Shown: piece after piece, positions 1 through 11,413 of the stretch | How the letters are laid out: each line of letters starts with the position of its first letter | How positions within the stretch are numbered: position 1 is the stretch's first letter | Virus genome (UHGV): UHGV-0295468 | Strand: one strand, 5' to 3' | Length of the DNA stretch: 11,413 nucleotides | DNA from: a virus | Notes under the pieces: model-generated | Database searches by the model: none | What the model was told of the DNA's origin: nothing | What the model saw: the letters and a program-made list of their open reading frames with translations, nothing else | Made by a program: the position numbers and the translations under genes

Positions 1-136
1 CACCTTATGACTGGAAGCCGATCAGGGTGGTTTGTCGTAAATGGTCGGCAAGCGTGGGGGCGTTGTGGGTAACCATAACGGCAGATTTTGAACAGGTCGT
101 GGCATAGGAGGCTCTGATGCAGGATATTCCACAGGA
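1..136. repeat. Left-terminal inverted-repeat arm: exact reverse complement of 287..422; carries an inverted copy of the M 3' end (plus-strand codons 3..107, stop 108..110) and of the first 6 codons of L (117..134)
   Basis: Base-by-base comparison: position i pairs with 423-i for i=1..136 with no mismatch; the match breaks at 137 vs 286. The arm runs to the window edge, so its true length may be larger. Confidence 0.95.
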
Positions 137-306
137 TGATACTGCCGCCCCTGCCAGGTAACCGGCTCACCTTTTTCGTTCTGCTCATTACAGAAAAAAT
201 AACGTTCACCACCGACCTCTGTCAGATCGATTTCCCAGAGCACCGCCTGGGCTGACTGAGTGAGGCGTGTCGTCTCATGATGTGTTTCCTGTGGAATATC
301 CTGCAT
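22..306 (-). CDS. L: Minor tail protein L, N-terminal fragment only. About 57 codons (306..137) are L-like; the rest of the 94-codon ORF (136..22) is out-of-frame read-through into the inverted-repeat arm
   Basis: Translation MQDIPQETHHETTRLTQSAQAVLWEIDLTEVGGERYFFCNEQNEKGEPVTWQGRQY closely matches the lambda gpL N-terminus as recalled. ATG at 306..304 lies 9 nt after the M stop, preceded by GAGG. Similarity stops exactly at the 136/137 repeat junction; lambda L is about 230 aa, so this copy is truncated. Confidence 0.8.
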   Translation of the reverse strand: MQDIPQETHHETTRLTQSAQAVLWEIDLTEVGGERYFFCNEQNEKGEPVTWQGRQYHPVEYPASEPPMPRPVQNLPLWLPTTPPRLPTIYDKPP

Positions 307-422
307 CAGAGCCTCCTATGCCACGACCTGTTCAAAATCTGCCGTTATGGTTACCCACAACGCCCCCACGCTTGCCGACCATTTACGACAAACCACCCTG
401 ATCGGCTTCCAGTCATAAGGTG
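287..422. repeat. Internal partner of the left inverted repeat; this copy is contiguous with the intact M gene and the L start codon
   Basis: Reverse complement of 1..136 (136/136). It lies within genuine coding context: L start ATG at 306..304, M stop TAG at 318..316, M C-terminal codons up to 422. Confidence 0.95.
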
Positions 423-645
423 GCGTCCACTGAAATGCGCGGACGCCACCGTGCCGTTCCAGAAAGGATTTTAAAGATGGGTGTTCACATTTACGAACAC
501 GTATCGTCACGCTGTAAGTCGACAACTGGTTATTCAGTCCCGCCGCACGACGCTGTTCATAACCATCGCCCAGCTTCACTGTCACCACTTTCGGCTCTGA
601 TACCACATTCATATCCGGGCGCACTTTCCAGTGAAACGTCTCCAT
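316..645 (-). CDS. M: Minor tail protein M (109 aa)
   Basis: Same length as lambda gpM with clear similarity along the protein (METFHWKV..., WTPPYDWKPIRV..., ...FEQVVA). ATG at 645..643 overlaps the H stop TAA (647..645) by one base; correct position between H and L. Confidence 0.9.
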   Translation of the reverse strand: METFHWKVRPDMNVVSEPKVVTVKLGDGYEQRRAAGLNNQLSTYSVTIRVRKCEHPSLKSFLERHGGVRAFQWTPPYDWKPIRVVCRKWSASVGALWVTITADFEQVVA

Positions 646-3600
646 TACCGATATGCTCCACTTAACCGACCACCATCACGGGCCTGCTGTTGCATAAAGT
701 CCGCTGCCGCTTTTTTCCCAAGGTCATAAACCACCTTCAGGGCAGCAGGACCTATCTGCCCGTTCGTGCCATCGTTATTGATCTCGATGTTGTACTGCGG
801 GGCAAACATCGCCATACCTGAACCACCAATATCCGCCACAACCCCCAGCTTACCGTCAGCACCACGACGCAGTGGCAGAATGGCTTCAGGTCCAGCTTCC
901 CCCATCACACCCGCGCCTTTTGCAAAAGCAAAAAACGTCGGACGGTTAACCACCGTGCCACTGTAGCGACTCAAATCAGCCGACTGATAAACACCGCCAT
1001 CAGCATTGGCTACAAAATCAAAAGGCAGCGCGGAAGCAATGCCTTTTACCGCTTTCATTAAAGCTATCTGAGCCATGATTCTGGACATATCTGACAGCAC
1101 AGAAGAGGTGAAGGATTTGAAATTGAGTTTGCCTGTAGTACAGAATGTCGCCAGCCAGTCACTCATGCTACTGAACGCAGACGTGAACAACTGTTCCACT
1201 GTCCCGGCTGTGTTATCCGCATTCTCAGTGACATTCTGGAGTGCACGCAGGACTCCGTTTTTCCAATTACCCTGAGCAATTTCAAGCCGTTGCCAGTAAC
1301 GGCGATTCTCATTCAGTTGTCGGTTCAGACTCTCCGTCAGCGCCTGCTCGGCCTTTCTGTAGTCATCCGTGTTATATGTCCCTTTCTGCTCACTATCCCG
1401 CCTCAACTGCTCCAGCTGTTGCTGGTATTTCTGGCGAAGACTCAGTTGTACCTGATATCGCTGCCGCTGCTGATCACCCATACCCACCGTGGCGATATCC
1501 AGGTCATGTTGCTGACGCTGAGCGCGCTCTTCTTCAGCCAGTTGACTGGTCAGCTGAATTGTTTTTTTCTTCAGATCGTTGAGTGCCGTCTGTTTCTGAA
1601 GCTCCTGCTGTTTTACATCCAGCAGCGTCAGTGCCTGAATCAGTTCATCTTTACGGGCCAGCACACTCTTTTCATCTGCCGTCAGTTTTTTCCCGTCCAG
1701 ATCGCTGATGCGCTGCTGCAGAGCCAGAAGCTGTTTATGCGCTTCTGTCATCTTTTCAGTGGCAATGCCTGCTGACTGTCTTGCAGCAGCAATCTGTCCT
1801 TCCACCTGTGCCTGTTGCTGACTGTACTGCAGCAATAACCGGGTGGCCTCATCATTACGGGTTTCGCGTGTTTTTTTCTTACCGGATGCCAGGGCTTTCT
1901 CGTAACGTTCATTTTCACGTTGTATCGCCGCATCCCTGACAGCCTGATCGGCGTACTGCATGGCATTAATACGCGCAATTTCACGCTGATGTCGTGCAGC
2001 TTCCGTTTCATTCATCCGGTTCAGTGCAGCATTTTCAGCATTACGGCGTTTCTGTTGCTCCTGATAATTCCGCTCTGCCTGCTCTTTTGCATCCTGCAAA
2101 TCCTTCTGGCGTTTTTTCTCCTGAAGATCGTTAAGACGCTGCTGATCGTATTCAACCTGAGAAGATGATGCCGTCCAGGGGAGTCTTTTCGCCCGCGACA
2201 CTTTCTCCTGCAAAGTGGCAATCTGCGCATCCAGCGAATCTTCACGACCAATATTCATGGCCGCATCCCAGAACTGCTTCCACCAGTCAGACAAAGTTTG
2301 CAGCGTACTGCCCAGCGCATTGAGGTTATTATCAATATCCGCAGTACGCCGACCGGTTTCCTCTGCCAGTGCAGACATGGCTATCCGTGCCGCATCACTG
2401 GACCGCCCCTGCTCTCCAAGGACGCGTATCTGCTCAAGCTGAGTGGCAGTAAGAAAATGCAGCTCATTGTCCAGAGACTTCGCGGCATTTACAGGATCAT
2501 CCTTCAGCCGCTTAAACTGATTTATGGTATCGCTGACCGACTGGCCAACCGATCGCTCCATCTGTGCGGCAGCTCTCGCCACCATACCGATATCGTTTCC
2601 ACGAAATGCACCACTCCCCACCACCTGAGCCAGCGCACCGGCTGCAGCATGTTGCGTGATACCATTCCCGGAAATAGCACGACTGAGCGTCCACAGCTGC
2701 CCGGCAGTGACTCCGGCATAATGCCCCGTCAGCGACAGCTGGCGGTTAAATTCTTCCCCCTCCTTCTGACCGTCATACCAGGCTTTACCCAGGCCATAGA
2801 CAGCCGCGGCAATACCGCCAATAACCCCGCCAAGCATCATGCCTTTCGGTGACATCAATGTGTCTATCCACCCGGCACGGTTAGCCAGCGTTATTCCGGA
2901 TCCCCTCAGCGCACCTAAATTTCCGCGGGCCAGTTCACCTATCAGAACGCCTATCTCCTGACGGGCCGCTGCACTTTTCAGCCCCAGCGAATGCGTGGCT
3001 TTTCCTGCCTGCTCCATTTTGCGGATATACACTTCTGCAGCACTGCTTACCCCCAGCTGGGCAGCCTTGGCACGAAGCAACTCAGAAGAAGAAAGATTCT
3101 GGCGGGTTGCCTGCTCTTTAAGCTGACGGATAAACGCCACTTTCTGTCGGGTAGCCTCTTCCTCAGCCTGTGTAAGAACACGGGTTTTCGCCGTAACCTC
3201 AGAAATCAGCGCCAGATAATCCTGCTGACCAATCCCGCCACTGTTTCTGGCCTGTCGGATCTGCTGCTGAATACGCTGTAATTCCTGCAGACCCGCACTG
3301 GCCTGTTTCACACTGTCAATCTGACGATAAAACGCAGCAGCCGCTTTATCCTGAGCCTCCGCCAGAGCCATGGCCTGCGCCTGTTCCTCGCGCATTTTCT
3401 GGCTCAGCGCCTCCATACGCTGGCGGGTTTTCTCCACCTCGCGGGCCATGCGTTCATGAGCCTGTGCGTTCTTCTCCACCGTCTGCGCATGGACGGATGC
3501 GGCTGTTGCAGCCGAAGACGCCGCCTGCGTTGTCTGCCGGGCGGCCTGAGTCTGACGCTCCATAAAACGCTGCATACGGGCAGAAGACCGTTCTGCATCG

Positions 3601-3701
3601 CTGGCTGCACCATTCAGAAGGTTTTTGATACGGGGGATTTCATTTTTAAACTCTGCCGCATCAATCCCCAAATCAATGACCAGGTTGGCTATCTGGTCCA
3701 T
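645..3701 (-). CDS. H: Tail tape measure protein (gpH-like), 1018 aa from the ATG at 3701
   Basis: N-terminus MDQIANLVIDLGIDAAEF and C-terminus INNDGTNGQIGPAALKVVYD...RDGGRLSGAYR match lambda gpH termini as recalled. Long Q/A/E/R-rich coiled-coil repeats and a Gly-rich hydrophobic segment are typical of tape measure proteins. ATG at 3701..3699 is preceded by GGAGGTG with 6-nt spacing; the ORF track starts 10 codons earlier at a TTG (3731), which I consider less likely. Confidence 0.92.
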   Translation of the reverse strand: MDQIANLVIDLGIDAAEFKNEIPRIKNLLNGAASDAERSSARMQRFMERQTQAARQTTQAASSAATAASVHAQTVEKNAQAHERMAREVEKTRQRMEALSQKMREEQAQAMALAEAQDKAAAAFYRQIDSVKQASAGLQELQRIQQQIRQARNSGGIGQQDYLALISEVTAKTRVLTQAEEEATRQKVAFIRQLKEQATRQNLSSSELLRAKAAQLGVSSAAEVYIRKMEQAGKATHSLGLKSAAARQEIGVLIGELARGNLGALRGSGITLANRAGWIDTLMSPKGMMLGGVIGGIAAAVYGLGKAWYDGQKEGEEFNRQLSLTGHYAGVTAGQLWTLSRAISGNGITQHAAAGALAQVVGSGAFRGNDIGMVARAAAQMERSVGQSVSDTINQFKRLKDDPVNAAKSLDNELHFLTATQLEQIRVLGEQGRSSDAARIAMSALAEETGRRTADIDNNLNALGSTLQTLSDWWKQFWDAAMNIGREDSLDAQIATLQEKVSRAKRLPWTASSSQVEYDQQRLNDLQEKKRQKDLQDAKEQAERNYQEQQKRRNAENAALNRMNETEAARHQREIARINAMQYADQAVRDAAIQRENERYEKALASGKKKTRETRNDEATRLLLQYSQQQAQVEGQIAAARQSAGIATEKMTEAHKQLLALQQRISDLDGKKLTADEKSVLARKDELIQALTLLDVKQQELQKQTALNDLKKKTIQLTSQLAEEERAQRQQHDLDIATVGMGDQQRQRYQVQLSLRQKYQQQLEQLRRDSEQKGTYNTDDYRKAEQALTESLNRQLNENRRYWQRLEIAQGNWKNGVLRALQNVTENADNTAGTVEQLFTSAFSSMSDWLATFCTTGKLNFKSFTSSVLSDMSRIMAQIALMKAVKGIASALPFDFVANADGGVYQSADLSRYSGTVVNRPTFFAFAKGAGVMGEAGPEAILPLRRGADGKLGVVADIGGSGMAMFAPQYNIEINNDGTNGQIGPAALKVVYDLGKKAAADFMQQQARDGGRLSGAYR

Positions 3702-4035
3702 AACGCACACCTCCGGAAATACCTTCCCCAAGATGCATCAGTTCTTCGTCCGTTCGCTCCGGTATCCCGTTCTCTTCCGGTAAAAGGCTGAAATCAGCCA
3801 CCGCAGCATCACTGCTGCCGGACACCATTCTCACGATCAATGCCTTCAGCGAGGCAAACTGCGCATCCATCCACACATCACTGAAGCTCTGCATCCGGAA
3901 ATAATCGCCCCACTCACCAAGCTCAGTGGCCGACATTTCCGACAGCATCCGCCGCCAGTCTGCCCGCCGGAACTCCCGGGCAAGCCGCATGACAAACTGC
4001 ATTTCCCGCGTCAGGACTTTTCCGGCGTCAGCGCC
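3673..4035 (-). CDS. T: Tail assembly protein T segment: the -1 frame ORF overlapping the 3' end of G, probably expressed only as a G-T fusion by programmed -1 frameshifting
   Basis: The -1 frame relative to G is open from 4035 (just after an in-frame stop at 4038..4036) to the stop at 3675..3673. It overlaps the G stop and sits between G and H exactly as lambda T does. A lysine-codon slip site lies one codon before the G stop. The internal ATG at 4002 has no obvious Shine-Dalgarno sequence. Confidence 0.65.
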   Translation of the reverse strand, partial: GADAGKVLTREMQFVMRLAREFRRADWRRMLSEMSATELGEWGDYFRMQSFSDVWMDAQFASLKALIVRMVSGSSDAAVADFSLLPEENGIPERTDEELMHLGEGISGGVRYGPDSQPGH

Positions 4036-4397
4036 TCATGCTCATCATCCCCGGCATTATCAATGGCCCCCATACCGCTCAGCGACAGAACCATCTCCGC
4101 CCCCGCACCCAGGGCATCATACGACCATGTTGTAATAACGGATGCGCAAAGCGTCTCTACATCCTTAGACTGATCCGCATTCCACAGTGAGCGGGAAACC
4201 AGCCAGGCATTGATATCCATCCCCATCCGCAGAAAAGCAATCTGTCGTTCAGCCTCCGGCAGTTCTCCCTCACCGGCATCAAACTTTGCCGTTCGCTGCT
4301 GAACAAACGCCAGATATTCAATTCTCTGCAACCCGGACAGCTCACTGAGCACCACGGACTGTTTTTCATAATTAAACGTGCCCTGTTTCAGAAACAT
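4011..4397 (-). CDS. G: Tail assembly chaperone G (128 aa from the ATG at 4397)
   Basis: Translation MFLKQGTFNYEKQSVVLSELSGLQRIEYLAF... resembles lambda gpG (MFLK..., TLSELSALQRIEHLA...). GGTGGAG Shine-Dalgarno 6 nt upstream of the ATG at 4397..4395. The ORF-track start at 4439 is a TTG inside the upstream hairpin and is unlikely. Confidence 0.85.
   Translation of the reverse strand: MFLKQGTFNYEKQSVVLSELSGLQRIEYLAFVQQRTAKFDAGEGELPEAERQIAFLRMGMDINAWLVSRSLWNADQSKDVETLCASVITTWSYDALGAGAEMVLSLSGMGAIDNAGDDEHEALTPEKS
4017..4023 (-). other. Candidate -1 ribosomal frameshift site GGAAAAG (minus strand) linking G to T
   Basis: G-frame codons read CCG GAA AAG TCC TGA. An AAG-to-AAA lysine tRNA slip at 4019..4017 would enter the T frame. 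The only window where both frames are open is 4035..4014. The motif differs from lambda's GGGAAAG as recalled. Confidence 0.5.
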
Positions 4398-4413
4398 CAT
4401 GTTCTCCACCTGC

Positions 4414-4437
4414 AAAAAAGCCCCGGATAACCGGGGC
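4414..4437 (-). terminator. Intrinsic-terminator-like hairpin between V and G: 7-bp GC stem (GCCCCGG/CCGGGGC), 4-nt loop, followed on the coding strand by TTTTTT
   Basis: Plus strand 4420..4437 is gccccgg-ataa-ccggggc, preceded by A6 at 4414..4419; on the minus (coding) strand this is a stem-loop followed by a U6 tract, 20 nt after the V stop and immediately before the G ribosome-binding site. Confidence 0.55.
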
Positions 4438-4457
4438 AAATGATGAGTATCGTCCTG

Positions 4458-5201
4458 TTAACCTGCGGCGCTGACAGTCACCGCAGCCACAGCCACAAAA
4501 TTCCCGTCAGCGGTCATGCCCACAATGCTGACACTGCCCTGCTTCACGCCTTTCACCGTGGCCACAAGCCCGTTCAGGGTCACCGTGGCAGTCTGTGGAT
4601 CTGACGAATGCACACTGATCGCTTTGTCACTGGCTCCGTCAGGTTTTACTGTAAAGGTCAGCGTGGTGGTTGCTCCCACTTTTACACTGGCAGATGCCGG
4701 TGCCACCGTCAGCCCGGTAACGCTCACTGTTTCAGTGCCTTCCTCTGCCAGATACGGACGCCCCACACCGCTGATTTTCACAGTGCGGGTCATCACGTCT
4801 TTTGAGGCAATGGTTTTACCCAGTGAACTCAGCCAGCCACGGAAAACATCAACAGTACCGTTGGGATATTTGATACGAAACGCGCAGACTTCACCGGAGT
4901 CGAACAACTGAACCAGTTTTTTCTGCCCGCTGTCACCCGGACGCCAGGCCAGCGTCGCCGAAGTATCACCGACTGATTTCTGCCCCTGGGTTGTCGTTTT
5001 CCAGTCTGCATCTTCATCATCGAGATAAGTATCATCTTCTGCATCAGCGGTCATTTCGCCAGGTTGCAGATCCTTCACCATCGCAAGACGCAGCCAGTCA
5101 GTGTCCGACAAAGGGTTCGCAAATGCGTCGCCGTTGCCGGTATACATCCAGAACGTCGTCCCCGCACCTTTCGTCTTTGCCAGTGGATTTGGTGTGGTCA
5201 T
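4458..5201 (-). CDS. V: Major tail protein V with C-terminal Ig-like domain (247 aa from the ATG at 5201)
   Basis: Strong similarity to lambda gpV as recalled (KGAGTTFWMYTGNGDAFANPLSD..., DTYLDDEDADW..., YPNGTVDVFRGWLSS...). Perfect AAGGAGG Shine-Dalgarno 5 nt upstream of the ATG at 5201..5199. The C-terminal ~90 aa are Thr/Val/Ser-rich and Ig-like. The ORF-track start (GTG at 5276) would overlap U. Confidence 0.92.
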   Translation of the reverse strand: MTTPNPLAKTKGAGTTFWMYTGNGDAFANPLSDTDWLRLAMVKDLQPGEMTADAEDDTYLDDEDADWKTTTQGQKSVGDTSATLAWRPGDSGQKKLVQLFDSGEVCAFRIKYPNGTVDVFRGWLSSLGKTIASKDVMTRTVKISGVGRPYLAEEGTETVSVTGLTVAPASASVKVGATTTLTFTVKPDGASDKAISVHSSDPQTATVTLNGLVATVKGVKQGSVSIVGMTADGNFVAVAAVTVSAAG

Positions 5202-5211
5202 TGCCACCTCC

Positions 5212-5613
5212 TTAATTCGTGTACGTGATCTGGTACGTGATTTCCGCCATCGCCCAGGTGGCCATCTCATTATCACGTTGATAGTTAAAACCGAGTGGGA
5301 TCAGGGTGTCGATGAGTCCGGAAAGTGCCGGTACATCATTCAGGGCCGGGAAAATGGTGCTCTCCATCCACATATCCAGCTCTGAATCCGGTGCCTGTGC
5401 CCGGATGAAGACAGCAATATGCAGAACAGCCTGCCAGTCATCTTCATCCGTCATTTTTCCGGTGTACTGAGCATCACTCAGCCACACCGCCACGGCAGGC
5501 AGTTCCTGCGCATCAACAAATGCCGGAAGCCCGTCAAAAAACGTGGCGCTGTCTCCACACTGTTCCCGAAGGCGTGCCAGTACGACCTGGCGGATTTGTG
5601 TATGTCGGTTCAT
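5212..5613 (-). CDS. U: Tail terminator protein U (133 aa from the ATG at 5613; an alternative ATG at 5625 gives 137 aa)
   Basis: Similarity to lambda gpU (ATFFDG..., PAVAV..., YTG, DSELD.WMES, ITY.ITY). The ATG at 5613..5611 overlaps the Z stop TGA (5612..5610) in an ATGA arrangement, suggesting translational coupling. Confidence 0.88.
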   Translation of the reverse strand: MNRHTQIRQVVLARLREQCGDSATFFDGLPAFVDAQELPAVAVWLSDAQYTGKMTDEDDWQAVLHIAVFIRAQAPDSELDMWMESTIFPALNDVPALSGLIDTLIPLGFNYQRDNEMATWAMAEITYQITYTN

Positions 5614-6188
5614 CGGGTCAGCCATAACCTCAGTTGTTGTTTCAGTGCATACCCCAGCTGTTTCGGCATTTCCGCAGCAATGATGCGGTCGCGGGCATCT
5701 TCAAATGCCTGTGTCAGCGGTCCGGACAGCGGGATTTTCACCACATCAATGGGGTAACGATTTTTGCCATCAATACGCCGCATCACATGCCAGCGACCAT
5801 TCGCCAGTTGCTGAATAAACGCATCCCGGAAAAGATATTTACCCACCTTCAGCACACTGCCACGGTACTGCAGTTTTCCACCACGCCGGGCCAGTCTGAC
5901 CCGGGCTGTCCCCAGCTTAATGGCGGGAAGATTGCCCCGGTTAACGCGGATCCTGGCCGTCATTTTTCCTGACGGACTGGCTTTAAACACCCGGACACGC
6001 TGACGTACCAGTTTCAGGGGGATCCCTTTCACCTGGTTATCTCCCGCAACGGTATTCCCGGCAACCTGCCGGGTGGCAACCGAGACCGCTTTCTGTGCCA
6101 CACGGTTTATCGCCCATGCGCTGGCCTGTGGCACCATACGGGTATCAAGGCTGTTCAGATTGCGGATGGCATTCTCAAGCCCCTTCAT
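5610..6188 (-). CDS. Z: Minor tail protein Z (192 aa)
   Basis: Same length as lambda gpZ with near-collinear similarity (MKGLE..., PQASAW.INRVA, QRVRVFKA, IRVNRG.LPAIKLG, NGRWHVM.R..GKNRYPIDVVKIP, LGYAL). GAGGTG Shine-Dalgarno 5 nt upstream of the ATG at 6188..6186. Confidence 0.92.
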   Translation of the reverse strand: MKGLENAIRNLNSLDTRMVPQASAWAINRVAQKAVSVATRQVAGNTVAGDNQVKGIPLKLVRQRVRVFKASPSGKMTARIRVNRGNLPAIKLGTARVRLARRGGKLQYRGSVLKVGKYLFRDAFIQQLANGRWHVMRRIDGKNRYPIDVVKIPLSGPLTQAFEDARDRIIAAEMPKQLGYALKQQLRLWLTR

Positions 6189-6199
6189 CCCACACCTCT

Positions 6200-6775
6200 T
6201 TACTCAATAAAGATCATTGGCTTACCGTTAAAGCGTTCATGCCGTGTGACCGTCCATTGTTGTCCGTCATAAACAACGCGATCCCCGCGCCGTGGGCGGT
6301 ATCCCGAAGAAAACACCACCAGAGAGACTCTGATCCCTTTTCCCGGTTGGCAGCGCGTATGGATGCGATCACGGTCAGAAAGATGGGAAAGACAGCCTCG
6401 ATTAATGATGTCGATATGGCTGTGATCCCGGGAGAAACACTGGCAGAGCTGAATGCTCTGTCCGGACCTCGGCACTTCTTCTGCACTGGTTCCGGCATCT
6501 GCCCAGACAACCCCGACCAGCGGCTCAGAGCCGCTGTTAGTCAGCTGAACTTTTCCTGACTTCAGATAAACCTTCTTACCCGTTTTCATGTCATCCGTTT
6601 TCAGCTTAGGCAGCATAAACACACCTTCGGTTATGCCGTCGCCTGTTTCTCCCTGTGGAATATCGGTCAGCGCCACCGCAAAAACATCCCCCACCTGCAC
6701 CAGATCTCCGCTGCTGATGGCTGCACTGGCAACAATCGCCACCGTTTTTCCTTCTTCTACAAAATTCTTTGCCAT
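6200..6775 (-). CDS. Continuous 191-codon ORF: N-terminal ~115 aa resemble a gpD-like head decoration protein; C-terminal ~45 aa resemble head-tail joining protein gpFII; no stop codon between them
   Basis: ATG at 6775..6773 with GGAGA Shine-Dalgarno 5 nt upstream. N-terminal part (KTVAIVASAAISSGD..., YLKSGKVQL, VVWADAGTSAEE) resembles lambda gpD (AAVGILAVAAD, FYKSGTFRY, VLWPEAASDE). The C-terminus (GKGIRVSLVVF...RRGDRVVYDGQQWTV) resembles the lambda gpFII C-terminal region (GQGVRV...SLFV...RRGDTLTIGEENFWV). Whether this is one fused protein or two genes merged by a frameshift is unresolved. Confidence 0.55.
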   Translation of the reverse strand: MAKNFVEEGKTVAIVASAAISSGDLVQVGDVFAVALTDIPQGETGDGITEGVFMLPKLKTDDMKTGKKVYLKSGKVQLTNSGSEPLVGVVWADAGTSAEEVPRSGQSIQLCQCFSRDHSHIDIINRGCLSHLSDRDRIHTRCQPGKGIRVSLVVFSSGYRPRRGDRVVYDGQQWTVTRHERFNGKPMIFIE

Positions 6776-6818
6776 AACTGTCTCCGCACAGCCCCGTTCA
6801 GGGGCTGATTTCAGGTAC

Positions 6819-6838
6819 AAAAAAAGCCCTTACGGGCC
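6819..6838 (-). terminator. Weak terminator-like hairpin after the capsid ORF: 4-5 bp GC stem with GTAA loop followed by T7 on the coding strand
   Basis: Minus strand reads ggcccgtaagggc followed by ttttttt (plus-strand A7 at 6819..6825), 24 nt downstream of the capsid stop. The stem is short, so this is tentative. A second 5-bp GC hairpin (plus 6791..6805) sits just upstream of the next ribosome-binding site. Confidence 0.35.
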
Positions 6839-6861
6839 ATCAGAGTTGTTGTCTGCGACGT

Positions 6862-8820
6862 TTACGCCGTACATTTCACCAGGCCGCGGTGATCAACTGG
6901 CGCAACACCAGCGTCAATACGCACTTTCGTTGTCACGCCATCCACACTGAAGCCCTCCATCTGATCAATATATGGCGTATCCACACCGTTGAGATAAGCC
7001 ACTTCAATCGTATCGGAGCCTTTGGACGCAGCCAGGTAGAAGGTGGTCTGGCTGTTATCATCAAGACGAGGCTCTGCAATAACGGTCGCAAAATCTTTCA
7101 CCGGGTTAATAATACCGGCGTTAATGTCAGCCCCCTTGACACTTGAGGAGCGAATGACCTGGTTAGCAACAGACTCCATCGCCGTCGGTACCAGTACGAA
7201 CGCAGGACGAATATTCAGATGACGCTCACCCTCTTTCTGAACGCGCATCAACTGGCGGGCTTTATCCAGCGATGCCACGTCCATTGCCGCGCTCTCCAGT
7301 ACGTTTGCATGTTTCGCTTTATCGAACAGACTTACATTATCTGTGGAGATTTTCGGGTTAGACGTCAGAATGGCATAAACCAGATCGGCAATAGTGGATT
7401 TCGCCGCACGGCCCAGCTTCATCGGGACATCGGTCAGCATATTCAGATCATCATTGATAATGGCCTGACGGGTGATACTGAACAGCTCGCCATAGGTCGC
7501 CAGTGCAATAGTGGCCTGTTTATCTCCGGTGGTGACGTATTTATATTCTGCCCCTTCACGCACCTGACGCAGAGCACTGAAGCCCCCCATACCCACACGA
7601 TGGGCAATTTTAAAATCAGACAACTGACCTTTCCGCGTCCACTGTTCATAGGTTTCAGGGGCATCTTCCCAGCCCTGCAGAATGGCTTTGTTCGCAACAT
7701 CCAGCAGAATATTACCGAAGTCAGACGTACTGTGTGTGAACGCCGCACCGACCATCTGCATCGGGTTATAACTGGAAACACCAATACCACGTTCAGTCAG
7801 TGACATACGGGCATATTCACGCAGGGTCATCCCGTTGTAGACATTATCACGTTCAGTTTTTTCAAACCCGGCGCGCGCCATCAGCGCCTGGCGGATCCCG
7901 TCCCCCACAAAATTACCGTTACCGGCATAAATATGAGCCGGGGTATTTTTATTGGATGGCGTGGACTCGCGCCCCATCTCGTTCAACAGCTTTTCGCGGG
8001 CCTGCTCCAGCGAACATTCAGGATCGGCAAGACACTGAGCCTGCAACGACTGATAACGCCCGCCAAACATGGCAAACAGATCATTAATACCGTTTACACG
8101 CGCTTTTTGCTCTGCCAGGACCTGCGCACGGATGCTGTTTTCATCCACCACGGGTGCTGCTGCCTGCACTGGCGTCCGGGAGGCTGCAGGTCCATCATCC
8201 TGTACGCGTGGAGCACTGTTGCGTGGCGGAGTAATCATATTTCGAATGGATTCCGGCATCTTTTTAAATTCCTCTGTACGTTTTGACTGAATACATGCCA
8301 TTGCCTTAACGGCTGGTGTCACCTGATCAGCAAATCCCTGTGCCAGACATTCGGCACCGGACATCCAGGTCTCATCCGCCAGCATGGCAGCAATTTCATC
8401 GGTGGTTTTCCCGGTTTTCTGTGCATAAGCGGGTAACAGAACCGCCTCAACTTTATCGAGCAGGTCGGCATAGGTGCGCATGTCCTCCGCATCACCGCCC
8501 GTAAAGCCAAATGGTTTATGAATCATCATGAAGGAGTTTTCCGGCATAATGACCGGGTTTCCCACCATCGCAATGACCGACGCCATTGACGCCGCCACAC
8601 CGTCGACATAAACGGTAATGGACGCACCATGTGTTTTCAGTGCATTAAAAATGGCGATGCCTTCAAAGACATCGCCACCCGGTGAATTAATATGGAGATT
8701 AATGTGGGTGATATCGCCCAGTGCATTCAGATCACTGATAAACTGCTTCGCCGTAACACCCCAGAAACCAATCTCGTCATAAATATAAATATCCGCGTCA
8801 CTCTGGTGACCTGCCTGCAT
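6862..8820 (-). CDS. Prohead protease (ClpP/S14-like), scaffold-like linker and HK97-fold major capsid region in one 652-aa ORF
   Basis: N-terminal ~200 aa have ClpP-like features (IYIYDEIG..., INSPGGDVFEGIAIFNALK, VDGVAASMASVIAM, MIHKP). The middle is a charged Ala/Gln-rich region. The C-terminal ~330 aa look like an HK97-type capsid protein (no lambda gpE similarity). ATG at 8820..8818 lies 13 nt after the portal stop. The ORF-track extension to 9081 starts at a TTG and overlaps the portal by ~250 nt. Confidence 0.78.
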   Translation of the reverse strand: MQAGHQSDADIYIYDEIGFWGVTAKQFISDLNALGDITHINLHINSPGGDVFEGIAIFNALKTHGASITVYVDGVAASMASVIAMVGNPVIMPENSFMMIHKPFGFTGGDAEDMRTYADLLDKVEAVLLPAYAQKTGKTTDEIAAMLADETWMSGAECLAQGFADQVTPAVKAMACIQSKRTEEFKKMPESIRNMITPPRNSAPRVQDDGPAASRTPVQAAAPVVDENSIRAQVLAEQKARVNGINDLFAMFGGRYQSLQAQCLADPECSLEQAREKLLNEMGRESTPSNKNTPAHIYAGNGNFVGDGIRQALMARAGFEKTERDNVYNGMTLREYARMSLTERGIGVSSYNPMQMVGAAFTHSTSDFGNILLDVANKAILQGWEDAPETYEQWTRKGQLSDFKIAHRVGMGGFSALRQVREGAEYKYVTTGDKQATIALATYGELFSITRQAIINDDLNMLTDVPMKLGRAAKSTIADLVYAILTSNPKISTDNVSLFDKAKHANVLESAAMDVASLDKARQLMRVQKEGERHLNIRPAFVLVPTAMESVANQVIRSSSVKGADINAGIINPVKDFATVIAEPRLDDNSQTTFYLAASKGSDTIEVAYLNGVDTPYIDQMEGFSVDGVTTKVRIDAGVAPVDHRGLVKCTA

Positions 8821-8833
8821 CCTGAACCAGGAA

Positions 8834-10342
8834 TTATTCTTCGGACTGGTCGTCGGTGTGCTGCGGCTCCTGTCGTTTCGTTGCGGCACTGCTGCCTCCT
8901 TTATCACTGGCCGGATCGGTATCAAATACCAGATCCAGCTTGCGGTTTTCATCAATTTCGGCCTTGCGCCGACGTTTGACATCATCTGGATTACGACCAC
9001 CTGCACGTACCCAGTCTGATTCTGTCGCCGCTCCACCACGAATCTGAATTTTCCAGGCCTCAGCCTCCTTAACAGGGTCAATCCACGGCATCACCGGTCC
9101 GGAATACACCGCGGTATACAGTGAAGAACGATCAAGATCGCGGGGTAGCCTGATAACACCGGATGCCACAGCCTGTTTCAGCCAGGCACGATACATCGGG
9201 CGGGTGACGGCACCAATAAACCAGTCCTGCAGGATCAGGTAGCCATCAGTGGATTCAACCAGCTCCTGACGCTGGGCGCTGTAAGTGCCGTTATAGTTGC
9301 GCGCTGTACTGGAAAAACTCAGACGACTGCCCGCCGCCACGGCACGCAACTGACCATTACGAAAAGTTTCAAGATTAGGATTGGGGCGATCCGACTTCAC
9401 CATTCCGATTTCTTCGCCGGGTTTCAGATCGTCGTAAATAATGCCTGGCTGAATGGTAAGCTCGCGTTCCTTATCCTTGCTGCCATTACCATCCGGTTCA
9501 TAGCTCTGCCCGTCGCCTTTCCGGATGTACATCCCCAGAGCAGCGGCGATCCTTGCTGCAGTCAGCTCAGAATCTTCATACTCTTTCAGGGCACTGAGGC
9601 GGATCAGCACACCGGACAACAAAGACGTCCCGCGCATCTGGTGCAGACGGCGAACAAATTTAAGATGCAGCATTCGCTCTGCATCCACTTCTTTGGTTTC
9701 CATCTGCCGTCCGGATACGGGACGGCTTTTATACACCAGATATTTTTCGGGACGCCCCCAGTCATCAACAAACACGCCCTGATTCAGCCTGTTGCTCTCA
9801 TCACTGGTCATGGGAATAAAGTCCGGCTCGAGCGCCTCCAGCCAGAAATGAACACCGGCAGAAGGCGTCAGGCTGTTTATGCGCCCGGAAACCATCTGGG
9901 CAAACACCTCACCATCGCGCAGCCAGGTACGCAACATCAGACGTTCCAGCATCGGACGGGTAAACTGCCCGGTGACTTCCGGACTGACAGACCATTCACT
10001 CCATCGGGTGCGTATCTCCGCTGCCAGATCACGGGCAATGGCCCCATTGCGTAATACCGGATGTGGCTCGACAATAATCCCGTTTTTCCCCACCACCCGT
10101 TCTTCCAGCTTGTCAAATACACCAATGACCAGATCGTGGTTGTTATCAAGGTAACGGGCCTGCTCACGTAACGACACGGCCCCGTACTGGCTTAACTGGT
10201 CGGCAGTTCGGTTTTCCCGCCGGGCTTTGTGTGTCCGCGTCGTTTTTACGGCCTCATAAGCCTGGATCACCGCACGGGAACGCAGCCTTGCCGCTTTCCA
10301 TCCTGGTGAAAAAACGCCAATCACATCATCAAGAATTGCCAT
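8834..10342 (-). CDS. Portal protein (502 aa from the ATG at 10342)
   Basis: Size and position (between W/terminase and the protease-capsid gene) are typical of a portal; acidic C-terminal tail. The ATG at 10342..10340 overlaps the W stop TGA (10344..10342) in an ATGA arrangement. Assignment rests on synteny and general appearance, not on a recalled alignment. Confidence 0.8.
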   Translation of the reverse strand: MAILDDVIGVFSPGWKAARLRSRAVIQAYEAVKTTRTHKARRENRTADQLSQYGAVSLREQARYLDNNHDLVIGVFDKLEERVVGKNGIIVEPHPVLRNGAIARDLAAEIRTRWSEWSVSPEVTGQFTRPMLERLMLRTWLRDGEVFAQMVSGRINSLTPSAGVHFWLEALEPDFIPMTSDESNRLNQGVFVDDWGRPEKYLVYKSRPVSGRQMETKEVDAERMLHLKFVRRLHQMRGTSLLSGVLIRLSALKEYEDSELTAARIAAALGMYIRKGDGQSYEPDGNGSKDKERELTIQPGIIYDDLKPGEEIGMVKSDRPNPNLETFRNGQLRAVAAGSRLSFSSTARNYNGTYSAQRQELVESTDGYLILQDWFIGAVTRPMYRAWLKQAVASGVIRLPRDLDRSSLYTAVYSGPVMPWIDPVKEAEAWKIQIRGGAATESDWVRAGGRNPDDVKRRRKAEIDENRKLDLVFDTDPASDKGGSSAATKRQEPQHTDDQSEE

Positions 10343-10554
10343 CAGAACCTCGCAAGCCGGTACCCGGGATGCCCCCGTCGTCGTGTAATCAGAGCCGCAA
10401 GGCGGCGCTCCCACTCCTGCCGTCCCTGCCGGATCTCAGATAAGTTTTCCATGGTCATCTGCTGACCATTAAAGGTGACGGATTTTCCGTCCAGCACCGC
10501 CATTTCAGCTTCCGTATAACGCTGAATCATGGCTTCGATATCATTCTGGTTCAT
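10342..10554 (-). CDS. W: Head-tail joining protein, gpW-like (70 aa from the ATG at 10554)
   Basis: Small protein directly after the terminase gene with a C-terminal RRRGHPGY motif resembling lambda gpW (RRRGPAGF). The ATG at 10554..10552 overlaps the terminase stop TGA (10553..10551); GGAGG lies 6 nt upstream. The track ATG at 10560 has no spacer after the Shine-Dalgarno sequence. Confidence 0.7.
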   Translation of the reverse strand: MNQNDIEAMIQRYTEAEMAVLDGKSVTFNGQQMTMENLSEIRQGRQEWERRLAALITRRRGHPGYRLARF

Positions 10555-11330
10555 AACCATCCTCCGGAAGTCAGCCAGGGGTTAACATCGTCAGTTACTG
10601 TTTTCTTCCGTTTTTGTTTTTTAACAGGCGTGGATACCGGTTCCGGTGTGGGTGACGGTTCGGTACTGTCCGGGACACACTCCAGCCAGGTTTCCCGGCT
10701 CGCCCACTCCGGTGCATCCGGCCAGCGGATCTTTTCGTATCCATGCAGAATGACCAGAGCCTCGGCATACACCATCAGGTCAAAAGCTTCGTTGGCACCG
10801 CGACCCGGCTTACTCCATTTCCCGTCACTGCTCCGCTCTTCATACGTCAGTTCGTCGTAAAACCAGCTCCCCAGCCAGTCAGGGAAATGCACATAGCCGG
10901 GACCTGGCGAGTCACGCCATAACGCGTTATTCACCCGGTCTTTCAGGGCATCCGTCTGAAGAAGCCAGAGCGGTACATCACCTGCGGCCTGCGCCCGTCG
11001 GCCCGTTCGTCCGGTGTTATCAGGGAATGTACGGGTGATCAGTTTTGCGCGCCGGATGCTGTCGCCCTTAAACAGGTAAATACGTTTACCAAGGCCATCA
11101 CGACGGCAACGACGCCAGAATTTATAGGCATTATCAGTGACCCCGTCTTCACCGCCGGAGTCCACCGCCATTGCCATCAGTCGCATTTGTTGAGAAGGAT
11201 CGGAGGCCAGCGGCCAGCTTTTATGAAAAACATCCGTCAGCAGGACATCCCAGTCTTCCGGATAGCTGGCCGGATCAATTCGCTGGCTCTCCCCGATGGC
11301 GGTGGACTCCGGCGGTGAAGACGGGGTCAC
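10551..11330 (-). CDS. A: Terminase large subunit, C-terminal fragment only (about 248 codons, 11294..10551); the codons above 11295 are read-through into the right inverted-repeat arm and the N-terminal ATPase part is absent
   Basis: Position immediately upstream of W and portal with ATGA coupling to W; globular, Trp/Asp-rich sequence typical of a terminase nuclease domain. The ORF-track start is a GTG inside the inverted-repeat arm. Assignment is by synteny and general appearance; not verified by search. Confidence 0.7.
   Translation of the reverse strand: MTPSSPPESTAIGESQRIDPASYPEDWDVLLTDVFHKSWPLASDPSQQMRLMAMAVDSGGEDGVTDNAYKFWRRCRRDGLGKRIYLFKGDSIRRAKLITRTFPDNTGRTGRRAQAAGDVPLWLLQTDALKDRVNNALWRDSPGPGYVHFPDWLGSWFYDELTYEERSSDGKWSKPGRGANEAFDLMVYAEALVILHGYEKIRWPDAPEWASRETWLECVPDSTEPSPTPEPVSTPVKKQKRKKTVTDDVNPWLTSGGWL
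11054..11171. repeat. Internal partner of the right inverted repeat, inside the terminase coding sequence
   Basis: Exact reverse complement of 11296..11413 (118/118); position i pairs with 22467-i; the match breaks at 11172 vs 11295. Confidence 0.95.
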
Positions 11331-11413
11331 TGATAATGCCTATAAATTCTGGCGTCGTTGCCGTCGTGATGGCCTTGGTAAACGTATTTACCTGTTTAAG
11401 GGCGACAGCATCC
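11296..11413. repeat. Right-terminal inverted-repeat arm: exact reverse complement of 11054..11171, running to the window edge
   Basis: Base-by-base comparison with no mismatch over 118 bp, separated from its partner by a 124-bp unique spacer (11172..11295). The arm reaches the last base of the window, so the true length is unknown. Confidence 0.95.

What the first reader, a model, noticed from the sequence alone, without database searches (positions are those of the whole stretch)
1..422. Perfect 136-bp fold-back inverted duplication at the left end truncates tail gene L
Positions 1..136 are the exact reverse complement of 287..422, separated by a 150-bp unique spacer (137..286) that encodes L codons 7-56. 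The L reading frame loses its similarity to gpL exactly at the 136/137 junction, so L is cut at about codon 57 of ~230 and no K, I or J tail-tip genes follow. Zero mismatches over 136 bp implies a very recent event or a technical origin. Two readings fit: a strand-switch (fold-back) chimera created during amplification or assembly, or a real palindromic rearrangement that inactivated the tail module. The arm reaches the window edge, so the duplication may be longer.
Basis: seen in the sequence. Interest (0 to 1): 0.72.

Follow-up and report, generated by a model that had tools for sequence, protein, structure and literature searches.

The report
Wrong-way read pieces: assembly artefact
The perfect fold-back that seems to cut tail gene L is one of three read-sized pieces placed backwards in this record (both ends and one in the middle), so it is almost certainly a sequencing or assembly artefact in an ordinary E. 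coli prophage, not a real rearrangement.

Summary
Positions 1-136 are the exact reverse complement of 287-422, the spacer is 150 nt, and L keeps 56 native codons of 232. It is not an isolated event. The right end carries a mirror-image fold-back (11054-11171 / 11296-11413; 118-nt arms, 124-nt spacer) that cuts the large terminase. A 141-nt piece (6329-6469) is also inverted in place, with 3 and 13 nt missing beside it. Apart from these three wrong-way pieces, the window is 100% identical to a complete E. coli chromosome (GCA_964052905.1) that has the normal gene order with L, K and I called in full (J lies beyond the fetched stretch). None of the four junctions occurs in 5,426 complete E. coli genomes or in 102 related loci. 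Neither end junction occurs in the genome or metagenome collections, nor the left one in the viral collection. All four junctions are inverted joins with no shared bases, link points 124-154 nt apart, and involve pieces of 118-141 nt. That is the geometry of mate reads attached in their as-sequenced orientation where true coverage stopped. Polymerase strand-switching (MDA) and fragmentation artefacts need junction complementarity, which is absent in 4 of 4. Verdict: technical artefact; L is very probably intact in the real genome. Interest is low.

The parts
1..136 (.). Left arm: a wrong-way (reverse-complement) copy of 287-422 that reaches the window edge
   Evidence: 100% complementary; it aligns to the reference on the opposite strand to the core.
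137..286 (-). Left spacer: native L sequence (codon 7 third base to codon 57 second base). Position 137 is the outermost native base.
   Evidence: collinear alignment to all references starts at 137; 56 native L residues.
287..422 (-). Native copy of the left arm: L codons 1-7, the M-L intergenic bases and the 3' end of M
   Evidence: annotation transferred to the window (L start at 306; M at 316-645).
22..306 (-). Chimeric L' ORF (94 aa): 56 native residues plus 38 residues read from the wrong-way arm
   Evidence: The product is not in the gene index.
137..6328 (-). Collinear segment A: L' (N-terminus), M, H (tape measure), T, G, V, U, Z and the 3' part of the Gifsy-2-family gene. 100% identical to L004.
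6329..6469 (.). A 141-nt piece inverted in place (reference L001 18196-18336). Reference bases CGC (3 nt) and CATTGAGTTTTAC (13 nt) are missing on its two sides.
   Evidence: No complete E. coli genome has this arrangement.
6200..6775 (-). Artificial fused ORF (191 aa) made by the inversion: cement protein plus the C-terminal half of the Gifsy-2-family protein
   Evidence: PF09956 at residues 7-101; PF13856 profile 51-97 at residues 143-188. Not in the gene index.
6470..11295 (-). Collinear segment B: cement protein, protease/capsid fusion, portal, W-like protein and the C-terminal 247 residues of the large terminase. 100% identical to L004.
11054..11171 (-). Native copy of the right arm (inside the terminase nuclease domain)
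11172..11295 (-). Right spacer (124 nt). Position 11295 is the outermost native base.
11296..11413 (.). Right arm: a wrong-way copy of 11054-11171 that reaches the window edge

Best explanation
The fold-back is not part of the phage genome. It was created when the record was built, most probably because mate reads of Illumina-type pairs entered the assembly in their as-sequenced orientation. This happens, for example, when read 1 and read 2 of a spot are written end to end without reverse-complementing one of them. Such joins are normally outvoted by correctly overlapping reads. They survive only where the true path has no continuation, which means the two dead ends of the contig and one short stretch of missing coverage. 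At each dead end the outermost read drags its mate along, backwards. The result is arm (mate, 136 or 118 nt), then spacer (insert length minus read length, 150 or 124 nt), then the native copy. At the internal gap, two such joins (144 and 154 nt) bridge a 141-nt island in the wrong orientation and lose the uncovered 3 and 13 nt. Shown: the anatomy, the absence of the junctions everywhere else, and identity to a normally arranged genome. Inferred: the read-pair mechanism and the low local coverage. The numeric confidence (0.7) is for an in-silico origin at the read-handling or assembly level. Within that, the specific unflipped-mate route is about 0.5. A technical origin of any kind is about 0.95.
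For: (1) There are three wrong-way pieces in one 11.4-kb record. Two of them sit exactly at the two edges. (2) Once the pieces are flipped back, the window equals a complete chromosome (L004, GCA_964052905.1) at 100.000% over all 11,159 core bases and both arms. That chromosome has TerL (700 aa), L (232 aa), K and I called in full. (3) Junction probes are not spanned in any of 5,426 complete E. coli genomes, while about 1,270-1,960 of them hold the same sequences in the normal arrangement. Exact 40-mers of both end junctions are absent from genome contigs and metagenome contigs, and the left one from viral contigs. All four 30-mers are absent from the first 22 fetched loci. The three chimeric ORF products are absent from the gene index. 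(4) All four junctions are head-to-head or tail-to-tail, have 0 nt of shared sequence, and join points 150, 144, 154 and 124 nt apart. The wrong-way pieces are 136, 141 and 118 nt. This is the geometry of forward/reverse read pairs with inserts of roughly 240-300 bp. (5) Controls: 0 of 102 related loci have a terminal fold-back, and 42 of their ends coincide with record ends. Only the window, out of 74 sequences with at least 3 kb aligned, has opposite-strand segments. (6) Arm lengths below 141 and an island of exactly 141 bracket a de Bruijn k of 137-141. k-max 141 is widely used with MEGAHIT, and MEGAHIT rescues singleton k-mers in low-coverage regions (the 'mercy k-mer' approach).
Against: No reads, coverage data or record name are available, so the mechanism is inferred from geometry alone (n = 4 junctions). 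A plain de Bruijn unitig would break at the arm-spacer branch, so the exact assembler logic that leaves 136- and 118-nt arms is not demonstrated. A low-coverage assembly might be expected to carry a few base errors, yet the core has none against L004. Standard pipelines split spots correctly (Logan, for example). The literature search found no published description of this specific artefact.
Confidence: 0.7

Rival explanations
1. Physical chimeric DNA molecules were made in the laboratory before sequencing. One route is polymerase strand switching or snap-back during multiple displacement amplification. Another is fold-back pairing of single-stranded ends during fragmentation and end repair. 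The assembler then followed these molecules at dead ends.
For: 85% of MDA chimeras are inverted and intramolecular. Their typical distance is a few hundred nt, peaking at 250-300, the same scale as 124-154 nt. A double switch (points ordered 1-3-2-4) would give an in-place inversion with small flanking losses in one event (own knowledge of the template-switch model; not tested here). Sonication and enzymatic libraries do produce inverted chimeric reads.
Against: For inverted MDA chimeras under 10 kb apart, 93.5% have at least 2 bp of complementarity at the junction, and overlap peaks at 6 nt. Here 0 of 4 junctions have any shared base, which has a probability of roughly 1e-5 under the MDA figures. 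The fragmentation (PDSM) model requires a natural inverted repeat or palindrome at the join. The longest local complementarity here is 5-6 nt, no more than at random site pairs (5.33 +/- 1.0). Rare physical chimeras do not explain why both record ends carry one.
Confidence: 0.2
2. This is a real rearrangement in the source DNA. The prophage remnant or packaged DNA carries inverted duplications at L and at the terminase gene plus a 141-bp inversion, which inactivates the tail and packaging modules.
For: The sequence as given encodes it. Defective lambdoid prophages are common in E. coli (own knowledge). The 150-nt spacer would make an inverted repeat more tolerable than a perfect palindrome (own knowledge).
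Against: This needs four independent blunt inverted joins within 11 kb, with two falling exactly where the record ends. There is zero divergence between the arms and zero divergence from a normally arranged chromosome. The junctions are absent from every genome and collection searched. There are no flanking inverted repeats or recombinase sites. The sizes of pieces and jumps match read and insert sizes.
Confidence: 0.04
3. Some other in-silico cause produced it. Possibilities are a scaffolder or gap-filler inserting read-sized contigs in the wrong orientation, post-processing that removed N gaps, or deliberate or accidental editing of the record.
For: The three wrong-way pieces abut their neighbours with no overlap, as concatenated scaffold members would. 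The window has no N.
Against: The terminal arms duplicate sequence already in the contig, which scaffolders do not normally place. No trace of gap characters remains.
Confidence: 0.06

Closest known systems
Mate reads joined in as-sequenced orientation (unsplit read 1 + read 2 spots) and carried into an assembly
   Same: The joins are only head-to-head or tail-to-tail and share no bases. The jump equals insert length minus read length (124-154 nt). The wrong-way pieces are no longer than a read (118-141 nt). The joins survive only at dead ends and at a coverage gap.
   Different: This could not be verified on reads. No published description was found in the library searched. The assembler step that keeps whole-read arms is inferred.
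Inverted chimeras of multiple displacement amplification (Lasken and Stockwell 2007, PMC1855051; Tu et al. 2015, PMC4595205)
   Same: Inverted orientation, an intramolecular origin, and partner sites a few hundred nt apart.
   Different: MDA junctions nearly always show 2-21 nt of complementarity (peak 6 nt). Here 0 of 4 junctions have any.
Fragmentation / end-repair fold-back artefacts (PDSM model, Chen et al. 2024, PMC10908179)
   Same: Chimeric reads in which one part is the reverse complement of nearby sequence.
   Different: That model needs a natural inverted repeat or palindrome at the join, and none is present here beyond chance.
Lambda-like phage cdtI / mEp460 structural module (NC_009514, NC_019716) and the equivalent E. 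coli prophages
   Same: The core 137-11295 is 98-98.5% identical to these phages and 100% identical to a prophage of GCA_964052905.1. The gene order TerL-W-portal-protease/capsid-cement-Gifsy-2-Z-U-V-G-T-H-M-L is the same.
   Different: The only differences are the three wrong-way pieces and the two truncations they cause.
Hairpin telomeres of linear phage-plasmids (N15 type)
   Same: Inverted-repeat sequence at both ends of a linear record.
   Different: From own knowledge, such telomeres read as spacer-less palindromes at a dedicated site next to a protelomerase gene. Here the ends lie inside L and the terminase gene, have 124-150-nt spacers and differ from each other. No telomere resolvase gene is in the window.

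Membership tests
Unflipped-mate (read 1 + read 2 end-to-end) assembly artefact | Every junction is an inverted join (head-to-head or tail-to-tail) compatible with a forward/reverse pair | tested here: met
   4 of 4 junctions
Unflipped-mate (read 1 + read 2 end-to-end) assembly artefact | Distance between joined points equals insert length minus read length, so it falls in a narrow library-like range | tested here: met
   150, 144, 154 and 124 nt. The library parameters themselves are unknown.
Unflipped-mate (read 1 + read 2 end-to-end) assembly artefact | No junction microhomology beyond chance | tested here: met
   0 nt on both sides of all four junctions. The chance expectation for all four being zero is about 0.10.
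Unflipped-mate (read 1 + read 2 end-to-end) assembly artefact | Junction sequences occur in the raw data only at the read 1 / read 2 boundary of spots | not testable with these tools
   No reads are available and the source record was not traced.
MDA inverted chimera | Inverted orientation, with partner sites under 10 kb apart | tested here: met
MDA inverted chimera | At least 2 bp of complementarity at the junction (93.5% of such chimeras; peak 6 nt) | tested here: not met
   0 of 4 junctions
Fragmentation / end-repair (PDSM) chimera | A natural inverted repeat or palindrome at the join | tested here: not met
   The longest complementary match within +/-25 nt is 5-6 nt, against a random mean of 5.33, sd 1.0.
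Real genomic inverted duplication / inversion | The junction is present in independent genomes or assemblies | tested here: not met
   0 of 5,426 complete E. coli genomes span the probes for any of the four junctions. End-junction 40-mers give 0 hits in genome and metagenome collections, and the left one gives 0 in the viral collection. 0 of the first 22 fetched loci hold any junction 30-mer.
Real genomic inverted duplication / inversion | Native reads or PCR products span the junctions | not testable with these tools
   Needs raw reads or source DNA.
Phage minor tail protein L (PF05100) | A full-length match to the family profile | tested here: not met
   L' matches profile positions 1-31 of 206 only and keeps 56 of 232 residues. 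The loss is attributed to the artefact.
Hairpin-telomere linear replicon | A spacer-less terminal palindrome plus a protelomerase gene | tested here: not met
   Spacers are 150 and 124 nt and the ends lie inside L and TerL. All genes in the window are head and tail genes.

The most novel reading that the evidence does not exclude
The record faithfully represents a real linear DNA of about 11 kb. This would be a defective, copy-back (snap-back) derivative of a lambdoid prophage with inverted-repeat ends and an internal template-switch inversion, for example one generated during aberrant replication or packaging.
Probability: 0.03. Interest if true: 0.5.

Novelty: not a real feature. Interest (0 to 1): 0.06.

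Why it matters
It matters only as quality control. Taken at face value, the record would be read as a tail-defective, packaging-defective prophage with three novel proteins: a truncated L, a cement/Gifsy-2 fusion and a truncated terminase. All of these are most likely products of wrong-way read pieces. The pattern gives a simple screen that could be run on public contigs before their end genes are interpreted. Look for perfect inverted repeats that touch a contig edge, have a spacer of roughly insert length minus read length, and share no bases at the junction.

Tried and rejected
(1) I tried to trace the source record. Exact-product look-ups of the three chimeric ORFs found nothing. Exact junction 40-mers found nothing in the viral, genome or metagenome collections. 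Look-ups of the portal and capsid proteins returned only long, normal loci, because these proteins occur in about 15,000-18,000 blocks.

(2) I tested whether the contig ends at places where two prophage copies in one genome diverge. In GCA_964052905.1 the two copies differ near true positions 134 and 158 but are identical across the right breakpoint. So there is no consistent support for this idea.

(3) I considered MDA and fragmentation artefacts and marked them down because junction complementarity is absent.

(4) I considered proximity-ligation (Hi-C) junctions. By eye, no filled-in restriction-site motif (such as GATCGATC) is present at the four junction sequences shown.

(5) I considered an invertible switch for the 141-nt piece. 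It has no flanking inverted repeats and 16 nt are lost.

(6) I considered plain Logan k=31 unitig logic. It would give arms of at most 30 nt, and Logan splits spots, so it is not a straightforward source.

(7) I considered simulating an assembler. No assembler is installed, and a toy one could not discriminate between the mechanisms.

(8) A quick pattern search for a G/T frameshift slippery site found none of the five motifs tried. I did not pursue it.

Full report
**Observation.** The reported repeat is real and exact. Positions 1-136 are the reverse complement of 287-422, with 150 nt between the arms. On the minus strand, tail gene L starts at 306. The chimeric ORF 22-306 shares its first 56 residues with the 232-residue L of an identical reference and then reads 38 unrelated residues out of the arm. 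Pfam sees only Phage_tail_L profile positions 1-31 of 206. Every reference phage and prophage stops aligning collinearly at 137.

The same repeat scan shows a second perfect fold-back at the other edge. Its arms are 11054-11171 and 11296-11413 (118 nt) with a 124-nt spacer. It cuts the large terminase so that only the C-terminal 247 of 700 residues remain. Aligning the window to an intact prophage revealed a third anomaly. Window 6329-6469 (141 nt) is the reverse complement of the sequence that belongs there, and 3 nt (CGC) and 13 nt (CATTGAGTTTTAC) are missing on its two sides. This fuses the cement-protein gene to the C-terminal half of the Gifsy-2-family head-tail gene. The record therefore contains four inverted junctions: 136|137, 6328|6329, 6469|6470 and 11295|11296.

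**What the sequence is otherwise.** The core is the head and tail module of a very common lambda-like E. coli prophage of the cdtI / mEp460 type, 98-98.5% identical to those phages. Its portal and protease/capsid proteins occur in about 14,700 and 17,800 blocks of the public gene index. M, H, T, G, V, U, Z, the protease/capsid fusion, the portal and the W-like gene are all intact. One complete chromosome (GCA_964052905.1, locus L004) matches the window at 100.000% in every piece, including both arms and the inverted island. That chromosome has the normal order, with TerL (700 aa), L (232 aa), K and I called in full. J lies just beyond the fetched stretch of L004 but follows in the annotated references L001 and L002. 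The window equals that chromosome with three pieces turned around and 16 bases dropped, and nothing else changed.

**Is any junction seen elsewhere?** No. Probes across the left junction, the internal inversion and the right junction are not spanned in any of 5,426 complete E. coli genomes. Between 1,265 and 1,957 of those genomes contain the same sequences in the normal arrangement. Exact 40-mers of both end junctions are absent from the genome and metagenome collections, and the left one from the viral collection. Thirty-mers of all four junctions are absent from the first 22 fetched loci. The three chimeric ORF products are not in the gene index.

As controls, none of 102 related loci has a terminal fold-back, although 42 of their ends coincide with ends of the stored record. 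Among 74 sequences with at least 3 kb aligned to the reference, only the window has any opposite-strand segment, and it has three.

**Anatomy of the junctions.**
- All four are head-to-head or tail-to-tail joins.
- All four have zero shared bases on either side.
- The joined points lie 150, 144, 154 and 124 nt apart.
- The wrong-way pieces are 136, 141 and 118 nt.
- Local complementarity around the joined sites (5-6 nt) is no greater than at random site pairs (5.33 +/- 1.0).

**Mechanism.** Any head-to-head join (p, q) with p < q can be written as a plus-strand read ending at p followed by its minus-strand mate starting at q. A tail-to-tail join is the mirror case. So each of the four junctions is what results when the two reads of a normal forward/reverse pair are written one after the other as sequenced. 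The jump then equals insert length minus read length.

Jumps of 124-154 nt and pieces of 118-141 nt fit trimmed reads of about 150 nt and inserts of about 240-300 bp. Such joins exist for every spot, but they are beaten by correctly overlapping reads. They can survive only where the true path has no continuation.

This explains three things. It explains why two junctions sit exactly at the two ends of the record, with the arm running to the very edge. It explains why the other two flank a short island with small uncovered stretches beside it. And it explains why the rest of the contig is flawless. This step is inference from geometry, and I could not see reads.

A further inferred constraint applies if a de Bruijn assembler was used. 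Arms that do not re-enter the graph must be shorter than k. An inverted island linked by two different junction-bearing reads must be at least k long. Together these give 137 <= k <= 141. A k-max of 141 is in wide use with MEGAHIT, and MEGAHIT rescues singleton k-mers in low-coverage regions (the 'mercy k-mer' approach). This is a lead, not a finding.

**Rivals.**

*Polymerase strand switching in MDA.* It gives mostly inverted, nearby chimeras. However, 93.5% of inverted chimeras under 10 kb apart have at least 2 bp of complementarity at the junction, and overlaps peak at 6 nt. Four overlap-free junctions are very unlikely under that process.

*Sonication or enzymatic fold-back artefacts.* They need a natural inverted repeat or palindrome at the join, and none is present.

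*Blunt ligation of random fragments.* It would not give four nearby, always inverted partners.

*A real rearrangement.* It would require four independent blunt inverted joins in 11 kb, two of them exactly at the record's ends, with no divergence at all from a normally arranged genome. I rate it at about 4%.

*Other in-silico causes.* Scaffolding or editing steps cannot be excluded (about 6%).

**Comparison with known things.** The module itself is a known phage module. The fold-back behaves like a read-orientation artefact. It resembles MDA and fragmentation chimeras in orientation and scale but fails their defining junction-complementarity feature. It is not a hairpin telomere, because the spacers are 124-150 nt, the ends lie inside L and the terminase gene, and the window has no resolvase gene.

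**Verdict.** L is very probably intact in the real genome, followed by K, I and J. This is not a real feature and the interest is low. Its only value is as a warning and as a simple screen for edge-touching perfect fold-backs in public contigs.

**Unresolved.** The identity of the source record and assembler is unknown. So are the exact step that leaves whole-read arms, and whether the 3- and 13-nt losses are coverage gaps or clipped tips (note).

Noticed in passing
window 11054-11413: A mirror-image perfect fold-back sits at the right edge (118-nt arms, 124-nt spacer). It truncates the large terminase to its C-terminal 247 of 700 residues.
   Followed up: yes
window 6329-6469: A 141-nt segment is inverted in place, with 3 and 13 nt lost beside it. 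This creates an artificial fusion ORF of the cement protein and the Gifsy-2-family protein (6200-6775, minus strand).
   Followed up: yes
L003 and L004 (both GCA_964052905.1, CAXKJZ010000001.1): One chromosome carries two lambdoid prophages whose structural modules are identical from window-equivalent position 407 to beyond 12,800. They differ only by scattered SNPs in and upstream of L. Such twin modules would collapse in short-read assemblies.
   Followed up: partly
(index statistics for window 8834-10342 and 6862-8889): The portal and protease/capsid proteins occur in about 14,700 and 17,800 collection blocks. The commonest longest-contig class is 10-20 kb, which suggests this module is typically recovered as a contig of that size in short-read assemblies.
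   Followed up: no
L019 (GCA_048858505.1 ABYIFW010000029.1), locus 1-10000: In this locus the protease/capsid gene has no called portal or terminase gene upstream of it. Mu-like genes (baseplate J, Com, Mom) and an invertase lie further upstream instead, and the window aligns only up to 10200. This is either a mosaic prophage or another assembly join.
   Followed up: no
L018, L020 (tape-measure position) and L022 (L position): Gene calls are missing at the tape-measure or L positions in otherwise normal loci. No reason was established; disruption of the genes in those genomes is one possibility.
   Followed up: no
window 8834-8889: The portal gene and the ClpP-like protease / major capsid fusion gene overlap by 56 nt, as in the references. 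Protease and capsid are encoded as one 675-residue product.
   Followed up: no
window arms (136, 118 nt) and island (141 nt): These lengths bracket a possible de Bruijn k of 137-141, which is compatible with the widely used MEGAHIT k-max of 141. This is a lead to the assembler only.
   Followed up: partly

What the first reader, a model, noticed from the sequence alone, without database searches (positions are those of the whole stretch)
1..11413. The window is a sub-genomic phage fragment bounded on both sides by fold-back junctions
The unique sequence covers only terminase C-terminus through L N-terminus, and both flanks fold back on themselves within about 150 bp. Two independent, perfectly identical, similarly built junctions at either end are unlikely to be unrelated. 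The pattern fits inverted chimeras from strand-displacement amplification, a palindromic amplicon, or an assembly artefact at contig ends. If biological, it would be a small palindrome-ended packaging-to-tail segment without replication, lysis, integration or tail-tip genes, and therefore defective.
Basis: inference. Interest (0 to 1): 0.6.

Follow-up and report, generated by a model that had tools for sequence, protein, structure and literature searches.

The report
Fold-back ends are sequence-construction artefacts
The window is an ordinary E. coli lambdoid prophage head-to-tail gene block in which three read-sized pieces (both ends and one internal 141-bp stretch) sit in the wrong orientation, which points to a sequencing or assembly artefact rather than a palindrome-ended phage element.

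Summary
Bases 1-136 are the perfect reverse complement of 287-422, and 11296-11413 of 11054-11171, and both outer arms touch the window ends. The fold-backs are not a property of the phage. The native block 137-11295 is collinear with about 1,800 complete E. coli genomes and cdtI/mEp460-like phages. These run on past both junctions into the rest of gene L and the rest of the large terminase gene. No genome holds either junction. The whole window can be rebuilt base for base (11413/11413) from one E. coli chromosome using five pieces and four strand-switch junctions. All four junctions are blunt, with no microhomology. Their breakpoints lie 125-155 nt apart, and the flipped pieces are 118-141 nt long. 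Blunt junctions argue against strand-displacement (MDA) chimeras and against repair or replication events in the cell. Verdict: not a real feature, low interest. Only the reads can decide the exact technical route.

The parts
1..136 (.). Left outer arm: non-native, an exact reverse complement of 287-422. It is joined bluntly to base 137.
   Evidence: Identity to the sequence that really precedes base 137 in the reference is 21%, which is random. It carries the same alleles as the inner copy at the positions (window 360 and 406) that distinguish two prophage copies in one genome.
137..6328 (-). Native block A: L (first 57 codons, 137-306), M-like minor tail (316-645), tape measure (645-3701), T (3673-4002), G (4011-4397), major tail V-like (4458-5201), U (5212-5613), Z (5610-6188), and the 3' part of the FII-like/Gifsy-2 family head-closure gene (6200-6328).
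   Evidence: 100% identical to L013 (E. coli GCA_964052905.1) over 6192 nt.
287..422 (.). Left inner arm: native sequence (start of L and end of the M-like gene) that served as the source of the outer arm.
6329..6469 (.). Internal 141-bp piece in flipped orientation. Its parent bases CGC and CATTGAGTTTTAC (3 and 13 nt) are missing at its two edges. It fuses the DUF2190/cement-like gene and the head-closure gene into one 206-codon ORF (6200-6820, minus strand).
   Evidence: None of the 1,826 E. coli genomes or 16 phages that carry this region has it collinear. The fused protein is not on record.
6470..11295 (-). Native block C: DUF2190/Phage_cement_2 gene lacking its last codons (6470-6775), ClpP-like protease/major capsid fusion (6862-8889), portal (8834-10342), 70-aa DUF6148 protein (10342-10554), and the large terminase C-terminal 248 codons (10551-11295).
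   Evidence: 100% identical to L013 over 4826 nt. Annotation.
11054..11171 (.). Right inner arm: native sequence inside the large terminase gene, and the source of the right outer arm.
11296..11413 (.). Right outer arm: non-native, an exact reverse complement of 11054-11171. It is joined bluntly to base 11295.
   Evidence: Identity to the true continuation of the terminase gene is 22%.

Best explanation
The record is a normal cdtI/mEp460-like lambdoid prophage head-tail block from E. coli. Three read-sized pieces (136, 141 and 118 nt) were placed in it on the wrong strand when the sequence was built, so the fold-backs were made in silico and were never a DNA molecule. Each of the four junctions reads as the 3' end of one short read butted directly against the 5' start of its mate as sequenced, with no overlap. 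The implied fragment sizes are 286 and 242 bp at the ends and about 260-290 bp for the internal pair. Joins of this kind survive only where no true read contradicts them. An extension procedure that uses each read once would stop at the end of the chimeric read, so each arm would be one mate long. What is shown: the anatomy, the blunt junctions, and the absence of the junctions from every genome searched. What is inferred: the step that made the joins (unsplit mates, a gap-closing or scaffolding step, or another in-silico join).
For: (1) The window is rebuilt exactly, 11413 of 11413 bases with no point difference, from one chromosome as rc(arm) + A + rc(141 nt) + C + rc(arm). (2) All four junctions have 0 nt of microhomology in either direction. 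(3) All four are strand switches, with breakpoints 151, 145, 155 and 125 nt apart, and the flipped pieces are 136, 141 and 118 nt long. Those are the dimensions of short reads and short inserts. (4) Both terminal arms end exactly at the ends of the record. (5) The complete genomes examined continue normally past both ends. No complete E. coli genome holding the halves has a junction: 0 of 4,124 and 0 of 1,957. The inversion is in 0 of 1,826 genomes and 0 of 16 phages. The junction 36-mers are absent from the viral, species-representative genome and metagenome contig collections. (6) All three breaks fall inside genes (L, large terminase, head-closure and cement genes), not at any element boundary. 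(7) Contig ends joined to their own reverse complement are a described assembly artefact, the 'double-strand hairpins' giving 'a chimeric palindromic sequence' (PMC6736328). 'Partial reverse complements' from misassembly are also reported (10.1101/092916).
Against: The source record, its assembler and its reads are unknown, so no read-level test was possible. A standard de Bruijn assembler would give arms equal to k at both ends, but these are 136 and 118 nt. The unsplit-mates model needs variable (trimmed) read lengths and locally very low coverage, yet the consensus has no error in 11.4 kb. Any fold-back junction can be read as a convergent read pair, so only the distances and the bluntness discriminate, not the geometry.
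Confidence: 0.65

Rival explanations
1. The chimeras were physical molecules made in vitro and then assembled faithfully. Possible routes are whole-genome amplification by phi29 (MDA), hairpin self-priming during cDNA or second-strand synthesis, or fold-back artefacts of end repair or enzymatic fragmentation.
For: Inverted joins between nearby segments are the dominant MDA chimera: 85% are inverted and most are less than 10 kb apart (PMC1855051). Reads from amplified DNA can carry several palindromic junctions each (PMC6218980), and three events in 11 kb would fit a heavily amplified template. The rnaSPAdes authors see the same hairpin topology in RNA-seq and single-cell MDA data.
Against: Polymerase-primed switches leave microhomology. 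At least 2 bp of complementarity is seen in 93.5% of proximal inverted MDA junctions, against 0 of 4 here. If the junctions are independent, that is roughly 0.065^4, about 2e-5. MDA gives no reason for flipped pieces of 118-141 nt, for a narrow 125-155 nt spacing, or for arms that stop at the record ends. A chimeric molecule would also have to outvote normal copies at an internal site.
Confidence: 0.25
2. The structure is real DNA from a cell. It would be a defective sub-genomic prophage fragment with fold-back (inverted-duplication) ends and an internal inversion, produced by break repair or replication template switching.
For: Nothing excludes it absolutely, because the reads cannot be seen. 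The three rearrangements share a size scale, which one odd process could produce.
Against: It is absent from every genome and collection searched. There is no point divergence from an intact prophage. All breaks lie inside essential genes. Junctions with no microhomology are not what fold-back priming, template switching or E. coli end joining produce (established knowledge, not tested here). Hairpin-capped ends would give a spacer of a few bases, not 124-150 nt. The fragment has no replication, integration or packaging (cos, small terminase) functions.
Confidence: 0.05
3. The outer arms come from a second, inverted prophage copy or a genuine inverted repeat in the host genome that confused the assembler.
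For: E. coli genomes carry a median of 2 and up to 12 matches to this window. In GCA_964052905.1 two prophages share a 12,729-bp perfect repeat.
Against: The parent region has no inverted repeat at these sites. The left arm carries the alleles of the same copy as the body, while the paralogous copy L012 differs at 2 of 136 positions. The window ends do not coincide with the repeat's edges. A de Bruijn join through a repeat needs a shared k-mer, and the junctions share none.
Confidence: 0.02

Closest known systems
Chimeric 'double-strand hairpin' connections at contig ends in de Bruijn graph assemblies (described for rnaSPAdes, PMC6736328)
   Same: A correct sequence is joined to its own reverse complement at its end, which gives a palindromic contig terminus. 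The connection is not present in the organism.
   Different: In a pure de Bruijn contig the arm should equal k at both ends, but here the arms are 136 and 118 nt. There is also an internal flipped piece. The data type and assembler are unknown.
Inverted chimeras of multiple displacement amplification (Lasken and Stockwell 2007, PMC1855051)
   Same: Inverted orientation, partners a short distance apart on the same molecule, and an intervening stretch skipped.
   Different: Proximal MDA junctions nearly always show 2-21 nt of complementarity, and all four junctions here show none. MDA does not predict read-sized pieces or arms that end at the record's ends.
Lambdoid phages cdtI and mEp460 and the matching E. 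coli prophages (HK97-like head genes, lambda-like tail genes)
   Same: The native 11.16 kb is 98.0-98.5% identical to these phages, up to 99.6% to the complete RefSeq E. coli genomes, and 100% to one prophage (L013). It has the same gene order from the large terminase to L.
   Different: Those genomes have no fold-back at either site and carry the 141-bp segment in the other orientation with 16 more bases.
Hairpin telomeres of linear phage-plasmids (N15 type) and inverted terminal repeats used as a completeness signal for viral contigs
   Same: Only superficial: there is inverted-repeat sequence at the ends of a linear phage-derived record.
   Different: Telomere hairpins are palindromes without a 124-150 nt spacer, lie at a dedicated site and need a protelomerase. 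True ITRs pair the left end with the right end. Here each end pairs with itself, inside genes L and terL.

Membership tests
Assembly/sequence-construction hairpin artefact | The contig terminus is the reverse complement of sequence a short way inside the same contig | tested here: met
   arms of 136 and 118 nt at 100%, with spacers of 150 and 124 nt. Both arms end at the record ends.
Assembly/sequence-construction hairpin artefact | The junction is absent from independent genomes that carry both flanking halves | tested here: met
   (0 of 4,124 and 0 of 1,957 genomes); for the inversion; for three contig collections.
Assembly/sequence-construction hairpin artefact | No or minimal read support for the junctions, with single-copy depth on the arms | not testable with these tools
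   The reads and the source record are not available. The chimeric proteins are not on record.
MDA inverted chimera | Two segments joined in inverted orientation, less than 10 kb apart, with the intervening sequence skipped | tested here: met
   breakpoints 125-155 nt apart, and all four junctions are strand switches.
MDA inverted chimera | Short complementarity (at least 2 nt) where the displaced 3' end primed, as in 93.5% of proximal inverted junctions | tested here: not met
   0 nt at all four junctions. The criterion comes from PMC1855051.
Hairpin-telomere linear phage (N15-like) | A terminal perfect palindrome without a spacer at a conserved telomere site, shared by relatives | tested here: not met
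   Spacers of 150 and 124 nt. The sites lie inside genes L and terL. Relatives lack them.
Viral genome with inverted terminal repeats | The left terminus is the reverse complement of the right terminus | tested here: not met
   no inverted repeat links 1-136 with 11296-11413.
cdtI/mEp460-like lambdoid prophage structural module | Collinear high-identity match and gene order terL-portal-protease/capsid-head completion-Z-U-V-G-T-H-M-L | tested here: met
   98.0-100% identity over 137-6328 and 6470-11295.
Logan (SRA-wide Minia) contig | All 31-mers within an accession's contigs are distinct | tested here: not met
   Perfect inverted repeats of 136 and 118 nt repeat many canonical 31-mers. The property is stated in PMC12424806.

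The most novel reading that the evidence does not exclude
The fold-backs and the inversion are real. On this reading a sub-genomic, palindrome-ended linear DNA was derived from an induced lambdoid prophage by a homology-independent strand-switching process, acting three times within 11 kb at a scale of about 140 nt.
Probability: 0.04. Interest if true: 0.5.

Novelty: not a real feature. Interest (0 to 1): 0.07.

Why it matters
It matters mainly as quality control. Records like this create false 'terminal inverted repeats', false fusion proteins and truncated genes that can pollute viral catalogues and protein databases. Here those are a 94-aa L chimera at 22-306 and a 206-codon cement/head-closure fusion at 6200-6820. 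The signature found here is simple to screen for: each end pairs with itself rather than with the other end, the junctions are blunt, the flipped pieces are read-sized, and the sequence is otherwise identical to intact relatives. If the structures were real, they would point to an unusual homology-independent inversion process, but nothing here supports that.

Tried and rejected
(1) I looked for the source record or any second occurrence. The junction 36-mers give no hit in viral contigs, genome contigs or metagenome contigs. Exact look-ups of the two chimeric proteins give nothing. Look-ups of the tape measure and portal alleles return only long, normal contigs, because these alleles are very common (1,073 and 14,688 blocks).

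(2) I tested whether the contig simply ends at repeat boundaries. In GCA_964052905.1 the two prophage copies share a 12,729-bp perfect repeat, but the window's native ends do not coincide with its edges. This is not supported for that genome and cannot be tested for the unknown source.

(3) I tested whether the arms come from a paralogous prophage. The allele pattern rejects this.

(4) Logan as the source is rejected because Logan contigs have distinct 31-mers.

(5) The lambda-type G-T slippery heptamer GGGAAAG is not present on the coding strand. The single hit at 6385 is on the other strand and no more than chance. The end of G reads CCG GAA AAG TCC TGA. I did not pursue this.

(6) One numerical lead comes from memory only. 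141 equals the default largest k of MEGAHIT, and 118 is one less than its next k of 119, but 136 fits nothing. I could derive no mechanism and leave it as a possible coincidence.

(7) I considered simulating unsplit mates with a home-made greedy assembler. I dropped it because the outcome would depend on my own design choices and could not discriminate between the explanations.
Full report
**Observation.** The window carries two perfect inverted repeats. Bases 1-136 pair with 287-422 (150-nt spacer), and 11296-11413 pair with 11054-11171 (124-nt spacer) (string check). The next best inverted repeats are 25-27 nt at 78-80%, so these two are far beyond chance. As a single strand, the left 422 nt would fold into a 136-bp stem (-208 kcal/mol, z = -35), which only restates the repeat. 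Both outer arms end exactly at the window's first and last base. The two ends are not related to each other.

**What the sequence is.** All real genes lie on the minus strand and form the late structural block of a lambdoid phage. In order they are:
- the large terminase (C-terminal 248 codons);
- a 70-aa DUF6148 protein;
- the portal;
- a ClpP-like protease/major-capsid fusion;
- a DUF2190/cement-like protein;
- a Gifsy-2-family (FII-like) head-closure protein;
- Z, U and the major tail protein;
- G, T and the tape measure;
- an M-like protein;
- the first 57 codons of L.

The closest phages are cdtI (98.5%) and mEp460 (98.0%). Of 5,426 complete E. coli genomes, 1,802 hold at least 80% of the window, at up to 99.6% identity.

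**The fold-backs are not part of the element.** In every listed hit the collinear match runs from 137 to 11295, which is exactly between the outer arms. In E. coli E1 (L001) the sequence to the left of 137 is the rest of gene L followed by K, I and J. The sequence to the right of 11295 is the rest of the large terminase gene followed by the small terminase gene. The outer arms are 21% and 22% identical to these true continuations, which is random. Junction-spanning 160-mers are covered to at least 80% in 0 of 4,124 and 0 of 1,957 complete genomes that contain their halves. The junction 36-mers are absent from the viral, species-representative genome and metagenome contig collections.

**A third rearrangement.** Alignment to the reference showed that 6329-6469 is the reverse complement of the corresponding reference segment. 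At its two edges 3 nt (CGC) and 13 nt (CATTGAGTTTTAC) are missing. The flip removes the start of the head-closure gene and the last codons of the cement-like gene, and it fuses them into a 206-codon ORF (6200-6820, minus strand). None of the 1,826 E. coli genomes or 16 phages that carry this region has the window's arrangement. The fused protein is not on record.

**Exact reconstruction.** One complete chromosome, GCA_964052905.1 (locus L013), matches every block at 100%. Five pieces of it reproduce the window base for base, 11413 of 11413: rc(arm), block A, rc(141 nt), block C, rc(arm). The record therefore differs from an intact prophage only by four strand-switch junctions and 16 lost bases, with no point change.
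- All four junctions have 0 nt of microhomology in either direction.
- The paired breakpoints are 151, 145, 155 and 125 nt apart.
- The flipped pieces are 136, 141 and 118 nt long.
- The left arm carries the alleles of the same prophage copy as the body. A second, 98.5%-matching copy in the same genome differs at two arm positions. So the arm is a copy of the neighbouring sequence and not a paralogue.

**Mechanism.** Polymerase-based strand switches need a few paired bases. This applies to MDA, to hairpin self-priming and to replication template switching. In the reference study of MDA chimeras, 85% were inverted, and 93.5% of inverted junctions less than 10 kb apart showed at least 2 bp of complementarity (PMC1855051). 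Four of four junctions without any complementarity has a probability of about 2e-5 on that figure, if the junctions are independent. For blunt random joins, four junctions with no shared base is unremarkable: (9/16)^4, about 0.1 (my calculation). Blunt ligation of library fragments would join random partners, not partners 125-155 nt apart (inference).

The combination that remains is blunt junctions, strand switches only, partners within a short-insert distance, flipped pieces no longer than a short read, and arms that stop at the record's ends. All of this is expected if short reads were butted together in silico.
- Every junction can be read as the 3' end of one mate followed directly by the 5' start of the other mate as sequenced.
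- The implied fragments are 286 bp (137-422) and 242 bp (11054-11295) at the ends, and about 260-290 bp for the two internal junctions if reads are 118-136 nt.
- Such joins would be outvoted wherever true reads overlap. They would survive only where coverage ends, which explains the two termini and the 3-nt and 13-nt losses beside the internal piece.
- An extension scheme that consumes reads would halt at the end of the chimeric read, so the arm would equal the mate length.

This chain is inference, because I could not see the reads or the assembler. Contig ends joined to their own reverse complement are a described artefact class (PMC6736328; 10.1101/092916). The window is not a Logan contig, since those have distinct 31-mers (PMC12424806).

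**Rivals.**
- In-vitro chimeras remain possible (0.25), because the hairpin topology is typical of them, but the missing microhomology counts heavily against them.
- A real cellular structure is unlikely (0.05). It was seen in none of the genomes or contig collections searched and shows no divergence from an intact prophage. Its breaks lie inside essential genes. Its spacers are far longer than a hairpin cap. The fragment has no replication or packaging functions.
- Origin from a second prophage copy or a genomic inverted repeat is essentially excluded.

**Comparison and novelty.** As a gene block this is an already known lambdoid structural module. As a structure it belongs with chimeric hairpin artefacts. 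It fails the defining tests for MDA chimeras (microhomology), for hairpin telomeres (no spacer, dedicated site) and for inverted terminal repeats (left end pairing with right end). I rate it 'not a real feature' with an interest of about 0.07. Its value is as a screening signature for corrupted records and for the false fusion proteins they create. The decisive test is mapping the original reads; the predictions for each explanation are given under next steps.

Noticed in passing
window 6329-6469: A 141-bp segment is inverted relative to every relative searched, with 3 nt and 13 nt lost at its edges. It fuses the cement-like and head-closure genes into a 206-codon ORF (6200-6820, minus strand).
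   Followed up: yes
L012 and L013 (both GCA_964052905.1), locus coordinates 7224-19952: Two prophages in one E. coli chromosome share a 12,729-bp perfect repeat running from the small terminase gene to the start of L. Their early and lysis regions are unrelated. The window matches the L013 copy exactly.
   Followed up: partly
window 137-11295 against L001 (E. coli E1): Differences from the best RefSeq match are very uneven. There are 4 substitutions in 137-6328 and 42 in 6470-11295, most of them in 8119-10974. This suggests a recombination mosaic among closely related prophages.
   Followed up: no
(contig-length classes for the tape measure and portal alleles): The exact portal allele occurs in 14,688 blocks of the collection and the tape measure allele in 1,073. 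In both cases the commonest contig-length class is 10-20 kb, so this head-tail block often sits on contigs of 10-20 kb in public assemblies.
   Followed up: partly
window 4011-4040, minus strand: The end of the G-like chaperone gene reads CCG GAA AAG TCC TGA and lacks the lambda GGGAAAG slippery heptamer. How the G-T fusion is made in this phage group was not examined.
   Followed up: no
window 8834-8889: The portal gene and the 675-aa ClpP-like protease/major-capsid fusion gene overlap by 56 nt, as annotated in all relatives.
   Followed up: no
window 22-306, minus strand: The left fold-back creates a 94-aa ORF made of the first 57 residues of L followed by 37 residues of antisense-derived sequence. 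A gene caller would report this false protein.
   Followed up: partly

What the first reader, a model, noticed from the sequence alone, without database searches (positions are those of the whole stretch)
3673..4397. G-T frameshift arrangement conserved, but with a non-lambda slip site one codon before the G stop
The T frame is -1 relative to G and the only stretch open in both frames is 4035..4014. The candidate slip motif is GGAAAAG (4023..4017), read as GAA-AAG in the G frame, where a lysine tRNA could slip from AAG to AAA. Lambda uses GGGAAAG as recalled, so the P-site codon differs here and shifting would rely largely on single-tRNA slippage. Predicted products are G (128 aa) and a G-T fusion of about 240 aa.
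Basis: partly seen in the sequence, partly recalled or inferred. Interest (0 to 1): 0.42.

Follow-up and report, generated by a model that had tools for sequence, protein, structure and literature searches.

The report
Common G-T tail chaperone frameshift site
This is the ordinary lambda-type tail-assembly-chaperone frameshift (G and G-T) of a very common E. coli prophage. Its GGAAAAG slip site differs from lambda's by one base, but it is the commonest variant among the relatives sampled and is already annotated as the slip site in phage N15.

Summary
G (4397..4011, minus strand) and the T frame (-1) share only 4035..4014, and the only slip-prone sequence there is G_GAA_AAG (4023..4017), one codon before the G stop. 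Pfam confirms lambda G, T, V and H homologues in lambda order.

Comparative data pin the shift to this heptamer. In 280 distinct related G-T junctions (42 clusters), a GGNAAAR heptamer lies exactly 20 codons before a conserved DW motif. The T frame often opens only 3-12 nt upstream. The T-frame peptide is conserved from the Lys codon onward, while the ATG at 4002 is not.

GGAAAAG is not exotic. It is the majority motif in my samples, and lambda's GGGAAAG is the minority. It is annotated as the slippery sequence in the N15 GenBank record. This exact module occurs in 1,840 of 5,426 complete E. coli genomes.

Heptamer position 1, a synonymous site in G, is G in every junction. That argues against pure single-tRNA slippage. 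I found no conserved downstream RNA structure and no selected upstream SD-like element.

Verdict: real, well supported, already known in kind, low interest. Separately, the window carries a 141-nt inversion and fold-back ends that look like assembly artefacts.

The parts
4011..4397 (-). Gene G, tail assembly chaperone: 128 aa from ATG 4397 (a second ATG lies at 4400), stop TGA at 4013..4011
   Evidence: Translation. PF06894 Phage_TAC_2, E 1.8e-39. Annotated by NCBI's pipeline as 'phage tail assembly chaperone G' starting at 4397.
4404..4407 (-). Shine-Dalgarno GGAG of G
   Evidence: Read from the sequence. Duplex energy with the 16S rRNA 3' end is -6.4 kcal/mol.
4017..4023 (-). Slip heptamer G_GAA_AAG: P-site codon GAA (Glu), A-site codon AAG (Lys); after the -1 shift the tRNAs sit on GGA and AAA
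   Evidence: A GGNAAAR heptamer sits at the homologous place in 280 of 280 distinct relatives. The same heptamer is annotated as the slippery sequence in N15.
4014..4035 (-). The only stretch open in both the G frame and the T frame (22 nt)
3673..4020 (-). T-frame part of the G-T fusion, read from the re-paired AAA (4020..4018) through GTC (4017..4015) to TGA at 3675..3673. Together with G residues 1-127 it gives a fusion of about 241 aa.
   Evidence: Translation. PF06223 Phage_tail_T, E 5.1e-15. The T-frame peptide is conserved from the Lys codon onward in all relatives.
4000..4002 (-). ATG used as the T start in public annotations; probably not a functional start
   Evidence: Weak SD (-4.3 kcal/mol). 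An ATG at this codon occurs in only 7 of 65 distinct T N-termini, and 23 of 65 have no ATG in the first 20 codons. Annotations.
4034..4037 (-). SD-like GAGG 10 nt upstream of the heptamer (dnaX-like spacing); candidate stimulator, not supported as a selected element
   Evidence: The synonymous-recoding test gave Fisher p = 0.91.
4420..4437 (-). Terminator-like hairpin followed by a T run, between V and G
   Evidence: Annotated as a terminator in mEp460; a putative terminator stem-loop sits at the same place in N15.
645..3701 (-). Tape measure gene H, downstream partner of G and G-T. Start at ATG 3701, overlapping the end of T.
   Evidence: PF06791, PF09718 and PF24622. Annotated start mapped from mEp460. 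SD duplex -10.8 kcal/mol.
4461..5204 (-). Major tail protein V, upstream neighbour
   Evidence: PF16461 lambda tail tube protein, E 1.2e-66, plus a Big_2 domain.

Best explanation
This is a programmed -1 ribosomal frameshift of the lambda G/G-T type. Most ribosomes translate G (128 aa) and stop at TGA 4013..4011. A minority slip back one base on G_GAA_AAG (4023..4017). tRNA-Lys re-pairs from AAG to AAA, and tRNA-Glu re-pairs from GAA to GGA (G:C, G.U, A:U). Those ribosomes then read GUC (Val) and continue in the T frame to TGA 3675..3673, producing a G-T fusion of about 241 aa with the junction ...TPEK-VLTREMQF... By analogy with lambda, the G part binds the tape measure protein and the T part recruits the major tail protein. 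The sequence and comparative evidence show the frame arrangement, the homology, the position of the shift and the conservation of the heptamer. The efficiency, the tRNA mechanics and the function of the fusion are inferred. The site appears to work without a conserved RNA stimulator, as is reported for lambda.
For: Gene identities and lambda gene order (Z-U-V-G-T-H-M-L) come from Pfam. T is -1 relative to G and the frames share only 22 nt. The slip Lys is positionally homologous to lambda's: K plus 11 residues to LARE in both. Anchoring on the DW motif 20 codons downstream, 280 of 280 distinct related G-T segments carry GGNAAAR at that place: GGAAAAG 189, GGGAAAG 82, GGCAAAA 7, GGGAAAA 1, GGTAAAG 1. 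In many lineages the T frame opens only 3-12 nt before the heptamer, and the G stop lies 0-1 codons after the Lys codon, so no other shift site is possible. The T-frame peptide K-[VAI]-x-x-x-E-x-x-F-x-x-x-LAREF is conserved from the Lys onward, whereas in-frame ATGs are not. Heptamer position 1 is the wobble base of the preceding Ala, Pro, Leu, Lys or Met codon. It is G in all 42 clusters at 85% identity. The product of synonymous-usage probabilities is 10^-17.8 if clusters are treated as independent, which overstates significance. The N15 record annotates GGAAAAG as 'slippery sequence for -1 translational frameshift'. Gifsy-2 reads CCG GAA AAG TCC TGA and its T is annotated as part of a frameshift hybrid protein. 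In E. coli, A_AAG is the most shift-prone tetramer (PMC4066793). The G_GAA_AAG heptamer does shift -1 in a reconstituted E. coli system when translocation is slowed (PMC6924986).
Against: No protein-level evidence exists for this phage type, and the fusion is not annotated in any close relative. G_GAA_AAG was used as the 'less slippery' control and gave mainly 0-frame product with wild-type EF-G (PMC6924986). A_AAG alone is barely above background without a stimulator (PMC4066793). I found no conserved stimulator. The downstream fold is unremarkable (z = -0.97 and -0.13). The consensus structure across 22 lineages is trivial (-1.5 kcal/mol, no covariation). The SD-like GAGG at -14..-11 is explained by amino-acid composition. 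The efficiency may therefore be low, and it is unknown.
Confidence: 0.85

Rival explanations
1. Pure single-tRNA slippage on the tetramer A_AAG. [quoted passage not shown] This is the first reader's version.
For: A_AAG is the best -1 tetramer in E. coli. Natural precedents are cited for CGA_AAG sites in IS1222 and Bacillus cdd. The second base of the P-site codon varies among relatives (GAA, GGA, GCA, GTA), so full P-site re-pairing is not required.
Against: Heptamer positions 1 and 2 are G in all 280 distinct junctions, although position 1 is a synonymous site following five different amino acids. All four P-site codons are G-N-A, which suggests selection on nucleotides rather than on the amino acid. 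Tetramers alone are at background without a strong stimulator, and no stimulator is conserved here.
Confidence: 0.1
2. T is made as a separate 109-aa protein from ATG 4002, as public annotations imply, and no frameshift is needed.
For: The ATG exists, and the mEp460, Tritos and RefSeq records annotate T as an independent CDS. Weak SD-like pairing is present (-4.3 kcal/mol).
Against: An ATG at that codon occurs in 7 of 65 distinct T N-termini, and 23 of 65 have no ATG in the first 20 T codons. Lambda has none there. T-frame residues upstream of the ATG, back to the Lys, are conserved. The heptamer and the frame relation are conserved in all relatives. The Ayreon record picks a different, later ATG, which shows the annotated start is arbitrary.
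Confidence: 0.04
3. Transcriptional slippage: RNA polymerase adds one A in the A4 run and so yields a G-T mRNA.
For: An A run lies at the junction. Adding one A would put T in frame and give the same protein.
Against: From general knowledge, four A residues are well below the length of the homopolymer runs known to support productive polymerase slippage. The conserved features (G at positions 1-2, the AAG register) fit ribosomal re-pairing, not run length. GGCAAAA and GGGAAAG relatives have equally short runs.
Confidence: 0.01

Closest known systems
Phage lambda G / G-T (-1 frameshift at G_GGA_AAG)
   Same: Homologous G (PF06894) and T (PF06223), located between V and H. T is in the -1 frame. 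The slip Lys is at the homologous residue, with the same spacing to LARE and DW. No conserved stimulatory structure was found, in line with what the Atkins review reports for certain tailed phages.
   Different: Heptamer position 3 is A rather than G, so the P-site codon is GAA (Glu) rather than GGA (Gly), and re-pairing needs a central G.U pair. The G stop lies 1 codon after the Lys codon rather than 5. GT protein identity to lambda is about 35%.
Phage N15 genes 14/15 (NC_001901, misc_feature 'slippery sequence for -1 translational frameshift')
   Same: Identical heptamer GGAAAAG in the identical register G_GAA_AAG at the homologous position. Phage phi80 has the same heptamer.
   Different: N15 keeps the lambda-like 5-codon distance to the G stop. 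GT protein identity is about 36%.
Salmonella phage Gifsy-2 STM1039 / STM1041.1n
   Same: Same local sequence, CCG GAA AAG TCC TGA. T is annotated as part of a 'G+G' frameshift hybrid protein'. It is the closest named relative outside the mEp460/cdtI group, at 55% GT identity.
   Different: A different host and a diverged protein sequence.
E. coli dnaX (A_AAA_AAG with an upstream SD-like element and a downstream stem-loop)
   Same: A -1 shift with tRNA-Lys moving from AAG to AAA. A GAGG lies 10 nt upstream of the heptamer here, the spacing of the dnaX SD-like stimulator as I recall it (10 nt; not checked in a paper here).
   Different: No conserved downstream hairpin. The SD-like element shows no synonymous-site selection. 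The P-site codon is not fully slippery. The expected efficiency is far lower.
A_AAG tetranucleotide sites (IS1222 G_CGA_AAG; Bacillus cdd A_CGA_AAG)
   Same: A non-canonical heptamer in which only the A-site codon re-pairs perfectly.
   Different: Here positions 1-2 are conserved and allow G:C plus G.U re-pairing of the P-site tRNA. CGA cannot do this.

Membership tests
Lambda-type tail assembly chaperone G / G-T with programmed -1 frameshift | The upstream ORF is a gpG homologue | tested here: met
   PF06894, E 1.8e-39, residues 2-122 of 129.
Lambda-type tail assembly chaperone G / G-T with programmed -1 frameshift | The downstream ORF is a gpT homologue | tested here: met
   PF06223, E 5.1e-15. 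Aligns with lambda T and 19 other T proteins.
Lambda-type tail assembly chaperone G / G-T with programmed -1 frameshift | Located between the major tail protein gene and the tape measure gene | tested here: met
   V (PF16461) lies upstream, and H (PF06791, PF09718) lies downstream. Z, U, M and L are found in lambda order.
Lambda-type tail assembly chaperone G / G-T with programmed -1 frameshift | T is in the -1 frame, overlaps the 3' end of G, and has no conserved start codon of its own | tested here: met
   The overlap is 22 nt. The ATG is not conserved, and the T-frame peptide is conserved from the slip Lys onward.
Lambda-type tail assembly chaperone G / G-T with programmed -1 frameshift | A slip-prone sequence in the overlap at the position homologous to lambda's | tested here: met
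   GGNAAAR occurs 20 codons before the DW motif in 280 of 280 distinct relatives, lambda included.
Lambda-type tail assembly chaperone G / G-T with programmed -1 frameshift | G and G-T are produced at a fixed low ratio (about 30:1 in lambda) and both are needed for tail assembly | not testable with these tools
   This requires protein analysis and genetics. The lambda values are taken from PMC5009743.
Canonical X_XXY_YYZ simultaneous-slippage heptamer | Positions 1-3 are identical and positions 4-6 are identical | tested here: not met
   G_GAA_AAG has A at position 3. It fits X_XXY_YYZ only if a central G.U pair is allowed. It would appear to fit the 'twofour' class that PRFect lists, though I did not see that class's definition (PMC10885494).
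dnaX-type stimulated -1 frameshift | A functional SD-like element 10-14 nt upstream | tested here: inconclusive
   GAGG lies at -14..-11. Of clusters of this type, 13 of 25 have a duplex energy of -5.5 kcal/mol or better at 8-14 nt, against 1 of 9 N15-type and 0 of 3 lambda-type clusters. The synonymous-recoding null gives Fisher p = 0.91.
dnaX-type stimulated -1 frameshift | A stable downstream stem-loop or pseudoknot 5-9 nt after the heptamer | tested here: not met
   z = -0.97 (92 nt) and -0.13 (57 nt). The RNAalifold consensus is -1.5 kcal/mol with no covarying pair in 22 lineages. No Rfam family matches.
Single-tRNA A_AAG tetramer slippage | The shift does not depend on the identity of the preceding codon | tested here: not met
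   Positions 1 and 2 are invariant G across 42 clusters although position 1 is synonymous. This is comparative evidence only; no functional assay was possible.

The most novel reading that the evidence does not exclude
In the lambda-like G/T family the P-site codon of the slip site is always G-N-A (Glu in 34 of 42 clusters; otherwise Gly, Ala or Val) and is always preceded by G. Nature may therefore require only first-position G:C re-pairing of the P-site tRNA together with a perfect Lys slip. The heptamer that biochemists used as the 'less slippery' control (G_GAA_AAG) would then be the predominant natural G-T slip site. That would imply either a G-T:G ratio tuned lower than lambda's, or an unrecognised stimulator. 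Candidates for such a stimulator are the 0-frame stop one codon downstream (164 of 189 GGAAAAG junctions) and the purine-rich, SD-like tract 10-13 nt upstream.
Probability: 0.3. Interest if true: 0.4.

Novelty: already known. Interest (0 to 1): 0.15.

Why it matters
The practical value is for annotation. This G-T module sits in about a third of complete E. coli genomes and in many sequenced phages. In every record I inspected that carries this module, T is annotated as a free-standing 87-109 aa protein starting at an arbitrary ATG, rather than as the C-terminal part of a frameshift fusion. The comparative table (heptamer GGNAAAR 20 codons before DW; invariant G at positions 1-2; free position 3) gives a simple rule for annotating the fusion. 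It also offers a natural series of P-site variants for testing how much P-site re-pairing a low-efficiency bacterial -1 frameshift needs. Biologically, nothing here is unexpected.

Tried and rejected
1. Downstream stimulatory RNA. Folds of 57 and 92 nt after the heptamer are no better than shuffles. RNAalifold on 22 lineage representatives found no structure and no covariation. Rejected.

2. Upstream SD-like stimulator. GGAG, GAGG and AGGA motifs pile up 10-13 nt upstream in the stop-proximal GGAAAAG group, which looked promising. A null that keeps the protein and resamples synonymous codons reproduces it (observed mean -5.12 versus null -4.90 kcal/mol, Fisher p = 0.91). The Glu/Gly-rich tail of G explains the pattern, so I do not claim it.

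3. Stop-codon proximity as a requirement. 22 of 189 GGAAAAG junctions, N15 among them, have the stop 5 codons away, so it is not essential.

4. Rfam. No family matches anywhere in the window.

5. Literature searches for 'GGAAAAG' returned mostly primers. The one useful hit was PMC6924986. Xu et al. 2004 and Levin et al. 1993 are not in the held library, so I could not check whether they list this heptamer.

6. The first viral-contig search with the window's own T returned only 100%-identical copies. The species-representative genome scan gave only 11 loci. I obtained diversity by querying with distant T proteins and with a DNA pattern.

7. Six DW-motif hits with CCTGCAA or CCTTCAA at the anchor position have a T-frame opening 363 nt upstream. 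I excluded them as probably spurious matches in the larger loci, without checking them individually.

Full report
**What is there.** The genes in this window lie on the minus strand. Pfam identifies, in order:
- the terminase C-terminus and the portal protein;
- a ClpP-protease/capsid fusion and a decoration protein;
- Z, U and V (lambda tail tube, PF16461);
- G (PF06894, E 1.8e-39) and T (PF06223, E 5.1e-15);
- the tape measure protein H, then M and L.

This is the lambda tail-gene order. The G-T stretch is at least 97.8% identical to 17 sequenced E. coli phages, including mEp460, cdtI, Tritos, HannyBb and Ayreon. At 95% identity or more it is present in 1,840 of 5,426 complete E. coli genomes.

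**Checking the observation.** The G frame ends ...GCG CTG ACG CCG GAA AAG TCC TGA, with the stop at 4013..4011. The T frame is -1 relative to G. It is closed by TGA at 4038..4036 and open from 4035. The two frames therefore share only 4035..4014, and the only slip-prone sequence there is G_GAA_AAG at 4023..4017. G is 128 aa from ATG 4397, and the fusion would be 241 aa with the junction TPEK|VLTREMQF. Lambda reads GCG GGA AAG followed by five more codons. Every statement of fact in the finding is correct. The heptamer by itself occurs 5 times in the window against 1.76 expected, so its significance comes from context rather than from its mere presence.

**Comparative evidence for the shift site.** The spacing from the slip Lys to the LARE motif is the same in lambda and in the window. 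I collected relatives in four ways:
- a scan of one genome per bacterial species;
- IMG/VR scans with distant T proteins as queries;
- a DNA-pattern scan of IMG/VR;
- named phages.

I anchored each junction on the conserved DW motif 20 codons after the Lys. All 280 distinct G-T segments carry GGNAAAR at that place: GGAAAAG 189, GGGAAAG 82, GGCAAAA 7, GGGAAAA 1 and GGTAAAG 1.

In many lineages the T frame opens only 3-12 nt before the heptamer, and the G stop follows 0-1 codons after the Lys codon. The frames then overlap by as little as 13 nt, which leaves room for nothing but the heptamer. Across 86 distinct 67-nt contexts of the GGAAAAG group, the heptamer is conserved in at least 90% at every position, while most flanking positions are conserved at 30-60%. 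From the Lys onward the T-frame peptide is conserved (K-[VAI]-x-x-x-E-x-x-F-x-x-x-LAREF). An ATG at the window's 4002 codon is present in only 7 of 65 distinct T N-termini, and 23 of 65 have no ATG in the first 20 codons. Its SD pairing is weak: -4.3 kcal/mol, against -6.4 for G and -10.8 for H. Independent initiation of T is therefore unlikely, even though every public annotation I inspected for this module draws T that way.

**How unusual is GGAAAAG?** It is not unusual.
- In clusters at 80% GT identity, 16 of 20 use it.
- In a pattern scan that did not favour either variant, 65 loci had GGAAAAG and 47 had lambda's GGGAAAG.
- The N15 GenBank record marks exactly GGAAAAG as 'slippery sequence for -1 translational frameshift'.
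- Gifsy-2 has CCG GAA AAG TCC TGA, and its T is labelled as part of a frameshift hybrid.
- Phage phi80 has GCG GAA AAG.

The variant is therefore already known at the level of genome annotation. My samples are biased toward relatives of the window, so the exact proportions should not be over-read.

**Mechanism.** In E. coli, tRNA-Lys reads both AAA and AAG, and A_AAG is the most shift-prone tetramer. Without a stimulator, however, tetramers are barely above background (PMC4066793; PMC5009743). G_GAA_AAG itself was used as the 'less slippery' comparison to G_GGA_AAG in a reconstituted E. coli system. It gave mainly 0-frame product with wild-type EF-G and shifted more with slow EF-G mutants (PMC6924986).

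The comparative data add one point. Heptamer position 1 is the wobble base of the preceding codon (GCG, CCG, CTG, TTG, AAG or ATG). It is G in all 42 clusters at 85% identity. The product of synonymous-usage probabilities is 10^-17.8, which overstates significance because lineages share ancestry. Even so, five different amino acids precede the heptamer. The P-site codon is always G-N-A: GAA in 34 clusters, GGA in 4, GCA in 3 and GTA in 1. This pattern is what selection for first-position G:C re-pairing of the P-site tRNA would produce. It is not expected if only tRNA-Lys mattered. For tRNA-Glu the -1 codon GGA gives G:C, G.U and A:U. The same GAA-to-GGA re-pairing has been noted for actinophage chaperone frameshifts (PMC10885494). 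Purine-rich P-site contexts are reported to favour -1 shifting in E. coli extracts (bioRxiv 10.1101/2025.10.02.679949).

**Stimulators.** I found none.
- Downstream folds are unremarkable, and 22 lineage representatives share no structure.
- A GAGG lies 10 nt upstream, and SD-like motifs cluster at 10-13 nt in this subgroup. A synonymous-recoding null reproduces this, so the acidic, glycine-rich tail of G suffices to explain it.
- The G stop is one codon after the Lys codon in 164 of 189 GGAAAAG junctions. It is five codons away in 22, N15 among them, so stop proximity is not required.
- The review literature states that frameshifting in certain tailed phages appears to work without stimulatory signals, and gives a product ratio of about 30:1 for lambda (PMC5009743).

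**Verdict.** The finding is real and correctly interpreted in its essentials. It describes an ordinary, very widespread member of the lambda G/G-T system whose slip-site variant has been recognised before. The single-tRNA emphasis is probably wrong. The efficiency of the site is unknown and may be lower than lambda's.

**Other observations.**
- The window has a 141-nt segment (6329..6469) inverted relative to all 16 related phages and all 1,826 E. coli genomes that carry this stretch.
- Its two ends are perfect fold-back copies of nearby sequence.
- The best genome hits cover only 137..11295.

These look like assembly artefacts. They do not touch the G-T region, which is 100% identical to at least eight complete genomes.

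Noticed in passing
window 6329..6469 (up to 6472 by BLAST): A 141-nt segment is inverted relative to mEp460 (record 6716..6856), with small losses at both junctions. None of the 16 phage records or 1,826 complete E. coli genomes that match this stretch has the window's orientation. The inversion removes the stop of the head-decoration gene and scrambles the first half of the next gene (head-closure protein, PF13856). That creates the odd 206-aa ORF 6200..6820 with two unrelated Pfam domains. It is either a rare real rearrangement that would inactivate head completion or an assembly artefact.
   Followed up: yes
window 1..136 and 11296..11413: Both ends of the window are perfect reverse-complement copies of nearby internal sequence (287..422 and 11054..11171, 100%). 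The best genome matches cover only 137..11295. These are fold-back ends, which I take to be assembly artefacts. The ORF at 22..306 (fragment of tail protein L) is affected.
   Followed up: partly
window 4437..4420 plus T run, minus strand: A terminator-like hairpin with a 7-bp all-GC stem followed by TTTTTT lies between the major tail gene V and G. It is annotated as a terminator in mEp460, and a putative terminator stem-loop sits at the same place in N15. It would lower G, T and H expression relative to V.
   Followed up: partly
L004 1117..1208 (lambda, 92 nt after its own heptamer): Lambda's sequence downstream of G_GGA_AAG folds better than shuffles (-38.7 kcal/mol, z = -2.4, 2 of 200 shuffles as good), starting 8 nt after the heptamer. 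The window's equivalent stretch does not (versus 41). I did not test it for conservation.
   Followed up: no
related loci, e.g. L089, L090, L093, L434: Some relatives (Kluyvera, Ewingella, Providencia) have G_GCA_AAA or G_GGA_AAA immediately followed by the G stop TAG. A stop codon in the A site next to a slippery Lys in the P site suggests a different kinetic route to the same fusion.
   Followed up: partly
window 6865..9081, minus strand: A single long ORF combines a ClpP-type protease domain with a major capsid domain (PF00574 plus PF25209). RefSeq annotates it as a 'ClpP-like prohead protease/major capsid protein fusion'. The maximal ORF overlaps the portal ORF, so the true start lies further downstream.
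   Followed up: no

What the first reader, a model, noticed from the sequence alone, without database searches (positions are those of the whole stretch)
4414..4437. Strong terminator-like hairpin inside the tail operon, directly after major tail gene V
A perfect 7-bp GC stem with a 4-nt loop and a following U6 tract sits between V and the G ribosome-binding site on the coding strand. A partial terminator here would produce more V transcript than G, T and H transcripts, fitting the large excess of major tail protein needed over chaperone and tape measure. Lambda, as I recall, achieves this mainly through translation, so a transcriptional attenuator would be a different route to the same ratio.
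Basis: partly seen in the sequence, partly recalled or inferred. Interest (0 to 1): 0.4.

Follow-up and report, generated by a model that had tools for sequence, protein, structure and literature searches.

The report
Known terminator hairpin after tail-tube gene
The hairpin is a real, textbook-shaped transcription terminator between the major tail gene and the tail chaperone gene of a very common E. coli lambdoid prophage, but database records of near-identical phages already mark it as a terminator, and whether it lowers downstream expression has not been tested.

Summary
On the minus (coding) strand, GCCCCGG-UUAU-CCGGGGC (4437..4420) is followed by U6 (4419..4414). It lies 20 nt after the V stop codon and 13 nt before the G start codon. 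The stem energy is -15 kcal/mol, and no motif this strong appeared in 1000 shuffles of the window.

It is not new. GenBank records of mEp460 and Ayreon (98% identical here) annotate the same bases as a rho-independent terminator, and N15 annotates a stem-loop at the same junction. The junction occurs in 1835 of 5426 complete E. coli genomes.

I compared 49 distinct V-G junctions. All 26 with a spacer of 34 nt or more hold a GC-rich hairpin. Five unrelated stem families carry a U tract. The N15 type does not. Lambda and phi80 have no hairpin.

No promoter-like site follows the hairpin, and mEp460 encodes a Q antiterminator, so the site must be mostly read through.

Most likely it is a Q-suppressible terminator whose hairpin also caps and stabilises V-ending mRNA.

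Unrelated to the finding, the window carries a 141-bp inversion and fold-back ends that look like assembly artefacts.

The parts
4458..5201 (-). Major tail (tube) protein gene V, stop codon TAA at 4460..4458
   Evidence: Pfam PF16461 E=1.2e-66 plus Big_2. 99-100% identical to annotated 'major tail protein V' of PhiR47_1, mEp460 and cdtI.
4438..4457 (-). 20-nt A/U-rich unstructured spacer between the V stop and the hairpin. It places the hairpin outside the footprint of a ribosome terminating at the V stop.
   Evidence: Sequence. The ribosome-footprint argument is an inference from general knowledge.
4420..4437 (-). Terminator hairpin GCCCCGG-UUAU-CCGGGGC: 7 G:C pairs, 4-nt loop, -15.0 kcal/mol
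   Evidence: Annotated 'rho-independent terminator' in mEp460 and Ayreon.
4414..4419 (-). U6 tract immediately 3' of the stem
   Evidence: Kept as T5-T7 in all close relatives examined.
4404..4410 (-). Shine-Dalgarno GGUGGAG of gene G, 3 nt after the U tract
   Evidence: Sequence; inferred from its spacing to the ATG at 4400.
4011..4400 (-). Tail assembly chaperone gene G. T follows at 4002..3673 and the tape-measure gene H at 3731..645. All depend on read-through of the hairpin.
   Evidence: Pfam PF06894, PF06223, PF06791/PF09718. No promoter-like site on the minus strand between 4414 and 226.
6819..6838 (-). Second terminator-like hairpin GGCCC-GUAA-GGGCU plus U6, directly after the protease-scaffold-capsid fusion gene (6862..9081)
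   Evidence: Energy -8.3 kcal/mol. Annotated as a rho-independent terminator in mEp460 at record 6334..6353.
6790..6806 (-). Third hairpin AGCCCC-UGAAC-GGGGCU without a U tract, in tandem after the capsid-gene terminator and just before the next gene's Shine-Dalgarno and ATG (about 6775)
   Evidence: Sequence and alignment with mEp460.

Best explanation
This is a genuine Rho-independent (intrinsic) terminator embedded in a late operon that is read by Q-antiterminated RNA polymerase. It is conditional and leaky.

- Polymerase that carries no Q (spurious starts, prophage-state transcription) stops here efficiently.
- Q-loaded polymerase coming from the late promoter mostly reads through. It has to, because G, T, H and the remaining tail genes lie downstream with no promoter-like site of their own in the window.
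- Transcripts that do end at the U tract, and longer transcripts trimmed back by 3'-to-5' exonucleases, finish in a very stable G:C hairpin that blocks further decay.
- The V-containing segment of the message therefore accumulates over the G-T-H segment.

The net effect would be a modest excess of V over G/T/H at the RNA level, on top of translational control, together with insulation of the distal tail genes from non-antiterminated transcription.

Shown here: the motif, its position, its conservation, its recurrence at this junction, and Q in a close relative. Inferred: termination, read-through, stabilisation, and the size of any effect.
For: - Canonical motif at the right place and orientation, far beyond chance.
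- The hairpin starts 20 nt past the stop codon, so it is free to fold.
- There is no promoter-like site downstream on the coding strand, so read-through is obligatory.
- mEp460 (98% identical here) encodes an antitermination protein Q, PF03589 E=9.6e-54. Q-loaded RNAP is termination-deficient (abstracts of 10.1101/651190 and PMC6606751).
- The only two coding-strand hairpins in the window followed by a run of six T sit after the capsid gene and after V, the two most abundant virion proteins.
- In about 200 close relatives the 5-bp GCCCC/GGGGC core and the T run are kept. Variation is confined to the loop-proximal base or bases of the 3' arm.
- Across 49 distinct V-G junctions, all 26 with a spacer of 34 nt or more contain a GC-rich hairpin. 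Five unrelated stem sequences carry a run of five or more T: the window type, Ewingella, Providencia, Kluyvera/Klebsiella, and Serratia/Symbiopectobacterium.
- The same arrangement is predicted in Bacillus phage SPP1, between tail tube gene 17.1* and chaperone gene 17.5 (PMC6316719).
- GenBank annotators independently called this element a terminator.
Against: - No transcript data of any kind were available.
- Q-loaded polymerase may ignore the site completely. Only the insulation and RNA-stability parts would then remain.
- Lambda, phi80, mEp043 and many others have no hairpin here (gaps of 3-23 nt) and still assemble tails, so any effect is dispensable or modest.
- The 12 N15-type hairpins at the same junction have no U tract. 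The feature shared across families is therefore the hairpin, not termination.
- No compensatory double substitutions were seen in the stem. Within the family the evidence for structure rests on conservation only.
- Q was seen in a relative, not in the window. Lambdoid genomes are mosaic, so this phage's late regulator is not known.
Confidence: 0.5

Rival explanations
1. Strong transcriptional attenuator. A substantial fraction of late-operon polymerases, Q-loaded or not, terminate here. The V versus G/T/H ratio is then set mainly by a step-down in transcription.
For: The motif is very strong: 7 G:C pairs, U6, -15 kcal/mol. Its d-score is about 55 by the d'Aubenton-Carafa formula, which I recalled from memory. 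U-tract hairpins recur at this junction in five unrelated stem families. T7 T-phi after capsid gene 10 is the classical precedent for a leaky terminator after an abundant structural gene (own knowledge).
Against: Q antitermination in the close relative is expected to suppress intrinsic termination. All essential tail genes lie downstream without a promoter-like site. Lambda-type junctions work with no hairpin.
Confidence: 0.15
2. Insulator only. The terminator exists to stop polymerases that did not load Q (spurious or read-in transcription in the lysogen) and has no role in virion protein stoichiometry.
For: This hypothesis is proposed for intra-late-operon terminators in phage L (PMC8022706). 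It is demonstrated in principle for antiterminated conjugation operons and Tn916 (PMC8955417, PMC8191782, PMC11658703; titles and abstracts). It is fully compatible with Q.
Against: It does not explain why the canonical terminators sit precisely after the two most abundant structural genes rather than at the operon start or at random junctions. It also does not explain the hairpins without a U tract at the same junction.
Confidence: 0.2
3. Pure RNA-level element. The hairpin acts only after transcription, as a 3'-exonuclease barrier or processing signal (selective RNA processing and stabilisation), or as a device that uncouples V and G translation. The U tract would be incidental.
For: N15-type junctions keep a stable hairpin, often with a UUCG or GNRA tetraloop, but no U tract. 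Gifsy-1 and a Citrobacter relative keep the GCCCCG/CGGGGC stem with a degraded U tract. There is a precedent for stem-loops setting subunit stoichiometry in an operon (PMC4423207, abstract).
Against: The T run is invariant (T5-T7) in the window family. A run of five or more T recurs behind five unrelated stems, which is unlikely if it were incidental.
Confidence: 0.1
4. No function: a chance palindrome, the relic of a lost moron (an inserted accessory gene cassette), or a recombination scar at a module boundary.
For: Two genomes lose homology exactly inside the hairpin loop (L075; H100). A Serratia junction has an insertion inside a hairpin. Lambda does without the element.
Against: The motif occurred 0 times in 1000 shuffles. 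It is conserved in 1835 E. coli genomes. All 120 exact copies found in viral contigs lie in the V-G context, so it is not a dispersed repeat. Every long V-G spacer in 26 junctions holds a hairpin.
Confidence: 0.05

Closest known systems
Annotated 'rho-independent terminator' of phage mEp460 (GenBank JQ182728.1, 8751..8774) and 'terminator' of phage Ayreon (MF807953.1, 8742..8782)
   Same: It is the same element: the same V-G junction in DNA 97.7-97.9% identical, with the same stem, loop and T6. mEp460 has one G:C to G:U change at the top of the stem.
   Different: Nothing of substance. Those annotations are computational too, and I found no experiment on them.
Phage N15 stem_loop 'putative rho-indep. 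transcription terminator' between gene 13 (major tail) and gene 14 (G homologue), NC_001901 9596..9613
   Same: The same junction in a homologous tail module (V 63% identical), with a GC-rich 6-bp hairpin and a tetraloop.
   Different: The stem sequence is unrelated (CGGGGC-GCGA-GCCCCG). It starts only 5 nt after the stop codon and has no U tract (followed by TTCCCCCC). It is therefore not a canonical intrinsic terminator.
Intra-late-operon terminator of Salmonella phage L / P22-like phages (PMC8022706)
   Same: A predicted intrinsic terminator inside a single-promoter, Q-type antiterminated late operon, after the procapsid gene module. The authors offer the same two hypotheses (partial termination, or blocking non-antiterminated transcription) and state that the roles are unknown.
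   Different: It belongs to a podovirus module and follows the head genes rather than the tail tube gene.
Bacillus phage SPP1 predicted terminator at 11,255-11,304 (PMC6316719)
   Same: It lies between tail tube gene 17.1* (ends 11,279) and G-like chaperone gene 17.5 (starts 11,363), which is the same gene junction in an unrelated siphovirus.
   Different: Gram-positive host, no Q system known, and the hairpin overlaps the end of the 17.1* reading frame.
T7 T-phi terminator after capsid gene 10 (own knowledge, not checked here)
   Same: A leaky terminator directly after the most abundant structural gene, with essential genes downstream that are expressed by read-through.
   Different: It acts on T7 RNA polymerase, follows the capsid gene rather than the tail tube gene, and has been shown experimentally.
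Lambda tL2a terminator / PreS (LPR1) sRNA (bioRxiv 10.1101/2024.10.31.621285)
   Same: A terminator inside an antiterminated phage operon, where a GC hairpin plus poly-U forms the 3' end of a stable Hfq-bound RNA.
   Different: It lies in the early-left operon and is an experimentally detected sRNA. Here there is no evidence of a discrete small RNA, and the upstream sequence is not conserved between the window type and the Gifsy-1 type.

Membership tests
Intrinsic (Rho-independent) terminator | GC-rich stem of about 5-14 bp with a 3-8 nt loop and a stable fold | tested here: met
   7 G:C pairs, 4-nt loop, -15.0 kcal/mol.
Intrinsic (Rho-independent) terminator | U-rich tract immediately 3' of the stem | tested here: met
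   U6 starts at the first base after the stem, 4419..4414. T5-T7 in relatives.
Intrinsic (Rho-independent) terminator | Same orientation as the transcription unit, in non-coding RNA clear of the terminating ribosome | tested here: met
   It lies on the coding (minus) strand, 20 nt after the V stop and 13 nt before the G ATG. On the plus strand the hairpin is followed by AAATGATG, so it is unidirectional.
Intrinsic (Rho-independent) terminator | Causes release of the transcript by RNA polymerase | not testable with these tools
   Needs in vitro transcription or 3'-end mapping. None was found in the searched literature.
Q-antiterminated lambdoid late operon | A Q-family antiterminator encoded upstream of the late genes | tested here: inconclusive
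   Present in mEp460 (PF03589, E=9.6e-54). The window holds only structural genes, and lambdoid genomes are mosaic.
Q-antiterminated lambdoid late operon | Structural genes co-oriented, tightly packed, without internal promoters | tested here: met
   All genes are on the minus strand. The only minus-strand promoter-like site is at 225..196, and promoter-like sites are fewer than in shuffles.
mRNA-stabilising 3' stem-loop (selective RNA processing and stabilisation) | Stable hairpin at the 3' end of the operon segment whose product is needed in excess | tested here: met
   Hairpins directly follow V and the capsid gene. Hairpins recur at V-G junctions with or without a U tract.
mRNA-stabilising 3' stem-loop (selective RNA processing and stabilisation) | Longer half-life or higher steady-state level of the upstream segment; processed 3' ends at the hairpin | not testable with these tools
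   Requires a rifampicin chase, Northern blots or 3'-end sequencing.
Hfq-dependent 3'UTR-derived sRNA | Terminator hairpin with a long U tail plus a conserved single-stranded seed upstream | tested here: not met
   The U6 tail is present. However, the 20-nt upstream spacer is unrelated in the Gifsy-1 and Citrobacter junctions, which keep the same stem. Rfam gave no match at E<=1.
Dispersed palindromic repeat (REP-like) or mobile element | The same palindrome occurs at many unrelated sites | tested here: not met
   It is single-copy in the window. All 120 exact matches in viral contigs have the V-G flanks.

The most novel reading that the evidence does not exclude
Lambda-like tail modules may use two alternative, repeatedly evolved RNA devices at the V/G boundary. 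One is a full terminator, as here. The other is a bare UUCG/GNRA-capped hairpin, as in the N15 type. Both would set the tube:chaperone:tape-measure ratio at the RNA level, whereas lambda itself uses neither. In the terminator version, the hairpin plus U6 might additionally release a discrete, Hfq-binding RNA from the 3' end of the V message, as lambda tL2a does for PreS.
Probability: 0.1. Interest if true: 0.45.

Novelty: already known. Interest (0 to 1): 0.15.

Why it matters
If the element measurably tunes V against G/T/H, it would show that close relatives of lambda reach the same virion stoichiometry partly through RNA 3'-end formation rather than translation alone. It would also supply a test for a question the phage L authors left open: what are terminators inside antiterminated late operons for? 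The junction sits in about a third of complete E. coli genomes, including ATCC 25922 and O157:H7 strains, so it is easy to test. As a sequence feature, however, it is ordinary and already annotated.

Tried and rejected
- **Rfam:** a scan of the whole window at E<=1 gave no family.
- **Covariation:** about 200 close relatives show only single changes at the top of the 3' arm (C to G, T, or CA). There are no compensatory pairs, so structure cannot be proven by covariation within the family.
- **Dispersed repeat or mobile palindrome:** rejected. Every exact copy lies in the V-G context.
- **Bidirectional terminator:** rejected. There is no T run after the hairpin on the plus strand.
- **Internal promoter that would restart transcription for G:** none found.
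- **sRNA reading:** the sequence upstream of the hairpin is not conserved between the window type and the Gifsy-1 type.
- **Third 'terminator' annotated inside gene T of mEp460 (window about 3808..3791):** only a weak 5-bp hairpin inside coding sequence, with no U run. Not pursued.
- **Literature:** eight searches for direct experiments on terminators after major tail genes in lambdoid phages found only predictions and hypotheses. The Salmonella prophage transcriptome paper PMC7067206 does not address the site.
- **Context fold:** the fold of the 76-nt context is not significant on its own (z=-1.83).

Full report
**What is there**

All genes of the window run on the minus strand. On that strand the order of features is:
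- the major tail gene V (5201..4458; PF16461 E=1e-66 plus an Ig-like Big_2 domain), ending in TAA at 4460..4458;
- a 20-nt A/U-rich spacer;
- the hairpin GCCCCGG-UUAU-CCGGGGC at 4437..4420;
- U6 at 4419..4414;
- three bases, then the Shine-Dalgarno GGUGGAG at 4410..4404;
- the ATG of the chaperone gene G at 4400 (PF06894 E=2e-39).

T (PF06223) and the tape-measure gene H follow.

**Is it more than chance?**

The 18-mer folds at -15.0 kcal/mol. It is the best terminator-like site in the window scan. In 1000 dinucleotide-preserving shuffles of the window, counting both strands, a stem of >=7 G:C pairs followed by >=6 T never occurred. The looser motif (>=6 G:C pairs, >=5 T) is expected 0.029 times per window. 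The 76-nt context as a whole is not unusually structured (z=-1.83), so the signal is the motif itself. On the plus strand the hairpin is followed by AAATGATG, so it is unidirectional.

**Where the window comes from, and what is already on record**

The region is 97.5-99.9% identical to lambdoid coliphages of the mEp460/cdtI group: PhiR47_1, HannyBb, Tritos, cdtI, mEp460 and Ayreon.
- GenBank JQ182728 (mEp460) annotates record positions 8751..8774, the same bases, as a 'rho-independent terminator'.
- MF807953 (Ayreon) annotates a 'terminator' there too.
- NC_001901 (N15) annotates a stem_loop 'putative rho-indep. transcription terminator' between its major tail gene 13 and G homologue 14.

A 261-bp query across the junction finds it in 1835 of 5426 complete E. 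coli genomes, including O157:H7 strains and ATCC 25922. The element is therefore common and already labelled.

**Conservation in close relatives**

I compared 80 IMG/VR loci, further genome loci and 120 exact-motif hits.
- The GCCCC/GGGGC core and the T run (T5-T7) are always kept.
- The only stem variation is at the loop-proximal end of the 3' arm: C to T gives a G:U pair, C to G enlarges the loop to 6 nt, and CC to CA occurs once.
- There are no compensatory double changes, so the structure is supported by conservation and not by covariation.
- All 120 exact copies lie in the V-G context, so this is not a dispersed palindrome.

**Comparison across divergent tail modules**

I collected lambda-like V genes from one genome per species and from reference phages, located the V stop and the G start, and removed duplicates. 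This left 49 distinct junctions.
- **Short gaps (23 junctions).** Gaps are 3-23 nt with no hairpin. This group includes lambda (15 nt), phi80 and mEp043 (10 nt), and 1720a-02.
- **Long gaps (26 junctions).** All have a spacer of 34 nt or more, and every one holds a GC-rich hairpin of at least 5 bp. They fall into two designs.
  - *Hairpin plus U tract.* A hairpin followed by a run of five or more T is seen with five unrelated stems: the window type; Ewingella AAAGCCCC/GGGGCTTT; Providencia AGCCACAG/TTGTGGCT; Kluyvera/Klebsiella GGCTCC/GGAGCC; and Serratia/Symbiopectobacterium AAAGCAGCG/CGCTGCTTT.
  - *N15-type hairpin.* Twelve junctions have a (C)GGGGC-NNNN-GCCCC(G) hairpin starting 3-6 nt after the stop codon. 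It often carries a UUCG or GNRA loop and has no U tract.
  - Gifsy-1 and a Citrobacter prophage keep the window-type stem but have a degraded U tract (TTCTAT, TTTGCG).

Some stable hairpin at this junction has thus arisen or been kept many times. In several lineages the complete terminator motif is selected. Termination cannot be the function shared by all of these hairpins.

**Context that constrains the mechanism**

1. No promoter-like site lies on the coding strand between the hairpin and the last 225 bases of the window. Promoter-like sites are rarer than in shuffles. G, T, H and the genes beyond must therefore be transcribed through the hairpin.
2. mEp460 encodes an antitermination protein Q (PF03589, E=9.6e-54) upstream of its lysis and structural genes. 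Q-loaded RNA polymerase is described as pausing- and termination-deficient (abstracts of 10.1101/651190, 10.1101/2022.03.25.485794 and PMC6606751). The window itself does not contain Q, so this step is an inference from a close relative.
3. The only other coding-strand hairpin followed by a run of six T lies directly after the protease-scaffold-capsid fusion gene: GGCCC-GUAA-GGGCU plus U6, 6838..6819, -8.3 kcal/mol. It is also annotated in mEp460. It is followed in tandem by a hairpin without a U tract (6806..6790). The canonical terminators thus mark the ends of the two genes whose products are needed in the largest copy number.

**Most likely mechanism**

This is a bona fide intrinsic terminator that is conditional on antitermination.
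- Polymerase without Q stops here.
- Q-loaded polymerase mostly passes.
- RNAs that end at the hairpin, or are trimmed back to it, are protected from 3' exonucleases. The V segment of the late message would then be somewhat more abundant than the G-T-H segment.

I put this composite at about 0.5. The individual rivals are:

| Rival | Confidence |
|---|---|
| Strong attenuator that also acts on Q-loaded polymerase | 0.15 |
| Insulator against non-antiterminated transcription only | 0.2 |
| Purely post-transcriptional hairpin, U tract incidental | 0.1 |
| No function | 0.05 |

None of these can be separated without transcript data.

**What the literature says**

The phage L genome paper (PMC8022706) describes a predicted terminator inside the single-promoter late operon, after the procapsid genes. 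[quoted passage not shown]

The SPP1 re-annotation (PMC6316719) lists a predicted terminator at 11,255-11,304. That lies between tail tube gene 17.1* (ends 11,279) and the G-like chaperone gene 17.5 (starts 11,363).

Other relevant precedents:
- Work on antiterminated conjugation operons and Tn916 supports the insulator idea in general.
- Selective RNA processing and stabilisation by stem-loops is documented for operon stoichiometry (PMC4423207).
- A lambda preprint shows that the intra-operon terminator tL2a forms the 3' end of the Hfq-bound sRNA PreS.

I found no experiment on a V-G terminator in any lambdoid phage.

**Verdict**

The feature is already annotated and its possible roles are already discussed, so novelty is 'already known' and interest is low.

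**Things seen in passing**

Relative to mEp460, Ayreon and 1826 E. coli genomes, window 6329..6469 (141 bp) is inverted. This fuses the DUF2190/cement-like gene and the FII-like gene into an artificial-looking 206-aa ORF. The two window ends are perfect fold-back copies: 1-136 against 287-422, and 11054-11171 against 11296-11413. These look like assembly artefacts and do not touch the finding.

Two genomes lose homology exactly in the loop of the V-G hairpin. A Serratia junction has a roughly 160-nt insertion inside a hairpin that is intact in Symbiopectobacterium.

Noticed in passing
window 6329..6469: A 141-bp segment is inverted relative to mEp460 and Ayreon. It spans the end of the DUF2190/cement-like gene and the start of the FII-like head-tail joining gene, and creates a fused 206-aa ORF (6200..6820, minus strand). 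None of the 1826 E. coli genomes that hold this region has a single match spanning both junctions. 141 is, from my memory, the largest k-mer of a common metagenome assembler, so an assembly artefact is likely. A real inversion is not excluded.
   Followed up: partly
window 1..136 vs 287..422; 11054..11171 vs 11296..11413: Both ends of the window are 100% reverse-complement copies of nearby internal sequence (fold-back ends). mEp460 is collinear there without them. These are probably contig-end artefacts, so ORFs at the very ends are not trustworthy.
   Followed up: partly
window 6790..6838 (minus strand): There are two tandem hairpins after the capsid-fusion gene. GGCCC-GUAA-GGGCU has U6 and is annotated as a terminator in mEp460. 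AGCCCC-UGAAC-GGGGCU has no U tract and lies just before the next Shine-Dalgarno. These are the same two hairpin designs seen at V-G junctions of different phages, here side by side.
   Followed up: partly
L075 3770..3780 (IMG/VR UViG_2622736468_000007); E. coli GPEC87-32-644 NZ_CM142762.1 (hit H100): Homology to the window stops exactly inside the loop of the V-G hairpin (GCCCCGGTTA|ACCGCG...). In L075 unrelated sequence replaces G onward. This is a deletion or rearrangement breakpoint at the hairpin.
   Followed up: partly
L168 (Serratia marcescens) vs L169 (Symbiopectobacterium), V-G junctions: Both have a U-tract hairpin right at the V stop, followed by a second GCCCCGCG hairpin. In L168 the second hairpin is split by about 160 nt of extra sequence, giving a gap of 236 nt instead of 77 nt.
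   Followed up: no
L086, L110, L114, L115, L117, L118, L120, L133, L135, L136, L143, L159 (V-G junctions): The N15-type junctions carry a conserved (C)GGGGC-NNNN-GCCCC(G) hairpin only 3-6 nt after the V stop. The loops vary freely (UUCG, GCGA, GUGA, GAAA, UCAG...) and there is no U tract. A C-rich stretch and GGAG follow. In N15 an alternative pairing of CCGGGG with the CCCCGG next to the Shine-Dalgarno is predicted. This may be a translational or RNA-stability device distinct from a terminator.
   Followed up: partly
window 4426 (first base of the 3' stem arm) in relatives L004-L083, L091-L097: This single stem position carries three alleles (C, G, T) among otherwise 98-100% identical phages. 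The rest of the 57-nt spacer is almost invariant.
   Followed up: no
L121-L134, L140 (genome-contig hits): V sequences 98-100% identical to lambda V appear on short contigs, several at coverage of about 1x or lower, in assemblies of unrelated organisms such as Neobacillus, Oceanobacillus, Shewanella, Leeuwenhoekiella and Kitasatospora. These look like lambda DNA contamination of those assemblies.
   Followed up: no
window 6862..9081 (minus strand): A single 739-aa ORF combines a ClpP-like protease domain with an HK97-fold capsid domain (PF00574 plus PF25209). It is annotated as 'protease/scaffold protein' in mEp460, and its 5' part overlaps the portal ORF. The major capsid protein of this phage group is thus made as a protease-scaffold-capsid fusion.
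   Followed up: no

What the first reader, a model, noticed from the sequence alone, without database searches (positions are those of the whole stretch)
5610..10554. Mosaic module: lambda-type tail genes joined to a non-lambda head gene set
Z, U, V, G, T, H, M and L are recognisably lambda-like in sequence and order. The head genes are of another type: a ClpP-type protease with an HK97-fold capsid instead of lambda C/Nu3/E, a portal with no obvious lambda gpB similarity from my reading, and no gpFI. The junction appears to fall around the D-like/FII-like ORF, which is the ORF that looks anomalous.
Basis: inference. Interest (0 to 1): 0.35.

Follow-up and report, generated by a model that had tools for sequence, protein, structure and literature searches.

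The report
Known cdtI/mEp460-type prophage late operon
This is the ordinary head-and-tail gene block of a well-known E. coli lambda-like prophage (cdtI/mEp460 type), and the one odd-looking gene comes from a 141-base flipped segment seen only in this sequence, most likely an assembly error.

Summary
Window 137-11295 is 98-99% identical to phages cdtI and mEp460. It is 100% identical to an E. coli prophage (GCA_964037715.1), apart from one flipped 141-bp segment.

The gene order is TerL, W-like adaptor, portal, ClpP-scaffold-capsid fusion, DUF2190 decoration, FII-like, Z, U, V, G, T, H, M, L. Gifsy-2 and long-tailed Stx phages share this order, so the head/tail combination is an established phage type, not a fresh junction.

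Against lambda there are three tiers:
- Head genes are 25% identical or less, or undetectable.
- Z to M are 26-56% identical.
- L to J are 75-99% identical.

It belongs to the lambda portal family (Pfam E 6e-82). TerL, the protease and the FII-like protein are also distant lambda homologues.

The anomalous D/FII ORF is not a recombination scar. A 141-bp inversion (6329-6469) with 16 bp lost fuses two normally separate genes. No searched public collection carries it.

Both window ends (1-136, 11296-11413) are perfect inverted copies of nearby interior sequence. That points to an assembly or library artefact. Already known; low interest.

The parts
11296..11413 (.). Terminal inverted duplication: perfect reverse complement of 11054-11171. 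It breaks the TerL reading frame and is probably an artefact.
   Evidence: absent from all 1957 E. coli complete genomes that match this region
10551..11295 (-). C-terminal part of the terminase large subunit (gpA-type nuclease domain)
   Evidence: PF20454 GpA_nuclease 7.7e-47; the full-length homologue is 25% identical to lambda A; phrog_15, the same as lambda A
10342..10554 (-). W-like head-tail adaptor (70 aa), in the position of lambda W but in a different sequence family
   Evidence: phrog_118 'head-tail adaptor' 1.4e-37, whereas lambda W is phrog_75/PF02831; no BLAST hit to lambda W
8834..10342 (-). Portal protein, lambda (gpB) family
   Evidence: PF05136 5.7e-82; 23% identity to gpB, E 5e-8; phrog_21 and phrog_537, the same as gpB
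6862..8820 (-). Single gene encoding a ClpP-like prohead protease (about aa 1-200; Ser motif AASMAS at aa 76, His motif MIHKP at aa 99), a scaffold-like linker (about aa 200-350) and a major capsid protein domain (aa 354-649)
   Evidence: PF00574 4.6e-36 and PF25209 6e-55; ClpP structures 8e-16; capsid-domain profile hits Mu gpT-type capsid structures 8rkx/8rkc at 1.6e-7; motifs; 57% identical to MD8 gp5, described in PMC8508860
6819..6838 (-). Intrinsic-terminator-like hairpin plus T-run just after the capsid gene
   Evidence: sequence GGCCCGTAAGGGCTTTTTTT; corresponds to the terminator annotated in mEp460
6470..6775 (-). Decoration/cement protein gene (DUF2190, Phage_cement_2), codons 1-102 of 107; its natural end is lost
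   Evidence: PF09956 1.6e-19; phrog_122 'head decoration'; comparison with the intact gene
6329..6469 (.). 141-bp segment inverted relative to every relative. In the normal orientation it holds codons 2-48 of the FII-like gene. 13 bp (GTAAAACTCAATG, with the gp07 start codon) and 3 bp are lost at its edges.
   Evidence: none of the 1834 matching E. coli genomes has it; junction absent from IMG/VR, GTDB genomes and JGI metagenomes
6200..6328 (-). C-terminal 42 codons of the FII-like head-completion gene (Gifsy-2/PF13856 family)
   Evidence: PF13856 6.6e-9 on fused-ORF residues 143-188; the intact gene scores 1.8e-17 and matches PDB 2pp6 at 1e-19
5610..6188 (-). Z-type tail completion protein
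   Evidence: PF06763 9.7e-77; 50% identical to lambda Z
5212..5625 (-). U-type tail terminator
   Evidence: PF06141 1.4e-60; 53% identical to lambda U
4458..5201 (-). V-type major tail protein with a C-terminal Big_2 domain
   Evidence: PF16461 1.2e-66, PF02368 2.6e-12; 55% identical to lambda V
4011..4397 (-). G-type tail assembly chaperone
   Evidence: PF06894 1.8e-39; 33% identical to lambda G
3673..4002 (-). T ORF in the -1 frame relative to G (G-T frameshift product inferred)
   Evidence: 38% identical to lambda T; PF06223 in identical prophages; frame relation read
645..3701 (-). H-type tape measure protein (1018 aa)
   Evidence: PF06791, PF24622, PF09718; 26% identical to lambda H; the exact protein occurs in 1073 blocks of the public collection
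316..645 (-). M-type minor tail protein
   Evidence: 56% identical to lambda M; PF05939 in identical prophages
137..306 (-). First 56 codons of L-type minor tail protein; start of the lambda-near-identical tail-tip block
   Evidence: 84% identity over 58 aa; the full-length homologue is 93% identical to lambda L; 86% nucleotide identity
1..136 (.). Terminal inverted duplication: perfect reverse complement of 287-422. It truncates L and is probably an artefact.
   Evidence: absent from all 4126 matching E. coli genomes

Best explanation
The window is the late (virion assembly) operon of a cdtI/mEp460-type lambdoid prophage of E. coli.

How it most likely works:
- A gpA-type terminase packages DNA into a procapsid through a lambda-family portal.
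- One polypeptide builds the procapsid. It carries an N-terminal ClpP-like serine protease, a scaffold-like linker and a C-terminal HK97-fold (Mu gpT-like) capsid domain. The protease is inferred to cut itself and the linker away after assembly.
- A DUF2190 cement protein decorates the shell.
- The W-like adaptor and the FII-like protein close the head and dock it to a lambda-type tail (Z, U, V, G/GT, H, M, L...).

Compared with lambda the operon has three divergence tiers: head very distant, tail shaft moderate, tail tip nearly identical. This is the usual outcome of module exchange among lambdoid phages. The head+tail pairing itself is old and shared with Gifsy-2 and Stx phages.

The fused D-like/FII-like ORF results from a 141-bp inversion with 16 bp lost. 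That inversion, together with the inverted duplications at both window ends, is most likely an assembly or library artefact of this particular sequence.

Shown: the identities, the family memberships, collinearity with known phages, and the private nature of the rearrangements. Inferred: the self-processing mechanism, the G-T frameshift, and the artefactual origin of the rearrangements.
For: - 98-99% nucleotide identity over 137-11295 to cdtI, mEp460, Ayreon and others.
- 100% identity to a prophage in GCA_964037715.1 outside the flipped segment.
- Identical gene order and Pfam families in eight E. coli chromosomes, in Gifsy-2 and in an Stx2d phage.
- Per-gene identity table against lambda, HK97, Gifsy-2, Stx2d and MD8.
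- Pfam and PHROG family assignments.
- ClpP Ser and His motifs are present.
- The capsid domain hits Mu gpT-type solved capsids.
- PMC8508860 describes the homologous MD8 gp5 as protease, scaffold and MCP in one gene.
- Pseudomonas MD8 shares the W-like, portal, ClpP-MCP and decoration genes at 42-57% identity (TerL only 24%) but has a completely different tail. This shows the head block moves as a module.
- PMC9836094 reports that head and tail genes form separate co-transferred modules in lambdoid phages.
- Private rearrangements.
Against: - No experimental data here show that the 652-aa protein is self-cleaved or that GT frameshifting occurs.
- The artefact reading of the inversions cannot be proved without reads.
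- The junctions show no microhomology, so a simple de Bruijn-graph repeat collapse does not explain them.
- The source of the window could not be traced. The fused ORF is not on record.
Confidence: 0.9

Rival explanations
1. One reading: a recombination junction between a lambda-type tail block and a foreign head block lies in or next to the D-like/FII-like ORF, and the ORF's anomaly is the scar of that exchange.
For: Sequence similarity to lambda does start right after this ORF. The FII-like protein has no BLAST hit and Z is 50% identical. Nucleotide similarity to lambda ends at 5958.
Against: cdtI, mEp460, Gifsy-2, Stx2d_112808 and eight E. coli prophages have the same head+tail pairing with two intact, separate genes there. 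The anomaly is fully explained by an inversion of the phage's own 141 bp, which is 98.6-100% identical in reverse to the intact relatives. No foreign DNA is present. GC content shows no shift at the site.
Confidence: 0.03
2. The 141-bp inversion and the inverted duplications are real in vivo rearrangements (for example template-switch or fold-back events) in a decaying prophage, which would inactivate its decoration and head-completion genes.
For: The sequence as given contains them. Prophage decay is common. The fused ORF stays open by chance.
Against: Apart from the three strand flips, the remaining 11 kb are 100% identical to an intact prophage, so there is no other sign of decay. Two of the three events sit exactly at the window ends. 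All three are of read or fragment scale (118-141 bp arms, junction distances 124-154 nt) and the copies are 100% perfect. None is seen in 5426 complete E. coli genomes, 50,697 phage records, IMG/VR, GTDB genomes or JGI metagenomes.
Confidence: 0.1
3. The head block is an HK97-type head module (as in HK97 and HK022) joined to lambda-like tail genes.
For: HK97 and HK022 are the textbook case of a non-lambda head with lambda-like tail-tip genes. The capsid domain here has the HK97 fold by remote homology.
Against: There are no tblastn hits to any HK97 head gene. Only H to J match, at 28-37%, and only one 95-nt blastn match exists, inside H. The Pfam families here (PF05136 portal, PF00574 protease, PF25209 capsid) are those of the Gifsy-2/MD8 type. 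By established Pfam knowledge, HK97's own families are Phage_portal, Peptidase_S78 and Phage_capsid; these were not scanned here.
Confidence: 0.01

Closest known systems
Enterobacteria phages cdtI (NC_009514) and mEp460 (NC_019716), and Escherichia phage Ayreon
   Same: 98-99% nucleotide identity and full collinearity over window 137-11295. Same genes from TerL to L.
   Different: They have separate intact gp06 (107 aa) and gp07 (91 aa). They lack the 141-bp inversion and the terminal inverted duplications.
Salmonella phage Gifsy-2 and long-tailed Stx-converting phages (e.g. Stx2_112808, VT1-Sakai)
   Same: Same gene order and families across the whole operon. Identity to Gifsy-2 is 43-76%. 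For the Stx2d phage, head genes are 71-79% identical.
   Different: The tail-shaft genes of the Stx2d phage are only 24-57% identical, as far from the window as lambda's are. High nucleotide similarity to the Stx phages ends near 6560-6758, at the capsid|decoration border.
Bacteriophage lambda late operon (A-W-B-C/Nu3-D-E-FI-FII-Z-U-V-G-T-H-M-L)
   Same: Same overall order and logic. Tail genes Z to M are 26-56% identical and L to J are 75-99%. TerL, the portal, the protease domain and FII are distant homologues.
   Different: C/Nu3/E is replaced by a single ClpP-scaffold-capsid gene. D is replaced by a DUF2190 cement protein. W and Nu1 are replaced by other families. There is no FI.
Pseudomonas phage MD8 (PMC8508860)
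   Same: Shares the head block: W-like, portal, protease-scaffold-MCP fusion and decoration at 42-57% identity.
   Different: TerL is only 24% identical and TerS gives no hit. There is no detectable homologue of the FII-like protein or of any tail gene; the tail module is different.

Membership tests
cdtI/mEp460-type lambdoid phage late operon | High nucleotide identity and collinearity with the type genomes | tested here: met
   98.0-98.5% identity over 97% of the window; two collinear blocks plus the flipped 141 bp
cdtI/mEp460-type lambdoid phage late operon | Separate decoration (107 aa) and FII-like (91 aa) genes | tested here: not met
   They are fused into one 191-aa ORF by the private inversion. 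This is judged an artefact of the sequence, not a property of the phage.
Lambda-type head module | gpA-family large terminase | tested here: met
   PF20454 7.7e-47; 25% identity over 84% of the protein; phrog_15 for both
Lambda-type head module | Lambda-family portal (gpB, PF05136) | tested here: met
   PF05136 5.7e-82; BLAST E 5e-8 against gpB
Lambda-type head module | gpW adaptor (PF02831) | tested here: not met
   No PF02831 hit; phrog_118 here versus phrog_75 for lambda W
Lambda-type head module | S49 protease gpC with nested Nu3 scaffold gene, separate from the capsid gene | tested here: not met
   The protease is CLP_protease (S14-like) and is fused to the capsid domain. Distant homology does exist: phrog_53 at 2e-35 for the window protein, and CLP_protease at 4.9e-4 for lambda C.
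Lambda-type head module | gpE capsid (PF03864) and gpD decoration (PF02924) | tested here: not met
   The window has PF25209 and PF09956 instead; lambda E and D hit only their own families; no BLAST similarity
Lambda-type head module | FI packaging chaperone (PF14000) | tested here: not met
   No such ORF or Pfam hit; the capsid-decoration gap is 86 nt
Lambda-type head module | FII head-completion protein (PF05354) | tested here: inconclusive
   Intact gp07 scores PF13856 at 1.8e-17 and PF05354 at 0.0018, below the cut-off. Lambda FII scores PF13856 at 0.0028 and phrog_153 at 3.9e-7. It is a sister family.
Lambda-type tail module | Z, U, V, G, T, H, M, L families in lambda order | tested here: met
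   PF06763, PF06141, PF16461, PF06894, PF06791/PF09718; PF06223, PF05939, PF05100 in identical prophages; 26-93% identity to lambda
HK97-type head module | Homology to HK97 gp2-gp7 (terminase, portal, protease, capsid, adaptor, head closure) | tested here: not met
   No tblastn hit at E 1e-3 or better to any HK97 head gene
Programmed DNA inversion switch (inverton or shufflon type) | Inverted repeats flanking the invertible segment, and both orientations present in populations | tested here: not met
   No flanking inverted repeats or microhomology. Only the forward orientation is found in 1834 E. coli genomes. The flip also destroys two virion genes.

The most novel reading that the evidence does not exclude
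The 141-bp inversion-with-deletion and the two nearby inverted duplications are genuine in vivo fold-back or template-switch rearrangements. They would have been caught very early in the decay of an otherwise pristine prophage, giving a snapshot of how prophages are first inactivated.
Probability: 0.08. Interest if true: 0.2.

Novelty: already known. Interest (0 to 1): 0.07.

Why it matters
It matters little biologically. The architecture has been in sequenced phages (cdtI, mEp460, Gifsy-2, VT1-Sakai) for many years. Head/tail modularity in lambdoid phages is textbook knowledge (for example PMC9836094).

The useful outcome is practical:
- The apparent novel fused D/FII gene, and the broken L and TerL genes, should not be interpreted biologically. 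They arise from strand-flipped segments private to this sequence.
- The comparison also shows that 'non-lambda head' overstates the case. Four of the head genes are distant lambda homologues.

Tried and rejected
- I looked for the source contig through the fused ORF, in both the 191-aa and 206-aa versions. It is not on record.
- I searched the internal inversion junction in IMG/VR, trying both junctions, and the left junction in GTDB genomes and JGI metagenomes. There were no hits.
- I considered a programmed invertible switch. I rejected it because there are no flanking inverted repeats, no second orientation in 1834 genomes, and the flip is destructive.
- I considered a de Bruijn-graph repeat artefact. 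It is not supported because the junctions carry no shared bases.
- I considered that all four junctions fit 'read end joined to the start of its inward-facing mate'. Any strand-switch junction satisfies that geometry in one reading direction, so only the narrow distance range (124-154 nt) is informative. That is suggestive, not proof.
- I searched for lambda's GGGAAAG slip site at the G/T overlap. It is absent there; the only match is unrelated, at 6385.
- I tried to read Grose and Casjens 2014 for the cluster nomenclature. The paper is not held.
- A GC-composition scan showed no shift at the proposed junction.
Full report
**What is in the window.** All real genes are on the minus strand. In transcription order they are:

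| Window coordinates | Gene |
|---|---|
| 10551-11295 | C-terminal part of a large terminase |
| 10342-10554 | 70-aa W-like adaptor |
| 8834-10342 | Portal |
| 6862-8820 | 652-aa protease-capsid gene |
| 5610-6188 | Z |
| 5212-5625 | U |
| 4458-5201 | V |
| 4011-4397 | G |
| 3673-4002 | T, in the -1 frame |
| 645-3701 | H |
| 316-645 | M |
| 137-306 | Start of L |

Pfam assigns these as follows:
- TerL: GpA_nuclease.
- Portal: Phage_portal_2, the lambda family, at 5.7e-82.
- Protease-capsid gene: CLP_protease plus Phage_capsid_4.
- Anomalous ORF: Phage_cement_2 plus a C-terminal Gifsy-2-family fragment.
- Tail genes: Minor_tail_Z, Phage_tail_U, Phage_TTP_12 plus Big_2, Phage_TAC_2, and TMP_2/TMP_4/Tape_meas_lam_C.

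**Identity of the element.** Window 137-11295 is 98-99% identical and collinear with phages cdtI, mEp460, Ayreon and a dozen others. The exact tape-measure protein occurs in 1073 blocks of the public assembly collection. All eight E. coli loci shown (seven chromosome-sized contigs and one 145-kb contig) have the same gene order and Pfam content. One of them (GCA_964037715.1, locus L011) is 100% identical to the window over 137-6328 and 6470-11295. So the window is the late operon of a known, very common E. coli prophage type.

**Test of the mosaic claim.** I compared each protein of the intact prophage with lambda, HK97, Gifsy-2, an Stx2d phage and Pseudomonas phage MD8.

Against lambda there are three tiers:
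- Head genes: TerS none, TerL 25%, W-like none, portal 23%, protease-capsid none, decoration none, FII-like none.
- Tail shaft: Z 50%, U 53%, V 55%, G 33%, T 38%, H 26%, M 56%.
- Tail tip: L 93%, K 96%, I 75%, N-terminus of J 99%.

At the nucleotide level, lambda matches only at 134-783 and 4741-5958. HK97 matches only a 95-nt stretch inside H, and it gives no protein hit in any head gene.

The tail genes are lambda-type, the head genes are much more distant, and the similarity boundary lies at the FII-like|Z border (about 6188-6200).

**Corrections to the head-gene reading.**
- The portal is a lambda-family portal (PF05136; phrog_21 and phrog_537, the same as gpB).
- The terminase is gpA-type (phrog_15, the same as lambda A).
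- The protease region hits lambda C's PHROG (phrog_53) at 2e-35. Lambda C itself reaches the CLP_protease gathering score and weakly hits the window's phrog_133.
- PMC8508860 reports a 99.9% HHpred match between the homologous MD8 gp5 and the lambda C protease region.
- The intact FII-like protein and lambda FII cross-hit each other's families: PF13856 and PF05354, and phrog_153 at 3.9e-7. The intact protein matches PDB 2pp6 from Gifsy-2.
- Only TerS, the W-like adaptor, the capsid domain and the decoration protein fall in other sequence families.
- A profile of the capsid domain hits Mu gpT-type solved capsids. It has the HK97 fold, as does lambda gpE by established knowledge, so 'HK97-fold' does not separate the two.
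- FI is absent.

**The pairing is old.** Gifsy-2 is collinear with the window at 43-76% identity across the whole operon. The Stx2d phage has the same order and families.

Real evidence for module exchange comes from other comparisons:
- MD8 shares the W-like, portal, protease-capsid and decoration genes at 42-57% identity (TerL only 24%). It has an unrelated tail module and no FII-like homologue.
- The Stx phages share head genes at 71-79% identity but tail-shaft genes at only 24-57%. High nucleotide similarity to them stops at the capsid|decoration border.
- The boundary therefore depends on the comparator. This is the classic lambdoid pattern; PMC9836094 reports head and tail genes as separate co-transferred modules.

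**The anomalous ORF.** In the intact relatives there are two genes here, gp06 (107 aa, decoration) and gp07 (91 aa, FII-like), which overlap by 8 bp. In the window the 141 bp at 6329-6469 are the reverse complement of the normal sequence. The 13 bp GTAAAACTCAATG, which hold the gp07 start codon, and 3 further bp are missing at the edges.

The product is gp06 residues 1-102, then 47 nonsense residues, then gp07 residues 50-91. The ORF stays open by chance. No foreign DNA is involved and no GC shift is present. There are no flanking inverted repeats and no microhomology.

Of the 1834 complete E. coli genomes that carry this region, none has the flipped arrangement. The left junction sequence is absent from IMG/VR, GTDB genomes and JGI metagenomes, and the right junction was checked in IMG/VR only. 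The fused protein is not on record.

**The window ends.** Bases 1-136 are a 100% reverse complement of 287-422. Bases 11296-11413 are a 100% reverse complement of 11054-11171. These copies truncate L and break the TerL frame. No E. coli complete genome that matches either end region has either structure.

There are thus three strand-flip events of 118-141 bp, with junction distances of 124-154 nt. Two of them sit exactly at the sequence ends, inside DNA that is otherwise identical to an intact prophage. Together they point to an assembly or library artefact, such as chimeric fragments or mis-joined read mates, rather than biology. I rate this about 0.8. It cannot be proved without reads.

**Mechanism (inferred).** The 652-aa protein keeps the ClpP Ser (AASMAS, aa 76) and His (MIHKP, aa 99) motifs. 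By analogy with MD8 gp5 (PMC8508860), the HK97 delta domain and lambda C/Nu3, it most likely co-assembles as protease, scaffold and capsid in one chain. It would then remove its own N-terminal two domains on maturation. T lies in the -1 frame at an A-rich G terminus (CCGGAAAAG), consistent with the conserved G-T frameshift, although lambda's GGGAAAG site is not present.

**Verdict.** The architecture is already known, the 'junction anomaly' is a private and probably artefactual inversion, and interest is low.

Noticed in passing
window 1-136 and 11296-11413: Both ends of the window are perfect reverse-complement copies of nearby interior segments (287-422 and 11054-11171, with spacers of 150 and 124 nt). 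They truncate L and break the TerL frame, and they are absent from all matching complete E. coli genomes.
   Followed up: yes
window 306-316 (M|L border); L011 13386-19146: Identity to lambda jumps from 56% (M) to 93-99% (L, K, N-terminus of J; I 75%). This sharp and apparently recent exchange boundary of the tail-tip block is more clear-cut than the head/tail one.
   Followed up: partly
window about 6560-6860: High nucleotide similarity to Stx-converting phages and to Klebsiella phage Kp4865-4 covers only the head block. It stops at the capsid|decoration border, next to a terminator-like hairpin at 6819-6838.
   Followed up: partly
window 4011-4030: The G/T overlap has CCGGAAAAG instead of lambda's GGGAAAG slippery site. 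T is in the -1 frame, so the frameshift site may be a variant heptamer.
   Followed up: no
window 6200-6775; RefSeq annotations: Public annotations name the FII-like gene 'DNA breaking-rejoining protein' or 'ATP-binding sugar transporter', and one record calls the decoration gene 'membrane protein'. These look like inherited misnomers for virion proteins.
   Followed up: no
window 8820-8889: Gene callers in public assemblies start the protease-capsid gene 69 nt further upstream (675 aa, overlapping the portal gene). Phage records use the 652-aa start at 8820, so the true start is unsettled.
   Followed up: no
window 840-934: An isolated 95-nt stretch inside the tape-measure gene is 80% identical to HK97 gene H. 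It is the only nucleotide match to HK97.
   Followed up: no

What the first reader, a model, noticed from the sequence alone, without database searches (positions are those of the whole stretch)
6200..6775. gpD-like decoration and gpFII-like head-tail joining parts share one ORF with no stop between them
The N-terminal ~115 aa resemble lambda decoration protein D and the last ~45 aa resemble the C-terminus of gpFII, yet the frame is continuous for 191 codons. There is no in-frame ATG for an independent FII-like gene (only a GTG at 6475 without a Shine-Dalgarno sequence), and the ~45 residues between the two parts are Cys/His-rich and look unlike either family. Either this is a genuine fusion, or a one-base indel has merged two adjacent genes. 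No gpFI homologue is present between capsid and Z.
Basis: partly seen in the sequence, partly recalled or inferred. Interest (0 to 1): 0.5.

Follow-up and report, generated by a model that had tools for sequence, protein, structure and literature searches.

The report
Two phage genes merged by inversion
The apparent fusion of a phage head-decoration gene and a head-tail connector gene comes from a 141-base stretch lying back to front in this one sequence, most likely a sequencing or assembly error, so it is not a new protein.

Summary
The 191-codon ORF (minus strand, 6200..6775) exists as described, but it is not a natural fusion and not a one-base indel. Window 6329-6469 (141 nt) is the reverse complement of what about 1,800 E. 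coli prophages and 16 phages (mEp460/cdtI group) carry there. Another 3 + 13 nt are missing at the two breakpoints.

- **aa 1-102:** a DUF2190/Phage_cement_2 decoration protein lacking its last 5 residues. It is not in the lambda gpD family.
- **aa 103-149:** the "Cys/His-rich linker". It is an antisense read-through of codons 2-48 of the neighbouring gene.
- **aa 150-191:** residues 50-91 of a 91-aa Gifsy-2-family (PF13856) protein that sits where lambda has FII.

Un-inverting the segment and restoring the 16 nt reproduces a sister genome exactly, with two overlapping genes of 107 and 91 aa. That sister genome is 100% identical over the other 11,018 collinear bases. Neither the junctions nor the fused protein occur in any collection searched.

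Both ends of the window are also perfect fold-backs (1-136 and 11296-11413). Their strand-switch jumps (150 and 124 nt) are on the same scale as the inner ones (144 and 154 nt). None of the four junctions has microhomology.

Most likely this is a library or assembly fold-back artefact (about 0.8). Otherwise it is a private disabling mutation. Interest is low.

The parts
6470..6775 (-). Codons 1-102 of the DUF2190/Phage_cement_2 head decoration gene. It is truncated: the last 5 codons (VKLNV) and the stop codon are missing.
   Evidence: PF09956 at 1.6e-19 over aa 7-101; phrog_122 'head decoration' at 2e-43. Collinear with, and 100% identical to, sister genome L130.
6329..6469 (+). Inverted 141-nt segment. 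On the plus strand it encodes codons 2-48 of the 91-aa Gifsy-2-family (FII-position) gene. Read on the minus strand it gives the 47-aa Cys/His-rich 'linker' (aa 103-149 of the fused ORF).
   Evidence: It is the reverse complement of reference segments at 97.9-100% identity. The plus-strand ORF hits PF13856 profile positions 4-45. tblastn maps aa 103-149 to the opposite strand of L130 with 46/47 identical. The linker hits no Pfam family.
6200..6328 (-). Codons 50-91 plus the stop codon of the Gifsy-2-family (FII-position) gene, in its native orientation.
   Evidence: PF13856 profile 51-97/99 at 6.6e-9; phrog_153 positions 44-91/91. Collinear with the references.
6328..6329 (.). Breakpoint J1, a strand switch. 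The reference bases CGC (codon 49, Ala) are missing here. No microhomology.
   Evidence: Base-level alignment. The 24-mer spanning this junction is absent from the viral, genome and metagenome collections.
6469..6470 (.). Breakpoint J2, a strand switch. The reference bases CATTGAGTTTTAC are missing here; they hold the ATG of the FII-position gene and the end of DUF2190. No microhomology.
   Evidence: Base-level alignment. The 24-mer spanning this junction is absent from three collections. The normal junction is present in at least 120 viral contigs.
1..136 (.). Left terminal fold-back: the exact reverse complement of window 287-422, with 150 nt between the arms. It is not part of the prophage sequence. 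It creates a second chimeric ORF, 22..306(-).
   Evidence: references match only 137-11295
11296..11413 (.). Right terminal fold-back: the exact reverse complement of window 11054-11171, with 124 nt between the arms.
5610..6188 (-). Downstream neighbour: an intact Z-like minor tail gene, 50% identical to lambda Z. It fixes the fused ORF's C-terminal part at the FII position.
6862..8889 (-). Upstream neighbour: a ClpP-like prohead protease/major capsid fusion gene (675 aa). This is a natural fusion found in all relatives.

Best explanation
The window is an ordinary head-tail morphogenesis module of an mEp460/cdtI-like lambdoid E. coli prophage. Its gene order is terminase, portal, protease-capsid, DUF2190 decoration, Gifsy-2-family FII-position connector, Z, U, V, G/T, tape measure, M, L.

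In this one sequence, 157 nt spanning the junction of the decoration gene and the connector gene have been replaced by the reverse complement of their inner 141 nt. This has four consequences:
1. The decoration gene loses its last 5 codons and its stop.
2. The connector gene loses its start codon.
3. Codons 2-48 of the connector gene now lie on the wrong strand.
4. Because 16 nt were lost and the antisense frame happens to be open, translation from the decoration gene's ATG runs through 47 antisense codons into codons 50-91 of the connector gene. This gives the 191-codon ORF.

**Shown:** the anatomy, its uniqueness to this sequence, and the exact restoration of two genes when the segment is un-inverted.

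**Inferred:** the cause. It is most likely not biological. The likely origin is a fold-back (strand-switch) chimera made during library preparation or amplification, or in the assembler, and carried into the contig. The same contig has two more fold-back junctions of the same size class at its two ends.
For: **1. Structure.**
- Window 6000-6328 and 6470-7000 are collinear with the references.
- Window 6329-6469 is the reverse complement of the reference.
- 3 + 13 reference bases are absent.

**2. Restoration.** Un-inverting the segment and adding the 16 nt reproduces sister genome L130 with one natural SNP. It yields the 107-aa PF09956 protein and the 91-aa full-length PF13856 protein.

**3. 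No divergence.** L130 (GCA_964037715.1) has 0 mismatches and 0 gaps over 6192 + 4826 collinear nt.

**4. Uniqueness.**
- None of 1859 E. coli records or 16 phages covers more than 86% of the query in one place.
- Both junction 24-mers are absent from the viral, genome and metagenome collections, while the normal junction occurs in at least 120 viral contigs.
- The fused product is not on record among 153 billion gene positions.
- No protein among 5.8 billion clusters covers more than 60% of the ORF or shares the linker.
- All 20 places shown for loci that encode the identical tape-measure protein (10) or the identical Z protein (10) have the 107 + 91 aa pair.

**5. The contig is fold-back prone.**
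- Window 1-136 is the reverse complement of 287-422, and 11296-11413 is the reverse complement of 11054-11171, both at 100%.
- Relatives continue collinearly beyond both points.
- The four strand-switch jumps are 150, 144, 154 and 124 nt, so they share one scale.
- All three anomalies are at most 141 nt long.
- The window has no repeated canonical k-mer for k>=137. That fits a simple path in a large-k de Bruijn graph.

**6. No in-vivo route is evident.**
- None of the four junctions has microhomology.
- The reference has no flanking inverted repeats at the breakpoints.
- From general knowledge, E. coli has no classical blunt end-joining.

**7. The open frame needs no selection.** Two of the three antisense frames are open. 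About 8% of simulated inversion-plus-small-loss events in this region give one continuous ORF.

**8. Published precedent.** Fold-back or inverted chimeric reads are a documented artefact of library preparation (abstracts of PMC10908179, PMC13141652, PMC12870357).
Against: - No reads are available, so the artefact is inferred and not seen.
- An internal inversion needs two chimeric junctions to win over the true path. That is harder to produce than a terminal tip extension.
- All four inner breakpoints fall on codon boundaries (inverted piece = codons 2-48, lost CGC = codon 49). The chance of this is only about 1 in 27 even after conditioning on an in-frame result. It is unexplained.
- Published fold-back artefact models mostly invoke short inverted microhomology, and none is found here.
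- The source contig could not be located in any collection, so the assembler and library type are unknown.
Confidence: 0.8

Rival explanations
1. The inversion-deletion is a real, very recent private mutation in the prophage of one isolate or population. It inactivates the FII-position connector gene and truncates the decoration gene. The prophage would then be unable to join heads to tails. The fused ORF would be a non-functional by-product.
For: - Prophage structural genes are often under relaxed selection. Many singleton, disrupted versions of this gene pair exist in draft assemblies, though these may themselves be artefacts.
- The inner anomaly has two clean junctions and lies inside an otherwise perfect 11-kb assembly.
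- The codon-aligned breakpoints are not predicted by the artefact model either.
Against: - There are no substitutions relative to a sister genome over 11,018 nt, and the arrangement occurs nowhere else.
- The junctions are blunt, with no microhomology and no flanking inverted repeats. This does not fit the known E. coli routes to inversion (recombination between inverted repeats, or template switching).
- The same contig carries two fold-backs of the same scale that cannot be genomic.
Confidence: 0.15
2. It is a genuine, functional decoration-connector fusion protein with a Cys/His-rich (metal-binding?) linker.
For: The frame is open for 191 codons behind a Shine-Dalgarno-like GGAG and an ATG. 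The linker has 4 Cys and 4 His.
Against: - The linker is the antisense translation of connector-gene codons 2-48 and matches no family.
- The connector domain lacks its N-terminal half: only profile 51-97/99 is present.
- No homologue with this architecture or linker exists among 5.8 billion protein clusters.
- About 8% of random events of this kind leave the frame open.
Confidence: 0.01
3. A one-base indel (homopolymer error) merged the two genes.
For: In relatives the two genes overlap by 8 nt in different frames, so a small indel could in principle fuse them. One Logan singleton (P0003) does look like such a frameshift.
Against: Base-level alignment of the window shows a 141-nt reverse-complemented block and a 16-nt net loss. 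There is no indel in collinear sequence: 0 gaps in 11,018 nt.
Confidence: 0
4. It is a programmed invertible DNA segment (a site-specific invertase switch), caught in the alternative orientation.
For: A segment is inverted relative to all relatives.
Against: - The breakpoints have no inverted-repeat crossover sites.
- The inversion is inexact: 16 nt are lost.
- The alternative orientation is absent from about 1,800 E. coli genomes and at least 120 viral contigs.
- The inverted state destroys two genes.
Confidence: 0

Closest known systems
Head-tail module of mEp460/cdtI-like lambdoid E. coli prophages (for example NC_019716 genes gp06 'head decoration' and gp07 'minor tail protein'; RefSeq WP_001097041.1 DUF2190 and WP_001283153.1)
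   Same: DNA identity is 98.6-100% over the collinear parts. The gene order and all neighbouring genes are the same.
   Different: In all of them the two genes are separate (107 aa and 91 aa, overlapping by 8 nt). In the window, 141 nt are inverted and 16 nt are missing.
Fold-back / inverted chimeric artefacts of sequencing libraries and assemblies (abstracts of PMC10908179, PMC13141652, PMC12870357; from general knowledge, also the inverted chimeras of multiple displacement amplification)
   Same: The junctions are strand switches that join positions only 124-154 nt apart on opposite strands. There are several in one contig, including both ends, and no other genome supports them.
   Different: The published models usually involve short inverted microhomology, and none is present here. 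The inner event needs two junctions. No reads are available to confirm it.
Phage lambda D (decoration) and FII (head-tail joining) genes
   Same: The roles inferred from position are the same. A small capsid decoration/cement gene and a small connector gene lie between the capsid gene and Z, and Z is 50% identical to lambda Z.
   Different: The families differ. The decoration protein is PF09956, not the gpD family. The connector is PF13856 (2PP6-like) and matches the FII family PF05354 only below threshold. The gene order also differs: here the decoration gene follows the capsid gene, and there is no FI.

Membership tests
Lambda gpD head-decoration family | Significant match to the gpD family profile or to lambda D itself | tested here: not met
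   No gpD-family model appears among the Pfam hits at E<=1. BLASTP of the intact 107-aa protein against lambda D gives E 0.78.
Phage_cement_2 / DUF2190 (PF09956) | Score above the Pfam gathering cut-off over most of the profile | tested here: met
   70.6 bits against a cut-off of 24, profile 2-99/103, in the fused ORF. The restored 107-aa protein scores 73.1 bits over profile 1-103/103. phrog_122 'head decoration' hits at 2e-43.
Gifsy-2 family (PF13856; structure 2PP6) | A complete domain on one strand and in one frame | tested here: not met
   The fused ORF covers only profile 51-97/99. Profile 4-45 is encoded on the opposite strand. The restored 91-aa protein covers 1-97/99 at 1.9e-17 and matches 2PP6 at 1e-19.
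Lambda FII head-tail attachment family (PF05354) | Score above the Pfam gathering cut-off (26 bits) | tested here: not met
   18.3-18.4 bits, E 0.0034-0.0036. BLASTP against lambda FII gives E 5.2. The position before Z fits an FII-like role, but membership is not shown.
Natural gene fusion | The same uninterrupted ORF, with a conserved linker, in independent related genomes | tested here: not met
   0 of 1859 E. coli records and 0 of 16 phages have it. No protein covers more than 60% of the ORF, and none shares the linker. The exact product is not on record.
Site-specific invertible segment | Inverted-repeat crossover sites at both ends, an exact inversion, and both orientations present in the population | tested here: not met
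   No inverted repeats at the breakpoints. 16 nt are lost. Only one orientation is found elsewhere.
Fold-back chimeric artefact | Strand-switch junctions between nearby positions, unsupported by any other genome and recurring in the same contig | tested here: met
   There are four junctions with jumps of 150, 144, 154 and 124 nt, two of them at the contig ends. They are absent elsewhere.
Fold-back chimeric artefact | At read level, the junctions are supported only by chimeric or duplicate fragments, and the reference junctions are supported by normal pairs | not testable with these tools
   No reads are available, and the source contig was not found in the collections.

The most novel reading that the evidence does not exclude
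The inversion is real in one E. coli strain: a blunt inversion-deletion with no microhomology inside a prophage. It would create a de novo chimeric ORF whose 47-residue linker comes from the antisense strand of a structural gene. It would also point to an end-joining-like repair route in a bacterium thought to lack one.
Probability: 0.12. Interest if true: 0.2.

Novelty: not a real feature. Interest (0 to 1): 0.05.

Why it matters
Its main value is as a caution. A plausible-looking "domain fusion with a Cys/His-rich linker" can be produced by a small inversion in a draft contig. The give-away is that the missing half of the second domain is encoded on the opposite strand. Comparison with a 100%-identical sister genome and a look at the contig ends were enough to settle it. 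If the inversion were real, it would only be a private disabling lesion in a very common prophage. Nothing here changes what is known about phage decoration or connector proteins.

Tried and rejected
- **Indel or homopolymer explanation.** Rejected. There are 0 gaps in 11,018 collinear nt, and the lesion is an inversion.
- **Search for the same architecture elsewhere.** I searched E. coli complete genomes, phage records, exact junction 24-mers in three contig collections, an exact-product look-up (the 191-aa and the 206-aa versions) and a 5.8-billion-cluster protein search. All were negative.
- **Locating the source contig.** I tried the chimeric ORF made by the left fold-back (22..306). It is not on record, so the source, assembler and library type remain unknown.
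- **Flanking inverted repeats or microhomology that could mediate a real inversion or a template switch.** None found.
- **Logan preprint (PMC12424806).** I checked it for any statement on mate concatenation or palindromic contigs. There is none, so the idea that R1+R2 concatenation caused the junctions remains speculation.
- **Other singleton DUF2190 "fusions" in draft assemblies.** I tested whether they are fold-backs too. They are same-strand joins to other genes of the prophage, which is a different kind of chimera.
- **Literature search on DUF2190.** It gave nothing specific.
- **Structure prediction.** Not run. The sequence evidence already decides the question.

Full report
**Observation**

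- Pfam places aa 7-101 in PF09956 (Phage_cement_2, formerly DUF2190; 1.6e-19).
- Pfam places aa 143-188 in PF13856 (Gifsy-2 family; 6.6e-9), but only over profile positions 51-97 of 99.
- The lambda FII family PF05354 is matched only below threshold: 18.3 bits against a cut-off of 26.
- No gpD-family model is matched.
- PHROGs agrees: phrog_122 'head decoration' over aa 1-102, and phrog_153 over aa 144-191, which is the second half of that profile.
- The 47 residues in between match nothing.

So the ORF is real and has two parts. BLASTP of the intact proteins against lambda D and lambda FII gives E 0.78 and 5.2, while the adjacent Z protein is 50% identical to lambda Z.

**What is really there**

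The missing first half of the Gifsy-2-family domain is encoded on the opposite strand. The plus-strand ORF 6095..6559 reads '...MDAITVRKMGKTASINDVDMAVIPGETLAELNALSGP...' and hits PF13856 profile positions 4-45.

I compared the window with an E. coli prophage (L001), phage mEp460 (L002) and the closest complete genome (L003). This gave three blocks:

| Window | Relation to the reference |
|---|---|
| up to 6328 | collinear |
| 6329-6469 (141 nt) | reverse complement |
| 6470 onward | collinear |

Three reference bases (CGC) are absent at the first breakpoint and 13 (CATTGAGTTTTAC) at the second.

In every reference there are two genes: a 107-aa DUF2190 'head decoration' gene and a 91-aa gene. 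The 91-aa gene is annotated variously as minor tail protein, head closure Hc1 or 'DNA breaking-rejoining protein'. It overlaps the first gene by 8 nt, and Z follows it.

The fused ORF therefore has three pieces:
- **aa 1-102:** the decoration protein without its last five residues.
- **aa 103-149:** the antisense translation of codons 2-48 of the 91-aa gene. tblastn maps them to the opposite strand of a sister genome with 46/47 identical.
- **aa 150-191:** residues 50-91 of the 91-aa protein.

Un-inverting the 141 nt and restoring the 16 nt reproduces sister genome L130 with a single natural SNP. It also yields both intact genes. The restored 91-aa protein is a full-length PF13856 member (1.9e-17, profile 1-97/99). 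It is a clear homologue of the Gifsy-2 prophage protein of PDB entry 2PP6 (1e-19).

**Uniqueness**

- Of 1859 E. coli records and 16 phage records with a match, none covers more than 86% of a 1-kb query in one place. Each has the inverted piece as a second place.
- The 24-mers that span either new junction occur in no contig of the viral, species-representative genome or metagenome collections. The normal junction occurs in at least 120 viral contigs.
- The fused product is not on record among 153 billion gene positions.
- In a search of 5.8 billion protein clusters, no hit covers more than 60% of the ORF and none shares the linker. The standard 107-aa form alone is a cluster of 1321 sequences.
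- The identical tape-measure protein is indexed in 1073 blocks, and the identical Z protein in 22,106 blocks. All 20 places shown have the 107 + 91 aa pair.
- One of these genomes, L130 (GCA_964037715.1), has 0 mismatches and 0 gaps against the window over 6192 + 4826 collinear nt.

The rearrangement therefore has no evolutionary depth at all.

**The rest of the window**

Both ends are perfect fold-backs. Window 1-136 is the reverse complement of 287-422, and 11296-11413 is the reverse complement of 11054-11171. Relatives match only 137-11295 and continue collinearly beyond both points.

The window thus holds four strand-switch junctions, with jumps of 150, 144, 154 and 124 nt. The misoriented pieces are 136, 141 and 118 nt long. 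None of the four junctions has even one base of microhomology. The reference has no inverted repeats at the inner breakpoints. The window contains no repeated canonical k-mer for k>=137, so it could be a simple path in a de Bruijn graph with a very large k. From my own knowledge, 141 is the default largest k of MEGAHIT and equals the length of the inverted piece. I record this as a coincidence that might be a lead, not as evidence.

**Interpretation**

The terminal fold-backs cannot be genome structure. They show that this data set or assembler produces strand-switch joins at a scale of about 120-155 nt. The inner inversion is two more joins of the same kind and scale.

The other observations point the same way:
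- The junctions are blunt and free of homology.
- There is no divergence from a sister genome.
- The arrangement is absent from every other sample.
- There is no plausible in-vivo route. E. coli inversions normally need inverted repeats or microhomology-primed template switching (general knowledge).

The most likely cause is an artefact of library preparation, amplification or assembly (confidence about 0.8). Fold-back or inverted chimeric reads are a documented class of artefact (abstracts of PMC10908179, PMC13141652, PMC12870357).

The exact mechanism stays unknown. Candidates are snap-back synthesis, chimeric ligation, mates joined head to tail, or a graph traversal error. The source contig could not be found, and the Logan preprint says nothing relevant.

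The main rival is a real but private disabling mutation of one prophage (about 0.15). A functional fusion protein is effectively excluded.

The open frame needs no selective explanation. Two of the three antisense frames are open through the segment. About 8% of simulated inversion-plus-small-loss events in this region give a continuous ORF.

One detail remains unexplained. All four inner breakpoints fall on codon boundaries: the inverted piece is exactly codons 2-48, and the lost CGC is exactly codon 49. The terminal junctions are not codon-aligned.

**Consequences if it were real**

The decoration domain might still fold, since 102 of 107 residues are present, but it would carry an 89-residue junk tail. 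The connector would be non-functional, so heads could not be joined to tails. Z and the downstream genes are untouched.

**Verdict**

The feature is not a real biological novelty. Interest is low.

Noticed in passing
window 1-136 / 287-422 and 11296-11413 / 11054-11171: Both ends of the window are perfect fold-backs (136 and 118 nt arms, with 150 and 124 nt between the arms). Relatives match only 137-11295. The window therefore looks like a whole contig with chimeric tips.
   Followed up: yes
window 22..306 (-) and 267..401 (+): The left fold-back creates another false chimeric ORF: the first 56 residues of the gpL-like minor tail protein run into an antisense-derived tail (VEYPASEPPMPRPVQ...). 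The same peptide appears in ORFs on both strands. It is not on record in the gene index.
   Followed up: partly
window 6328-6332 and 6469-6472: All four inner breakpoints are codon-aligned. The inverted piece is exactly codons 2-48 of the 91-aa gene, the lost CGC is codon 49, and the right flank starts at a codon boundary of the decoration gene. The chance is roughly 1 in 27 after conditioning on an in-frame result. This is unexplained.
   Followed up: partly
window 6329-6469: The inverted piece is 141 nt, the other two misoriented pieces are shorter (136 and 118 nt), and the window has no repeated canonical k-mer at k>=137. From my own knowledge, 141 is the default largest k of the MEGAHIT assembler. 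This is a possible clue to how the artefact arose.
   Followed up: partly
proteins P0034-P0038 (Logan contigs), mapped on L130 near 7144: Five singleton proteins from draft assemblies all break the DUF2190 gene right after '...KSGKVQL'. They continue in frame and on the same strand into different genes of the same prophage (Lom, the tape-measure C-terminus, U, G, Z). This is a recurrent breakpoint of unknown cause, perhaps a graph artefact or deletion variants.
   Followed up: partly
protein P0001 (ENA contig of 1853 nt): This is an independent singleton in which DUF2190 (to about residue 94) is joined directly, on the same strand, to the last ~25 residues of the Gifsy-2-family protein (117 aa in all). 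It is a deletion-type join, not an inversion.
   Followed up: partly
window 6862..8889 (-): The ClpP-like prohead protease and the major capsid protein are encoded as one 675-aa gene that overlaps the portal gene's end. This fusion is genuine, conserved in all relatives and already annotated.
   Followed up: no
window 6790-6840: Two hairpins lie between the capsid gene and the decoration gene. One is followed by a T-run on the coding strand and is annotated as a rho-independent terminator in mEp460. The second sits just upstream of the decoration gene's ribosome-binding site. They may modulate expression of the decoration gene.
   Followed up: no
window 3673..4397 (-): This is a G/T-type pair of tail assembly chaperone genes (PF06894 and PF06223) in the arrangement where lambda uses a programmed -1 frameshift. 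I did not look for the slippery site.
   Followed up: no
RefSeq annotation of the 91-aa gene (L001 1701..1976, L003 7064..7339): RefSeq names this PF13856 protein 'DNA breaking-rejoining protein', and Pfam calls the family 'ATP-binding sugar transporter from pro-phage'. Its position before Z and its weak FII-family similarity suggest a head-tail connector instead. The public names look misleading.
   Followed up: partly

What the first reader, a model, noticed from the sequence alone, without database searches (positions are those of the whole stretch)
6862..8820. Protease, scaffold-like linker and major capsid in one 652-aa ORF
The ORF begins with a ClpP-like serine protease domain, continues through a charged linker and ends in an HK97-fold capsid-like region with no stop codon anywhere. 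In lambda, the protease/scaffold (C/Nu3) and capsid (E) are separate genes. A single polypeptide implies the protease and scaffold are delivered in cis and removed by self-cleavage during maturation. This arrangement is known from some lambdoid prophages, so it is unusual relative to lambda rather than new.
Basis: partly seen in the sequence, partly recalled or inferred. Interest (0 to 1): 0.45.

Follow-up and report, generated by a model that had tools for sequence, protein, structure and literature searches.

The report
Fused protease–scaffold–capsid phage head gene

Summary
The ORF is real. It lies on the minus strand and has no internal stop. It carries an N-terminal ClpP-type serine protease domain, a composite middle region and a C-terminal HK97-fold capsid domain.

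Two corrections:
- The likely start is a GTG at 8889, behind a perfect AAGGAGG ribosome-binding site. That gives 675 aa, not 652 aa from the ATG at 8820.
- The "linker" is not notably charged. It consists of conserved helices, a variable Pro/Ala/Thr-rich spacer and a helical scaffold-like domain.

The protein scores 984 bits (cutoff 475) against NCBIfam NF045540, [quoted passage not shown]. Its DNA is 100% identical to phage mEp460_ev081 and is found in 2125 of 5426 complete E. coli genomes. The protein is 70% identical to the Gifsy-2 "tripartite capsid gene" product (Effantin et al. 2010). More than 100 diverged cluster representatives keep the same architecture and the Ser-His-Glu/Asp triad, so this is not a sequencing artefact.

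The most likely mechanism is that protease and scaffold are delivered in cis and removed by self-cleavage, followed by expansion and binding of a cement protein. Novelty: already known; interest is low.

Side note: the window itself carries an internal 144-nt inversion and fold-back ends that look like assembly artefacts. They lie outside this ORF.

The parts
6862..8889 (-). Whole gene: ClpP-like prohead protease / scaffold-like region / major capsid protein fusion. 675 aa from GTG 8889; stop TAA at 6862-6864.
   Evidence: ORF. NCBIfam NF045540 984 bits against cutoff 475. PHROG 133 full length. RefSeq CDS with the same start.
8887..8901 (-). Probable translation start: SD AAGGAGG (8901-8895), 5-nt spacer, GTG (8889-8887). 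It lies inside the 3' end of the portal gene in another frame (56-nt overlap).
   Evidence: Conserved in mEp043 and an Stx2a phage.
8818..8820 (-). It has no SD and is not conserved.
   Evidence: Ile in Solano. (I 55, L 22, M 16 of 132).
8821..8889 (-). N-terminal extension (residues 1-23), basic, ending in the conserved S-W-F/Y motif.
   Evidence: S20 and W21 invariant in alignment A1. Composition.
8317..8820 (-). ClpP-type (MEROPS S14-like) serine protease domain, residues 24-191. Catalytic codons: Ser101 (8587-8589), His124 (8518-8520), Glu173 (8371-8373).
   Evidence: Pfam CLP_protease E 4.6e-36 and 3.5e-37. NF045542 217 bits. Alignment to solved ClpP puts Ser, His and the acidic residue in register. 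Conservation S 130/132, H 131/132, E 111 + D 14 of 132.
8233..8316 (-). Conserved post-protease segment (residues 192-219), predicted helical, with conserved F208 and P212 and the locally invariant Met211.
8143..8232 (-). Variable Pro/Ala/Thr/Ser/Gln-rich spacer (residues 220-249). Its length varies between homologues and it is predicted disordered.
   Evidence: Indels in alignment A1. pLDDT <50. 60% P+A+T+S+Q.
7966..8142 (-). Three-helix scaffold-like (delta-domain-like) module, residues 250-308. This is where homology with the S78-protease fusion family begins.
   Evidence: AF2 helices at model residues 6-29, 36-44 and 50-63, pLDDT >95. BLASTP homology to RcMeacham starts at residue 251. NF045541 match from residue 220.
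7912..7965 (-). Low-confidence loop (residues 309-326), a candidate region for maturation cleavage.
   Evidence: Lowest pLDDT block in the model (61). The cleavage role is inference only.
7765..7911 (-). Helical region preceding the capsid core (residues 327-375). It could be an N-arm or further scaffold; the sequence alone does not decide the boundary.
   Evidence: AF2 helices at model residues 83-96 and 112-122. The Pfam capsid model starts only at residue about 377.
6865..7764 (-). HK97-fold major capsid protein core (residues 376-675, 32.5 kDa).
6818..6838 (-). Intrinsic-terminator-like hairpin plus T7 tract, 24 nt after the stop codon.
   Evidence: Sequence. Annotated as a rho-independent terminator in mEp460 and mEp043.
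8834..10342 (-). Upstream neighbour: lambda-family portal protein (502 aa). Its last 56 nt overlap the fusion gene.
   Evidence: Pfam Phage_portal_2 E 5.7e-82. Annotation.
6470..6775 (-). Downstream neighbour: cement/decoration protein gene (Phage_cement_2, formerly DUF2190). In this window its last codons are lost in a 144-nt inversion.
   Evidence: Pfam Phage_cement_2 E 2.8e-20 on the intact mEp460_ev081 copy. 62% identical to the Gifsy-2 protein. Inversion.

Best explanation
This is the head-shell gene of an mEp460/cdtI/Gifsy-2-type lambdoid (pro)phage of E. coli. One polypeptide of 675 aa (73 kDa) carries four parts in order:
- a ClpP-type serine protease;
- a flexible Pro/Ala/Thr-rich spacer;
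- a helical scaffold-like module;
- an HK97-fold major capsid domain.

Proposed mechanism:
1. The capsid domains co-assemble with the portal into a procapsid, with the N-terminal regions pointing inward. Each shell subunit therefore brings its own scaffold and protease. (Inferred.)
2. The high local concentration inside the closed shell activates the Ser101-His124-Glu173 protease. It cuts off and degrades the N-terminal ~310-375 residues, leaving a mature capsid protein of about 32-40 kDa. (Inferred. The triad and the domain boundaries are shown; the cleavage site is not.)
3. DNA packaging expands the shell, and trimers of the downstream cement protein stabilise it. (By homology with Gifsy-2.)

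Shown here: the ORF, the domains, catalytic-residue conservation, the HK97 fold, gene context, and membership of the named family.
For: - ORF and start.
- Family: NF045540 984 bits against cutoff 475; PHROG 133 end-to-end.
- Identity: 100% DNA identity to phage mEp460_ev081 and 98-99% to mEp460, cdtI and Ayreon.
- Prevalence: present in 2125 of 5426 complete E. coli genomes and annotated 'ClpP-like prohead protease/major capsid protein fusion protein'.
- Protease: Pfam CLP_protease. Alignment to solved ClpP places the Ser in GxAASM, the His in MIHxP and an acidic residue in register. The triad is conserved in 130, 131 and 125 of 132 diverged fusion proteins.
- Architecture is ancient. Most of the top 150 cluster representatives (50% identity clustering) match residues ~20-672 in one stretch at 35-54% identity. 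It is also common in Pseudomonas.
- Experimental anchor: 70% identity over 669 aa to Gifsy-2 STM1034.3n. [quoted passage not shown] 2010, cited in PMC12315714). Its capsid carries a trimeric decoration protein at the 3-fold axes (PMC8538268).
- Context: portal upstream, cement protein and head-closure gene downstream.
Against: - No direct evidence here for cleavage, its position or its timing.
- The full-length AF2 model was poor (pLDDT 45.7), so the relative arrangement of protease and capsid domains is unknown.
- Crowding (my rough estimate, not computed by a tool): if all ~415 subunits of a T=7 shell carried ~41 kDa of internal cargo, about 17 MDa would have to fit inside the procapsid.
- An in-frame Met211 with a weak SD could give a protease-less product. 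Exclusive cis-delivery is therefore not proven.
- The Gifsy-2 paper itself could not be read in the library.
Confidence: 0.88

Rival explanations
1. Nested-gene model, as in lambda C/Nu3. Besides the full-length chain, internal initiation at Met211 (ATG 8259-8257) would yield a protease-less scaffold-capsid protein, HK97 gp5-like with a delta domain. That product would build most of the shell, and only a minority of subunits would carry the protease.
For: - The in-frame ATG at codon 211 has an AGGA 10 nt upstream.
- Met211-Pro212 is invariant in 31 E. coli, Salmonella and Pseudomonas homologues.
- It lies just after the protease domain and shortly before the module shared with the S78-protease fusion family.
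- It would relieve the crowding of ~415 protease domains per procapsid (my estimate).
Against: - Across 131 more diverged fusion proteins the position is Ala, Val, Pro, Ile or Thr, whereas the neighbouring Pro212 is conserved in 124 of 132. The conserved feature is therefore a peptide motif, not a start codon.
- The SD is weak and distant compared with the perfect SD at the GTG start.
- No annotation pipeline calls an internal gene.
Confidence: 0.08
2. Artefactual fusion. A sequencing or assembly error (a lost stop or a frameshift) merged a separate protease/scaffold gene and a capsid gene in this window.
For: - The window does contain assembly-like anomalies: a 144-nt inversion at 6329-6472 and perfect fold-back repeats at both ends.
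- Singleton database proteins fuse portal and this gene through random frameshifts.
Against: - The ORF lies wholly inside a block (6470-11295) that is 99.98% identical to E. coli S88.
- 1988 complete genomes carry at least 80% of it, and 336 records match at 99% or more. It is annotated as one CDS.
- Cultured phages mEp460, cdtI, mEp043, Solano and Gifsy-2 have the same single gene.
- More than 100 representatives at 35-54% identity keep the full architecture.
Confidence: 0.01
3. The ClpP-like domain is a catalytically dead structural or scaffolding domain, and maturation cleavage (if any) is done by a host protease.
For: - The third triad position is Glu rather than the Asp of cellular ClpP.
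- No biochemical data are available for this clade. The head proteins of the related mEp213 are stated as 'not studied' in PMC12315714.
Against: - Ser101 and His124 are conserved in 130 and 131 of 132 diverged homologues, and the acidic residue in 125 of 132.
- The flanking ClpP motifs GxAASM and MIHxP are intact.
- NF045542, 'head maturation protease, ClpP-related', scores 217 bits against a cutoff of 120.
- No other protease gene lies in the head module.
Confidence: 0.03

Closest known systems
Salmonella phage Gifsy-2 'tripartite capsid gene' (STM1034.3n; Effantin et al. 2010, Virology 402:355)
   Same: 70% amino-acid identity over 669 residues, with the same protease / middle / capsid order. 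The neighbours match: lambda-type portal upstream with an overlapping start, then a 107-aa cement protein (62% identical) and a head-closure gene downstream. It is described in the literature as a fused prohead protease and coat protein with trimeric decoration at the 3-fold axes.
   Different: Different host and phage, and 21 fewer residues, mostly in the variable spacer and the N-terminus. No experimental data exist for the E. coli version.
NCBIfam NF045540 (scaf_prot_MCP1), 'ClpP-like prohead protease/major capsid protein fusion protein'; PHROG 133
   Same: End-to-end match at about twice the curated cutoff (984 against 475 bits). PHROG 133 covers residues 1-652. RefSeq uses exactly this name for the identical E. 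coli gene.
   Different: Nothing of note; this is a typical member.
NCBIfam NF045541 (scaf_prot_MCP2), e.g. Rhodobacter phage RcMeacham 'major capsid and protease fusion protein'
   Same: Homologous scaffold-like and capsid module: 31% identity, residues 251-672 against 247-676. Same Pfam Phage_capsid_4 domain, and the same position after the portal gene.
   Different: The N-terminal protease is unrelated: Peptidase_S78 (HK97 gp4 type) instead of ClpP type. The window protein scores below the NF045541 cutoff (399 against 525). The same scaffold-capsid unit has therefore been joined to two different protease folds.
Phage HK97 gp4 (protease) + gp5 (delta domain + capsid)
   Same: HK97-fold capsid domain. 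An N-terminal helical scaffold-like region is fused to the capsid protein and presumably removed by a phage protease (established knowledge for HK97; inference here).
   Different: In HK97 the protease is a separate gene of the S78 family and the shell is stabilised by covalent crosslinks. Here the protease is ClpP type and fused, and a cement protein gene follows.
Phage lambda C / Nu3 / E / D
   Same: Lambdoid gene order, a lambda-family portal, a protease physically linked to scaffold, and a separate trimeric decoration/cement protein (established knowledge for lambda).
   Different: Lambda keeps the capsid protein E as a separate gene. Its protease C is S49 (SppA-like), and Nu3 is a nested internal-start product. 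Here the only SppA-type hit is far below cutoff (21.8 against 155 bits), and the capsid domain is in the same chain.
Actinobacteriophage 'major capsid and protease fusion protein' (clusters AU, EE, AN, AW)
   Same: The same idea of a single protease-capsid gene, routinely annotated.
   Different: Unrelated hosts. Sequence relationship to this protein was not tested.

Membership tests
NF045540 ClpP-like prohead protease/major capsid protein fusion (Gifsy-2 type) | Full-length profile match above the curated cutoff | tested here: met
   984 bits against cutoff 475; residues 9-651 on profile positions 2-651 of 652.
NF045540 ClpP-like prohead protease/major capsid protein fusion (Gifsy-2 type) | N-terminal ClpP-fold serine protease domain with the catalytic Ser, His and acidic residue | tested here: met
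   Pfam CLP_protease E 4.6e-36. Alignment to ClpP structures. Ser101, His124 and Glu173 conserved in 130, 131 and 125 of 132 relatives.
NF045540 ClpP-like prohead protease/major capsid protein fusion (Gifsy-2 type) | C-terminal HK97-fold major capsid domain in the same uninterrupted reading frame | tested here: met
NF045540 ClpP-like prohead protease/major capsid protein fusion (Gifsy-2 type) | Position in a head module: after the portal gene and before the cement/decoration and head-completion genes | tested here: met
   Portal at 8834-10342. Cement protein gene starts at 6775. Same order in mEp460, S88 and Gifsy-2.
NF045540 ClpP-like prohead protease/major capsid protein fusion (Gifsy-2 type) | Autoproteolytic removal of protease and scaffold, leaving a ~30-kDa-class shell protein in a decorated T=7 capsid | not testable with these tools
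   Needs virion proteomics or cryo-EM. Reported for Gifsy-2 only through secondary citations.
NF045541 S78-protease/major capsid fusion (scaf_prot_MCP2) | Full-length match above cutoff, with an HK97 gp4-type (Peptidase_S78) N-terminal domain | tested here: not met
   399 bits against cutoff 525, matching only residues 197-649. No Peptidase_S78 hit. No N-terminal homology to RcMeacham.
Lambda gpC / S49 (SppA-like) prohead protease with nested Nu3 scaffold | S49-family protease domain and a conserved internal in-frame start for the scaffold | tested here: not met
   SppA_dom 21.8 bits against cutoff 155. The internal Met211 is not conserved in the wider family.
Cellular ClpP (ATP-dependent Clp protease proteolytic subunit) | Equivalog-level score | tested here: not met
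   TIGR00493 60 bits against cutoff 308.6. This is a ClpP-related fold, not a ClpP orthologue. Partnership with a Clp ATPase was not tested.

The most novel reading that the evidence does not exclude
Stoichiometry may be tuned. Not every shell subunit would enter the procapsid as the full 73-kDa chain. An internal start at the locally invariant Met211, or cleavage before assembly at the conserved F208-x3-P212 motif, would supply protease-less scaffold-capsid subunits. The phage would then set its protease:capsid ratio from a single gene, as a fused-gene counterpart of lambda C/Nu3. A related point is already implicit in the two NCBIfam families: the scaffold-capsid unit is a mobile module that has captured two unrelated protease folds (ClpP type here, S78 type in the Rhodobacter group).
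Probability: 0.1. Interest if true: 0.35.

Novelty: already known. Interest (0 to 1): 0.12.

Why it matters
It matters little as a discovery. The architecture has a curated NCBI family and a PHROG, a cryo-EM study in Gifsy-2, and routine annotation in thousands of genomes.

It does have some practical use. Annotations of the same gene are inconsistent across records: 'head maturation protease', 'Major head protein', 'Nu3', 'protease C', 'Clp protease ClpP'. The start codon is also called inconsistently, as 652 or 675 aa.

The biology still open is how about 415 cis-delivered proteases are accommodated and activated, and where the maturation cut falls. For the E. coli clade this has not been studied experimentally, although the gene is present in about 39% of complete E. 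coli genomes.

Tried and rejected
1. Plus-strand reading of 6862-8820 gives many stops. The gene is on the minus strand.
2. Full-length AF2 with a shallow 31-sequence alignment gave pLDDT 45.7 and was unusable for the capsid part. It was replaced by a 146-sequence alignment of residues 245-675, which gave pLDDT 93.4.
3. Internal start at Met211: considered, then downgraded because the Met is not conserved across 131 diverged relatives.
4. Programmed portal-to-capsid frameshift, suggested by the 1159-aa portal+protease+capsid database proteins: rejected. Each is a singleton with the frame switch at a different position.
5. The Gifsy-2 paper (PMID 20427067) is not held in the library. Citing papers give only one-line descriptions.
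6. Literature searches for virion proteomics of this clade found nothing relevant.
7. A PDB sequence search with the capsid part gave only weak Mu-GpT-like hits (E 2e-4), so fold comparison was needed.
8. An exact search for the inversion junction in genome contigs found nothing. This is uninformative, because that collection holds one genome per species.
9. A search for a lambda-type GGGAAAG slippery site for the tail G/T chaperones found no hit in the right place. This was not pursued.
Full report
**Observation**

The coordinates 6862-8820 hold an uninterrupted reading frame, but on the minus strand. The plus-strand translation is full of stops. The minus-strand ORF runs from 9081 to a TAA at 6862-6864.

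That ATG has no Shine-Dalgarno sequence. Sixty-nine bases upstream, a GTG (8889-8887) sits 5 nt after a perfect AAGGAGG. Several lines favour this upstream start:
- The SD-GTG pair is conserved in phage mEp043 and in an Stx2a phage.
- Residues S20 and W21, upstream of the ATG, are invariant in a 31-sequence alignment.
- Met24 is Ile or Leu in most of 131 diverged relatives.
- RefSeq annotates the 675-aa form.

I therefore take 6862-8889 (675 aa, 73.4 kDa) as the gene. Its first 56 nt overlap the end of the portal gene in another frame.

**What the protein contains**

Protease domain:
- Pfam finds CLP_protease at residues 23-168 and Phage_capsid_4 at 354-649 in 652-aa numbering.
- Sequence search of the PDB returns only ClpP proteolytic subunits for the N-terminal part (best E 8e-16). 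The catalytic Ser (GVAASMAS) and His (MMIHKP) are aligned, and Glu173 aligns with the ClpP Asp.
- In 675-aa numbering the triad is Ser101, His124 and Glu173.
- Among 132 aligned fusion proteins at 35-54% identity, these positions are Ser in 130, His in 131, and Glu or Asp in 125. The protease is therefore under selection as an enzyme.

Capsid domain:
- A full-length AF2 run with a shallow alignment failed (pLDDT 45.7).
- Residues 245-675 with a 146-sequence alignment gave pLDDT 93.4 and pTM 0.80.
- Foldseek against the PDB returns phage capsids (phiXacJX1, NF5, Adjutor, D3, HK97 Head II) and encapsulins at probability 1.0.
- The nearest solved relative by sequence is the Mu-GpT-like capsid of JBD30 (23% identity).

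Middle region: it is not a simple charged linker (24% charged residues against 22% overall). It has five parts:
- a conserved helical stretch, residues 192-219, with conserved F208 and P212;
- a Pro/Ala/Thr-rich spacer, residues 220-249, that varies in length and is predicted disordered;
- a confidently predicted three-helix module, residues 250-308;
- a low-confidence loop, residues 309-326;
- further helices up to the capsid core, which starts at about residue 376.

**Is it an artefact?**

No.
- The DNA is 100% identical to phage mEp460_ev081 and 98-99% identical to mEp460, cdtI, Ayreon, phi458 and others.
- It occurs in 2125 of 5426 complete E. coli genomes, with 1988 carrying at least 80% of it. 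There it is annotated as a single CDS named [quoted passage not shown].
- An exhaustive HMMER search of 1.84 billion cluster representatives shows that most of the top 150 match residues ~20-672 in one stretch, at lengths of 640-750 aa.
- The architecture is also common in Pseudomonas prophages.

**Family and closest known**

- The protein scores 984 bits against NCBIfam NF045540 (cutoff 475) and matches PHROG 133 end to end.
- It is 70% identical over 669 residues to Gifsy-2 STM1034.3n. That product is described in the literature as a fusion of prohead protease and coat protein (Effantin et al. 2010, cited in PMC12315714), in a capsid with a trimeric decoration protein at the 3-fold axes (PMC8538268). 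The primary paper is not in the library. From my memory of its abstract, it reports a ClpP-like N-terminus, a ~200-residue central domain of possible scaffolding role, a C-terminal capsid protein, and T=7 lambdoid capsids modelled with HK97 gp5 and lambda gpD.
- Gene order matches Gifsy-2, mEp460 and the S88 prophage: terminase, small adaptor, lambda-family portal, this gene, a terminator, a 107-aa Phage_cement_2 protein, a head-closure gene, then tail genes.

**A useful evolutionary detail**

The sister family NF045541 (for example Rhodobacter phage RcMeacham) shares only residues 251-672 with this protein (31% identity, E 3e-52). It carries an unrelated Peptidase_S78 (HK97 gp4-type) protease at its N-terminus.

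The helical module plus capsid domain is therefore the conserved unit, analogous to HK97 gp5 with its delta domain. It has been joined to two different protease folds. This supports calling residues 250-~375 scaffold-like. It is already implicit in the two NCBIfam entries.

**Mechanism**

Shown here:
- one chain with an intact protease active site;
- a flexible spacer;
- a helical module evolutionarily tied to the capsid domain;
- an HK97 fold;
- a cement protein gene next door.

Inferred from HK97, lambda and Gifsy-2 biology:
1. The capsid domains assemble on the portal with the N-terminal parts inside.
2. Confinement activates the protease, which removes and degrades the N-terminal ~310-375 residues.
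3. The shell expands on packaging and is cemented.

The cleavage site is unknown. Candidates are the low-confidence loop at residues 309-326, which would leave a ~38-40-kDa product, and the boundary near residue 376, which would leave 32.5 kDa.

One open point rests on my rough estimate from general knowledge of T=7 procapsid dimensions. About 415 copies of ~41 kDa is roughly 17 MDa, which would fill more than half of a T=7 procapsid interior. That makes an alternative source of protease-less subunits worth considering.

An in-frame ATG at Met211 has a weak SD and is invariant in close and mid-range homologues. It is replaced by Ala, Val, Pro, Ile or Thr in the wider family. I give this nested-gene reading about 8-10%.

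**Other rivals**

- A dead protease domain is unlikely, given the conservation of the triad.
- A programmed portal-capsid frameshift was suggested by the 1159-aa database proteins. I reject it because each is a singleton with the frame switch at a different position.

**Verdict**

It is an ordinary member of a curated family and is already known. Interest is 0.12.

**Noticed outside the finding**

Compared with S88 and mEp460_ev081, the window has three anomalies:
- A 144-nt segment at 6329-6472 is inverted, with 13 and 3 nt lost at the junctions. This fuses the cement gene and the head-closure gene into a spurious 206-aa ORF.
- None of 5426 complete E. coli genomes has this arrangement.
- Both window ends are perfect fold-backs of nearby sequence: 1-136 against 287-422, and 11296-11413 against 11054-11171.

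These look like assembly artefacts. The fusion gene lies entirely in a clean block (6470-11295) that is 99.98% identical to S88.

Noticed in passing
window 6329-6472 (affects ORF 6200-6820, minus strand): A 144-nt segment is inverted relative to E. coli S88 and phage mEp460_ev081, with 13 nt and 3 nt lost at the two junctions. It removes the last codons of the cement (Phage_cement_2/DUF2190) gene and the first half of the head-closure gene, creating a spurious 206-aa ORF. None of 5426 complete E. coli genomes shows this arrangement. It is either an assembly artefact or a rearrangement that inactivates the prophage.
   Followed up: partly
window 1-136 vs 287-422, and 11296-11413 vs 11054-11171: Both ends of the window are 100% complementary fold-back copies of nearby internal sequence (136 and 118 nt, with loops of 150 and 124 nt). 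The right-hand one truncates the large-terminase reading frame at 11330. This is typical of contig-end assembly artefacts.
   Followed up: partly
window 8834-9081 (portal / fusion-gene overlap): The fusion-gene frame is open for 64 codons upstream of its GTG start, inside the portal gene. Public databases hold many singleton ~1159-aa 'portal+ClpP+capsid' proteins whose frame switch falls at a different position in each. These are probably single-base sequencing errors rather than programmed frameshifting.
   Followed up: yes
window 7966-8142 onward (residues 251-675); L006 1763-3802: The scaffold-like helices plus capsid domain are homologous (31% identity) to Rhodobacter phage RcMeacham's fusion protein, whose N-terminal protease is of the unrelated Peptidase_S78 (HK97 gp4) type. 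The same scaffold-capsid module is thus joined to two different protease folds.
   Followed up: yes
window 6818-6838, minus strand: An intrinsic-terminator-like hairpin (GGCCC-GTAA-GGGCT) with a T7 tract lies 24 nt after the capsid gene stop. It is annotated as a rho-independent terminator in mEp460 and mEp043. It presumably lowers expression of the genes after the highly expressed shell gene.
   Followed up: partly
public records of the same gene (table): Annotation of essentially identical genes is inconsistent: 'Major head protein', 'head maturation protease', 'putative protease/scaffold protein', 'head-tail preconnector protease C', 'Nu3', 'Clp protease ClpP'. Start-codon calls also vary between 652 aa and 675 aa.
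   Followed up: no
window 137-6328 (tail genes): The tail half of the window is only 97.1% identical to S88 and mEp460_ev081, with 11 gaps. The head half (6470-11295) is 99.98% identical to S88. This suggests a mosaic junction between the head and tail modules near the inversion.
   Followed up: no

What the first reader, a model, noticed from the sequence alone, without database searches (positions are those of the whole stretch)
11054..11413. Matching 118-bp fold-back inverted duplication at the right end truncates the terminase gene
Positions 11296..11413 are the exact reverse complement of 11054..11171, with a 124-bp unique spacer. The terminase large-subunit frame runs from 10551 only to about 11295 before entering the inverted copy, so only the C-terminal ~248 codons are present. 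The architecture mirrors the left end: an exact arm, a short non-palindromic spacer, and a breakpoint inside a gene.
Basis: seen in the sequence. Interest (0 to 1): 0.7.

Follow-up and report, generated by a model that had tools for sequence, protein, structure and literature searches.

The report
Fold-back assembly artefact at contig end
The last 118 bases of this contig are a reverse-complement copy of sequence 124 bases further in, stuck on where the phage terminase gene should continue; it is a sequencing or assembly artefact, not biology, and the same contig holds two more like it.

Summary
Positions 11296-11413 are the exact reverse complement of 11054-11171, with a 124-nt spacer. The left end has a twin: arms 1-136 and 287-422, spacer 150.

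The window is an ordinary lambda-like E. coli prophage head and tail module on the minus strand. Positions 137-11295 match single E. coli chromosomes at 99.4-99.6%.

About 1,900 E. coli genomes and 17 phages are collinear up to exactly 11295. They then continue into the rest of a 700-aa terminase. The window keeps residues 454-700 at 100% identity.

The junction is absent from 5,426 complete E. coli genomes and from the IMG/VR, JGI metagenome and GTDB genome collections. None of 80 related contigs has a terminal fold-back.

I also found an internal 141-nt inversion (6329-6469), with 16 nt lost, that no reference shares. All four inverted junctions are blunt, with no microhomology. Each jumps 124-154 nt to the opposite strand.

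Blunt ends and a narrow distance range argue against polymerase template switching. They fit paired-end geometry: two convergent mates written head to tail, or an equivalent fold-back read kept at graph dead ends.

Verdict: not a real feature, and low interest. Trim both ends and re-invert or mask 6329-6469.

The parts
11296..11413 (.). Terminal inverted copy (the artefact). It is the reverse complement of 11054-11171, appended where the terminase gene should continue.
   Evidence: Exact reverse complement. All references diverge from base 11296 onward. This stretch matches references only on the opposite strand.
11172..11295 (.). The 124-nt 'spacer'. This is genuine terminase coding sequence, collinear with the references.
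   Evidence: It lies within the single collinear match 10400-11295 at 99.9%.
11054..11171 (.). Inner arm. This is genuine terminase sequence and the template of the terminal copy.
10551..11295 (-). C-terminal fragment of the lambda gpA-type large terminase (residues 454-700 of 700, nuclease domain), cut at the junction.
   Evidence: Pfam PF20454 GpA_nuclease, E 7.7e-47, matching only profile positions 115-294. 247/247 residues identical to the protein translated from the L001 terminase CDS (annotated WP_000934113.1), residues 454-700.
1..136 (.). Left terminal inverted copy (twin artefact). It is the reverse complement of 287-422.
   Evidence: References are collinear only from 137.
137..422 (.). 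Left spacer (137-286) plus inner arm (287-422). This is genuine sequence covering the start of the minor tail protein L gene (306 down to 137, 170 of 699 nt) and the end of the gpM-like gene.
6329..6469 (.). Internal 141-nt segment inverted relative to every reference. Three and 13 reference bases are lost at its two borders. It fuses two small head-tail genes into a false 206-aa ORF (6200-6820, minus strand).
   Evidence: Local BLAST against L084. 0 of 1,829 E. coli records are collinear across 6200-6600. 7 of 8 IMG/VR loci holding the region have the middle on the other strand and none is collinear. Translation.
137..11295 (-). Genuine content: a lambda-like prophage structural module. In order it holds the terminase C-terminus, a gpW-like gene, portal, ClpP-protease/capsid fusion, head-tail genes, tail tube, the G/T chaperones, tape measure, gpM and the gpL N-terminus.
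   Evidence: Pfam hits. 99.4-99.6% identity over the full length to single E. coli chromosomes. Annotation of strain E1.

Best explanation
The terminal 118 nt are not part of the phage genome. They are a 'hairpin' chimeric connection, in which the contig is joined to its own reverse complement. This arose during data generation or assembly and was kept because the true path had a dead end there. What is shown: the real sequence continues past 11295 into the remaining 453 codons of the terminase gene. The contig instead turns round and re-reads 11171 down to 11054 on the other strand. The same happens at the left end, and twice more internally, which produces a 141-nt inversion. What is inferred is the sub-mechanism. 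Each of the four junctions places the 3' end of a stretch on one strand directly against the 5' start of a convergent stretch on the other strand, 124-154 nt away, with no shared bases. That is the geometry of the two mates of one paired-end fragment written head to tail, as happens with unsplit or mis-oriented read pairs. The implied fragments at the two ends are 242 and 286 bp, and the terminal mates are 118 and 136 nt. A de Bruijn assembler that rescues single-read links at dead ends would then decorate coverage-limited contig ends with such arms. The confidence of 0.92 is for 'artefact, not biology'. Within that, I put about 0.55 on read-pair or software geometry, about 0.3 on physical fold-back chimeric molecules, and the rest on other or unknown handling.
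For: (1) 1,894 E. coli records and 17 phage genomes are collinear with 10400-11295, stop matching at exactly 11295, and continue with a different sequence that encodes an intact 700-aa terminase followed by a small-subunit gene. (2) An 80-mer centred on the junction is spanned by 0 of 1,954 matching E. coli records. The 40-mer junction has 0 exact hits in IMG/VR, JGI metagenome contigs and GTDB genome contigs. (3) The left end has the same architecture, and references are collinear only from 137. (4) A third anomaly of the same scale, the internal inversion at 6329-6469, is absent from all 1,829 E. coli records and all 8 IMG/VR loci that hold the region. (5) All four junctions are inverted, blunt (0 nt microhomology by both tests) and span 150, 144, 154 and 124 nt. 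(6) All three anomalies destroy essential, otherwise 99-100% conserved genes. (7) None of 80 related IMG/VR loci, which by my hand count include roughly 40 true contig ends, has a terminal fold-back, so this is not a property of this phage's DNA. [quoted passage not shown] (9) The longest repeat in the contig is 136 nt and the inverted segment is 141 nt. Both fit a single unitig built with k between 137 and 141; 141 is MEGAHIT's default maximum (my own knowledge). MEGAHIT rescues coverage-1 k-mers as 'mercy k-mers' (PMC8021871).
Against: No reads, assembler name or sample record could be obtained. The three contig-specific chimeric proteins are not on record. The step from 'artefact' to 'which artefact' is therefore inference from geometry alone. 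The two terminal arms differ in length (118 and 136 nt), so they are not simply k-1 overhangs; the mate model needs variable (trimmed) read lengths. Zero microhomology at four random blunt joins has a probability of only about 0.1 ((9/16)^4). A genuine private rearrangement would produce the same contig shape.
Confidence: 0.92

Rival explanations
1. This is the same class of artefact but with a physical origin. A polymerase jumped to the opposite strand a short way back during MDA, PCR, reverse transcription or end repair. That made real fold-back molecules, which were sequenced and assembled faithfully.
For: 85% of MDA chimeras are inverted and mostly intramolecular and proximal (PMC1855051). 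The rnaSPAdes authors link graph hairpins to such polymerase jumps. All four junctions here are inverted and proximal.
Against: In MDA, 93.5% of inverted chimeras less than 10 kb apart show at least 2 bp of complementarity at the junction. Here 0 of 4 junctions have even 1 nt, which gives about 0.065^4 under that model. MDA jump distances spread out up to 10 kb and fall off with distance. Here they sit in a 30-nt band (124-154), which points to a fixed length such as fragment minus read length.
Confidence: 0.3
2. This is a real in vivo rearrangement in one bacterial or phage lineage: fold-back inverted duplications from hairpin-capped breaks, snap-back replication or tandem-inversion duplication. 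The assembler stopped at them because the arm repeats the contig itself.
For: A true inverted duplication would give the same contig-end signature. Absence from databases cannot exclude a private event.
Against: Snap-back priming needs a short inverted repeat or microhomology at the turn, and none is present at any of the four junctions. Three independent, similarly sized events within 11 kb, each inactivating an essential gene that is otherwise 99-100% conserved (terminase, tail protein L, the head-tail genes), is implausible for a sequence this well conserved. It occurs in 0 of 5,426 complete E. coli genomes.
Confidence: 0.03
3. These are natural genome termini: hairpin telomeres of a linear plasmid-prophage (N15-like), terminal inverted repeats, or an invertible segment flanked by inverted repeats.
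For: The only support is the superficial shape: an inverted repeat at each end of a linear sequence.
Against: The arms are internal coding sequence of the terminase and tail genes. The two ends share nothing with each other, so they are not terminal inverted repeats. There is a 124-150 nt non-palindromic loop where a telomere would have a perfect palindrome. The closest relatives (cdtI, mEp460, Ayreon, Tritos and about 1,900 prophages) carry the same DNA uninterrupted, with a small terminase gene upstream. The second arm is absent from all references, so nothing is there to recombine.
Confidence: 0.01

Closest known systems
'Double-strand hairpin' chimeric connections in de Bruijn graph assemblies (Bushmanova et al. 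2019, rnaSPAdes, PMC6736328)
   Same: An erroneous edge joins a correct edge to its own reverse complement, giving partly palindromic contigs. It occurs at both contig ends and is absent from the true genome.
   Different: It was described for RNA-seq and single-cell MDA data, whereas here the content is prophage DNA. The arm lengths (118 and 136 nt) and the blunt, fixed-distance junctions point to read-pair geometry rather than polymerase jumps.
MDA inverted chimeras (Lasken & Stockwell 2007, PMC1855051)
   Same: Inverted orientation, intramolecular, with the two segments close together.
   Different: Those junctions nearly always show 2-21 nt of complementarity and a broad spread of distances. 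Here microhomology is 0 nt at 4 of 4 junctions and distances are 124-154 nt.
Paired-end mates stored or read as one concatenated spot (unsplit SRA reads; my own knowledge, no paper found that documents the effect on assembly)
   Same: It predicts exactly the junction type seen: the 3' end of one mate abutting the 5' start of its convergent mate, a blunt join, a distance equal to insert minus read length, and decoration of dead-end contig termini.
   Different: This could not be verified, because the run, read layout and assembler are unknown.
In vivo fold-back inversions or tandem inversion duplications
   Same: An arm, a short spacer and an inverted arm, with the breakpoint inside a gene.
   Different: Those depend on short inverted repeats or microhomology at the turn and persist in genomes. 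Neither is seen here.
Lambda gpA-type large terminase of phages cdtI, mEp460, Ayreon, Tritos and related E. coli prophages
   Same: The gene fragment is a 100% identical copy of residues 454-700 (nuclease domain).
   Different: Only the C-terminal 35% is present, because the contig turns back on itself.

Membership tests
Assembly hairpin (self reverse-complement) chimeric connection | The contig is joined to the reverse complement of its own nearby sequence | tested here: met
   Exact 118-nt and 136-nt terminal arms.
Assembly hairpin (self reverse-complement) chimeric connection | The junction is absent from independent assemblies of the same sequence, which continue differently | tested here: met
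   1,894 E. coli records and 17 phages continue into an intact terminase. The junction has 0 hits in four collections.
Assembly hairpin (self reverse-complement) chimeric connection | The junction is supported only by chimeric or mis-joined reads, with a dead end or low depth on the true path | not testable with these tools
   No reads are available, and the source contig is not on record.
Read-pair mates joined head to tail | Every junction joins two convergent stretches on opposite strands (right-right or left-left only), as in a forward-reverse oriented pair | tested here: met
   Four of four junctions: LL 150, RR 144, LL 154, RR 124.
Read-pair mates joined head to tail | Blunt join with no dependence on sequence homology | tested here: met
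   0 nt microhomology at all four junctions.
Read-pair mates joined head to tail | Jump distance equals insert size minus read length and is narrowly distributed | tested here: inconclusive
   The distances of 124-154 nt are narrow, and the implied inserts of 242 and 286 bp are plausible. The library parameters are unknown.
MDA or template-switch inverted chimera | Complementarity of 2-21 nt at the junction (93.5% of proximal inverted chimeras, PMC1855051) | tested here: not met
   0 nt at 4 of 4 junctions (criterion).
MDA or template-switch inverted chimera | Inverted, intramolecular, with segments less than 10 kb apart | tested here: met
Hairpin-telomere linear prophage (N15-like) | The terminus is a perfect palindrome at a dedicated tel site, not inside genes | tested here: not met
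   A 124-nt non-palindromic spacer, and arms made of terminase coding sequence.
In vivo fold-back inversion or tandem inversion duplication | A short inverted repeat or microhomology at the turn-round point | tested here: not met
Lambda gpA-type large terminase (the gene that is cut) | GpA nuclease domain and full-length collinearity with characterised relatives | tested here: met
   PF20454, E 7.7e-47, matching profile positions 115-294 only. 247/247 identity to residues 454-700. The N-terminal ATPase part is missing from the window.

The most novel reading that the evidence does not exclude
The fold-backs are real. Under this reading an 11-kb linear snap-back DNA derived from a lambdoid prophage, with fold-back ends and an internal inversion, exists in the sample, for example as a product of aberrant replication or packaging. 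It would have been made by a homology-independent strand-joining activity with a preferred reach of about 120-155 nt.
Probability: 0.02. Interest if true: 0.5.

Novelty: not a real feature. Interest (0 to 1): 0.06.

Why it matters
It has no biological importance. Its value is for quality control. The contig carries three artefacts that create false gene truncations, a false fused ORF (6200-6820) and false terminal structures. A naive pipeline could score these as inverted terminal repeats, hairpin ends or novel proteins. The signature has four parts: a contig end that is the exact reverse complement of sequence 100-150 nt further in, blunt junctions, a narrow range of jump distances, and all self-repeats shorter than the assembler's k. 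This signature is easy to screen for. If it is common in the source assembly, it would indicate that paired reads were mishandled.

Tried and rejected
**Tracing the source contig.** I looked up three proteins that only this contig can encode (22-306, 10551-11330 and 6200-6775, all on the minus strand). None is on record.

**Exact scans for the junction.** Scans of IMG/VR, JGI metagenomes and GTDB genomes found nothing. That supports uniqueness but gives no provenance.

**Base rate of the artefact.** I looked for terminal fold-backs in 80 related IMG/VR loci and found none. I therefore could not show that it is common in public data.

**Homology-driven turn-round.** I searched for microhomology or short inverted repeats that could drive snap-back priming at the terminal and internal junctions. 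None was found.

**Arm length as k-1.** I considered reading the arms as k-1 overhangs. 118 would fit k=119, but 136 fits no common k, and the two ends differ, so I rejected a simple overhang.

**Assemblers with k=31.** I rejected a unitig-based assembler with k=31 as the source, because a unitig cannot hold a 136-nt self-repeat.

**Other biological readings.** I rejected an invertible segment, terminal inverted repeats and hairpin telomeres (see rival explanations).

**Literature.** A search for a paper documenting the effect of unsplit SRA spots on assembly found nothing usable.

**RNA genes.** Rfam and tRNA scans of the window were empty.

**Simulation.** I did not simulate the assembler, because a faithful re-implementation of multi-k heuristics was out of reach and the result would depend on my own choices.

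Full report
**Observation.** The repeat finder reports arms 11054-11171 and 11296-11413, 118 nt, 100% complementary, 124 nt apart. It also reports a twin at the other end: arms 1-136 and 287-422, 136 nt, 150 nt apart. A direct string comparison confirms that both are exact. Neither can be extended inward, because 11172 is T opposite 11295 G, and 137 is T opposite 286 T. The next longest inverted repeat in the window is 27 nt at 78%. By my arithmetic, an exact 118-nt inverted repeat is expected by chance about 6e-64 times in 11.4 kb.

**What the window is.** All long ORFs lie on the minus strand and form a lambda-type head and tail module. Pfam assigns the following:
- the GpA nuclease domain of the large terminase (10551-11330, matching only profile positions 115-294 of 294)
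- a lambda-family portal
- a ClpP-protease/major-capsid fusion
- a tape measure protein
- minor tail protein M
- the first 31 profile positions of minor tail protein L

Positions 137-11295 match single E. coli chromosomes over their whole length at 99.4-99.6%. The annotation of strain E1 gives the expected gene order, from tail tip protein J through the large terminase to a DUF1441 protein in the small-terminase position. Phages cdtI, mEp460, Ayreon, Tritos and others carry the same DNA at 99% identity or more.

**What lies at the junction.** With window 10400-11413 as query, 1,894 E. coli records and all 17 matching phage records align from query base 1 to base 896, which is window 11295, and no further. 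In strain MS7163 and phage cdtI the sequence continues TCGCTGTCACC..., while the window has ATGGCGGTGGAC.... In those references the terminase gene would occupy window 10551-12653. It is followed by a small-subunit or DUF1441 gene. The window retains 745 nt of it. These encode residues 454-700 of 700 at 247/247 identity. The left end behaves the same way. References are collinear from 137. The tail protein L gene, whose start is at 306, is cut after 170 of 699 nt.

**Is the junction seen anywhere else?** An 80-mer centred on 11295|11296 matches 1,954 E. coli records by one half or the other, but none spans it. The 40-mer across the junction has no exact match in IMG/VR, in the JGI metagenome contigs or in one genome per GTDB species. 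Eighty IMG/VR loci encoding the same portal include, by my hand count, roughly 40 true contig ends. None of them shows a terminal fold-back. The fold-back is therefore specific to this one assembly and is not a property of this phage's DNA.

**A third anomaly.** Aligning the whole window to strain E1 showed that window 6329-6469 (141 nt) is the reverse complement of the reference, with 2 mismatches. The flanks are collinear, and 3 and 13 reference bases are missing at the two borders. The lost bases include the start codon of one small head-tail gene (annotation). None of 1,829 E. coli records is collinear across 6200-6600. Of 8 IMG/VR loci holding the region, 7 have the middle on the other strand and none is collinear. 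The inversion merges two genes (91 and 107 codons in the reference) into a false 206-aa ORF.

**Anatomy of the four junctions.** An inversion is one right-right plus one left-left junction. A terminal fold-back is one of either kind. In reference coordinates the four junctions are left-left 150 nt, right-right 144 nt, left-left 154 nt and right-right 124 nt. None has a base that could belong to either side. All four are therefore the same kind of event: a blunt jump of 124-154 nt to the opposite strand.

**Mechanism.** The topology is a described assembler artefact. [quoted passage not shown] It relates them to polymerase jumps in MDA (PMC6736328).

Two features argue against a polymerase origin here. 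In MDA, 93.5% of inverted chimeras less than 10 kb apart have at least 2 bp of complementarity at the junction, and jump distances spread out to 10 kb (PMC1855051). Here four of four junctions have none, and the distances lie within 30 nt of each other.

A fixed distance and blunt joins point to the geometry of the library. Each junction puts the 3' end of a stretch on one strand against the 5' start of a convergent stretch on the other strand. That is how the two mates of one fragment look when written head to tail. Read this way, the right end is a 118-nt mate (11054-11171) followed by its partner starting at 11295, from a 242-bp fragment. The left end is a 136-nt mate (422 down to 287) followed by its partner starting at 137, from a 286-bp fragment.

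Such a link survives only where the true path has a dead end. This explains why both termini carry one. It also explains why an assembler that rescues single-read links between dead ends would keep it; MEGAHIT's mercy k-mers are one example (PMC8021871).

The longest self-repeat in the contig is 136 nt and the inverted block is 141 nt. Both fit a single unitig at k between 137 and 141, and 141 is MEGAHIT's default maximum (my own knowledge). They exclude a k=31 unitig assembler.

These last steps are inference. Without the reads I cannot separate mis-handled mates from real fold-back molecules.

**Rivals.**
- A genuine in vivo fold-back or tandem inversion duplication would need a short inverted repeat at the turn. 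There is none. It would also require three similar events in 11 kb, each destroying an essential gene that is otherwise 99-100% conserved.
- Hairpin telomeres, terminal inverted repeats and invertible segments fail on anatomy. The arms are internal coding sequence, the two ends are unrelated to each other, the loop is a 124-nt non-palindromic stretch, and the second arm does not exist in any relative.

**Verdict.** The feature is not real. The terminal 118 nt, and likewise positions 1-136, should be trimmed. Positions 6329-6469 should be re-inverted or masked. ORFs 22-306, 6200-6820 and 10551-11330 should not be treated as proteins. Interest is low. The only use is as a quality-control signature for the source assembly.

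Noticed in passing
window 6329-6469 (context 6200-6820): A 141-nt internal segment is inverted relative to every reference, with 3 and 13 nt lost at its borders. It creates a false 206-aa fusion ORF. Its junctions are blunt, like the terminal ones, and it is probably the same artefact process.
   Followed up: yes
window 1-422: The left-end twin of the finding. A 136-nt terminal inverted copy with a 150-nt spacer cuts the minor tail protein L gene after 170 of 699 nt. References are collinear only from 137.
   Followed up: yes
window 137-6328 versus 6470-11295: Identity to E. coli strain E1 is 99.94% on the tail side (4 mismatches in 6.2 kb) and 99.13% on the head side (42 mismatches in 4.8 kb). 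This is probably ordinary lambdoid mosaicism, though the change coincides with the internal inversion.
   Followed up: no
window 6862-8889 (-): The prohead protease and the major capsid protein are encoded as a single ClpP-like/capsid fusion gene, as annotated in the reference prophages. It overlaps the portal gene by about 56 nt.
   Followed up: no
window 3673-4397 (-): A tail assembly chaperone pair, G (4011-4397) and T (3673-4002), sits upstream of the tape measure gene. The lambda-type programmed -1 frameshift expected here was not examined.
   Followed up: no
L001 (E. coli MS7163), locus 1-990: In this reference genome the protease/capsid fusion gene is annotated as frameshifted (a pseudogene), so that prophage copy may be defective.
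   Followed up: no
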